Source of the DNA: Camelus dromedarius
Taxonomy: Eukaryota
Assembly: GCF_036321535.1 (NCBI RefSeq)
Contig: NC_087436.1
Span: forward strand, 65,660,001-65,724,000
Direction of reading: 5' to 3'
Length of the DNA stretch: 64,000 nucleotides
Part shown: positions 1-64,000 of the stretch, one piece after another
Position numbering within the stretch: the stretch's first letter is position 1
How the letters are laid out: each line of letters starts with the position of its first letter
Translations under genes and position numbers: made by a program
Notes under the pieces: model-generated
Database searches by the model: none
Seen by the model: only the letters and a program-made list of their open reading frames with translations
What the model was told of the DNA's origin: nothing

Positions 1-3000
1 AAACAGAACCAATGAAGATGTAAGATTATTTTGCATATGTACCAACTCTTTGTTTTGCTTTTGATTGAGAAAATATTTTTATTGACTTGTGGAGAGGGTG
101 AGGACAATTACCTGCACTAAAATAGTCCTACACAATTTAAGCTGAATGAACTTTAAAAAAGAATCTTAATTTACTAGTTGGTTATATTTTAACAAAGCAG
201 AGTTACATATATTGACTATGTACATATTTATTATATGTGATGCATTTTATTTTATCAACACTGACACCAAAGACATATCAATTTTCCCAAAGACACTAAA
301 TAAGCGGTATATATCATCTATAACATGTTCCTCCTTACCTAGATATTTAAACTGAATCTGGTTATACAATATAGTTTTTCCAGATCTCAGTGCTAAAATT
401 ATTTATACATTGTAGAAATAAAACATCATCCTAGCCTTTGAAAAATAAATATGAATGAACTAAGCTGCAAGGCAAAATTTTGTAATTATTTTTTAAGACT
501 TGGTTTTATAAAATCTGACTACTCTATATTTTATTAATGTGTAGAATATATGCCAAATAATTTTGTAAATTAAGGAAAACACAGAACTATATATTTATGT
601 GGTTCTATTTTTGCAGATATGTGCAGACAAGATTATGCTGAGTAAATCTAAACTCATTCAGCTACAGTTAAAATCTGTTCAGTTAGGGCAGTGTAAGTCA
701 ATGAATTTGCAAAATGAATTAGAAACAGACACAATCATTTTAGTATTAGAGATGTGCTGAACAAACAAACAGCCAAAGAAGCAAAATAGCAAAAGGTTAG
801 TGTTCCTAATTGGATTAGTTTAGAGGGAGGCCTACAGATAGTCTAACTCATTGACATTGGATTTAATTTGATAAATACTATATCCTCCTATTGCCAACCT
901 AGCATTGTAGTCAAACTTACAAACACTATAGAAAACATTACAGAAAAGTATAAAATTCTACAATGGAGATTTTCTTTTCTATATACCTCATTCCTAAGCA
1001 TTTAACGTACTGAACGTTTTGTTTGTGTGTGGGTATATGAGGTTGGAGGCAGTGAATTTTTTTTTAAATCAGACATAGATTCCTTAAGTTGCTAATATGT
1101 GGCTACTTTCTACCCTAAAAATATTTTTTTGGATGAAAGTTCTATAAATTTTATTGAAAATAGACACTTATTCTTTCCAAAATCTCTTTAAAATTATCTT
1201 CATTGTGCACGCTTATACATATCAGTAATAACAGTAACCTCTTAGATGGGAATAATATATAAATCTATTCAACTTCTTTCCTTCATCACAGAAAACTGAT
1301 TATTTTATTTTCATTATTTCTTTCCGTTTAATCTTTTTTTATATACTATATGTAAATTTATGTCTTTAAAAGGCTATATATTTAATTCCTAGAATGTAAC
1401 ATAATGATAGATAATATTTATTGAATGCTAACTATATATTCAGGCTCTTGGTTTCATAAATATTCTATAAGTTCATTTAATAATGAATAACTCATAAATA
1501 TTCCATGTAGGAGCCAATAACAGCATAAGGATTACTCAGATGATGAAACTAAGAATTTAAATAAAATAGTTACTTTACTATGATTACATAGTTTGTAACT
1601 CATGGTGCTCAATTTCAAACCCAGACAAATAAACTAGTGAATATACTCTCAAACACCATGAAATTTTCTCTCCCACAGAAGTTTTGATGGCAGTTGAAGA
1701 CTAGGAAGTACATGAAAACGGCATTTCACTGCTCTAGCACCTTGACAAAAGGAAAACAATGACACGGTGTAATGATATAGTAATGTCTCAAATTCTTTAG
1801 AGAGACCTTTTCTCAATTCCTTCCTTCAACTTTTAACTATAAAAGTTATGTATGTTTTTCCTTGAATTGTAGGAATAAAAGCATATTTCACAGCATAAGT
1901 GACAAGAAGATTCATCAGATAATTAAACACAAATATTTTATGCTATTGGAAACCACATAATGATTGAAATTATTATTATTATTATTATTATATTATTAGC
2001 TTTGATTCTTCTTTATGTCCCCATAGGGTCAAGTGCACATTTCTAAATGTTTTTACCTAGTTATAAGAGTATGTATGGTATAATCATGGATTAACTTATT
2101 TTTCTCCTCACCTGGTATGTTACCTAGTTATAGTGACTGATATTATTTTAATAAACTTATAATGAGACGTCCATAGCAGAGTTCCAGAAGTATAATATGT
2201 TGAACACCTAACGTTTGCAAAGTGAACTCGCATACAGAATTTCTTGATAATAATAATAATATTTATGCTACTGCCATATAATAAATATTTACATACACAT
2301 CTATTATCTTATTTCCTAATAAGCATATTTTTACTTGAAAAATCAAAAGCTTTCTGGAATATATCATTGAAAAATTGAGAGCACTTACATGTATTTATCT
2401 AGCACCTTCTTGGGCAAACTATACCTATATTCTGAATTAGTGGCATATTTATCTATAAAGTAAAACAAAGAGTTGAAATAAAAATTTTAAATCAGTATTT
2501 TAGGAAAACATATACTACTCTAATGTAACTTAGCCATGTTTTAAGTGAAGCGACACTAAAATAAGGCTCTAATTTTCTTAATGATCACTAACAAAATTAA
2601 CTCTATCATTTATAGCATATAGTGAGTAATTTAAATGGTATTATATAGCATTTTGAGTAATAGTTAATTTAAGTAAATAACTGTCTCAATAAAATTATGA
2701 TTCAGGAGACAATATGATTTTAATCACATAACATCAAGTATAAAATGAAAATATATAGTTATTAAAAATATCAAAATGGGATGCATCATAACAATATTTA
2801 TGATTTCATAAAAGCTTTTCTGAGGACAAAAATCCCTTTTGTAAGGTTGAAAGTAAATGGGAACTCTCTGAAAGTCATGGTATATTTATTACAGTAGCAA
2901 TGGAAATGAACAGATGCAGTAGCTTTAAAAAAAAAAAAAGCCTCCAAAAAAAAAAATAATAAGATCAAGTGAGTAAATTCTCAGATGTGGAACAGAAATA

Positions 3001-4049
3001 AATTTGAGTGTACCATCCAAAAAGATCAAAGAAAAAGAACTCTCTAAAGTAAACAGAATGATTTTTTTTTTTTGGTTGCCATAACTTTCCTGGTAACTTG
3101 TCAGTCTTAATAAGAAAGTGTAAAAATCTCTCTGTATGACACAGAAACATTGCTCCCAAACCTGAAGGAAAGTCATATTGGGCAGAAAACAGTTTTAAAA
3201 AGAACTGAAGGAAAAATCAGTAGCTGTGGTCATATCGACTCTAGATCTAATTAAAAACTTGCCTATAATAAAGTGTTCAAACCCTAAGAAACAAGCAAAC
3301 ATATTTTCAAAGTTCAGAGATATTACATTTTTCAGAGCATTTATTAATTTGGTCAAGTGAAAGTTTCCATAAACTATGAGTTGGGTAAACTGCTCCTAGG
3401 AATATCTCAGTGCAAACAAACAAAATTCTACTCCAATAATTCAGAAATGAAACATATGCCTTGTACTAAATTGTAAGAACAACAACAACAAAAATTTATT
3501 ATAGTACCAATGGAACTAAAAATGAGTATAAATTTAGAAACTAAAGTCCTGATTACATATTTTATGTTATGTTTTACAGAAAACTGATGTGGGGATAGTA
3601 AGTATTTTGAAAAACCAGTTATACTTCATTACTCCAACGTATGTGGGAATAATATCTGACTCAAAAATATTCTGAAGTCAGGTTGTTATTAATTATAATT
3701 GTACCTAGTTTCTCAAAGATTCTAAATGGAATAAGTTCTCCTGAATTATTATTTTTACCTTCCTCTGGTCAAAATACTGATTCTAGCATTATTTACTAAT
3801 AATTTTCAAAAGCATAATATTAAAACTAAACATGCTTTCTCTTTTAGACTGATATATGCATATTACACTTTTTTAAATATTTCAGAAAATCTTCATGAAA
3901 TTGAGTAGGAACCGGCCTTTACCATAAAATTATGTATTAGTTGAGTCCAATATGATATAAATAAATTCTGGCTATGTGAAATCCATTCTCAACCATTGCA
4001 CTGACAAAAATAAAAAAAGAAAAGAAAACAAATAAAAACATGTGCTAAG

Positions 4050-7000
4050 AGTAATGCAGTAACAAGGGCACTATTACATAATGCTAGTGGCAATATGAAC
4101 TGTTATCCATTCTTTAAGTGCAATCTGTCAGTACATATGTAAGCAGTGTAAATTATGACAGGACATAATAGCTTGTGACATTCCAATACTACTGCTAGGA
4201 ACAGTAAGAAAGTTGGATAAAACATGAAAATCCTCTTGTTAAAGATATAAGAGAACTACGGAAGTAGGAAGAACGAGAAGGGCAAAGAGTTTGCATAGTG
4301 AAGAATCAAGGAAAAGTAGGCTAAACTTCTGCAAACTTTTCTTTCATGGAAATTTGCCAAATCCAGGAAATGCAAGAGGTTAAAAGAAAATGTGCTCTTT
4401 GCATGGTACAGAGCTGCTATTGAAGGACAGTAAAACTGACAGTACTTTTGCTGGTGTAGTGGTGTCAGAGTAAAGAAACTGATCACTAGATAGGTACTGA
4501 ACCCATGGCTATTTCCTCCAAAAGAATCAACCAAATTGTGAAAATATGAGGGTTAGAAGCAAATAGCTAAGGCAAAAGCCTCTATAAATAGACTAAATGT
4601 TTTACAGAGCAGCTTGTGGGAGCAAGACAGAAAATGGAGACTAGAACCTGACTGAAAAAAGCACCCCAGAAAATCATATTTCAGTTTAAATATATAATCC
4701 TAGACACAAGATAATGGCATGTAAACTAGAAGAGAGCATTACTCAAAGTATAATCTAAATGACATATCTGTATTCCTGATTAGTTTAAGATGATAGCTAC
4801 TCAATAAATACAAGGGTAAATCCACTCTGAAAGAAAATACTGTCACTTAATCTCTGCAAAATTTGTATACACAAAGTCTGTCACTCAAGAAAAAAGGATA
4901 AGCAATGCAAACAAGATTAAAAAGTAAGAAAAAAACTCTTAAAAATGACTACAGACTAGACTGAAAAGGCATCATGTAAACTTTTCTTACAATGCTTATA
5001 AAAATGGTATGTATATCAAGCAGAAAGCCTGCAATCCCACCCTCAAGATGTGCATTTGAGCTACAAATATAAAGTCATATCGTAATGCTATTATAATTAC
5101 TCAGTGTGCTATTTGCCAGTAGACTGAAAGTTTTTCCAGTGGAAGACATCAAATTACAACAACAGATCCATCCAGTAATGACCACACCTGGTGTATGGTA
5201 AGTGTGAAACCTCAGTAGAGTCAGCAATTGTTTATTTTTCACTTATTATTCAATTATTTGTTAAATTTTATTTTCAGGAAATAGTCAAATGGATATTTGT
5301 ATATAAACAATGAATATGCTCACTTGCTATATAAAAATAATTTCTGACTGATTAAATATCAAAGTATGAATGATGATAATTTGCTTCTAGAAGTATACAC
5401 AGAAAATATTCTTATACTCTTAGGATGGCTATATATTCTTTTAGAAGGTCCAAGTAGTGCTAACCAAAGCAGCAAATAATAACTAGGGCAAAATTAATAT
5501 TATGATTTTCTACTTTTTAAGAGATACCACTAAATAAATGAAAAATCAGAGTGAATAATATTTGCAATACCAACATTTGAAAAAATACTCAAATTCTAAA
5601 CAACTTCTACAAATTTCTAAGAAAATAACACAATAAATGAGCAAAATACTTCCACACACACTTCAAAAAGAAGATAAACAATCATTTATTTCATGTGAGA
5701 CATTACTATGTAGTTTTTAGAAGGGCTAAAAGGAAAGCAAATGAACAATCATAAATATTATTAAGGATCTGCAGAAATTAGAACTTTCCTATAGACTTTT
5801 GAGAGAGTAAATTTAATCAATCTGTTTTGAAAACTGACCATATCTACAAAAAACTGACCATAGCCAAATACACAGCCCAGGAATTTCCCTTCTTGTTATA
5901 TGCTAAATTTAAAGTGTTCATACATTAACCAAAAGACAAGAAAAACAAAGTTCATGGTAGCACTATTATAATAGCAAAACCCCAGGTGCCCATGTACGTC
6001 TTATGGATAAATCAATTTTGCAATAATGATATACTAGAATAATATAAATTAGTGAAAATGAACATGATACCACTATACAAGAAATATGGGTGAATGTCTC
6101 TAATAAAAAACAGACACACAACTCACAAACAATAAGCAGACACAGATGCACATTTACTATGAGTCCACTTACATAATGTTCATAAAACATGCATAACTAC
6201 ACTGCAATGCTAAATGTCTGAAAACTGGTTAACTTTGTGGGGTTTAATGCGTGGTAGAGCCATGAGAAATCATCAGAATTGCTTATAATGTTCTTTCTCT
6301 TGATTTGTGTGATGATACCTAAAGTGTTTATTTTATGGAAATTTATTAAGCTATATGATTATATTTTGTTTCCATTTATCAGCAAATGCTACATGTCAAT
6401 AAAATTTTACTAAAATAACGCGTGTCTTTCAAATCAACAATCCAATTTCTAGAAGTCATTTCTAATTACTTCCCCAAAAATCACCTGTGCTTTATTTCCA
6501 ACAGACCCACTCAACAAGAAATACTAAAGGTAATTATGAAGGCAGAAGGGAAGTGATAACAGATGTTAATATGTATCAGCACAAGGAAATAAAAAACACT
6601 GGAAATAGTAAGTGCATAGACAACTACACAGATTTCCCTTCTGATAATTTAAATTTCTTCAAAATACAGCTGATTGTTTAAACAGGAATCAGTAATAATT
6701 GTTAAAACAATAATATTACAGTGTAGTTCACTGCATATGTGTAAGTAAAATGTATGATACCAATAGCACAAAGAAGGGGGAAATGAAAGCATACTATTGT
6801 AAGGTTCTTATCTGTATGTGAAGTAGTATAAGATAATTTACTAGTAGACTGAGAGACAAGCTAAAGATGTATATTTCCAACTGTAAACCAACAACTAATA
6901 CAACAAATAGTTATAATAAGTCTGTGGATGTGTTAGAAAGGAATAAAAGATGTTCAATTCATTCATAGAAGAAAAAAGGAAAAATGCAAAAATTAACAGA

Positions 7001-7755
7001 TAATAAAAATATAAAATAGTTTTAATCATAACCAAAACAATAATCTATTAAATGTAAATGACTGAAACACCCCAATTAGAAGTTAGACATTATTAGACTA
7101 GATGAAAAACAATATTCCAACTATATGTCTACTAAAACACTGTAAGTATGAAAACACAAATATAGTAAAAATAAAAGCTTGGTAAAAAGATTTACCATGC
7201 TAAAATTAACAAAACAAAGCTGAAATGGCTAGATTAATATCAGATGCATTATATTTTAGAGAGAAAATATTACCAGGGATAAAGAAGTTTGCTGTATAAT
7301 GATAAAGGGTTCAATTTATTAACAGGATATAATAATTCTAAACATATGCCTGTAACAAGAAAGCCTTAAAATAGATGAAGTGAATGAAAAAATTATGGGT
7401 TATTCATACAATAAAATACTACCCAGTAATAAAAAGGAATACACTACTGATACCTTCAACAACATGTATTCATCTCAAAGTAAGCTTGTAAGAAACTAAT
7501 TCTTTAAAAAGTCTATTCTGTTTACAGGAAATTCTAGAAAAAGCAAACTAATCTTTCAAGACAGAAAACACATTATGTGTTGTCATTGGAAAGTGAGAGG
7601 GGCATGGGAAAATTCTGAAATTTGAATGATATGTTTACTATCTTAATTGTAATGATAATTTGATGGGTAAATATGTCAATACTATTAAGCTATACACTTG
7701 AAATTAGTATAGTTTATTGTTTGTCAATTATACCTCCTCAAACTGTTTTAAAAAG
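4050..7755 (+). mobile_element. Cluster of ancient L1 (L1M-type) fragments
   Basis: Decayed ORF2 3' end and UTR at ~5250-6410. L1M inter-ORF/EN fragment and 3' UTR at ~6490-7755. Confidence 0.6.
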
Positions 7756-10700
7756 TCAGCCATCTGCACTTTAAAGTACAAGAACATTCATTACTACATT
7801 GTTACTAGCAACAAAAATAAATCAGTAAATAAAACTACCCGAGTGACCATCAACTGGGAAATATTTGAGTAAACTCTTGTTTCAAGCAAATCATTATGTA
7901 TTATGTAGCATCTGAGTGAATGAGCTAGATATTTTCTCTTTTAAGTAAGAAAAATCAATATGTAGATATAGCATAAAGTGTGACCTATTTTCTTAAATGT
8001 CAAAAATCAATTTATGTGTTAATATATTCTGTTTATGATTATAAGAATACATAGAAAGCTATGGAAGTATATACATCAGGCTATTAACAACTGCTGCCTT
8101 GTGGCTGATGAGCAAATGACAATCCAACAAAAAATCAAAGAAAAAGAATTACCTGGAAAGAAAATTGAACTGTTTATTGGTTCTGTCTCCTACTGCTTCT
8201 AACATCAATAGGAGTTTAAAAGTTAATTTTTCATATTAACTTATTTGTTGTTCCAAGTGTACTTCAGGGATTCTCCAAAGAAGCTATATCTGTCCTATAT
8301 TTAGGTTTTACCTAGAACATATAAGTCTTAGAAATTTTCAGTCCACACACTTGTGCCAAGTCTCACACTGATAGTCTCATCACATTTATAATCTAGTACC
8401 TTTTGATTTGGAAAGAAAATCTACTTGTTAAAAATAGCTCCATGCTTTGCCTACTGTAGAACGTCAATGTTTTCCCATCACCACTTTCACTCTCTTCCCT
8501 TTTCACTCACCCACATGTTCACACAAACGTATATTACACACGCAGACTTCAGAAAATGTCTCTTCAGTCTAGTGATGTTTTTACTCTGTAAATGAACACT
8601 TTTGATTTTTAGTATTTTCAAAAGAAGAATTTTTTCTTTCAAACTAAAATTGTTAAGGACATAATGAGAGACAGAAAATTTTGGAATTTAAACACAAACT
8701 TATCTGACACTCATATTTCAAATAACACTTATAAAATGTTCAATAAACAGAAGCTAAAATCCCTGACATTTCCTTCTATTTTTTCTGCCTGCCACTTGTA
8801 GTAGAGAATTGTTATGTCCATAATAGAAAATGGAGGAAACTATTTTATTTTTGGCAACAAAATGTACTGTTCAAATTAAAATTTCTTGCCCAACATGTCT
8901 TTTTCAATGATAGATATGATGAATTAATGGCATTAAAGGAACTTACATTTATAACACCATTAAACTTAAATACATGTATAAGTAAATAAAAATACACTTT
9001 AATATGTTTAATCTATATTTTTATACAATGTACATATTATTATACATATATTTATGGTGCTTACTCATTCTTTCACTTCCCCAGCAAATTTATCTCTTCT
9101 ATTAAAACTTTTTTCTCCTTTTCTTCTCTGATAATCCTTCTACAAATTCTGTACTCTGAAGAAGATTTCAGTGTATTTCCCAACATCTTCAAACACGAAG
9201 AAAAAATATTTTATGTATTCAAATAAAGTTGTTATAAATTTGACATGTCAAGTATTTTTGGAAATTTTGCAGTAATCATGAGTGATTTAACTTATGCATT
9301 AGTCACAATTTCCATGGAGACTTTTTAAATCCCTCAGTGTATGCCACTAGTGGCAATGCTTATATAAGATCAGACATGAGTCAGGCAAAGCTATGAAGAG
9401 CATTGAGAGATTTTTAAACTAAAGTATCTTTAAGTATATAGTTTCTGTCATAAAAGTGGTGTTTATACCACATCACCTTTATTCAATTTAAGGTTTATAA
9501 GGTGGCACAAAACTACTAGTCACCACAATATTATTACTAGCACAAATTAATTCCAAATCAAAAATTTTAACTGATCTCAAAATTTCCTCATATTGAAAAA
9601 AATAGGGAACATAATTTAAGAATCTCACTTGCATCTGCATTTCTGAAAATTAGATGTCTTAAAGTGTTGCTATGTAATTTTCTAAAAATATTTTAGTATT
9701 CTCCCTAATAATTGGTGCAATTCATTGTGCACATTAATTTTCAAAGAAATGTAAACAAAAGCTATCATCATTATGATTGTTCTAATGACATTAATTTTCT
9801 ATTTGTTTAAAAAATACAGAAGTTTAATTTCACATGCTATTTTAAATTCTGACAAAATGCACATAATTTTCATTAAGGAAAGAAAACACAGGATATCACT
9901 CGTATGCCTGCCTTATGGATAAACGCAAGTAACTTCTGCGGATGAGAGAGGAAGTTTGCAAGTACGTCTTATAACTTTCTCAATATGAAGAGTTGCTAGT
10001 CTGCTGGAAAATGTTCTCCAGCCTACCCTACAATGATAAATGGCAAAGTGATGGTGCATACAATGGCAGGATGATCAGTAGCCTGAAGAAGCATAGGAAT
10101 GTAGTAGGTCATCATTTCCATTTTTATTAGAATTATTTTTTTCCTCAGAGCATCATTCCTTTCAGTATTAACCAACTGCTTTTGATCTCTATGTCCTTGA
10201 GCAGATATAAGTTCCATACCACCCAGTGCTTCTTTGTGAACTTTTACAAAATTTCACCCAGTAATATTTTAAAGTGCTACCACACTTTTTTCCCTAAAAT
10301 GACATTTACAAAGACCATAATCTCTCTTTAAAATGCATAATGCATTATGGGTCATATTCAAATAGACATATTTGAATATTATGAAATAAAAACATACCAG
10401 AGAATGTCATCTCATAATTCCTAGTCTATCCTATATATCTTATTGATATATTTATTGTTTACTCATTAATTCATCTATTCATTAATTCATTGGATGTAAG
10501 GCATCTAACATGAAGTAATTACTTTGGAAAAAATAATTCATAATCCGACACATAACGAATGGCAATATGGCAAACAGGAATTATGTTTCCCTCTGTTTAC
10601 TATATTCTTTAACTCCTGGAAACCATTTATTTATTTATCTACGATCATAGAGTTAATACATACACCTAATTAAAACTAGGTCATGTAGATAAATAACATT

Positions 10701-10879
10701 TGACAAATTTCTGACATTGTATTTTCTGAACCATAAAATGTGTATTATAATACTTAATGACATGAATGTTGAAAAGATTAAATGAGCTTATGTATTTAAA
10801 GTGCCTAGCATTTTTTGAATTTCCAGGGAATCCACTGACCACTGGTCACATCCACAACCACCCAAATTGCCTCATCTGT

Positions 10880-11482
10880 AAAGCTACAAAAACATTAATT
10901 CAAAAAGATAATGTAATCCAATGTTCAGAGTAGCATTATTTATAATTGACAAGACATGTAAGCAGCCTAACTGTCCATCAACAGATGAATGGATAAAAAA
11001 GATGTGATATATATATATACACACACATATACATACAATGGAATAGTACTTAGCCATAAAAAATGAAATTTTGCCATTTGCAGAAACATGGAAAGACTTG
11101 GAGGGTATTATACTAAGTGAAATAAGTCAGACAGAGAAAGAATACTGTATGATATCACTTACATGTGAAATCTAAAAAAGACAACCAACTGGTGAATATA
11201 ACAAAAAGCAAACAGATTCATAGATACAGAGAACAAACTAGTGGTTACCAATGGAAAGAGTGAAGTGGGAGGGACAAGATAGGAGTAGGGGATTAAGAGG
11301 TACAATCTACTATGGATAAAATAAGTATGTTAAAAGGATATACTATGCAACACACAAAATACAGCCAATATCTAATAATAACTATAAATGAAGTATATAA
11401 CCATTAAAAATTGTGACTCATTATGTTGTACACCTGTAACTTATATAATATTGTACATCAACTACATTTCAATTTAAAAAAA
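10880..11482 (+). mobile_element. L1 3' end
   Basis: TGTCCATCAACAGATGAATGGATAAA, TTGCCATTTGCAG, 3' UTR ending in an A tail. Confidence 0.9.
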
Positions 11483-12423
11483 GCTGTACTAAAATTGCCT
11501 TACAGGGATAAAAACTGAATATGATTGTATATGGGTAGATGATATTCAGACTAAAAACTGCTAAATGAATGCTGGTAATTGTTATTCCAAGAAATGGCCT
11601 AAATGGTAAATATCGTTAACTTCATTTTCACTTTCATTTATAGAATTCTTCAAACTTCAAGTAGGACAATTGCCTACTGCTGGTAGCTTTCTATATTAAT
11701 TAGAACCAAAAGATCAATAATATTGTAAATACGTGCCATGAATTTGTTGCTTTTTAATTGTCATTTAACCTAATTTTAAGCTTAGTATTAGATTCCAATA
11801 GCATTAGATTCTAATAATTCTTAAATCATATTTGATTGTTTTAGGGTAATTGCTTACAGTATATAAATGAACTGTCCTACCATTTGTTCAAATTTTCAAC
11901 CTCCTTTGCGACAGTAAGTTCTTTTATAATGATATATTTAGCCGAGATCTTTTGATAGTAAATTTCTTTATTAACCATATACTTTCTTAATACCTTTATC
12001 TACCCAAGGTATTACTGTTCCCGAATATGTCTATAATAAAGGAAAGACAATACCATCTCTTGACAAAAGAATATTCTCAGAATGCCTGGCATAGCCTCAT
12101 CAGTAAGGTCAACAAAAAACAAGGTTATTTCAGTAATTATGTACCTTATATTTTTTCTCAGAGGATCTGGGATGCACTTGCCTTACACTGTTTTCCACTT
12201 TATATTAATATATGGTTAGGTTCTAATGTGCTTTCTATTTTTCATAACATATTAGACTTAATTTTAAAGTGTGCTCTGATTTGTTCACATATTACAATAT
12301 TTTAAATAAAGTTTTGAGCTAAAGACTTTCCTTGATTTCCCTTTTTGGTTTTTTCAACATGCTGTTGGTGAGATAAATAGAAATAAACAGCAAATTAAAA
12401 ATGTAAGAATTTATATGATATAT

Positions 12424-12427
<4 letters not shown>

Positions 12428-12461
<34 letters not shown>

Positions 12462-12478
12462 CACATACATACATACAC
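12428..12478. repeat. (TA)n(TACA)n microsatellite
   Basis: Read directly from the sequence. Confidence 0.9.
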
Positions 12479-13060
12479 TGTCCTAAGACATCAAACATGG
12501 AAAGAGTTCAAACATGAAAGTTTCTATAACATATAAGAAAAATATTTTACAATATGGAATAAAGTATACTGAATACTGTCTAAAGATGAATTATGCATGA
12601 TCATACTTGAAATAGCTATGTCACCCTGTGGTTAAGATATAATACTTTCTGATTCAGATGCACTGACTCTATCTAACCTATATCATTTATTAAACTCAAT
12701 GCACCACATATTGAAATAGCTGTATCTCCAATAAATAAGACATGTAATCTATTCAATCAGTGGTACTTTGTCTCTAATGTATCATGAAAAACATACTCTC
12801 TTTGACAACATTCAAGGGTAAAATGCACATCTTGGAGCTCATAATAACCCAAAATTAAAAAATACTGTCCATGATTTGAAATCTAAAGATATCATATTTA
12901 ATTGATTGCTATGCTTCTGACTAAACATACAGACCAATTTTCAAAATCTGGTATATTAATATGTAGAAAAAATAAGTTATGAAGTTTGTGTTTTTCACAT
13001 ATTTATCTAAAAATGTATAAATATATACAATAGCACAAACCTAAAATTTTATATAATATT

Positions 13061-15061
13061 TTATCAGTCAAGTTTCTCCAGAAACACAGAACCAATAGAA
13101 TATTTATAATGAGATTTATCTGAAGGCACTGACACAATTTTGAGACCTAGCAAGTCTGAAACTACAGGCTAGGACAGCATGCTAGAAAATTCTCTAGTAG
13201 GAGCTGATGCTGCAGTTTTTTCTTCTTCCATTTTTTTACTTTGGAAAAATATACCATATACATTTTCATACTTACAAGGTGTTTGTTCTCTCACACCTTG
13301 GTCCCCTTACAGAGCCTGGTACCTTCAGACCCTCATCTCCTAACAGGGTGTCCTAGCAGGTTTTAAGTGTGTATTTCAGCAGCATGACATACATGTTCAC
13401 TATATAGATTTTAATTTCGTATATCAGAATTTCTTAAAATGGAATTCTCAAAAGTATCTGCTAAGTATCAAAATAATTTGTTTTTCCATTAAAAAATAAT
13501 AGTGCATTACTCAAGATTAAGAATCATGATTCTTGGCAATAAATTAATTTGACAACATATAATTTTTCTCTCAAAATAAATTAATATTTCTTTCATATAA
13601 TGAGAATGATATATAGTCTTCTCTTTCCCCTCTTTTATCTGGAAATGCAGAACAAAATTCAATGTTTAACTGTGATAACCATTTTCCCTCTTCATGATGT
13701 AATTAATCGCCCATTTATGTCTTTACCTTCACTTAATCCTTAACTGTCCTATTTTACATGCTTTATATTGTACCTTGCTTCAAACACTTTTCACATAGTA
13801 CTATGTAGGTTTTGAATGAGTGCTAAAAATTTTGGCTCAAAGTAGTAAATTGCTAACCAAATAAATTATAGCTGAGTTGAACGGAAATTACAGGAACTCC
13901 TTCCTTCAGTAATAGCAACTTTTTAAAGTACTTACAATGTGCCAGGGCGTTGCGCTGATCAATTTACTGTAAATTTTTGTAAAACTCTACAGCATAGGTA
14001 GTATTATTACCCCTCAACTTACAGAAATTCAAAGAAACAAAGAATCTTCCACAGTGCCATGAAAAGGTCCTGAGGACTCAAATCTGGCTAAATTCAAGCT
14101 CAAATTCCCAACCATAATGCATATGGCATCCCAAGCTTCACATTCTACTTTGCATTATTGGCAGTTTTTCTGAGATTCTTTGTGGGAAAATGTTCACTGT
14201 TGCATCCAAAGAAGCAGAAACAGAACTCTGTCTTCTAATAAACTTTTGACTCTTCCATTGAGTCTCCTTTCTCATTCACCCTCTTAGTGGAGTCCTAGCC
14301 CATCCTCTAACCCTGGCTCCCCTCGGACCCTGGTTGCTCAACACAGCCCCTCCCTTTCCCTCATACCCGGGTAACCACAGCAGCTGGTTCCCCCATAGGT
14401 AATCTTCTAGCAGGGCTCTAACTCCTCAGACTAGAGATCTCTGCAGAGCCCCACTCCCTCAGGCACTCATCCCCCAGCAGAACCCTCAGACTCCACTTTC
14501 CCAGCAAAGTTGTGATTTTTGTACCCCAGCAAACAGCAATATCCCTGAGCAAACTTCCACAGAGACTTTTCCTTACAAAGGTCCAATCCCAGCTGCTAAG
14601 TAGGGGGACCTCTACCTTTCCCCTTCCCAACTTTCTCCCAGAATCCTGTTCTCCCCCGACCCCCACTATTCTCCTTTCTGCTTCTTATCCACTCTCCTCA
14701 ACATCCCCCACCATCTTATGGCATAGTTTCAGTTCCCTGACTCCTCTCAAAACTCACCCAACATCCACAGAGTTGCCAAATGCTCTTTGCTTTACTTCTC
14801 CCTTTCTGCTGAGGCAGTCTTGAGGAAGAATTTCTTCTTCCTCAGGGAAGTCTCAATTTTGCTCCTAAAACCTTTCACCTGATGAGGCCCACCCACATTT
14901 CCTTTACTTAGCGTCAACTGATTGTAGATGTTAACAACGTGGACTTTAACACATCAACCATGTGTATTATAAACCATACCTTCACAGCAACACTTAGATT
15001 ACTGTTTAACTGAACTGGTTACTATAGCCTAGCCAAGGTGACACATAAACCTAATCATCAA
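13061..15061 (-). mobile_element. MLT2 (ERV-L) LTR split into 13061-13219 and 14814-15061 by a 1.6-kb insertion
   Basis: Left half ends GAGCTGATGCTGCAGT. Right half resumes GCAGTCTTGAG...GATGAGGCCCACCCACATT...CCTAGCCAAGGTGACACATAAA, contiguous in the MLT2 consensus as I recall it. Confidence 0.8.
13220..14813 (-). other. Inserted non-TE sequence, probable L1-mediated retrocopy of a transcript
   Basis: Flanked by GCAGTTTT / GCAGTCTT duplication ending at an L1-EN-like TCTT/GA site. T-rich left end. Contains a MIR fragment and a G-rich (minus) 5' part. Confidence 0.6.
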
Positions 15062-15479
15062 AAATACTGAGTAAATGTTACTGAATAGTTATTGGTTCAT
15101 TTTGCATTTAAAATAATATAAGAACTAGAATTTAAATAAAGTATTTTTTAAAAACCATTCTAAAATTACACAAGAATTTAAGGAGTTTTATATGGCTTAC
15201 CCAGACAGGACAAAGTATTAAAAAACATAACTCTCCTAGGATACTATTCTTTAATGGGTGGTATAATCCATTATTTCTGAATATCCCAACTACCAGTTTG
15301 CCTTCTTGTATATATTAATTTATCAAACCTAAAGAAATGCCTTACATTAGAGTCTTATAAAGAAAACACAGTTTGGTCAGTAACAATAATCAAAATCACC
15401 TGTTTGGGTTTTGCTATTACAACATATATAGACTGCTAATTTCCTCCCAACACTCTCACTCTTACCCTGCAGTAGTAAG

Positions 15480-17850
15480 AACCTTCTCACTGGGACAATA
15501 ATGGGGGCCTACTGAGGAATCTGGGCTTATACCTTCCCATTTGCTAATAACAGGCTAGAGTTCCCCTTTCTCCTGCTACAGCAGTAGCAGGGAAAAAAAT
15601 TTTTTTAAAGACATTTTAAATAAAAATAAAATCTCATAACATAATATGAAAATGTCAAGGTTACAATAGAAAATTACTTGTCAGACCAAGAACCAGGAAG
15701 ATCTCAAACTGAATTGAAAAAGAGACAATCAATGTGAACACTGAGATGACAGAGATGTTAGAAAAATCTAATCAGGATTTTAAAGCAGCCATGACAAAAA
15801 TGCTTCAGTGAACAATTAGAAACATACTTAAAACAAGTGAAAAAATAAAAAGCCTCGAGAAAGAAAGTCAGAGAAAATAAAAAGAAGGTATAATGAAGAA
15901 CTAAAATGGAAATTTTGGAGCTGAATAACACACATAACTGAAATAAAGCGACTAATGAGATCAAAAGCAGAATGAAAAGGACAGAGGTAAGAATCAGTGA
16001 ACCAGAAAACAGAACACTACAAACTACCCAGAATAAACAATGGATTGAAAAAAGACTGAAAAAAAAAATAAAGAACAAAGCCACAAGACTTTTGGGACAA
16101 CAACAGAAGATCTAACATTCTAAATTTTGCTCTGTGAAAGATGCTGATAAAAGAATGAAAAGACAAACTACAAAATAGGAAAAAATGTTGCAAGCCACAT
16201 ATCTGACAAATGACTAGTGTCTAGAGTATATTAAAAAAAAAAAAGACTCTCAAAACTCAACAGCAAAAAAAAAAGAAAAATTGAAATTAAAAAATTCCAA
16301 TTAGGCCAAACGGGAAATGTGCAAAAGTTATAGAAACATTTCATTGATACAGAGATGGCAAATAAGTACAGGAAAAAATGTTTAACATTGTTAGCCATTA
16401 GGGAGATCCTAATTAAAAACCTATCAGAGTTGCTAAAGTAAAAAAATAGTGTCAACACCAAATGCTATCAAGGATGCAGAGAAATCAGATCACTAATACT
16501 GAGTGGGAATGTAAAAATGGTGCAGCCACTTTAGAAAATTTTTGGCAATTTTTTTTTTGAAGAAAAAAAATTAAACATGTAACTCAACTACCATACAATC
16601 CAGCAACTGCAGTTCTGGGCATTTATTCCAGGGAAATTAAGACTTTTGTTCTCACCGAAACCTGTATATCAGTTTTTACAGCAGCTTCATTTGAAACAGC
16701 TAAAAGCTAGAAACCACCTAGTTGTTTCAACAGGTGAATGGTTAATCAAACGGTAGTACTTCCATAGCCTGGAATACTGCCCAGCAATAAAAACAATCAA
16801 ACTGTTGATAAACACATTAGCCAGGATAAATTTCTAGAGTATTGCACAAAGTGAAAAAAGCCAACACTGAAAGATTATGTTAGGCAGTTAGAAATGAGCA
16901 CCAGGCAAGGGGAGAAGAAGGGGGAGGGAGCAACCCAGAAAATAACAGTAGGCCTGCAATCAGGATAAGGGGCCTCAACTTTTACTTTAAATATGGGCCA
17001 ACAAAGAAGCCAGCTAGGATCAAACGCTGCAGCTTTGCAGCATAGAGAGAAGCACCCAGCTTAACTTGACCCAATGCTCATTATAATGTAATTAACATTG
17101 CAGTTGGAGCCCCCTCCGGTAGGTTTCTCTGTGTGCATCATGGGTAAGAGCATGAGTGAAAGAGATGGGCATGTCAGAGCACAAGGAACACAAGCTGTCC
17201 TCCAACCAGCCTGAGCACAAGGAATGTGATTTGTCAATCAGCCTGAGCACTCAAAAAACCTGAGGCAGGAATCAATCACGAAAATGCCCCTAAGCCAGGA
17301 TATAAGAACAGGAAAAACAAGGGAGCAGTGCCAGCTATTTTTCCTCTCTTGGATTGGCCTGCTTCCAGTTGGGGGGGGGGGCAGGGAGGTACTGTATGTT
17401 ACTACCTTTTTACTTCACTAATAAAATCTTCTGTATATATCACATTCTCTGTCTCCCATTAGAAATTCATTTTTTTTCAGGTGACTAAGAAGCAGGGTAA
17501 CTTATTTCCTTCCTCCTAGTAAGTTACATGCTATATGGTTCTAATTATGTAACATTCTTGAAATGACAAAATTATAGACAGTGGAGAACATATAAGTGAC
17601 TACCTGGGGTTAAGGGAGTTAAGGGCACAGTGTGGTCAAATGGCTGTGACTTATAGGACATGGTGAGGGACCTGTGGTGATGGAAACATTCTGTATTTGA
17701 CCATATCAATTTCAATACTCTGATACTGTACTACATTTTTATAAGATGTTACCATTTGGAAACTAGGTAAAGAAACACAAGACGTCTTTGTATCATTTCT
17801 CACAACTGCATAAGGATCTATAATTATCCCACAATAAGAAGTTTGATTCA
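15480..17850 (+). mobile_element. Old L1 fragments (ORF1 remnant and 3' end), interrupted by the LTR at 16878
   Basis: A-rich ORF1-like region 15760-16120. ORF2 3' end (CCAGCAACTGCAGTTCTGGGCATTTATTCC). 3' UTR resumes after 17522. Confidence 0.75.
16878..17522 (+). mobile_element. ERV1-type solo LTR inserted in an L1 3' end
   Basis: Starts TGTTAGGCAGTTAGAAATGAGCA. Internal CAGCCTGAGCAC repeats, TATA-like GATATAAG ~17299, AATAAA ~17420. L1 sequence is continuous across it, with imperfect TSD ATTA/GTTA. Confidence 0.8.
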
Positions 17851-17971
17851 AACATGCACACAAACACAGTTTTTCAAATCTTAACTCAGATACCTGTTTT
17901 TCATTTATTTCAGAATATACAGAATGAAAACGTGTTTTCTCCCTTTTTTTGCTCCTTTTCTCCAATAGAAG

Positions 17972-18002
<31 letters not shown>

Positions 18003-18544
18003 AGTTTCTGGAATTTACCTTAAGAGAAATATCTGCTCAAGAGCTGCTTATTTGTTCAACAGCCACCAAATATAGACTCAATCCATGCCTTCAGATTTAG
18101 TAAAGACAGATGAGTATCATTATTTGAACTCAGGAAGTCTTAAACTAAATCTCAAACTCTTAACAAAAATGCACATTCCTTCACTCAATCCTTCATATTT
18201 GGATGAACTTCCAAAATATGTATCTATTCTAGAACTGCCTATTCAGTTTTAGATGCACAAAAACAGCTGTATAATGAATATAAAAGTACTATCAAACTTT
18301 TACTCTGTTAAAACCAGATTTATTAGACTACCAGAGTATAAACTCTGAAATCACTATGGGTTTAAACCCTTGCTCCACTAGTTACTAGTCTTATAGCTTT
18401 ACACATGATTAACCTCATTGTATTTCAGTTTCTTCATCTGTAAAAGGAAAGACTTACTGCTATGTTGGCTGCCACATAACACTCAATCACTGTGAAGTAG
18501 CAGTAGCTACTATTACTAGCAGCAGGACAACTGTTGCATTCCCA

Positions 18545-18900
18545 AAGCCTCCTCGTCAGGTACCTGATTTCCAGACGCTGAGTCAGGAAACACGGGCATG
18601 CGCACTTCGTTCTGGTGCCCCTGGTCTGGTTAGCAGGCCTGACGCTCTGGGCCAGTGGGGAAGCGGCCTGTCCTCGTCCACTAGGCCGTCTTCCTGGGGC
18701 CAGCAGTTCCCCGAAAAGTGCTACTGATGAAGAAGCTGCGAAGGTGATTATAGTCGCTCATAGCTTTGCTGTCTTTAAAGGACCTGGGGCCTGTATGGAA
18801 GTCATAGTTCCGTGGCGGCTTTCATCCCTCGTTGCCCCGTCAGACCTGTAATGGCTTCCGAGATCCCGCGAGATCTGGCTTCAGGGGAACAGGTGTCTGG
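18545..18900. promoter_or_regulatory. Small CpG-island-like promoter
   Basis: About 19 CpGs in ~330 bp against a CpG-poor background. NRF1-like GGGCATGCGCA (18594-18604), AP-1 TGAGTCA (18579-18585), ZNF143-associated ACTAYR-type motif on minus (18797-18811), AATGGC/CTTCCG (18850-18860), BANP/CGCG-like TCCCGCGAGA (18864-18873). Confidence 0.65.
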
Positions 18901-19359
18901 GTTTCAGAGTCAGCAGGTACTTAAAGGCACAGTGTGTCCCCTAGCAGTCTTTGCCTGTGGCTCAGCCTATTCCTAAAGGGCTCAGAAGCAGGAAACAATT
19001 CCTGGGAGTGTGGATGTCAAGTGCACAGCAAGCACATGCGTGATTTGCTCCCAGACATCTGCTATCAGGCCTCCAAGCCCTCTAGGCCCGTGTAGATAGA
19101 ACCGGAGCCTGCCAAAGGCCTAGGGTTAGCGATTCCCCCGACCAGCACTCCTGATGTAGAGCCTGGAAAGGTCCTTACTGTCAGAACTTTTATAACTGCC
19201 AGGGTGTAGCCAAAAAAAAAAAAAAATTATTCCTAATTTCAGTGAATGACATGATGGTCCATCGATTAGCCAGGTAAAAGTTGAACATTGATCTTTATCA
19301 TCCTTCTCCATTGAGACATGTAGTCAATTTGTCAAATAGTGTTGATATTTTTGTCTTAA

Positions 19360-20016
19360 TGTTGCCGATAGATGCAACCGGTTTTCCAGGTTCTTGTCTC
19401 GTCCCAGAAAGAATTCAGAGACAAGACTTAGAGGTTAAAAAAGGTAAAGTGAGGATTTATTAAAGGATGGATAGTACACTCTCAGGGGAGAGCGGGCAGG
19501 CTCAGGTGAGCAGCTGCCTTGAGTTTCTTTAGCAAGTTAGCTACATAGGGTGTAAAAATGAATGGGTAGAATATTCATTGAGGAGGAAAGGGTTTGGGGT
19601 CGTATTCCCTGATTATCATCCCACCTCCACCTTCCCAAAGGGAGGAGGGATTTTTGTCCTTATTTAGTCTGGATCAGAAGTATCATGGTGTTGGTGCGTG
19701 ATGGGTACTTCTGATCTGCAAGGCTAATTTTATTGAAATGAGGGCATAATGAGCAAAGGTTACATTTGGACACTAGAAATTCCTGCCTTTTCTCACCTTT
19801 CTTTGTTCTTCTCCAGGCCACTTGTCACCCCAAAAAGCATGATCCCTTATCAGCCCCAAGGTTCCTGCTTTTCTTTCTCTGCCCAAGGATCCCTGCTGCT
19901 TACATGATGTGTGGTTTCCTGCATTTGGGCTGTGCCCCTCCTTTCTGCCCAATTCCTGCCATTTGGTCTGTGTCCCCCTTTCTCTGCTCATATCTAGCTA
20001 TCTGCCTGCTCTAACA
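19360..20016 (-). mobile_element. Young ERV1-type solo LTR (657 bp), copy 1
   Basis: TG...CA termini, 4-bp TSD TTAA (19356-19359 / 20017-20020), AATAAA on the minus strand near 19456-19461. Confidence 0.93.
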
Positions 20017-20586
20017 TTAATACGTGTGGGATGTATTGTTTTCTCTTTATCAAAATTGTGTGATATTAGTGGTATTTTGTTGTAACAGTTATTAATTCTT
20101 ATTTATCTGGAAAGGCGATTTATTTGAAGAATATTGCATATTGGCCACAGAGTCTGAAAACAAAGTTGGAAATGGGAAGGAATTAAGGCACTTCCAGGGA
20201 GTTGAGTAGTAAGAACTTTTCAACAGCCTCCAGGGAACTGCCTCTAGATTGAATAAACTCCTCCATTAAGCACTGATTCTATTGTAGATGACATGCCTCT
20301 AGGCAATTGGCTGATTTCTCTGAGATATGCTATTGGAGCTTTAATGTAATTATATTTAAGGGCAAATTACTCAGCCACCTTGATAAGGAGAAAGTCCATT
20401 TTGTTGATGCCATCATAATCTCCATCTCTACCTCTGTAGACACTGTTTATGATCCCATACTGCAAACTGCAGTGTTGCTAAGGAAGGTGTTCTGCTGGCA
20501 TCCAGTGAATGGACCGTTGACTTCCAGATAATAAAGACCTTCTCCCTAACATTTAAGCTGACCAGAAGTCTCTATTATTCTGGGAA

Positions 20587-20914
20587 TGTTTTAGAACAGT
20601 TGAGCTACTATAATGGAATACCATAGACTGTGTACTTTATAAACAACAGAAATTTATAGCTCATAGTTCTAAAGGCTAGGAAGTCCATGATCAAAGTACT
20701 GGCAGAGATGATGTCTTGTGAGAGCCCACGTTTTGGTTCATAGCAGGCCACCCTCTGGCTTTGTCCTTAGATGGAAGAAGGGTCAAGGGAGTTCCCTAGA
20801 ATCTCTTTTATAGAGGCACTAATCACCTCCCAAAAGCCCCACCTCCAAACACTACCACATTGGGAATAATGTTTTAACGTGAATTTTACAGACACAAGCA
20901 TTTAGTTTACAGCA
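20587..20914 (-). mobile_element. MaLR LTR, MLT1A-like
   Basis: AATACCATAGACTG...AAACAACAGAAATTTAT...CTAATCACCTCCCAAAAGCCCCACCTCC pattern. Confidence 0.8.
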
Positions 20915-21742
20915 GAGCCCTTTCTTAGAGGTTATTTCACTTACTACTTCTCACAAAAATCCTTGTCACCCATATACCAAATATATTTCTAGTCCTTGTC
21001 CAGTGCCTATAAGTCTGAATAGACACTAAACTTAGAAAAACTGGACCCTTTCAAATGTACTCATCAACAGGGTTTCACTTTTCCACTGCCCTTTAGGGCT
21101 ACATTTACTTAAGACCATAAAGCAAGCAGAGAAGGATTTGACTTTCATCTACCATAAATTAGAAGAAATTTGTATATATGAAGATGGGTTGGGAAGACAA
21201 TGGCTATTCATGAAAGGAATTTGCATACTATACATGCATACACACCACTCACGGAACTTAATTATGTTTTCAGAACCAACTTTGACCTTATTTCAAATAC
21301 ACTATTTTATTCTAAGTTAGAAGTGCTATTTTAAACTCGGTAGAGCTAGTTGGGAATCCAGTTCACAATGAGAAGTTAATATCAGAGAATTTCTTATGTT
21401 CCACAACACTGTATCAGACCCTAGCAGCAAGAAAGAAATTGTTCTGAAATTAGGAAGAAAAGAGGAGAAATTATTTTCCAAACTAAGGGTAGTTTATTTC
21501 AATAACTTAAGAACCTTATGATTCTCAATAAGTGGACTAACATGGTACAAATGTCTTTCCCTAGTCTTTACAGATCATTCTTGCATTATTGCATCTCCTG
21601 TATCCTAAAGAAGAAAAGCTGTTAACAATGCAGTTAGACAAGTTAGATAGCTATCTTTTCTTGGTTCCCATTAAATGGACAATTAAGTCAACTAGATCAT
21701 TCAGGAAATGGTTCAAATAACCAAATAAGCAACAATCTTATC

Positions 21743-22302
21743 TGCAAAATCAAAAGTAACTGACCAACATTGCCTTAATATTTCTTCTGGCTTAACTAAA
21801 CTTCAGACAGGCTCTTTTCTGACTCTAGACCTCATTTTTCTTAGAGAATTTACTTTAGAATACTTGTAACTGTAAATTAATTCTCTGTGGTTTTGACATT
21901 TAAATATTTTTAAAAGATCTTCTCTGTTTTACAACTCAGGGATGTCTTTCTCAAGGACCTGGGAGCCATCCCTTTGAAATAGGTACAAATTTCTGTGGTA
22001 GGAATGGAGCCTAACTCCAGAGGGGGCCAATTCACAAACACAGATGGCCTATTCCAGAGAAAAACGTCTGCAAACTCAGGAATAACTCAATGTGCTCAAT
22101 ACATCCTATTGACCATCCTCCACCCTATATCCTCTGTACTTTTCCTCTAGCTCATCTCAGCTCTTAAAACCCTCCTGCTTTTCGTTTCAGCAGAGTTGAG
22201 ATGAGGCTGAATTCCAGCCTATTTTATTGGAATAGCCTTGAGTAAAGTCTTCGTTGCCAGTTTATCAGTTTAACTTTATCCAGCGCACTTTTTGCTTCGG
22301 CA
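21743..22302 (+). mobile_element. Old ERV1 LTR, MER31/MER67-like
   Basis: Recognisable segments GGGAGCCATCCCTTTGAAAT and TTTCAGCAGAGTTGAG...AATAGCCTTGAGTAAAGTC; TG...CA ends. Confidence 0.65.
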
Positions 22303-22309
22303 TAAGCCA

Positions 22310-22640
22310 CCAATAATGGTACTTCTTTCTATACTTTTATTACTCTATCAACATATGTCCCAGTGGAACACCAGAAATTTAAACAAGGGACATACTGATC
22401 ATAATAACCTCCCATTCTTCATTGTTTGTCTCTTTGCAAGCTATTTAAGGCAAATGCATGTTTTATCAAAAGGATATCATCAATACAGTGAATTAGCATG
22501 CTGTCCTGTGAGACTGTTAACTTCTCAAAGTTTATGTAATTAAATTGGGGCACTGAGTAAAAGGATTCATGTTGATATGATATTAATGTTGATAGCTTCA
22601 TATGAGTGCAATATTATGCTTTCTATGTTAGCACCATTTA
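22310..22640 (-). mobile_element. Degraded ERV-L/MaLR internal pol fragment
   Basis: ORF 22419-22601 contains LIHCIDDILLI (HYIDD motif). Confidence 0.6.
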
Positions 22641-23287
22641 AAAAGTATTTTAACTTAAAGCAATGGAGCAAAAAAGCCTTCCTTGATGCAGCATCCATAC
22701 TGATTTATTCCAATGAGGCGCACATCTGGAACATCAGCTGCATTTTGAAATATGACTTGATTAAACTCTTTAAAATTCATTATCATCCTTCCCATTTCAT
22801 CTCTTTCCTGATGTAGATAAATTTTAAAAATAAATGAAGATACGATAAGAATCACAAATGTACATTTTAAGTATTTGATGACGGCACCATTCCTTGGGCA
22901 CTGAAGCCCAAGGATACGTGATACTGAAAGAATTTGATAATCCTTAATTAGCATTCTCTAAAAGGAAGTGAGGTAGCATGGGAGCCAGGAAATATTGTTG
23001 TAGAATCCTAACTTCAGAAACACAGAGCAGAGAATAGAAAACCATATAGAGCTGAATATTTATAGGAAGAGAATGGGCACAGAGGAAATGAGAGATACTG
23101 GTGAACCTTAATCAGAGAAGGGAAGGTAATACCAGATGTAATTTGGCTGCCACATAGTACTAAACGTGATGCTGGTAGATTACAGAATTTGCAGCACCTG
23201 TAGACTATGTTAATGCGGTTTATTTTCGTAATAAGAGTAGTAAGTAGCAAAGGAAAAGTATTATGCATGAAAAGGTTTTAGTACTAA

Positions 23288-23944
23288 TGTTGCCGATAGA
23301 TGCAACCGGTGTTCCAGGTTCTTGTCTCGTCCCAGAAAGAATTCAGAGACAAGACATAGTGGTTGAAAAAGGTAAGGTGAGGATTTATTAAAGGATGGAT
23401 AGTACACTCTCAGGGGAGAGTGGGCAGGCTCAGGTGAGCAGCTGCCTTGAGTTTCTTTAGCAAGTTAGCTACATAGGGTGTAAAAATGAATGGGCAGAAT
23501 ATTCATTGGGGAGGGAAGGGTTTGGGGTCGTATTCCCTGATTATCATCCCACCTCCACCTTCCCAAAGGGAGGAGGGATTTTTGTCCTTATTTAGTCTGT
23601 ATCGGAAGTGTCATGGTGTTGGTGCGTGATGGGTACTTCTGATCTGCAAGGCTAATTTTATTGAAATGAGGGCATAATGAGCAAAGGTTACATTTGGACA
23701 CTAGAAATTCCTGCCTTTTCTCACCTTTCTTTGTTCTTCTCCAGGCCACTTGTCACCCCAAAAAGCATGATCCCTTATCAGCCCCAAAGTTCCTGCTTTT
23801 CTTTCTCTGCCCAGGGAGCCCTGCTGCTTACATGATGTGTGGTTTCCTGCATTTGGGCTGTGCCCATCCTTTCTGCCCAATTCCTGCCATTTGGTCTGTG
23901 TCCCCCTTTCTCTGCTCATATCTAGCTATCTGCCTGCTCTAACA
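23288..23944 (-). mobile_element. Young ERV1-type solo LTR (657 bp), copy 2
   Basis: TG...CA termini, 4-bp TSD CTAA (23284-23287 / 23945-23948). About 16 substitutions and no indels relative to copy 1. Confidence 0.93.
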
Positions 23945-25149
23945 CTAATTTGATTAGTTTGCATTTTAACATAATTATACATGTTATTTATATTTCAGTT
24001 TAGATGCCGCCTCCTCTAAGAACTTTCTAAGGCCTGTGTTACATGTATACTCAACATGGTTATGAGCCTCAACCACTTAAGTACAAAGCACATTGATTAG
24101 TCTTTCATAGTATTTACTGAAGGTATTTTATATACATATATATATAAAATGTTCACTGTTTGGTCTCTTCTAGATCATAGTTTTCTTGAAAATATGGACT
24201 ATGTCTTTCACATATATGTTTCATAGTGGGAATTCAATACATTCTTGTCAAATAAATGTTAAAACCTTAAGTATGAGATTCATTATAATGATATATTCTA
24301 TACCATTACTCTAACTTCTTATCAGCTATTATCTCCTGTTAGGGACTTTCCTGTGTCACAGGATATGTTCTGATATCTCCTATTTCCTATAGCAATCTTC
24401 TGCAAATTTATCAAATCCCAAGCATTTCATCTGTAAGTAAAAACAAAAGAAGAAAAATTAGCTCAAATATAATTTTCAATTACCTGTGTCATGATGGAAA
24501 AAAGGAATTAATCAAAATCAAATACCATCATATGATCCTCTCTATAACACAATTTATCTTCATTGTAATCTAGTCAGAATGTTATTTCCAAGTTTACAAG
24601 TGTGTTGTATAAAGTTCTTATTTTACCTTGTCACCAAAGTTAAAAGAGAAAACAAGCCATTGCAAAGTGAGGTCAAGGATTTTATTATAGATGAAAATTT
24701 ATTAGAACTAAGAAGATAGTCTCGTGCTGTGATTTTGCTGTGTTGTCACTAACTTGTTTTCTGAAATGGGGCATATTTTCTCTTAAGCTGTTTGTAAAAT
24801 AACCACAATTATTTTCTCCCTTTGTTCTAAAGCAACCATCAAATTAGGCAAATTAACAATTTTCATTATTGCTTATTCTGAGTGATTTATCAATCCATCT
24901 TATTTTAACTGGTACATTCCGTTTACAAAAGAACCAATATTATATAATTTAAGATAAGAGGCATATCGATTTTAATTTTTTTATTTTTATGTTTACTACT
25001 ATTGCTCGATGATATCCAAACACTACATCTAGATACTATTTACCAAGAGTTGAATAAAGCATGCTTCATTTCCATTTGTGAATAACAAAGACTTGTGATT
25101 ATATAACTTAAAAATAACGAAGAGTGTAAAGTAAACTAGACCAAAGGTA

Positions 25150-26850
25150 AAATCAATAAGCAAACAATTGACTCTCAGCTCCTGGTCAAAGTCAGACTGC
25201 TTATGCTATTTTAATTTCAAATAAATGCTCTGGTTTGCCCTAGCTCTTGCCCATTTCATGTCCAGCTTTCCTTCCTTACTGCCAGTTAGTCTGATCTAGA
25301 GTCACTGGTTTAATACTAGTTGCAGATGAAACAACCTTACAAGGATTTCTCTACCAGCTCCTGCAATTGCATAAGGTATAAACTTTACAATAAATCATTT
25401 ATTCTATATCCATATCTATATGAATAAATTTCTTATTCAATCATTCATGCTCTTTTCATTTCTCTAATCAAGCACTAACTGATACATAGTTGAAGTAATA
25501 AGATATAATTTCCCAACCAATATATTTTCATTTCTTTTTGTATAAGATACAAGTATGGGCATTTGAGCAATATGTAAGATATGATAATTACATGGCATCT
25601 GATGCTTGGAAAATTAACGCTTCAGGAGAAAGACAAAGACTAAAGATAATAAGCCATCCTTTAATAGTCAAGTTTTTAAGCCAGAAAAAATTACTGGTAA
25701 AATATAGAAAGACTCTAGTTTTCTGCATCAGAAAGCAAAAAAAGATTAGAAGACAAATGATTAAATTATAAGAGAAGCAACCTAAAGGATGCAAGTTTGG
25801 TGGGACCCTGTTATATCCCCTGCTTAATTCACTGTTCCCGCCCAAAACCTGATAGATCCAGAGGATATCAGTAGATTATCACAAAAACAATCAAATTGTT
25901 TTCCATTGCAGCTGCTGTATTAGATGTTCTGTCTTTGCTACATCGCATTACTACAGCCTCAGGTATGTAGGATGCATTCATTAGTCTGCCAAATGTAGCA
26001 GTATCCATCCTTATCAGGAAAATAAATCATATACAGTTTGCAGTGGACACACTGGACACCCAAGTAGTATACTTACAGTCTTATTGTGGTGTATGTTAAC
26101 TTGCCATTGGTTCTGCTATGAAAGTGAACTGATATCTGGGTGCTCTGTGGAACATAACCCTGTTGCAATTATATCAATGTCTTCATGTTAATCAAACTAG
26201 ATAGTCAAAAAGTGACAACACAATGGAGACCTTGTGATGTAAATGCCTTTGAGAGTTTGGAATATATTATTATAAAATTTCAGGAGCCTAACACACCAGT
26301 GGCCTTAGGGGTCCAGTATTCTGAGGTTACAGAGATACTACTAAAAATGTACAAAATGAATTATTTCATTTGATTTATTCTGTCACTAAGGTGTAATCAC
26401 AATGCCTATCACACTTCTTTGGGTTCTGGAGGCAGCATGTTCTACAGTTATGGATACAAACTTAATTCATATACCAGATGAATCAAACCGCTAGTGGGGC
26501 AGACATGAGCTTCCAGGAGGCCTAGAACCCTGTCCCATTTCACCCACAGATATTGTACTGGCACCTGTCTCTCAACTATCTCAGACCTAGGATAACATAG
26601 GTATCCCTATGAACCTATAGAAAAGGGGAAAATAGAAGCTTTGTAATAGATGGGTTCACTAAGAATGTGGAAAAAAAAAAAAAAAACACCCTGCAGTGGC
26701 ACTACAGCCCTACAGCCCTACAGCCCACTTAGAGCTGGCCCTGTGAGATAGCGCGGAAGGAAAACCCTCCCAGCCAGGCAGAACCTTGGGTGGTGCGCCT
26801 CATCATCCACTTGTGCAAGAACATACAACCCAAAGTAAGGATCTATGCAA
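25150..26850 (+). mobile_element. Ancient ERV-L remnant: LTR (ends ~25486) plus degraded pol
   Basis: LTR end ...CTAACTGATACA. Decayed RT/RNase H motifs (KFQEP...LGVQ, FFGFWRQH, DGF, EGKPSQ..AE). Confidence 0.65.
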
Positions 26851-28846
26851 TTCGTCTAAAATGTAAAAGGACTGTCAGATTTCTTTTTCCCATCTTAGGG
26901 CAATTTTTGGAAGTTATACTTATGTAAAATAAAATGTCTGCAGTTTTGATATGGTGGAAATTGAAAATACAATGAAATAGGATGAAACCAAATCAAATCC
27001 CAAGACCCTCAGAATTCATAATTTCACATATCAAATCCCTGTGATCTCAGCATCAGTACTTTATTCCCTTCTCTTTAGAAGTCACTCATGCATAGATGCC
27101 CTACCTTGACTTCAACATATATAAAATAAAATGTTTTTGCTTTCCAAATTTGTCATAGATTAATTTTTCCCCAAAGGTGTTAATATTTTCCAGACTACAA
27201 AGATCCAAATCTCTCACAAAGTAGTTCCTTGTAATATCTCTCAATTTTTAGTATTTATTATATACAGCTATTATTTACATCAATGGTCCCTAAACCTCAC
27301 TTATCATCAAAAAACATTTATTGAAGTACATAAGTTTTGTATAGGGCAACAGAGATTTAAGTAAAAATTTTTTTATCTCTGAAAATTGGCACTTTTTTCT
27401 GCTAGAATTTTCATGCAGGGATTTGTACCAAAGCATACCTCTTTTATTAAGAGTTGAAGTTTCTCTTTGTGCCATTCTGCATAGAGTGTATCTTGGCAAG
27501 CTCTTGTTCCTCTCCTGCCCACCCCCAGCACTTGCCACCTAAAGCTTATTAGCTTAGCTGACGGGCTTGGTGAGATCCAGAGGTCAGGCTGGGATTCACT
27601 CTACTGGGGTTCTGGTTAAGTCTCAGCCTTAGGCTAGGACCAATTCCACATTCTAGGCAGTGTAGCCTTTCTTTTCCTGTCCCTCTCCTGCCTGCAGTAC
27701 TGATCTCCATACTTAATTTTGCACTTCCTAAAGTGGGTTCAGACTCCCCTTTCTTGCTTTCCCTAGCTGTAATGAGTATTCACCAATATCTTAAAACCAG
27801 CAGTGTTGCCATTTTCCCCACGGTTAAGGTTTTTACTCCATTGTGGAGAGAAAGGAAATTTAGTTCACTGCAGGAATTTCCATTGAACAGGAAGGGTGTA
27901 GAGTTTCTCACCCCCAGTTTCTTTCTCACACCGCTGCTATCCTGCCCACATCGGCACCAACATGGACACTTGCTGGGGCTCTTTCTGATCTTTGTGTCTG
28001 TCCACCCTGTGGATTCATGGCCAAGATCCTGTAAAGGGCTGAAGATGCCCCAGTCTGGCCTCTCCGGGGATTTCACACTACCTTGCCACCCCACGCAGTC
28101 TTTCCCAATTTGTCCGAGCTTCCAGTTGAACTCTTCTTACTGCTGTCCTACCCCAGATGGGCCTGGGTTCCAGTCTCCTCTCCTCCTTAAGGTACTGTTT
28201 CTCCTCAGATTTGGGGCCAGCAGTTTCTTCTCCTACCTCAACTCTATGATGACTTTTGTGGGGGAAAAAGCCAGCAATTTGATATTAACTCTGAATTTTC
28301 TTGTTGAAAGGAGAGAAAAGAGCTTCTTTCAGTCCTCTGCATCCCGGGGCACAAAGCGGAAACTGACTTCATTTTTGAAGGATTTTTGTTACATGCAGAA
28401 CTTGAAGAAAGGCTTTGCTTCTTTCAGCACTTTAAATATGTCATTCCTTTGTTGGCTTTAAATTTTTTATATACTATGAACAAGTATATGCTTCTACATA
28501 GTCACAATAAAATTATCACACTCAGAAACACTTAAGAAATTTAATAATGATAAAGTGTTGTTACCTAATATAGAGTCTATATTCTGATTTCTCCTATTGT
28601 TTAGATAATGTACGCTTTATAATATCCTTTTTAACAATTTTATTTTTAATTGAGAATTCAATCAAGGATCCAATAATTGATAATTTATAATTCTAGAATC
28701 TTTTTTTTTTCTTACTTTCATGACATTAACATTTTAGAAGAGTCCTTGAAAGATAGGAGGTGAAAAATAACACAACTACGAAATAGCATTTGTGAAACTG
28801 GGGTTATCAAAGGGATACATTTCTCAGCAATTGCAAAGTTTAGAAC

Positions 28847-29053
28847 TCAGCTGTACAATATGGTAGCTACTAGCCACATGTGGCTAATTACATTTAAATT
28901 AATTTAATTAAAATAAAATAACAATTCATTTCTCCAATTCCACTAGCCACATTTTAAATGTTCAATAGACACATGAGGCTAGTGGATGTCATACTGTACA
29001 GTCCAAATACAGAACATTTTCTTTAATCCAGAAATTTCTGTTAAACAGCTCTG
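28847..29053 (-). mobile_element. MER3 hAT-Charlie DNA transposon (MITE)
   Basis: GGTAGCTACTAGCCACATGTGGCTA repeats, CAG...CTG termini. Confidence 0.85.
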
Positions 29054-32000
29054 GTACAGAATGTGGGAGCACAAACTTGGGTTAACAAATTTTGATACTG
29101 TAATGATAGCTTTTACCAAATAATATCCTCAACTTTATGTATTCTCACCTTTATGTAAGCACATTAGAAATGTATAGTCAAATGTATAAACAAAACCAAT
29201 GCTTTCTATATTTGTCTTTATACTGCTACTTCAAAGCAAAATGTCTAAAAGACTAAACTCTCAATACCAGTCACCATCTTATCTATGAAACAGCTTAGTT
29301 GCCTTGAAGCTGCTTTGCTAGCAGGAATCTGCTACAATCTGTCTCCTCGCCGTAAAAAGCAGAGACATGCTTTGCTTGCTTTGCTTAGTTCGAGGTCATA
29401 GATTCAGGGCTGCTTGTGCTTATGAAAAACCATAACTCGTCCCTTGCCCAAACTGGCAGGACATGCTTCGCTCATCAGGCGTAGGCGGATAGTCTAGGCT
29501 ACTCTTGCTCACAGAAGACTGTGACTTAGCCCTTAGCTGGGAACAGCTGGGCTGCTTCTCATGCTTAGATGATTTCTGATCATTGTATGGAGACTCTGTG
29601 GTGGTCTGGTTTTTCATTATCAATTGTTCAGAACACTGTAACCTTGCTCATGACTGAGGTTTAAAATAACCATTTGTACTATCAATATTGTAACATTCTA
29701 AGTATAAATTAAGATGATAATGTTTCTGTTTTTCACAAACTGAAACTACTGACCTGCATCCCTGCACGTACACCATGCCTCTTACTCATTCCTATGATGT
29801 ATTTTATTTTGATTCTTTGTTTGACTATTCTCAACAAATATGAGAGATTTGGAAGAGCTCGGGGAGTCGGTCTTCGGCTCCCTCTCACTCTCTTGACCTG
29901 AAAAAGTCTTGAGTAATCTCGTTCTTCTGCGGTGGGACTTTTGCTGGACAACACCCACAACGAACAGAACCCACGATAGAATATAACAGCCACATGGGTG
30001 GCTGAAGTGCTACGAGTACATGTGCAGTTCGTTAAGCTATAGGCTGTGGCTTGTAACAGAAGGACTTACAAAAGCTGACATGTATTTATCTTGACTTACT
30101 AATCTGAGTATAAGAAGACTGACAAAGCACCTTTAAATGTTAGAAGCTTAATGTCTTTTTATCTTGTTTCTCTTTCATAATCAGCACCTATCTTCATCAT
30201 CCATTTGGGTACAAGATGGCTACTCCATTTTCCATCATCATATTTGCACCCAAAGCCAGGTTTAAAAGTGACAGAAAATAAGGGTTCTCCCCTTTCCTTT
30301 AAAGTTGAGATGTAAAAGTAACATATGGCTTCCACTTTTATTCCACTGGCAAAAAATCTGGTCGTATTAACACATTTCTCCAAGGTATGGAGAGAAATAT
30401 TATTTTTAGTTAGGTAGTATGTGCTTACCCAAAACTCAAGAGATTCTAAACCTCAAGGAGAAAAATATGGTGGTAGAGGACAACCATCAGTGTCTGCCAA
30501 AGTATTGGATTGAGAAAAAATATTACTCATCTCTTTTTATATTCCATCACTATAGTGCTGAATTTATTCATTATTCATTATTAAATTTATATTCTCAGGA
30601 ATTTATTATATAAGTCATAATATTAAATGAACTAATAGTCCTTGAAGGTATGACAAGGTAATTGTTTAGTGCTTTGTACTTTTTTCCTAAACTTTCCCAC
30701 ATTTATTTCACGTGTTCTTTGTCAATGAAAATTAAGGGTTTAGTATGTTCTGCAAATAGTTCAAAGTCCTCAGGGTACAACAGTGAACAAAGTAGCCAGT
30801 GATTTTGTCACTACAATCATATAAACATAAATTCCTAGGTAAAGTATTTACATATAATTAGTCACAGTGATAAAAATAAAATAGGAAAATAGGTCTGGGC
30901 AGTCCTTTAGCTAAGATAATCAGGTTAGACTTCTCTGACTCAAGTTGGATATAGATGCACAAAAGTTGTTTGACCTATTTCAGATATCATGGTGGATTCA
31001 TTGGAGAAAATTCACAGGCAAAGAAATAATATAATGCATTTAGTTCTTTTAATTTTCATTATTTCATAGTATAGCACCGATGTTCTGTATATTCCTTGCC
31101 AAATTTCTAGCAGAAATGTCCTTCCCAGGGTTGGCAGGCTGCGCAAAGGACAGAGAATACTTCAAAAGAATGAACGTACCCCACAGCTATGCTGTATTGT
31201 GTATTTATAGGTTAACATAATAGGGAATAGAAAGTGCCTAGTTTCTCTGGGATGCAGAAGTACGTCCAGACCCAGAAGAAAAAGCAAAGAACATGTATTC
31301 CAAGGGTCAAGAACTATAGTTCTAGGGTCCTCCGAACACATTGCGTACCAAGAACGCTAACCTCAGGCAAAGGCCTTTTTCCAATAAAGACTGGTTCAAT
31401 CCACCTGGGCCAGCTATGATCAACTACCCAAAGGGAAAAGGAAAAGGAAATAAAGCCCTAAGGACAACTAGATTCATCTCCCATCTCTATAGAGATTACA
31501 TTAGAACAATTTCAGTGATGAGTTGTAGGTAGTCATATGCAAATTCCAACGGAAACTGCTCTTAGAGAAAACTAGTAAATTAAAGGAGATTTTGAAATTG
31601 ATCTTGTTAATGAGCAGACTGTCAGAATTGTGAATAAAACTGTAAAGTAAAACTTTAACTCATGACGTATTTTAATCAATAATGTTTACCATAATTTATT
31701 TAATTGTAATTCAGGAAAAATAAAGCTCTAGAAATGGATTATTTACTAAATATTAAAATCTGCTAATTTATCCTGGAAAAATTGTCGTGAGATACTTAAC
31801 ACCATCTATATTCACAGATAAAGATAGAGAAGCTTAGTGTGATTTTTTAACTTCCTCAAGGTAACATAATTATGAAGGATCAAACTATCAAACTATCACT
31901 AGAAAAATCTGTCTGATTCCAAACTCCTACACAGCACTGTTTTCTCCTAATAACAACATCCTTAATTTCCAGGATACATAGGAGAGTCTTCTAGCATTAC

Positions 32001-33479
32001 ATATCTTGACACCATTTTTTCAACATACATTTTTTACTTGAAAGTGAATTTAACATATTACCATAAGAAACTAGTTTAATAAATTGGTGTTCTGCTTCTG
32101 CAACCACAGTGTACTAGCACCTTAGTTCATAAGCTTTCAAAGGACAGGAACTTTGTCCATAAAGCTCATTTACAAGAGTAAATATAATGTCCTCAGCAAG
32201 TTATGAATCTCAAGTTTCTAATAAAAGAGAGTGATCAAAGAATAACTTAGAAATAATTTTTTGCTGATTTATAAGTTGAGGTCCTTCATGATAGAAATTG
32301 TAAAAAAAAAACTCCGCATATTAGATGAATAAGCAAATTTTCACTTCAAGAATACAAAATATTTTCTTTATTGAAATTTTTGATTTAATATATTGTTCTT
32401 TAACGTGGTCTTTTCCTTTTTATTTTCTTTTTATTTCCTAACTTTCTAAAAGTTATGTTAGAATTTTTCACATATCCAAATGACTCTAGCATTCAGTGGC
32501 TGTCGAGTTTGTTTCTTATAAATCAGATTTCATCACTAAGACAAAACTGAATGACCCCAGAAATGCTAAAAAAAAAAAAAAAATCCTCCATGCCTGAAAT
32601 AAGAATCTCTAAGGTTCTATGAAGGTTATTCATAATTTTAATGAATGTTTCATTAACTGTCTCAACTATTACTTAGTTTATCCATTCTTTTTTAATTTAT
32701 TAGTAAACTTATTTGTCAAATATTTATTCTTTCAATCTTTAAACACAAATGGTGACTATGGCTTACATCCTGCCTTCATCTGTTTTAAACTGAATCAATG
32801 TAGCATAATGAAAAGAGTCTGGTTTTAGAGTGAGGGTGTCTGGAAATTGGATCCTGGCTCTTCTACTTTGTGAACTTGGCCAAGCCACTGAAACTCTCTA
32901 AGATTCAGCATACTAGTCTATAAAATAAGAATATAATTATATCTCTCCATAAGAGTGGTTGAAATCTTAAACATATTTTATTTCACAAATTCTAAACAAA
33001 CTATATGATAGGCGTTATCTATTTTAGAACACCTTGATCCATATTTAAGTATTTTAATTAGTGCTTACTTTGAAGTGAACACCTATGCGATTAATTTCCT
33101 GAAAAACTATATATACAGTCTCATTAAATTATGTCTATATATTGATTACAATGTTTCCTCTCTATCATATAATTAAGTCAATGAAAGTAAATCATCTAAA
33201 GCTGGTCATAAAAAAGACTGGACTTTTAAGATTATTATCCATTTATATTGTAAATATAGATGATAATAAAGATATGTTTTAGATTTTTCTATATTACAGC
33301 AGCCAACAAAATTTACACAGCACAATGTATGTGCATATCTCTGTAAATACTTTAGTTTATTTTTCTTTTTAAACTATTTTTAACTTAGGTAAGCTGTAAG
33401 TGCATTTCACTGTATGTACCAAGATTATGATTTACTACCAGAGAAATTTATGTTAAATTTGAAAAGTGATATAAAACAA

Positions 33480-33948
33480 CAGACATAATGCTGTGAAGGC
33501 TGGTGTAGAGCACTAGACTCTAAATTGCTTTGTTAGCAAGGAGCAACAGCTGGATCTGAGCTCCTCCAGATCCTATTAGATCTCTTCCTTCAATTTCTCT
33601 TTGTTCTGGGATGTGTCTATGCCACTTAATGAAAAAGAGAGCCAGAGTTTTCTGTAGGTTGTCCATGTCATGGAGGTTGGAGGCCAGTTTGAACTCATTG
33701 GTTCAAATTTTTCTTATTGGAGCTAGTTGATCCTCACAATTTCCCACATCACATCTAGTTTTCCTTTCTGATTACTATTGCTCTAGACCCTCATCTGCTT
33801 CAGGCTCATCATCTGACAAAAGAGGCAAGAACCTCCCATAGATGTCTTCATGTAATCCTCAAATACTTCAGAACCAATTTCTATAGTATATCCTTTATTT
33901 TATATCAGTCACAGTAGTTCTACCTTCCTTGATTGAACTACAGAACAC
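33480..33948 (+). mobile_element. Old ERV-L LTR fragment (LTR16/LTR41-like)
   Basis: 3' end AGTAGTTCTACCTTCCTTGATTGAACTACAGAACA resembles ERV-L LTR termini. Confidence 0.4.
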
Positions 33949-33994
33949 AAATCCCAGGCATATCTGGTATATATGAGATATATATAAAGTAAAG

Positions 33995-35583
33995 TAATAT
34001 AAAACTAATGAAATTGCCAAACCAATATTGAAGAAAAAGAACAAAGCTAGAGTCATAACCCTGCCAGACTTTAGACAATACTACAGAGCTACAGTAATCA
34101 AAACATCATGGTATTGGTAGAAAAATAGACTTATGGATCAATGGAACAGAATAGAGAGCCCAGAAATAAACCCACACATCTACAGTGAATTAATCTTCAA
34201 TAAATGAGGCAAGAATATGCAATGGAGAAAATAGTCTCTTTTGCAAGTAGTGTCAGGAAAGCTGGACAGCTGCATGTAAATCAATGAAGTTAGAACACTC
34301 CCTCACACTATACATAAAAGTAAACTCAAAATGGCTTAAAGAGTTAAACATGAGACAATACACCATAAACCTCCTAAAAGAGAACACGGGCAAAACATTC
34401 TCTGTCATAACTCTCAGTGATATTCTCCTAGGGCAGTCTACTGAGGCAATAGAAATAAAAGCAAAAATAAACAAATGGGATATAATTAAACTTACAAGCT
34501 TTTGCATAGCAAAGGAAACCATAAACAAAATGAAAAGACATACTATGAAATGGGAGAAAATATTCTCAAATGATGTGATTGACAAGGGCTTATTTTCCAG
34601 AATAAACAAACAGCTCATGTAATTCAATAACAAAAAAACCAAACAACCCAAGTCAATAATGGGCAGAACCTAAGCAAACATTACCCCAGGAATACATACA
34701 AATGGCCAACAGGCACATTAAAAAATGCTCAATATTGCTAATTACCAGAGAAATGCAAATCAAAACTACAATGAGGTATCACCTCACACTAGTCAGAATG
34801 GCCATCATTCAAAAATCCACAAATGACAAATGCTGGAGAGGCTGTGGAGAAAGGGGAACCCTCCTACACTGCTGGTGGGAATGCAGTTTGGTGCAGCCAC
34901 TGTGGAAAACAGTATGGAGATTCCTCAAAAGATTAGGAATAGACTTACCGTATGACCCAGGAATCCCACTCCTGGGCATATATCCAGAAGGAACCCTACT
35001 TCAGGATGACACCTGCACCCCAATGTTCATAGCAGCACTATTTACAATAGCCAAGACATGGAAACAGCCTAAATGTCCATCAACAGATGACTGGATAAAG
35101 AAGAAGTGGTATATTTATACAATGGAATACTATTCAGCCATAAAAACCAACAACATAATGCCATTTGCAGCAACATGGATGCTCCTGGAGAATGTCATTC
35201 TAAGTGAAGTAAGCCAGAAAGAGAAAGAAAAATACCATATGAGATTGCTCATATGTGGAATCTAAAACAAAAACAACAACAACAACAAAAGCATAAGTAC
35301 AAAACAGAAATAGACTCATAGACATAGAATACAAACTTGTGGTTGCCAAGGGGGCAGAGGGTGGGAAGGGATAGACGGGATTTCAAAATTGTAGAACAGA
35401 TAAACAAGATTATACTGTATAGCACAGGGAAATATACACAAGATCTTATGGAAGCTCACAGAGAAAAAAATGTCTCAATGAATATATATATGTTCATGTA
35501 TAACTGAAAAATTGTGCTCTACACTGGAATTTGACACAACATTGTAAAATGATTAAAAATCAATAAAAAATGTTTTAAAAAAA
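33995..35583 (+). mobile_element. 5'-truncated lineage-specific L1 (ORF2 C-terminus and 3' UTR)
   Basis: ORF 34702-35265 is the L1 ORF2p C-terminus with the [18 protein letters not shown] cysteine motif. ORF 34284-34622 is upstream ORF2. 3' UTR with AATAAA and A tail. Confidence 0.95.
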
Positions 35584-35599
35584 GCCATGATAATGAAAA

Positions 35600-37040
35600 T
35601 TCTACACACAAAAATCTAAAAAAAAGATGTCTTTAAAGAATTAGAAAAAAGAAAAAGGAATAGAATAATAAAAAGCATAAGTTAATAAGTTATAAAATAG
35701 AAAAATGAAACTGATCAATTTTTTTAACTTTGAAAGGAGCACAAATATGCAAAATAAATGTCAAAGAGGAATAACTATCAAAACAAAGAAAAATTTAAAA
35801 ACAGAGATTGACTTGCTCAAAATTAGTCAAAAAAATTTGTTAACATAGGTCAGAGGTCAGAAACCTTTTTCAATGTAGGTCCAGATAGTAAACATTTTCA
35901 GCTATGTGAGTCAAAACTGTCTCAACAATTCAACTCTGCCATTTTAGTGTGAAAACAGCCATAGACAAAGCCCAAATGAATGAGCATGGCCATATTTTGC
36001 CCTGGGTTATAATGTGCTGATGCTCTCTTAGATGATATGGAAAATTTCCGAAGAAAACATAATTGATCAAAAAATGAATGCTGTAAAGAAAGGGAGTTTA
36101 ATTAAATAAATTTCACATTAAAGATATAGAGCATATTATTTCATCTACCCTTACAACAATGAACCAAATCTAAATGGTGTTACAGATAAATTCTATCAAA
36201 ATGTGAAAAGCCATATCATCATGGTACTCTGCCAGGTACTTTAACTGTCTGCATCATATATGAAGAAATATGATTAAATATTATTTTAATAAAATAAGAT
36301 GAACATTGATTTAGTGATTCAAATATTGAAATAGTAACAAAAAGAACCCCAAAATACATTAAAATTATACATTATAATTAAATGGTATTTAATCCAAAAC
36401 TGCAAGAATAACTCAATAACATGATTCACCACTAAATATATCTGAAAAGTCATGTGGTTATCTTTAGTATCCTGAATAGTGAGTCAACAAATTTAACAAC
36501 CATTCCTGGTTTTGTCACACCTATCATCTATATAGTTACTTATCATCTATTTATGTATCTATTTGTCATCCAACATATTATGTTGCTATCTTACTTGCAA
36601 CACTAACGTCATTCCTGCTAAAGTCAAAAATAAGAGAAAAAATGCTCTCTCTATTCATTACCATTTAAAAATAGTAATGATACGTCAGCCAATGCAATTA
36701 GAAAACAAAAAGAGCCATAAGAAACAGAAGAGAAGAAATAACGATCTATTTACAAATAATATACCTAGAATATGAAGAAAATTAATGCTAAAGCTGAAAC
36801 AGAGAAAAAAGAATTTAACAATCTAACAAGGTATAAAATTGGCCCCAAAATAGCCTTTAATATATACTTAAAATAATAATTTAAAAGGCATAATTGAAGA
36901 AAAAAATCTATTCACATTAGCAACAAAAAAGATAAAGCATTTAGAAATAAACAGCAAAAAGAATGAAAACATCTATGAGGAAAACACTTCAAAATTATGG
37001 AAGTTATTGATATAGGTTTGCATAAATTAAAGACATCTTC
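35600..37040 (+). mobile_element. Ancient L1 ORF2 remnant
   Basis: A-rich decayed RT-region sequence, interrupted by a MER58-like element. Confidence 0.55.
35851..36027 (+). mobile_element. MER58A-like hAT DNA transposon
   Basis: CAGAGGTCAG...CCAGATAGTAAACATTTT...CAACTCTGCCATT...GCCATAGACA pattern. Confidence 0.75.
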
Positions 37041-40000
37041 TCTAGTATATGACCACCACTTGGTGGGGATAGTTGAACAAGTAAAAATATGATCTTCTCA
37101 TTACAGAGAAAAAACGTGGATTTTATTGGGAGATGGAGCAGCATTAGGCAATGCTAACTAGAATCTGTGATTTTATAGGTGGTGACTGAGCTGGGGTAAA
37201 ATTAATCATGAGAAATAAACCATTTAAATAGTCATGATAAGAGGACTAGGGAAGTGTCATCATTATGAACACTGAAGGTCCTCAGAATGATGTCAGAAAT
37301 ATGAATGAAGAGAAATACAGTGAACCAAGTGTGCAAACCATCAGTGCATGAAGGGGAGTATCTCAGACCAAGGAAATCTCTAGATGAGTGTGACATTAAG
37401 AAGGTGGCACGCATTGCAATTTGTAATCAGATTAGTTGCTCTTTCCTCAGAGTTTCCAAACTACTTTAATTATGGCTTTATTAAAACATATATTTTAATT
37501 ACCATTACCATTGTTTGCTCTTGAATTCTTGTCTACGGCAGTATGCTGAAATTTGTAGGCACTGATTTTTTTTATAGGTTGATATTCTCTGAAGAGTGAA
37601 ATTATGTATTTAATCTAAGAGAATAATTTCCATAAGGATAGGAAGGGAGTCTTGTATACAATTTAAAAATGCAAATAAGAGAATGAAGATTTGAATGTTA
37701 TATCCTTACCTTTCTATGTAAAAAATAAAGGAGAGTCGTTTGTTTGGCTTTATTTTTTAAAGAAGTATTGTGATTTTAGGCTGCAGGAATATATGGGCCA
37801 TCAAATCACAGCATGATTTGTCTTTAAGTTATGAATCTCAAACTTTAATAGGAACTTTGACATCATAATGTTCTTCATTAAAAGAATAATAAAAACTGCA
37901 TGATGAAAAAAATTAATAAATGGACAAGTACACTTTAGAAAAGAAAATCAAGAGGACTCCGGATATTTAGCATGTTGCTGTCTAAAAGAAGACATCATGA
38001 TACCAAATCATTCAGAATAAACAGATAGAGATTATAAAATGTTTAAACCTGAAGAACAACTCTTCAGGTCGTGTATTTGAGAATAATCTTCCCTAGGAAA
38101 GAATGAGCTTCTCTTAACCTGACTGATGTAAGTGAAGACTTTAAGTTCCACCTCTTTAGGAACAATATAGAATGTTCCCCTCTTGAGGAATACAATGGTA
38201 TTAGATGGTTTCTAAGACTCCTTATAAGCCTTATAGTTAATAATTCTGCATAATATTTGATAGAGTAAATAGTGTGTTAATAACTTACTTGATTAATAAC
38301 TCATTTTCATATACCAACTCTTATTTAGAGTAGAATTTAAGTATAATTGCATGAGTATATTTTATCTCAGGGGATAAGCAATAATTCCATTAATTTTTTA
38401 GATAACATGAAAAGAAAAAATGTACTTTCAGTTCACTACTACAAAAGTAATTTCAGATAATCCTATAAAACTAAAAAAATAAAGCATTATGCCTTGATGT
38501 CAAGGCTGGAAGTAAATTTTTGGTGTTTAAAAAATGAATTTCTTTGTCCTCTTAATTTATGAGAGAAATAAGTTGGTCTTACTTTAGAAGCTAACATTTA
38601 TAAATAGTGAATTTGAATTTACATGAAGTTAATAGGACTTTTATAAGTAATAACTCTTAAAATAGGATAGAGGGAGAGGAAAATATTACTTGCAGTACAT
38701 ATTTTAAAATCCATAAAATTATATGATACTACAAGCAGGATAATAATTATGTAATAACCAGCCATCAAATTCAAGGTCACAATTTCCTGGGAGGGATGAA
38801 TATTTATTAATATTCATATTTCTATTATAATTTCTGAAGTACATTATATATAGTAAATTCACTGCTAAAAAATAGTTTCAGCAAAAATATAGAATATAAA
38901 ATCTGTCCTGAATGATTTAGGAGATCATCTACATTTAGACAGACATATAGGATACATCTTTAAACAAAACATTAGCATAGTTACTTCTAAGCATTATTCT
39001 ACATGTTCTATATACTTTGGAAGAACTTCCAAATGAAGCATCAATTTATATTTTCTGAAAATAAAAGGTATGTAATAAATTATTTTACAAATAATTTTAA
39101 AACAACAAATAAAGTTACTTACATTGATGTTTTTCAAGTGTTTGGTACATTGTAGTATTTCTTTCCAAAATTAATTCATATTTATTTATGCATCATAGTA
39201 GAATGAGGAAATCTAAGATCACTCTCAAGAAAAAAAGTTGAAACTTGAGATGGAATAGCCTTGATCTTTAAAAATGAAAAATGAAGCATATGGATTAGCT
39301 ATTTATACTGAAAGCAGTTTTACAATGAAAATACTACGTGTACAAGCTGCAGTTTGATCAGTCCTAAGCAGCTTGTGGATTGAGTGAAAGTTTGTAAGCT
39401 GTAAATAAGTACCATCTTTTTTTTTTTAATAAAGTAACTAGAATTATATAGTTAGGCTTCATCAAAGTTTTGTTATGGTTTTGCTGTTTGTTTTATTTTA
39501 AATTATTTCTGAGATAGGCTGTTTGATACAACATAAGAGATTTTTTGTGTCATGTTTTTCATAGTGGTATTTGTTAATCTTATGTAAAGAATATTACAAT
39601 GGTAAAGTTGACATCCACACATTTTAGAAATGATTCTTTTAACTAATAATGAAGCACAGCAGAAATGATGTGGGAACTGATCTCACAAATGAGTGAAAAT
39701 TACTTTTGTATTATTGTGCATACAGAAGATATTTTTTATACAAATTGTGCTCCCTGCCATTTTAATTCAAGATTTAGAGTATATATGTTATTACAACTTT
39801 TAAATTAGACTCTGTGTTTTCAAAGAGTATCTATATAAAAATGTATGAGCTGCTTTTTTGATGCAAAGGGAAGGGAAAATCAATTAATGTTAATTATTAT
39901 TTCAACTTAAATTTTGTTAAACTTAAATGTTAAATTTTGTGTACACCAAAATGTTTAGCTAAGATTGATTTCTTTCATATATTCTGAATATAACCAATGA

Positions 40001-41290
40001 GTGGTTATTTCTGTTTTCTAAATGTTATTTCTGTTATATATAAAGCAGGGGCTATATCTATTTATAAATCTATTCTAAGTATCTTATAGAATCTTATGTA
40101 GCTGTAAGATATGTAAGTATCTTAGAGTATTATATATAATACATATATTTCTATGAGATACTGAAAATAGATATATAATTTTATAGAATAGCAGAAGGTG
40201 AATGGGAATCAGTCAGTTGTTTATTTTTTAAATTTCACTCTATTTACTGCTTTAAAATGAACAAAAACATGTAAACAAACCAATCAGCCAAAGAAAAAAA
40301 TGAACAAAACCAAATATCACAAAGAATCTACTTTAAAAATCAAAGGGCTATCCATCGTTTTCTTTTACAGTATTATATTTTAAGCTGTTATTTTGAAAGA
40401 CTATGTTGTGACCTTACTGCAATTCAAAACCTTTTCTTCTCATTTAAGATTATTTCTGTACATATATAGAAAATAATTTAGCTGAGAATGCTCGTTGGAC
40501 TTGGTCTTAATGTGTATTTTTTTTCTGAGCATTTCTAGTGTATTGCCTAAAAAAGATATAAGGTGATATAACTGCATACACTTTAAATATTAAATTGAAG
40601 AACACAGTATCATAGTAATAAAAGAAAGACTATATCAGAGAGTCATATCAGCAAAAAGGTAGCATAGGAATTTCTATTGGCTACTCCCCCTGCAGACACA
40701 TCAATTCAATTAACTATCTGTGGACAAAATTACCTTCACAAGAGCCAAGGATTCCAGCCCCCATTTCACCCAGGCACCTGCTGGCTCCAGAGGCTTCAGG
40801 CAGCTCCCATGACACCAGACTCCAAATGAACTCTCAGAAACCCAAGTCTCCATTACCCCTACCCAAGACCAGGTAGCCCAGGCCTGAGAGACACCCTCCT
40901 GGTGGGAAAAGGGAAAAGGGCAGTAAAGTGAGGGACTCACTTTACTGTGAACCCCAGAGTCAGCCTGCCTCAGCATCAGACCAGCTCTCACAGTTCCAGG
41001 TGGCTCCCTATGGGCTTTTTCTGCCAAGCCAAGGTCCCCCTCCCTGCTCAGCCCAGTGTCTACCAGCTCCAGTGGCCCAAGCAGTGGCCCCAGCTGGCTC
41101 TAGTAGCTTCAAACCACATCCTTGGAACCAAGTTCCTAGTAGGCTTCCATGAACCCAGAACCTGGCTCACCCCTGTGCTTGCCTAGTGCAGCTGCTCCAG
41201 GCTCTGTGCTGGATCCCAGGAACCAAAAACCCTGTCTCTCCCTGGTGCCCACGGACTCCAGCAGTCCCAGCGACCTCCTCAGAACCAGGC

Positions 41291-41634
41291 TGTCAGCCGA
41301 GGGAGGCTGAAGAGGGATTCCAGGAGGTGGGCTGCCCAGTTGGAAGAAGGTGCAAGGAGCCGATATAATGTGCGAGGAGCCGACACAGAGCAAACAGCAC
41401 TTTATTACAGAACAAGTGGGTGGTGAGCGCAGGTGTACGCACTTGTCCTTTTATGATGCCGGCACATACATATTGTTCATAATGCTGACTCATGCTATTG
41501 ACTCTTGCGTATTGTTCATAATGCTAACTCCTGCTACTAGCACATGCGTACACTTATTTTTTACCTCATACACATGCAAGTTATTGTGACCTTTGACCTG
41601 GGTTCCAGGGCCTACTCACTTAAGACTGCTGACT
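41291..41634 (-). mobile_element. 3' LTR of ERV-S-like provirus (344 bp)
   Basis: Homologous to 45368-45673, with roughly 36 differences by hand count plus one extra 39-bp U3 repeat unit. Preceded by the PPT. The 5' TG is mutated to AG. Confidence 0.95.
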
Positions 41635-41645
41635 TTCCACCCCTT
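41635..41645 (-). promoter_or_regulatory. Polypurine tract
   Basis: AAGGGGTGGAA directly abuts the 3' LTR and overlaps the env stop TAA. Typical ERV-L/ERV-S PPT form. Confidence 0.85.
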
Positions 41646-42490
41646 AGGTCATGGGGACCCTGGCCCATAGAGCGGAAACCTGTGCCCAAAGACCACAGCA
41701 ACAATATAGAGAACAACATCCTGTCACTAAGCAGGTAGCTACAATGGCCAGGACAGTTAGGCCCCATCTCCAGGAGGAGGTTTGGATGACCACCATTCCT
41801 TAAGAAGGTCTCAGTTACATGATCTATGTGATTTAGCTCTTGATCTATTTGTTATAGTGCCTCAGCTACTTCCTTCTGGTGGTCTGGTATATAGATACAG
41901 CATTCGATATGTAACAGAGCACACGTGCCGCCTTGGCTTGCAGTGAGAATATCTAACGCCATCCTGTTTTGTAAGACCACCTTTCACATTTGGGTGGTTT
42001 CATCTAATAATTCCTCTATGGCTTTTCTAGTGACATTCAATGCAGCTGACATGTGCTGAACTAAAGCTTCTACCTGCAACTCTACAATGATGGTCCCAGC
42101 ACCAGGCAGGAACAGGGCCATGGGATAAAACCACCAAGCTGCACACTTTTCACGGTGCCACTGGGTGTGCTGCGGGTCCCAGTTTGCAGGGCGCTCTGTT
42201 AAAGTGGGCCGGATATGCCCAGGCAAGTACGCTTTACCCCAAGTACAGCGCCCTGTCCATTTACCCAGGAGATATGACCATCCATGGGTGCCACATAACC
42301 ATAGATATCCTGGCGGCAGGAAATTGGTGGGTTTTGTGCCAATCAAACACTGTCTGTCCGACCAAGTGGAGGCATTTACATTGCAAGTGATGTGTGGTTT
42401 GGGGCCTCGCTCAATACAGAAGGGGCTTAGACGTGTCAACTTTACATGAACAAGTACTGCCACAGAGCAGGTTCCCCTGCCCTCCAAGTA
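41644..42490 (-). pseudogene. env: env: C-terminal SU plus complete TM of gamma-type envelope, disrupted
   Basis: GYLWLCG...WTGRCTWG. Furin site REKC (probably from REKR). Fusion peptide, then [21 protein letters not shown] and CX6CC (CALLHIECC). After frameshifts, TM anchor WGLTVLAIVATCLV and Cys-rich tail CCSLYCCCGLW, ending at TAA 41644-41646. Confidence 0.93.
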
Positions 42491-43986
42491 CTACTTCTTG
42501 CTTCCCCGTCAGGGACTCAGTGGCTATCAAAGATGCATACGTTGCTGACAATTGTTTCTCAATTAAAGAATAAAGATATTCGGCCTCTTGCCACAGCTGA
42601 GACCAGAACCCTATGGGCACCTTCCGTTGCCCATGCTTTTGCCATAATCCCCAACCATATCCATCATCGTCCACACGGACTGTTAGCCAGAAAGGGAGGC
42701 CAGGATCTATAGTGTGCAGTGCCTGCGCTTGGGCCACTGCCCTCTTAGTTTCTACAAATGCACGTTTGGCTTCATCTGTCCAATCCCAGACTTCTCCTTT
42801 CTTAATCAATTTATAAAGGGGTTTAGCTATTTGGGTCAGATGAGGGATAAACACCCACCAGTATCCAAGAAGACCCAAGTAAATGTGTAACTGTTTAACT
42901 GTCTCGGGGCAGGAATATGCCTGAATCTTGTCTATCACTGCCTCAGGTAACACTTTTGTCCTCGTTCACGGCACACCCCCAGCCCACCAGGGCTTCTCTC
43001 AGTGCTGTGGCACTAGATTCCAAGTCTGAAAGAGAATCAGAGGTTAGCATTATGTCATCTATATAATGGAGCAAACGGACAGTGTCTGGTTTGCTCCATG
43101 TGGCCAGGTCCTGGGCCACCAGGCCATGACACAGTGTGGGGCTGTGCAAATATCCCTGTGGTAACACAACAAACGTCCATTGTCTACCTTTCCAGGTAAA
43201 TGCAAACTGTTCCTGGCTCTCAGGGGCTATGTCTATAGAGAAGAATGCATTGGCCAGGTCACCCACGTAGTGGCAAGTACCCAGTTCATGGGACAGCCAG
43301 TCCATCAAGTCTGTTATATTTGGCACAGCTGCATGCATGTGGGGTGACTTTGTTTAGTTCTTGATAGTCCACTGTCATCCTCCAAGAACCATATGGCTTC
43401 CACACTGGCTACACTGGAGGGTTATATGGGCGATGCATTGGCCAAATAATACCAGCTTCCTCAAGTTTCAAAATAGTCTGTCCTATCTCCTTGTGGCCTC
43501 CGGGCAACTGATTGCCTGACATTCACCACTGGAGTGGCCTGTGGCAGAATCAGAGGTGCATAATGGGGATGCCCATGTATAACTGTTTTCACCAAGTGAA
43601 CTCTCAGGCGAAATTCCCCTTGGGTCGTCTGTATTTGCAATCCTTGTAAAATGGCCATTCCCAGGATATACTCAGCTACTGGGGATATATGTACTTTATA
43701 TGCAGCAGGGGTCAAGCAGCCAATACCCAAAGTCAAAATCACTTGTTTAACTCACATTTGCTTGCTTCCATATTCCTCTATATCAAACCATGGTCCCCAA
43801 AAGTGATCTAGATTTCCATACAATAATGTAATTCCAGCTCCTATATCTACTAATGCATATATCCGCTATCCGTTTGTGGGGGACCAGTGGATAGTCAATT
43901 CAACACATGGCCTCTGATCACCTGGTTTCCCCATGTGGCCTCCAGTTGTGTGGGTTCCCCATGTCCCGGATGCCTTGGCATTCCCC
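42490..43986 (-). pseudogene. pol: pro-pol (protease, RT, tether/partial RNase H), disrupted; integrase deleted
   Basis: RIYALVDIGAG (LVDTGA with T>I), [54 protein letters not shown]. Truncated after TGKQEVVL. Confidence 0.92.
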
Positions 43987-45303
43987 CTAGTCTGGAAGGA
44001 AATCAGTTAAGGGCCACCTCTCGGCTTGTAGAGAGGTCAGCAACAGGGTATATTGTTGCTCAGGCCATAATTTTTTCCACAGGTCCATCAGAATCTCCAA
44101 AGGTTGGCTGTCCAATTTTGCACAGTCCAAGCCAGCAGCCAGTAAGTTGCACCATATTTGTCGGCGACTTACCTTCTGGGGCCCTCCCAAAATTGAGGCA
44201 TTCCTCTTTCTTTGCCCTCACGTGGACTTTCCTTTCTGAGTCACTGCATGGGAGGAGGTCGTGGACTTACCTTGAGTCTTGGCAGCACACACCCCCTTTC
44301 GGCACACCTCCACATCTCCTAGACAAGCCAGAGCCTCAGTTGCCTCATGTACATGGCAGTCTATATACGGCGCTGGTAGTGCTGCCATGGTCCCAATGTA
44401 CCCGCTGGGCCGTTAGCCAAAATCAAGTCCTTCATCTGAGCTGTAACAACTTTGTCATCTGAGCTGCTGAACTGCAAAGCAAACATCATTTGGCGCATTT
44501 CCATTTCTGAGGCAACTTGTCCTAGATCCAAATACGTGGTCCACTTACTCACGTGTTCAGGTAAATCCCCTGTATTATCCCATACAGTGCGCTCAGCAGC
44601 TATCAACCAGTTTATCAACGTATGGTTGCCAGCATTAGCGTTAGACTGGGGAATGTTTTGCAGCCATTGCCACAATAAAGGGATGGTTGTTACACTGGCC
44701 AGCTGGCCCGTCTCCTTCGGAGATAGCTCAGTCTGGTCAGTCCCATCATCCCAAAGGCGTAGTAGACTCACCCATATGCTGTTTACACCGCTTTGCCAGG
44801 TCCCACAATTCCATCGATGTATAAGACGTGTAGGTGGTTTGTCGAGTCACTTGCCGTGATCCCGCAGGAGCTCCCCCCAGGGCCATGGGTTCCTCCAGTT
44901 CCACCAGCTGCCGCACCACGGGTCGTAGACGCAGTGGAATTGGGGGGGGGGGCTGTGCTGGGTTTACCGCTCTTGAAGAGGCAGTGGAACTGGAGCCATG
45001 CAGGCGTCTTTCTGCCACACAGAGTCTCTGCTCAAGTTCTTCTTCCTTGCGCTGTAAACTGCTCCACTTGTATCTGTAATTCTATTTTCTTGGCTGGCAT
45101 GGCATAAGACCGATAAAAACATCCAGGCTCCCGGCCACCTCCCGGTGGGCCTGTGGAATGTTGTTTTCCCACAGCTCCAGAGCTTTCCAGACGTCATCTG
45201 GCTGGGGCGCCACTGTATCCCAATCTTCGGGTGGGGCCCATGCCAGCAAGTAAGCCACTATCGAGTACCATAAAGAGGTGGGGGCCGCGCTGTTTCCATC
45301 CAA
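43987..45303 (-). pseudogene. gag: ERV-L/ERV-S-type gag, frameshifted
   Basis: Fragments LWYSIVAYLLAWAPPEDW, LRLWDDGTDQTELSPKETGQLAS and VSRRQIWCNLLAAGLDCAKLDSQPLEILMDLWKKL (ERV-L Gag C-terminal pattern). No CCHC zinc knuckle. Ends at TAG 43987-43989. Confidence 0.85.
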
Positions 45304-45347
45304 GCTTCCCCAACAGTGGAAGAGGGAACAGAAGGCGGATTCACTTC

Positions 45348-45365
45348 ATCCTGCTGACTGCACCA
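45348..45365 (-). promoter_or_regulatory. Primer binding site complementary to tRNA-Ser
   Basis: TGGTGCAGTCAGCAGGAT lies 2 nt after the 5' LTR. It matches the tRNA-Ser 3'-end complement TGGCGTAGTCGGCAGGAT at 15/18, and two mismatches are CpG-decay type. Confidence 0.85.
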
Positions 45366-45367
45366 AG

Positions 45368-45673
45368 TGTCAGCCAAGGGAGGCTGAAGAGGGACTCGAG
45401 GAGGTGAGCTGCCCAACTGGAATAAGGTGAGAGAAGCCGACATAATGCGCGAGGAGCCGACGTGGAGCAAAACAGCACTTTATTGCAGTACAAGTGGGTG
45501 GCGCGCACAGGTGTATGCACTTGTCCTTTTATAATGCCCACACAAGAATATTGTTCATAATGCTAACTCCTGCTACTAGCACATGCGTATATTTATTTCT
45601 TACCTCATACTCATGCAAGTTACTGTGATCTTTGACCTGGGTTCCAGGGCCTATTCACTTAAGACTGCTGACA
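45368..45673 (-). mobile_element. 5' LTR of ERV-S-like provirus (306 bp)
   Basis: Minus strand runs TGTCAGC...GCTGACA (terminal inverted repeat). TATAAAA at 45527-45533, AATAAA at 45479-45484, followed by the PBS. Confidence 0.95.
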
Positions 45674-48445
45674 CAGGCCTTTGACAAACTTGTGTTAACC
45701 CAGGTTCCAGGCTCAGCTTCAGGCTCAGGGAAACCAAGCTCCAGTGGCACCAGACAGCTCCCATGGCTGGAAGTGGCTTTATTAGTTCCAGCCACTCAGA
45801 ACCTTCTGACTCACCTGGGTGCTGTCCAATCCCAGGAGTGCCATATAGCTCAGTAGCCACCAGTGGCCCCTATAGCTCGGATAAGCTTCCTCTGCTTCAG
45901 GCTCCTTAGAAGTTCATTCTAGCACCAGCCAGCCCCTAAGGCCCCAGGTGGCTCCAAGACACCACCCCAGAATCAGCCATCTCCCAAGGAACTCATGAAC
46001 CTGTGTTCCTGACTCTCAATACTGGCTGGTTCCTGTTGGCCCAGATGGCTCCAAGCAAGTTTCAGCTATCTCAGGCTTCCAGTACATCCCAACACCTATT
46101 GGTCCCTGCAGCCCTGGATTACTCCTCAGGCCCCCAATCAATGCCTTTGAATGCAGGCTTTTAGGGGCACCTCTGAACCCAGGTCATAGCTGGGCCCAGC
46201 ACCAGGGCTCAGTACCACTGTCCCAGACTTTGACCCACCTCAGCACTAGGGTACCCAAGGACTCCAACAGCAAGCCCACCTGCGGACACAATCAGACTGC
46301 CCACCCAGAATCTCTAGAAAGGCTGACTGGTGAAGGGCTTTTTCTGCTGAAGTCAGTCTGTGAAGACTAGAAGAGGTACCATAGTCCTCATATGTGTAGA
46401 CACCAAAGAAAGGTACAGTATTATATTTAACCAAGGAAAAATTACACCACCAAAGAAAACTAATAAAATCTCAATGACTAACCCTAAATAAATGGAGATC
46501 TATGGACTGCTTGACAAAGAATTAAAAATAATTCTCTGAAAAAAATTCAATGGAATATAAGAAATCACACATAGACAACTAAATGAAACTAGGGAAAACA
46601 TGAATAAACAAAATGAAGTAAAAACAAAGAAAAAGAAACAATTTTGAAAAATCAAGCAGAAATCCTAGAGATGAATACTATAATGACAGAATTGAAGAAA
46701 TCAGTAGAGAACCTCAACAGCGCACTCAAAGAAAACAAAAATAGTGAACTCAAAGATGGGCCATTTGAAATCATATAGTCAGAGGATAAAAAAAAAAAAA
46801 AAAAAAAGAAAAGAGTGAAGAGAGCCTACTAGAATCATGGGATACCATTAAAAGAATCTATTCATTACTGGAGTGCTAAAAGAAGGGAGAGAGAAAGGAG
46901 CAGTAGTTTATTTAAAGAAATATTGACTGAGAATTTCCAAAATCTGGAGACAGATTTTGATATCCAAATTCATGAAACTAATAGGTCACCCCAGATGTTC
47001 AAGCCAAAACAATCTCCTTCAACACACATGATAAAGCTGTCTAAAAAAAAAAAATTTTTTTAAAGCACCAAGAGAAAACAAATATCTTCACATATAAGGA
47101 AACACTATCAGGTTATAAGTGGATTTCTCAGCTGTAACTTTGCAAGCCAGGAGACATTGGGGTGATATTAATCAAAGTGCTGAAAAAACAAATTTTCAAA
47201 AACCAAAAATCAAAAGTTGAGGAAGTTTATCATCATGAGACTTGCTTTTCAAGAAACACTGAAAAGAGTTCTTCAAGCTGAAATGAAAGTATACATATGA
47301 AAATTAAAAATACACTGGTAAAGGTAAGTATATGGTTAAATTCAGAATATTCTAATACTCTAATATGATGCTGTGTTAATCACTTAACTCTAGTTTCACA
47401 GAGAAGGATCAGAAGAGACTACTATGAGAAATTATCCAATCCACCAATTTGAATAACCTAGAAGTAATGGGTAAATTCCTAGAAACATACAACCTACCAA
47501 GACTGAATCAGGAAGAAATAGAAAATCTGAACAGACCAATTGCTGGTAAGAATATTGAAATCAGTAATCAAAAATATTCCAACAAAAACAAAATTCCAGG
47601 ACCAGATGGTTTCACTGGTAAATTCTACCAAATATTTAATTAGTACCAAACTTTCTCAATCTCTTCCAAAAATAGAGGTGGAGGAAATTCTCCCAAACTC
47701 ATTCTAGGAGGCCAGCATTACTTTGATACCAATAGCAGGTAAGGACACTAGCAGAAAACTACAGGCCAATATCCATGATGAATACAGATGTAAAAATTCT
47801 CTTCAAAATACCAGCAAACTGAATTCAACAGTACATTAAAGAAATCATACACGTTAACCAAGTAGGATTTATCCCTGTGATACACAGATGGTTCAACACA
47901 TGCAAATCAATAAATGTGCTACACTACATTAAAAAAGACAAAACTCATAGAATCTCAACAGCTGCAGAAAAATCATTTGACAAAATTCAACATTTTTTTC
48001 ATAATAAAAAGCCTTCAACAAATTGGGTATAGAAGAAATCTATCTCAACATAATAAAAGATATATATGACAAACCCCTGGCACACATCATACTCAATGGT
48101 GAATGGCTGAAATTTTCTGCTAAAATAATGAGCAAAACAAGGGCACCCACTCTCACCACTCCTTTTCAACATAGTACTGGAAGTTCTAGCAAAAACAACT
48201 AGGTAACAAAAATAAATTAAAGGTACCCAAATTGAAAAGAAAAAAGTAAACTGTCACTGTTTGCAGATTTGATCATACATGTAGAAAATTCTAAAGACTA
48301 CACCAGAAAACTTGGGACTAACTAACTAATTCAGTAAAATTGCAGGATACAAAATCAACATACAAAACTTAGTCTCACTTCTATACACTAAAAACAAGCT
48401 ATATGAAAAAGAAATTTTAAAAAGCCTCAATCTACAATAGCATAA

Positions 48446-48614
48446 TGGGTGGGGGAGCTGTTATAGCTCAAGTGGTGGAGTGCATGCTTAGGATGTATGA
48501 GGTCCTGGGTTCAATCCCCAGTACCTCCTCTAAAAATAAAATAAATCTAATTACCTCACCACTTCCCTGACAAAATAAAATAATTAAATAATACAATAAA
48601 TAAATAAAAATATT
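48446..48614 (+). mobile_element. tRNA-Ala-derived SINE (camelid vic-1 type)
   Basis: A box TAGCTCAAGTGG, B box GGTTCAATCCC, A-rich tail. 13-bp TSD TACAATAGCATAA at 48433-48445 and 48615-48627. Confidence 0.9.
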
Positions 48615-49149
48615 TACAATAGCATAACAAAAATAAAATACTTAGGAATACATTTAGCCAAGAAGGTGACAGATCTGAAAATTATAGGACATTGATGAAA
48701 GAAATAAAAAAGACACAAATAAATAGAAAGATAGTCTATGTTCATGGATTAGAAGAATTAATGTTGTTAATGTGTTCATACTACTCAAAGACATCTATGG
48801 ATTCAATGCAATCCCTATCAAAATTGTAATGATTTTGTGTAGACATGGAAAGAATAATCCTAAAATTTGTATGGAACCAGAAAAGACCCCAAATAGCAAA
48901 GCATTTTCAGAAAGAAAAAGCTGGAGTCAATGATACCTAAGTAAAGCTAAAAAATCCCAGAAAGACTATGTTAAACTTAAAAGAAAACCTAGTCTAATGT
49001 ATTTTAATATTCTTTAATGGAATACTGTTTTTGGTGTATATGTGTTCCTATGTATCATATAACAGTAACTTTAAATAGCTGCAATTCTTCCTTCCACTTT
49101 TGTGTAAAAGCACATAATAAAGAAGATTATGAAAAGCTATAATTTATTA

Positions 49150-49362
49150 TGTGATTTTAGTAGGCAATATTATAAGGGCTTTACATATATCTATTTATTA
49201 TTACAATCCTATTATTGGATACTATTATTATTCACATTTTATAGACGAGGAAACTGAGGCACACAAAGAATACATAACTTTCTTGTCACATAACTAGTCA
49301 GTGGCAGGGACAATACTTAAGGCTAGGCATTGTGGCTCCAAATCATAAACTCTTAACCCCTG
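49150..49362 (-). mobile_element. MIR SINE
   Basis: ATTATTATTCACATTTTATAGACGAGGAAACTGAGGCAC core. Other MIR remnants near 1420-1660, 13905-14120, 18330-18450, 32800-32975 and 63290-63500. Confidence 0.85.
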
Positions 49363-50399
49363 GAGTAGTGTTTCTTTTCTCATTACTATTTATGGTAATA
49401 CAGTGATCTGTTTTATTTTTTAATTTAAAGCATTTTTCTTTCTTATATTTTCCAAAACTGAAGTAGAATCTGCAACAATTGAATATTAAAAGTTTAGTGC
49501 ATTACATTAAAGAACAAAATTCACCTCAAATAACTAATATATAATGTTATTAGTATCACCCTGATACTAAGAAGAAAGAAATTTGATTTCACAATATCAC
49601 AGTATTTTGCAAAGTTCCTTTTTATTTTAATAAAAAGTGAAAGAACTCAAAGTCTTATGGTATTTATCATATTATATTTTAAATATCTGTCAAGATATAT
49701 TAGAGATAATAATAAAATGCATTCTGAGGGTTTGTTTGTCAAGAATATATTAACAGAATTCTACATATAAATTATTGCAGTGGTAGACTTAAAGCAGATA
49801 TGAGTTATTTAGAATTATAAATTAAAGATATAACACAGAGGGTGAAGCATAAATAGACAGTGAGTTAAATAAGAGCAGGAAACACACTGAATGTTATGAC
49901 AAATTAAAAATCTCTGAATGTTATGACAAAGAAGAAGGAGGAAGAAAGTAGCAAATACATGATATGATTTACAAAAGCAAAATAAATTTTAAAATTTGGT
50001 TATCAGGAACTTGATAATCAAAAAATTACAGATCTTCAGAGTTGTATAAGTTGTTAGAGAAAATTGAGCTTATTTATATTTTGAATTATATAATTCCCAG
50101 AGATCTATGGCATCCAGAATTTTCACAGCATTTTTCTCAAGTGGTGATTCCAAAAAAGCTTTTACCAGCTGTATTTATGAGAAACTTAGTATATTTCAAT
50201 GCAGCCTATTTCATCTTTGTTATTTCTTACTTACAGACATTTTTCCTTAAATTGATACCTAAATTGCTTTCTTTAGTGATCCTATTTTCACCCTAGGGAT
50301 AAAAAGTATCCAGGGCAAATGCTTCTTTTAAATGACAGTCTTACACTGTCATAAGATATGTAGTCAAGAACAACATTGGGTGCATTATAAATGATGTCT

Positions 50400-53300
50400 C
50401 CAAATATCTTTGCCAGCTAACATAAAAGAACATGAAGGAAAAAATAATAATTTCAACACGAAGCTGCACAATTAACATAACTTAAAGATAGATAATGCCA
50501 AATTGCAAAATAGCATTGAAAAAAGCAAAATATCATCAAACTGCTGTGTGTAGCATCTTGGGCTGCCACCCCACCTCAGCCCAGCTGCATGGCTTTGTGA
50601 AAAGCAAATGCAGACAGAAAATTTGCAGGGAAGACAGAAGAGAGAGACTAGTGAAGGGTCATGAGCATGATTTTGAATAGCCACCAAGATGAAATCCACT
50701 TTAAACCAAAACCACTGGGAAAGTGTCTAGATAGATTAAACCAGGGTCTACAGGGAAAGGATTGAATGTATCAGTTACTTGATTAAGCACAATTTAAAGC
50801 TACACATGCTATTTAAAAAAGCCAGTCAAATTTTAAAGGATTGCCCAATTTAAAGATCAGTTCTTACAACACACAGATTCTGTGGGAGAAAAAAAAAAGG
50901 CAAAAAAGGAAGGGAAAAGCATAACCTTTAGCAACTGGTGAGAAGAAAAGTGGGAATCTTAAGGATCTGGAAAAGCAAATGTAAACCATCAATTTGAAAT
51001 TTTCACAAAACCTCCCACATCCCCATAGAAAACTTTTTTTTTTTAATGTGTTACAGTAACTGGACTTTGCTATCCTAACAGAAGAGGGCACCATTAAACT
51101 AATAATTTTATGACACACTTCATTATCATAAAAATAAATTAGAGGAAATTAAAGTTCTTACACAGCTATACCAGAAAACCTAAAAACAAAATTGCCAACA
51201 TATCAAGTGAAGAAAACATCATTAAAAACAGTTATGATTCAAAAGAAAAAGTAAGTCAACATTCCCAGAGGTAAATATACTCATAAAACCACTGAGTATA
51301 TACAAAAAATATTTTAACTCAAAAACTAAACACAAAAAAGGACAAAAAATGGGCTAATGAAGAGAACTTACTGAAATCAGAAAGCTGTGGAAAAAAAGAA
51401 CAAAATATCAGAGATGAAGAATAAATTTTAAAAGTTCCCAAAAGGATTAGACTCATCAAAATTTAATAAAGGACATTGAAGAAAGTAAGAGAAGTAAACA
51501 AAAGAAGGAATATTACAGAAAGAAAAAATTGAGTAGAAATGGAAAGAATTAGCAAGAATCAAACATGTTTAAATCATAGAGTGCCTAAAGATAAAAATTA
51601 AATAATGTTAAAAAACAAAACAAACTACAATCCAAAGCTTTCCAGAAACAGAAGGAAAAAAAGCAAAAACAAATATGGAAAAACTTACAAAGAAAGGTCA
51701 ACTTCAAGTCATATCCTAATACAAGTATTAGATTTCAAACAAAAAAAAATTTATCAAGGCTTCAACGAGGAAAAAAAGATCAAACAACTTTAAAAAGCGA
51801 AAGTAACAGACTCTCATCAGACTTTGCAAAACCTGAATGCAAAAGAAAGTTAACAATGGAGCACATTAAAAATAAATAAATGAAAAAATCTATGAACCAC
51901 AGATGTTATATCTAATCTACCTTTTAAATACCAAGGCTTTAGAAAAAAATTGTTTTCAGCAAACAGGAACTCAGAGAATTCTTCACCTTCAGCCCTTCTT
52001 AGGGAATCTACCACAGTGAATATAATTCAAATGTATGACTGGTGAGAATTTTAAAACATATATAAGGGATGCCAGTGGAAATAGAAAATGGAAAAGCTCA
52101 TTTATATATAGGCAAAAGGTCTATATTAAGGGATGTAACAATAAACGGATAAACTAAGTTGTTAAATGTCTGAGGTCATTGAAAAACATAAGCAAAATGT
52201 AAGAACTAGAAAAAATACAAACCCTCCTGAACAAAAAACAAGTACCAAGCAAATAGACTAATTAAGGGAAAAAAACAATATACATCTTTTAGAGAAATAA
52301 ATGTAGCAAATAAAAAAATACAAAATTATAATAAATATTACTACAGGGTTAGAAAAATCTTATCATTCATAACAATAAGAGAGAATGAACTTCACTTACA
52401 GTTCAAAGAAGATTTTCAAAATGGCTCCCAAAGAAGACCTAACTATACACGAGACACATCTAAATCTAAAGATCCTACTAGAAGACAAATAGGAATCTGA
52501 GTGTTACAACCTTAAACATGAAAAGAACACTTTTGAATGCATAAAGTCACAAGTCCCAATAAAGATATAAAATGTATCAATATGTAAGCATAAAAATAGC
52601 ACATAAATCAACTTAACGATGCACATACAATGAGCAATGTGATAGATAAATATATCAGATAGAAACATGATAATAATAGTAAGTTTTAATATATCATGCT
52701 CAGTGTAAGATAGATCAAGTGGACAAAAAATAGGTAAGGGAAGAAGACCTGAACAACATAATAGGGTAAAATTTATGGATGTATATTGAATACAACACCC
52801 TACACATTATTCTCAAGTGCCTTTAACACATTCATAAAAATAAATCATATACTAGATTAATTATATAAATGAGTCACTTTAATAAAATAGAATATAACAA
52901 TTATACTCTCTGGTTATAATGCATTAAAATTAAAAAATACTTCAAAAACAAAACAGGAAGGCCACTTCTGTTTTTAGCTCTAGCATGTGAAGAGCTTGAA
53001 GGGCATTACTCCTGTTCTTACACTAAGAAAAAAGCCAAGTAAACCGAAAATCAATGATTTTTATTAGACTTACTGGAGAGGTGAGGTAATAGAAATCTGA
53101 AGATACAGGAAAATATACAGAGTCACACCTTGAAATCTGAAGAAACAGGCAAATACAGAGTCAAAACCAAGATCTGATTACATGGGACAGAGTGCTTTAG
53201 AGCTATATACTGGTAAATGCACTTAAATAATAATTTTGACAAATTACAGGAGGCTTAGTAAGGATTAGTGAGACAGTGAGAAAATCTAGGGACTGCACTT

Positions 53301-53484
53301 TTACAAGTGCCCCTATCTCGCAACTTTCATTGATCTTTGCCTCCAAAAGCCTCATAAAGTTCTCTTGGGGAAGAGCCAAGAAAGACCCCCTTTGACTCTG
53401 GCAGCAGGAAGGGGTAAAGTAATCATTTTGGAATATATTCAGAATATTCTCTACAATTAGGGCCTACTCACCAGGGGAAAAGAC
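50400..53484 (+). mobile_element. Ancient L1/HAL1-type fragments
   Basis: A-rich ORF1-like and EN-like decayed sequence. L1M 5'-type segment from ~52960. Confidence 0.5.
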
Positions 53485-54590
53485 TTAAAAAGAAATAACA
53501 GTAAAAATAAATAGATGAGACCTAATTAAATTTAAAAGTTTTTGTATAGCAAAGGAAACAATCAACAAAAGGCAAAAACAACCTATAAAATGGGAGAAAA
53601 TGTTTGCAAATGATGCCACAGACAAGAGTTTTATATCCAAACTACGCAAACAGCTCATACAATTCAATATCAAAACAAACAAACAAACAACCTAATCAAA
53701 AAATGGGCTGAAGACCTAAATAGACATTTTTCCAAAGAAGGCATACGGATGGCCAATAGACACTGGAAAAAATGGTCAATATCAATAATTATTAGAAAAA
53801 TGTAAATCAAAACAAAAATGAGGTATGATCTCACAGTGGTCAGAATGACTATCATCAAAAAGTCCACAGATAATAAATGTTAGAGACGGTATGTAGAAAA
53901 GGGAACCATTGTGCACTATTGGTAAGAATGTAAATTGGTGAGGCGACTATAGAAAACAGTATGGAGTTTCCTTAAAAAGCTAAAAATAGAGCTGCCATAT
54001 TATCCAGCAATTCCACTCCTGGGCATATATCCAAAAAAATGAAAATTCTAATTTGAAAAGATACATGCACCACAATGTTCATTAGCAGCACTATATACAA
54101 TAGCCAAGACATGGAAACAATGTATGTATCCATTAACAGATGATTGACTTAAGAAGATGTGGTATCAATATACAATGGAATATTACTCAGCCATAAAATT
54201 GAATAAAATATTGCCATTTGCAGCAATGTGGATGGACTTAGAGGATTTTATGCTTAGTGAAATAAGTCAGAGGAAGACAAATACCATATAGCACTTATAT
54301 GTGGAATCTAAAACGTAATAGAAATTAATCTATATACAAAACAGTAACAGACTCACAGACATAGAAAACAAACAGTACCAAAGGGGAAGGGGCAGAGGGA
54401 CAAATTAGGAGTATGGGATTGACAGATACAAATTACTATACATAAAATAGTTAAGCAATGAGGATTTACTGTATAGCACAGGTAATTACACCTAGTATCT
54501 TGTAATAACCTGTAATGGAATATAATCTGCAAAAATGCTGTATACCTGAAGCTAACACAATATTGAAAATTAACTATACTTCAAATAATA
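53485..54590 (+). mobile_element. L1 ORF2 3' end and 3' UTR (older)
   Basis: Decayed ORF2 C-terminus (CCAGCAATTCCACTCCTGGGCATATATCC) and standard 3' UTR. Confidence 0.9.
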
Positions 54591-54599
54591 ATTTTTGTC

Positions 54600-55082
54600 A
54601 CAGAGTTAAGGATTAGGAATTCTAAAAATGCTTTATACACACACAAAGCTTTATTCAATAATTGAATATTTTGGAGATAATGAAACCCAGATTTCTCATT
54701 ATTGGAGAAATAAGTCAAAGAAAGAAAAGGAGGCTAAAATAATCTTGTACTGTTGAATCAGAATCAGAGCTATCATCATGAACTCACCGTGTTTAAGAGT
54801 AAGATAGATAAGTGATAGGTAATAGATAAAAATGTAGATTTGTCTGTAGGCTCACATATACATATATTTTCTAGCTCTGTTCCCTATGATTGCCTAGAAG
54901 CCATGACACCCCAGTAGCCCAATCTACGTTTCTAAAGGCTATTCTCAAAGGAAAAAAAAAAAAGGAATCATGGATGCTTGGAGTTGTAGCAATTTAGCTG
55001 CCCACACTGAGATGGGGGTTGAAGAGAAAATATGAGATAAGCCTAGAGTATCTTACAGTTCCAGAAATAAGATAATTCTAAC

Positions 55083-55161
<79 letters not shown>

Positions 55162-55208
55162 GAAGGAAGGAAGGAAGGAAGGAAGGAAGGAAGGAAGGAA
55201 GGAAGGAA

Positions 55209-55257
<49 letters not shown>

Positions 55258-56070
55258 GAAGGAAGGAAGGAAGGAAGGAAGGAAGGAAGGAAGAGGCTAT
55301 GGAGGAGAAGGCTCAGCTCTTCCTTAGATAAGAATTCCAAAAATTAAATGGAGAAGAGAAGAGGGAAATAAAAATCACCTTTAGTCAAGCATCACAGTAA
55401 TAATAACTGCAGACAAAAGTCTTCCATGGATGCTGAAGTTAGCATGTGCAAGTATGCAATATTGTATATGCATAGATTCAAGGTGTTTATCCTGAGGATA
55501 CTAATTATTATAAAGAGAGAAAGAAGGTAACATGACAGTGGAGAAATCCCATAGACAGTACCGTTACAAAGTCATCACAGTTAACATTATGTCTAATAAA
55601 TAGTAAGACAAGTTGACCTCATGATGTGATGCCCTCACTGAGAGGGCACAGCACTTCTGAGTAGTCTAGTCAAAAACATGTATCTTGATTCTAATCATGA
55701 GAAAGACATCAGGCAACCCTAAATTGAGGGACCATATATGAAATAACTGACCAATGCCCATCAAAAGTGTCAAGATTATGAAAGACAACAAAAGATCGGG
55801 AACTGCCACACATGTAATGGGAAATCTTTGAATCCTGGATCAGGAAAGAAAAAAATAGTCATTATTGTGGGGAAGAAAAAAAACTAATTAAGGCCTACAT
55901 TTTAGGTAATCATATTGGGCCAATGTTAATTTCCAGGTTTTGGTAAGTGTATTATGGTTATGTTAGATGGTAACAATAGAGGAAGCTAGGTAAAGGGTAG
56001 ATTGAAACTCTAATATTTTTGCAGCTTTTTCTAAGCCTAACGTTAGTTCAAAATTAAAACTGAAAAATAT
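54600..56070 (+). mobile_element. Old L1 3' UTR (L1MC/L1MD-like) containing a compound microsatellite
   Basis: CAGTGGAGAAATC...AAACCCTAAATTGAGGGAC...CAATGTTAATTTCC pattern. Confidence 0.65.
55083..55296 (+). repeat. Compound purine microsatellite (GAAA)19(GGAA)13(GAAA)11(GGAA)9
   Basis: Read directly from the sequence. Confidence 0.97.
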
Positions 56071-57679
56071 GATAGCTATGTCTCTACTGATTTTCATTTT
56101 CACTAGGCTAAATATCATGTCTCCACAAAATTCCCGTATTACATGGATTTATTGTCCTTTCTTCTCTTGTCCAATATCATTTTAAAGTCTCCCATTTTGT
56201 TTCTGTTTCTCTCAAACTGTGTTAAGAGTAATATTTAAAAGACCACTTTACAACAGAGAAACATTCAAAAGACCAGCTAAAAGCAAGGTAATATTGTGTT
56301 AAAAACATCTCCCAGGTTCCTATGCTATAGAAATTAAAATGTCATATAAACTAGCTTATAAATCAACTACTATAAACTGAACAATAAAAACTAGGTAACA
56401 AGGTATCCTCATAAGCCACAATCTAGCAGTTGTCACCAAAAGCAACAATGTCTACATAATAATAATAAAAAAATCTGTTTAAAAGGAAGCAAGGGAATAA
56501 TAAAGAAACGTGAAGTGGTCTTGAGAACCACAGAAGACAGCTCTAACAAATCTTCATTACATAAACGAATCTTCACTTGGAATGGAAATTTGCCAAGCTT
56601 ATCTGAGAAACATAGTAAAAGTCAAATGAGGTTTTGAGTTCCAATTTGTGCTGAGAAAAATATGTCTGGGTTCCAGCAAGTTCCTGAGTATTGATATACA
56701 CTGGGCCCTAAACATACTAGCTAGCTGGCCAAAACATCCTGCCAGGACAAAACTCTAAAATGAGTAAACATTTTAGGAATATCAATCCATTTGAGTAGGG
56801 CATGGTCAGTAGGGTAAAGGCAAGAAAAATTTCATATAGGAGGAGGAGAAACGTACAGAGTGGGAAAAAAAAAAAATGAAGGCTTGCTCTAAAGATATGC
56901 CCATAATCAGATGAAGTGTGTAACCCAGTATTTCAAAGCCAACTGAAAATGAAATTTTGAAAAAAAAATGATAGCAATGAAGGAGAAACATAAATCAGAT
57001 TTAGCTTAAATCCAAAAAATGATGATTGAACAAAGAAAAAAATTAAAAATAATATTCTGAACTCAGAAAAATAGAAATAAAAGGAAAAATCACTTCATAC
57101 ATACAGATTATAATTAAAATTGACACCAATGTACAAATATGTAAATGGGCATCACAGAAAGTGTTCTAAAGAAAACATAGATTTAAAGTAGAAAATAAGA
57201 AAGGAAACTCAACAGAAATGAGGGAAGCAAAAATCATGGCATGATGAATTGAGAAGTTCAGCAAATCGCATGCTGAAAAGCAACTACAGAACTGGACAAA
57301 ACTGTGAATAACAGCCATTTTAGGACTCTGGACTTGAACAATGAAATGCAACAAATTTGAAGCTTCTTTTCTTGAAAAAATATTAAACTTTGAGTGAGAA
57401 GACTGCAAGTCTGTGGCAATGTTGAGGTATTCTCATACTCTCTCCTTAGCTTAGTTGTGTGGAAATTCTGTCAGGGTAGATCAGGTCATGATCACTGCAG
57501 GTTTCCCTGCCACAGAAGGCTTTCATCTGGAGCAGAAAGTGAAAAAAAAAAAAAAAAAAAAAGAAAAGAAAAAAATGCTATCCTGGTTGGGAAAGCAATG
57601 GACTGATAAAATAGTTATAGATTTAACATGTGTAATGATACTTGATAAATGTGATCGTGTTACTCTGCATCAAGACAGG

Positions 57680-58330
57680 AAATAAAATAGACTTACCATA
57701 TAATCCAGCGATCCCACTCCTGGGCATATATCTGGAGGGAACTCTAATTCAAAAAGACACATGCACCCCAATATTCATAGCAATAGCCAAGAAACGGAAA
57801 CAACCTAAATGTTCATTGACAGATGACTGGATAAACAAGTTTTGGTGTACTTATACAATGGAACACTAGACTCAGCCATAAAAAAAATAAAATAATGCCA
57901 TTTGCAGAAACATGGATGAACCTGGAGTCTGTCATTCTAAGTGAAGTAATAAGCCCGAAAGAAAAAAGAAAAATATCATATGATAGCACTCATATGTGGA
58001 AGCTAAAAAAAAGACACAAATGAACTTACTTACAAAACAGAAACAGACTCACAGACATAGAAAACAAAATTATGGTTAACAGTGGGGAAAAGGGGTTGAA
58101 AGGGATAAATTGGGGTTTGAGATGTGCAGATACTAACTACTACATATAAAATAGGTATACAACATGTTTCTTCTGTATAGCACATGGAACTATATTTAAT
58201 ATCTTGTAGCAACCTATAATGAAAAAGAATATGAAAATGAATATATGTATGTATATATGTGACTGAAACATAATGCTGTACACCAGAAATTGACACATTG
58301 TAAACTGACTAGACTTTAATTTTTTAAAAA
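57680..58330 (+). mobile_element. L1 3' end (lineage-specific)
   Basis: KIDLPYNPAIPLLGIYLEGTLIQKDTCTPIF, followed by 3' UTR. Confidence 0.9.
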
Positions 58331-58519
58331 GCCACCCAGAAAAATATATATACTGTGCATTACATTTTAAATGTAGACCCAGAAGTCTTAATGACACTCT
58401 CAAAGCTCAATAGTTAAAACCCAGCCACATAGCTATCCCTGACTGTCCTGAATTCTGAAGTGTATAGTACAGCAAGGAGAAAAAGAAAAAAGTAAGGTCA
58501 TCATTTAGCAATTTCTGAC

Positions 58520-58955
58520 ACATTTAGATTATGATAAAATTGAATCCAATTTTGGTATTTGACTGCATACAACTTTCAAGTCCCACCACTGCCACTTCCC
58601 CTCTGTCCTACGTCTGGGCAAACTAATAAGGAAGCCCAGGAGCTCCCTGCTTTTGAATTGGTAGAGAAGTTAAATCGTACAAGCCTTCAGCACTGTAAGA
58701 ACGCTCACCCCCAGCTCTACTTTTTAACCACCATAAAATTCAAGCCAGTTTCCTTTCCCTCTCTTGCAAGCCAACCTTGGAGCAGGTTGAGAGTATGACC
58801 TGTTATCTCCCAAAAGCCTCATTACGTGAGCAATTGACTTTTTCATACCCTCCTGGTGCTTGTATGTCACTATCACTCTCAAAAAAAAAGAAAAAAAGAA
58901 AACCAAATTTGGGCTTAAGGGAGTATATACCACCTCTGAGGGGTTGTCACAAAAA
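58520..58955 (+). mobile_element. Old ERV-L LTR, MER54/MER74-like
   Basis: TCTGGGCAAACTAATAAGGAAGCCCAGG and AACCAAATTTGGG 3'-end pattern. Confidence 0.55.
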
Positions 58956-61894
58956 TGTGAAAGTGTTTCTAACCACCTATAGTAGAGAACATAATGGGAA
59001 GTTGAAAACACCTGAAAAAGAGGTAATGAGGGTGATTTTGAAACTTAGAAAATGGTTCTTTTTCCATTTAATAATGACTATGTGTTTGGAAATATTTTCA
59101 TAGATTCAAATGTACTTTGCCTTGAGGGAAACTTTTATTAACACAGAGTACACTGATTAAAAAAGTTTAATCTCTTTCAGGGCTATCAGACTTGCCTGGC
59201 AAATAGTAGGTTATCTGTAATTAATGTGGATAGAACATCCTCATGACAGCATTTCACATTTTGGTTTTAAGCATATTCCTATTACATTTGGGTTTGAAGG
59301 AATTTAGCCTAAATTCTCAGAATTTGTATGAAATTTGAATGCAAAATTTTAAGAAAGAAGGCAGGAAAGCACTGATACCACCAAAGTGAAACACTAATAA
59401 ACTCTGCAGCTGATTAAATTCTCGGAGGAATCAATTTCATTCTCCTTCAGTTGTTTAAATTTGTTAGCTTATGTAGAAAAACAGCCTATGTTACTATGCA
59501 TATTGGAGTAATTGCTTCTCTTGAATTAAAAGCTTCTTAAACAATTTTCCTAATCTTCTTAAATCACTCTTCAGGAATGTGTGTTGCTTAGTTTTCACAG
59601 CTTCTGAGCACATAATATAATCAATTCAAATAAGCCTCTAAGCCAACAAGACTTTTTTATTAATATGAGATTAAAGTGTGGAAATGATGGATGCTGTGTG
59701 AATTATTGAACCCCATTTATTTTATTAAATCAGTACGTAGACTTTAAGGCATGTAAGAAAGTCTTTTCCTTTCTCTCTTTTTTTTATACCTTGCCATATT
59801 TTTTCTCCATAATTTATTTATTCTCTGAATGTGACTCAATATTTACCTTGTACTTTAAAATATGCACATTATGACCGATTTTTGTCACACTCTTCAAACA
59901 TTGGTTCAAGACACAAATTTCTTTAATCATGTAGTTCTGCCATTGTCAATATAGAGTTTTAAACTGTGTTATGAGGCAGGAAAGAGGAGAGATTGAGGCA
60001 GTAAATGTGTATACATTGAGATACTATATTACACCGAAGCAATGGAATACAAAGAGCTGTTAGGCAGCAAGTTAGGCAGATCTCTGTAGCAAAGTAAATT
60101 TTTCAGATACAGTGTTAAGTGAGAAAGGCAAGGACTCTGAACATTTAGTATGCCAACATGTACAAAAGTGCAACTTTATACCAAAACCATGTATGTATAC
60201 ATACCCTACAACATAAAGGATGTATTATCTGTGTGAACTTTATATAAATTATATCTTTTTTTGTGTATTCTTTTAAAACATTTTTATTTGGTCAAAATTA
60301 TATTGGTGACATTTATCAATGTAGATGTTGGAATGTCAGTGCATTGATTTTTATTGCAGGATAGTATTCCATTTGCACAAGTATATCATGATTTTTTAAT
60401 CCATGCTCTTATCAGTAAAATTTTTTACTTTGTTGTTTCTTGTTTTTTTTGTTCAATGTTGCAGTGAACATTCCTTACATAGTTCCTCATGCATTATTGT
60501 GAGTTTATCATATAGAAATAATATGAAACTGCTGACTATGTGCATCTTAAACTTTGTAAGATATATTCAAATTACTCTCCATCATAGTTACATGAATGTT
60601 CATGTAGAAGAGCTCACATGATTAACATTGTATCTCATTGAAATTTTATTTTTAATTTTTTTAAATGCTGGTCAGAGGGAGTATCATTTCATATGTTTGT
60701 GGTATACTAAGATTTCCTGTTCTGTTAACTAACACATGGTTATACACACATAAAATATTCTTGTAAGAATACACAAAAGATGGACAATTGCAAGCACCAC
60801 TGGACTTGAAAAAAGGAGAGTTGAGAGAGTGGGTAAGAAGAATGCTTATTTTTCACTCATACTATTGTTTCTTTTGATTTTTCCTTGTAACTATATTACC
60901 CATTAAAAATAAATAAAATAGAATTTAAAAAATCAATCTATAAAGCTGCAATCTAATATGTTTTAAATATCCTTGGAGGATAGTAGATGTCAAGATTTAA
61001 CAAAATATTCAGAGCAAAGAAAGAAAAAAGGAAGTAATGCATAGTATCTATATTTAATGAGTTATAAATTCCTATATATTAAGAATGCAGGGAGGTAGTA
61101 ATTTGAACTGTCATAAAAATATCCATATTTTTGCAATAGGTTTACAAAAGACCTCTTATATTTCCTGGAGAATGTACTTTATATATTTGTTGCATTGATG
61201 ATAATGTCTTAAGGAAACAGCCCATTCATTAACTTTGAAATCCTATTTTACAGGTTATAAAGTTTGAGGTCATTCATCTTTCTTAACATAGACTCTCCAC
61301 TTATCATTTTATAGAACATGGTGACATTGGCAATTGAGGAGTTACTACCAGTATTTTTATGTGTATTTTACATTTCATATTCATATCAGGAAAATCTAAT
61401 TGTAGGATTTCATCTCATCTCTTTCTTCCCTCTGTCACCCTATGATTTCCAGCCCTTCCTCAAATTTGCATATATTGACATTTCCAACATTTCAAAAATT
61501 AGACCGTTTTATTTTGTTAAGCTGAAGTATGAAAGCGTCTAGCAATTATGTCTCATTGATATTCAGTCCTAGTAAGTGTACTTCTCAAACAAGGGCTAGA
61601 ATTTATTATTTTCAGAACTGTCTCCTGGTGTGCTTTGTTGTGATACAGCCTTAATTTCCATATCTATATCTAATATCTGTATCTTTTACAAAGTTGTAAA
61701 GTATTATGATACTGTAGGAACCATTTTTATGGCTTCCACACAATAGATGTAGACATTAAATTACCAGATTTTTCTGACTTTTATCTTGAATTCATTTAAG
61801 AAGGCAGGCAAGGATGAGACATTTCTGAAATGCTGTTTAATAATAAACTAGGTGTATTTGTAAGATATTTAATAGTGCTTTATTAATCACTGAT

Positions 61895-63095
61895 TGCTGC
61901 TTTAAAATTATCCAAATTCAGCACTGTCAAACAACAGTTATTATCTCACAGTTCCTGTAGATCAGAACTCTAGGGACAGTCTAATGTCTCATATGGCTGA
62001 AATCAGGTTGTCTGCCAGGCTACCACCTCATCTGGAAGCTTCACTAGGGAAGAATATGTTTCAAGGCTAGTTCAAGGTCTTGGAGAATTTAATTTCCTTG
62101 AAGTTGTATGAGTGAAGTCCCCATTTTCTTGCTGTCAGGGCTGAAGATCTTTCATAGCTCAATGATCCTTCAATCTCTCATATTATTTAACTTGTTTTAA
62201 AAATCATTTTTTTGTATTTCACTTCTTTTGAAAAATGAAACATTTCCACACATACATGTTCCTCAATAACATCCTTCTTATATTTTCTTTATTTAGTAAT
62301 CTAATAATATTGAAAGAACTATTTGGAAAATGTTCTTATATATCTGTTTTCTTATAAAATGTATGGTCCCATAAAATCCCTAACACTTCACTCTTGAATT
62401 ATAGGTACCTACCCATCCAATTACAGATACAGGTGGCCAGATAAACATGAGCCTGTCTCATCAGGAGTCTCTCGGCTTCCCCAAGCATGACAGAAAACAG
62501 AACTGAACACATAACTTTTCCCAGAAGGATGATCCCAAAGACAGAAACTTCCTGATTCTATTTCCCATCACACATGTTTTACAATGTAAACTTACCTCGT
62601 ACGTAAGTTTATCTCACCAAGCGGTGGCCATCTGACACCTCCCCTTGAATATGGACATATTTATGACTACAGCATGGTCAAAATAACACTTTATGGATTT
62701 TGACACTAGGAGGTAAAAGGCTATGCAGCTTCTATGTGCTTATCTTTGAACATTCATTCTGGGAATATCCACATATACTGAGACTGCCATGCTAAAGAGG
62801 CTATGTATTATTGCACCGAGCAACAGCACTAGCTGAATTTCCAGCCAACAGAAAGTATCATCAGCAAGCCATGTAAGCGAGCCATTATGAATACCCAGCT
62901 TACTCAAGTCTTTAGATTATTGTAGGATTATTGTAGCCTCAGCTGACATCTAACTGAAATGATATGAGACTTTCAAGTGAGAGCTATCTAGCAGTGCCCT
63001 GGACAAAGTCCTGAGCCACAGAGTCCAAGAGCATAAGAGGGTGGTCACTGCTTTACACCACTAAATTACGATGGTATGGTACCCAGGCACAGCAA
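61895..63095. mobile_element. Cluster of old MaLR/ERV-L LTR fragments (MLT1-type)
   Basis: TTATTATCTCACAGTTCCTGTAGATCAG...GGCTGAAATCAGGTTGTCTGCCAGG (61930-62170). MLT1G/H-like body at 62600-63095. Confidence 0.65.
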
Positions 63096-64000
63096 TTTGG
63101 GAAAATATTTTAATACTCATAGTATTTATAATGATACTATTCTTAATAAGATACATTAAGTTCTTTAATTCAAGGAAAATCACAAATTTGCACACATGAT
63201 GAAAATATATGTGGGTGTGTGGCAACCCATTTTTATTTTTATGCATCAAAGGTTTCAGTGTAATTCATTTTATAAGACTTATTTTTTTTAAAATTGCTAA
63301 CATTTATCAAAGTACTGAATTACCCCAGTACTTACATAATCACTTTCATTCATTTCCTTACTTGATATTTGCCAGAAACATGAATTGTTATTTCACTGAT
63401 GCAGAAATGAACATTTAAGAGGATAAATATCTTTTCAAAGATAACACACATGGCAAGTGACAGATCTAGCAAGTCTTAAAACTTTTTAGTTTTGAAACTA
63501 CAGTGTATTAAGAAAGTCATCATAATGGCTTAATGTTTCACTGTATATACTATATTAGATGTTTACAAAATTACACAGCTTTCCCCTCCAGTACATTCTT
63601 TCATTTACTGCTCCTACTTTTGATTAGAGTATATATTTTATCTTTTCTGCAAAGAGTATGCTGACTTTATGTGCTTGTCTATTGTATACAAATGAATGGC
63701 TTTTGAAATTTGTGCTGAACAAGTGGCATTAGCCAATCAGCTATGGTTTGGGATATTAAAGAGGCCCAGTTGTCATACGTAGGAGAACTATGAAAATGTT
63801 GCCTGTGGTAAGATTAATTATTTATTGTTGCTGCATATTTAGAAACCAGGGTCTTCAAATAATTTGTGTTTTGTGACCCTTGACAAATGAGGCAATATAG
63901 TGTGGCTCACATACTCAATGATATATTTAAGTCATTTGCAAAATGAAATTTATATCTTATTTTGAATACAATTTTCTTAGTATACATAGCTTTGAAAAAA

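Follow-up and report, generated by a model that had tools for sequence, protein, structure and literature searches.

A defective endogenous retrovirus, most probably of the ERV-S lineage, within an older L1 of a camelid genome

The minus strand of the window, by which we mean the whole 64,000-nucleotide stretch of dromedary DNA that was analyzed, carries a provirus at positions 41291-45673, with two LTRs separated by a K2P distance of 0.119. We read it, with a probability of about 0.9, as a defective endogenous retrovirus within the ERV-S lineage, to which HERV-S/HERVL18 and a GGERV10-like group of birds belong. In the literature, ERV-S is defined by a class III pol combined with a class I env and a serine-type primer-binding site (PBS), and HERVS itself by a PBS of type S, no zinc finger, no dUTPase, and a class I env related to PRIMA41/PABL. 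The window shows the ERV-S reverse transcriptase (RT) clade, a serine PBS, a HERVS-type Gag lacking a zinc finger, and a class I env with an ISD and a CX6CC motif. The provirus is of the known ERV-S type, in which a foamy-like polymerase is coupled to a gamma-type env, and not a new kind of element, and it widens the known host range. No description of a camelid ERV-S was found in the literature searched. The features are as follows.

40660-47260, plus strand: older L1 hosting the provirus, with a GC-rich 5' part and a decayed ORF1 (limits approximate, from the GC profile)
41286-41290: target site duplication (TSD) CAGGC, 3' side of the provirus
41291-41634, minus strand: 3' LTR, 344 nt, with an internal duplication of ~38 nt
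41635-41645, minus strand: short polypurine tract
41644-41781, minus strand: env membrane anchor and Cys-rich tail CCSLYCCC, in a different frame
41780-42490, minus strand: env, C-terminal part of SU and TM ectodomain, with 2 stops, a degenerate furin site, and a heptad N-glycan site
41897-41923, minus strand: CX6CC
41924-41974, minus strand: ISD
42486-42495, minus strand: deletion junction between pol homology and env homology
42486-42962, minus strand: RT connection/tether domain, stop-free (Pfam RT_RNaseH_2, E=7.9e-15)
42955-43510, minus strand: RT core with YIDD, 1 stop, frame changes near 43512, 43345, and 42960
43512-43922, minus strand: protease and linker, 2 stops, active-site motif degenerate
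43990-45290, minus strand: gag, HERV-S-type, with stops and frame changes, start not clear
45348-45365, minus strand: PBS, serine type, 2 nt beyond the LTR
45368-45673, minus strand: 5' LTR, 306 nt, TGT...ACA, 7-bp inverted ends
45479-45484, minus strand: AATAAA in the 5' LTR
45527-45533, minus strand: TATA-like box in the 5' LTR
45674-45678: TSD CAGGC, 5' side of the provirus

The two LTRs differ at 33 of 305 ungapped columns, and a 20-nt LTR word that occurs twice in the window was absent from 100 shuffles. Both LTRs have the TGT...ACA ends, with one mismatch at the first base of the 3' LTR. As a preliminary description of this DNA had stated, the TSD is 5 bp long, with CAGGC flanking both ends. 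A 5-bp TSD together with TGT...ACA ends is a class III criterion (PMC8278194), and the provirus has both. The short LTR length given in that description, about 306 bp, holds for the 5' LTR but not for the longer 3' LTR. Its tRNA-Ser primer was borne out, with 15 of the 18 PBS bases agreeing, when counted by eye, with a HERV-S PBS that is typed 'S' in Table S1 of Vargiu 2016.

The older L1 around the provirus gave weak matches to Transposase_22 (E=4e-4) and Tnp_22_dsRBD (E=4e-3), both below the Pfam cut-off, and its GC-rich part is probably the 5' UTR. That the host is a camelid, as had been surmised, follows from a neighbouring L1 with 87-95% identity to L1 proteins of the dromedary. A pair of LTRs at 19360 and 23288 might have marked a second provirus, but we rejected this reading: the two LTRs carry separate 4-bp TSDs, and 20020-20602 contained no env domain. 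Six RNA or RNA-like runs contained 0.17-0.23 of the words of 39500-47500; this interval includes L1, and the sharing is therefore no evidence of expression. The RT pattern had 6 matches in viral contigs and 126 in metagenome contigs, none of which was confirmed in either set. The single metagenome contig matching the 20-nt LTR pattern (L001) has 66% GC and no similarity past 23 nt, and was set aside as a chance match.

Approximately 2.2-2.4 kb have been lost at ~42490, comprising RNase H, integrase, and the N-terminal half of SU, which leaves the provirus roughly one-third shorter. A dUTPase would sit at the 3' end of pol, within the deleted region; the two nearest long Pols (P0040 and P0045) have no dUTPase. 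Also deleted is the SU region for the CXXC partner of CX6CC, which relatives carry as CWIC or CWVC. Every gene is disrupted by stops and frameshifts, and no functional viral protein is possible today; the LTRs could at most act as putative promoter or polyA signals. The preliminary description was silent on this deletion and on all genes being broken. It is possible, though on balance doubtful, that the deletion between pol and env predates integration and that the locus belongs to a non-autonomous, internally deleted ERV-S subfamily copied in trans by a helper. A single clean junction removes integrase and RNase H yet leaves the PBS, gag, and the polypurine tract in place, and there are records both of internally deleted XtERV-S subfamilies and of short non-autonomous ERV1 clusters in alpaca. 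However, this reading has one copy behind it, and a second gap of ~50 nt in the RT core near 42960, together with the duplication in the 3' LTR, indicates that indels also arose in place.

The env is of gamma type and has the ISD, CX6CC, and CCSLYCCC tail first described. Its TLV_coat match has E=8e-16, and TM also matches syncytin and MLV. The nearest relatives are open-frame envs of horseshoe bat, sloth, and Equus, which are labelled 'PABLB member 1-like' at NCBI, are 41-45% identical to the camelid env locally, and share its ISD, CX6CC, and YCC(C) tail. The anchor and tail piece matches the sloth env at 58% (E=1e-8). An env tree placed the window and the bat, sloth, and Equus envs, five sequences in all, together with a support of 89/91 and no firmer order among them. 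That these relatives bear a PABL name, that the ISD is nearly identical in PABL and HERVS, and that the pol-env join coincides with the deletion site would suit a local chimera, in which a class III gag-pol was joined at ~42490 to the env of an unrelated, PABL-like class I virus. We consider this very improbable: the HERVS env is itself related to PABL/PRIMA41, the Equus relative (P0004) agrees by eye with the published HERVS SU, a YCCC tail is also found in the env of the class III element HERVL32, and the pol and env parts both lie inside one LTR pair with its TSD.

Gag, in agreement with the preliminary description, lacks a CCHC knuckle: no strict CX2CX4HX4C was found in the three minus frames of 43800-45365, and the single 3-of-4 match is interrupted by a stop. 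The assignment of this Gag to the ERV-L type had to be revised, since a 36-residue capsid stretch, compared by eye with published sequences, agrees with HERVS Gag at 19 of 36 positions versus 10 of 36 for HERVL Gag. A weak tblastn match linked Gag to a class III Gag of a ray (E=2e-5), while Pfam gave no match for the gag or protease pieces. In the ESM Atlas, the Gag piece had values of 0.93 for unnamed clusters and 0.82-0.84 for named ones, which is uninformative. The protease and linker match galliform class III Pol at 44-46% (tblastn), and the connection domain matches mole Pol at 60% and galliform Pol at 56%. The RT core matches RVT_1 (E=1.9e-17) and contains the YIDD reported earlier.

In an RT tree of 131 columns, which included no named HERV-S, MuERV-L, MLV, or mammalian gammaretrovirus, the window fell into a clade with HERV-S-like, galliform, and armadillo sequences (support, 100/99), and nearest to it, at 95/87, stood a HERV-S-like pair and two unnamed sequences. 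The tree labels are by-eye matches to published consensus sequences combined with Pfam content, and the group name 'S-like' was chosen after a first tree. Grouping with ERV-L-like sequences was rejected (AU p=0.00014), and the AU test likewise spoke against the window joining a mixed distant set including class-I-like fish sequences (p=0.022). RT identity is 67-69% to the HERV-S-like P0039 and P0041, the latter differing by eye from the published HERVS Pol at ~16 of 167 positions, versus 45% to P0059, which corresponds by eye to the published HERVL Pol. These results agree with the class III, ERV-S assignment of pol made at the outset. The RT grouping with class I that had been named as contrary evidence did not occur; the window is nested deep in class III, MLV RT scores 53 bits whereas class III matches reach 184, and class I marks (class I RT grouping, CCHC in NC) are absent, as are those of ERV-L (RT in the ERV-L clade, no env). 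An ERV-L-lineage element that captured its env independently, as XtERV-S is described, is hardly credible: YIDD, the 5-bp TSD, TGT...ACA ends, and a Gag without zinc finger are common to ERV-L, but the AU test, the HERVS-like Gag, and an RT identity of only 44-55% to dUTPase-bearing Pols all argue against it.

Collectively, these findings suggest the following history for the ERV-S provirus. Its ancestor probably primed reverse transcription on tRNA-Ser and would have entered cells by means of a gamma-type SU/TM env gained long ago by the ERV-S lineage; given such entry, infection is the most likely route into the germ line of camelids. An integrase-type insertion, shown by the 5-bp TSD and TGT...ACA ends, placed it in the older L1, and this would have happened roughly 8-40 My ago, a range that depends on the rate, and later than the split of camelids from other artiodactyls. 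Neutral decay presumably followed.

Camelids are thus added as hosts of ERV-S, which is the branch of class III retroviruses that has an envelope. The locus holds a dead copy with an internal deletion and shows no sign of function; it is a datable marker, and its age range may extend to both sides of the camel/llama split. Of greater use is a by-product: several open 'PABLB-like' envs of horse, donkey, horseshoe bat, and sloth resemble those of ERV-S and are candidates for host retention. It is improbable that ERV-S invaded camelids independently, that hosts repeatedly retained its env (as the open bat, sloth, and Equus frames might indicate), and that a conserved, expressed env may also persist at another camelid locus. 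No intact camelid env was found among 9 protein matches of 416-2000 aa, and the ARTenvV frame of other artiodactyls is missing in camelids.

The rarity of ERV-S implied by the preliminary description does not hold, relatives being on record in primates, 29 bat species, and horse. HERV-S/HERV18 (HERVL18, LTR18) of primates has the same class III Pol, serine PBS, Gag without zinc finger, and PRIMA41/PABL-type class I env with ISD; the camelid element differs in its host order and separate RT branch, and the copy lacks RNase H, integrase, and the N-terminal half of SU. In horse, ERV3-1N-EC of Repbase is likewise a class III element with a HERVS-like env. The 'PABLB-like' envs of Equus, Rhinolophus, and Choloepus have open frames, whereas the camelid env is interrupted by 2 stops and a frameshift and lacks its N-terminal half. 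ERV-L (HERV-L, MuERV-L) and MaLR are likewise class III, with YIDD, a 5-bp TSD, and no zinc finger; ERV-L is mostly env-less and has a dUTPase. XtERV-S of Xenopus tropicalis (PMC8278194) also combines a class III gag-pol with a class I TM carrying an ISD, CX6CC, and the heptad glycan site, and has a serine PBS, a 5-bp TSD, and a short leader, but differs in its dUTPase, 705-bp LTRs, and intact frames; an X. tropicalis Pol (P0052), which may not be XtERV-S itself, shows 48-50% identity and lies outside the S clade. The galliform P0040 cluster of chicken, guineafowl, and ptarmigan, which we infer to be GGERV10-like (a name taken from Vargiu's HERVS hits), stands at 65% in RT and 56% in the connection domain and is a sister group within that 100/99 clade; its full Pol has no dUTPase. 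It differs in its bird hosts and in having an intact Pol.

The provirus that the preliminary description placed at 41291-45673 was confirmed. It runs on the minus strand and has a pair of LTRs, CAGGC at both flanks, a PBS, and a short polypurine tract just ahead of the 3' LTR. The PBS begins 2 nt past the 5' LTR, and 15 of its 18 bases, counted by eye, agree with a HERV-S PBS that Table S1 of PMC4724089 assigns to type 'S'. The proposed LTR length of ~306 bp held for the 5' LTR, in which a TATA-like box and AATAAA are 49 nt apart, but not for the 3' LTR. Protease and pol were mapped by tblastn with long class III Pols.

Features of the provirus (window positions)
45368-45673, minus strand, 5' LTR of 306 nt, TGT...ACA with 7-bp inverted ends
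43922-43512, minus strand, protease (tblastn)
43510-42955, minus strand, RT (tblastn)
42962-42486, minus strand, connection domain (tblastn)
41291-41634, minus strand, 3' LTR of 344 nt, mismatched at its first base and with an internal duplication of ~38 nt

Pol homology stops at residue 484 of 1093 of a galliform class III Pol (P0040), and env homology, with its onset at ~42490, starts at residue 195 of 483 or 141 of 426 of two open-frame 'PABLB-like' envs (P0002 and P0003, respectively). RNase H, integrase, and the N-terminal half of SU have therefore been lost (~2.2-2.4 kb), and we infer an undeleted parent of ~6.6-6.8 kb. The preliminary description makes no reference to this deletion. Stops and frame changes interrupt gag; pro-pol carries stops, a gap of ~50 nt, and three changes of frame; and env carries two stops plus a frame change ahead of the membrane anchor. 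The protease motif and the furin site are both degenerate. Every gene of the provirus is thus broken, and the copy is deleted and dead. Possibly, though at somewhat worse than even odds, the pol-env deletion preceded integration, and the copy would then belong to a helper-dependent sub-family.

The pol region matched RVT_1 and RT_RNaseH_2 in Pfam. When the PDB was searched with the RT, the top match was MLV RT at just 53 bits, followed by entries that we take from their codes to be HERV-K (42 bits) and foamy virus (41 bits); the protein collections gave 22 matches, 21 of them at 108-180 bits, and the best representatives scored 184. RT identity was 67-73% to unnamed rows, 73% to bat, 71% to mole, 57-65% to galliform, and 57% to armadillo sequences, and 44-55% to dUTPase-bearing Pols. 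A quick tree was built from the 87 of 167 matches covering at least 100 RT residues, and a careful tree from 35 of those 87 rows (131 alignment columns). In the latter, whose rows include no named MLV, MuERV-L, or HERV-S sequence, the RT fell inside a 100/99 clade with the HERV-S-like rows P0039 and P0041 and with galliform and armadillo rows. With the S-like group defined after the first tree, grouping with six ERV-L-like rows was rejected (AU P = 0.00014), and a constraint with nine distant rows gave AU P = 0.022. These labels are stand-ins that rest on comparison by eye: ~16 of 167 positions distinguish P0041 from the HERVS Pol as published, and P0059 agrees with the HERVL Pol in print. P0148 carries an MLVIN_C domain. 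With these proxy labels, the class III/ERV-S assignment was borne out.

Two other proteins were met. The first ~180 residues of P0043, an armadillo model named NEDD4 family-interacting protein 2, are ERV-S-type RT, and the model is probably a gene-model fusion. P0194 (1374 aa, from a 7586-nt Logan contig) is a Pol of retroviral type, in which domain searches identified protease, RT, thymidylate kinase, RNase H, thymidine kinase, and dUTPase and gave no integrase match. A literature search found no paper on this type of combination.

No CCHC motif was found in three frames of the gag region, and no Pfam family matched. Through its N-terminus and capsid region, Gag aligns collinearly with the published HERVS Gag, and in a 36-residue stretch 19 positions equal HERVS Gag and 10 HERVL Gag (by eye). 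Gag is therefore HERV-S-type; of the proposed 'ERV-L Gag', the missing knuckle stands and the affiliation does not.

The env piece, searched with X at its two stops, matched TLV_coat (E = 8e-16) and the structures of syncytin-1/-2 and of MLV-type and filovirus TM. It has an ISD, CX6CC, and a heptad N-glycan site, and its Cys-rich tail lies in the next frame, in agreement with the gamma-type env first proposed. Nine of 510 candidate relatives (416-2000 aa) passed; the top four (P0002-P0005), open frames of Rhinolophus, Choloepus, and Equus (two loci) that NCBI names 'PABLB member 1-like', showed 41-45% local identity and share a YCC(C) tail with the element. None of the nine is camelid-named, although the collection includes dromedary proteins; this weakly disfavours an intact camelid env, the search having spanned 416-2000 aa and ERV frames being often skipped in annotation. 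That camelids keep a host-retained ERV-S env at another locus is very improbable. With their clusters, P0002-P0005 appear to be ERV-S-type open envs of Rhinolophus, Choloepus didactylus, and Equus, all 'PABLB-like'. The 433-aa Equus env matches, by eye, the published HERVS SU, and its frame occurs in horse, donkey, and Przewalski's horse at 98-99.8% identity (horse versus donkey, 98%); the 460-aa Equus frame occurs in horse and Przewalski's horse and measures 296 aa in donkey.

An older L1 surrounds the provirus, which lies in its GC-rich front part; the ORF1 domains of this L1 were weak and below the Pfam cut-off. At 34000-35590 is a young camelid L1, represented by its 3' part. Its ORF2 piece (34663-35265) shares 95, 91, 90, and 87% identity with four proteins of Camelus dromedarius versus 76-80% for pig (five among the 120 matches listed), which supports the suspected camelid host, not the species. 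More L1 3' ends lie near 10900, 53500-54500, and 57700-58200. Two 658-nt LTRs (19360-20017 and 23288-23945; K2P, 0.026) share one orientation, 3.9 kb apart. A single provirus was rejected since each has its own 4-bp TSD (TTAA; CTAA), and they are therefore two independent solo LTRs; their family is young and probably belongs to class I. A GC-richer stretch at 27574-28461 has stop-free frames of 295 (plus) and 118 (minus) codons, the latter without a match in a Pfam search, and is possibly another decayed LTR element.

Between the two LTRs of the provirus, 33 substitutions fall in 305 ungapped columns, which corresponds to a K2P of 0.119 (bootstrap, 0.080-0.163), or 0.073 outside CpG context. 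With 5e-9 per year, which PMC8605555 applies to camels, the age K/(2r) comes to 12 My (8-16); with 2e-9, as in PMC5682256, it comes to 30 My (20-41). Non-CpG ages are 7 and 18 My, respectively. Artiodactyls radiated at least 64 My ago, earlier than every estimate. Camels and llamas split ~16-17 My ago, and the estimates straddle that date. Of 24 listed sequencing runs, 14, which come from 10 samples and 7 studies and carry two organism labels, contain 0.89-0.92 of the words of 39500-47500; since the provirus makes up 55% of this interval, they hold at least ~80% of its words. Four small runs contain none and six RNA-type runs 0.17-0.23. Because the list favours the runs richest in these words, and the source itself may be among them, this indicates presence in many animals, not fixation.

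The provirus is thus an integrase-type insertion with a Ser-type PBS, a gag-pol of class III, and an env of class I, and it has since decayed. From established retrovirology, reverse transcription would have been primed by tRNA-Ser, cells entered through a disulphide-linked SU/TM env, and the germ line reached by infection. In the literature searched, which took in few subscription papers and neither Dfam nor Repbase, no camelid ERV-S description was found. PMC8605555 catalogues camelid LTR elements to superfamily only, has an alpaca ERVL cluster in its Fig. 7, and in the text searched does not use the terms 'class III', 'ERV3', or 'HERV-S'; its supplements, Fig. 7, or library may hold the element's family. 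According to the other sources, HERVS belongs to class III, has PBS S, lacks both a zinc finger and a dUTPase, and bears an env of class I that is related to PRIMA41/PABL, while a Repbase horse element has a similar env (PMC4724089); ERVS is an ERV1-env/ERV3 recombinant without dUTPase that spread in amniotes (PMC5753468); the class I env is stated again in bioRxiv 2024.10.28.620668; HERV-S-related ERVs occur in 29 bat species (PMC12402889); and horse ERVs with a Ser PBS are listed (PMC5682256). The heptad N-glycan site of the element's env is of the kind described for the frog XtERV-S in PMC8278194. The arrangement of the element is the textbook definition of ERV-S.
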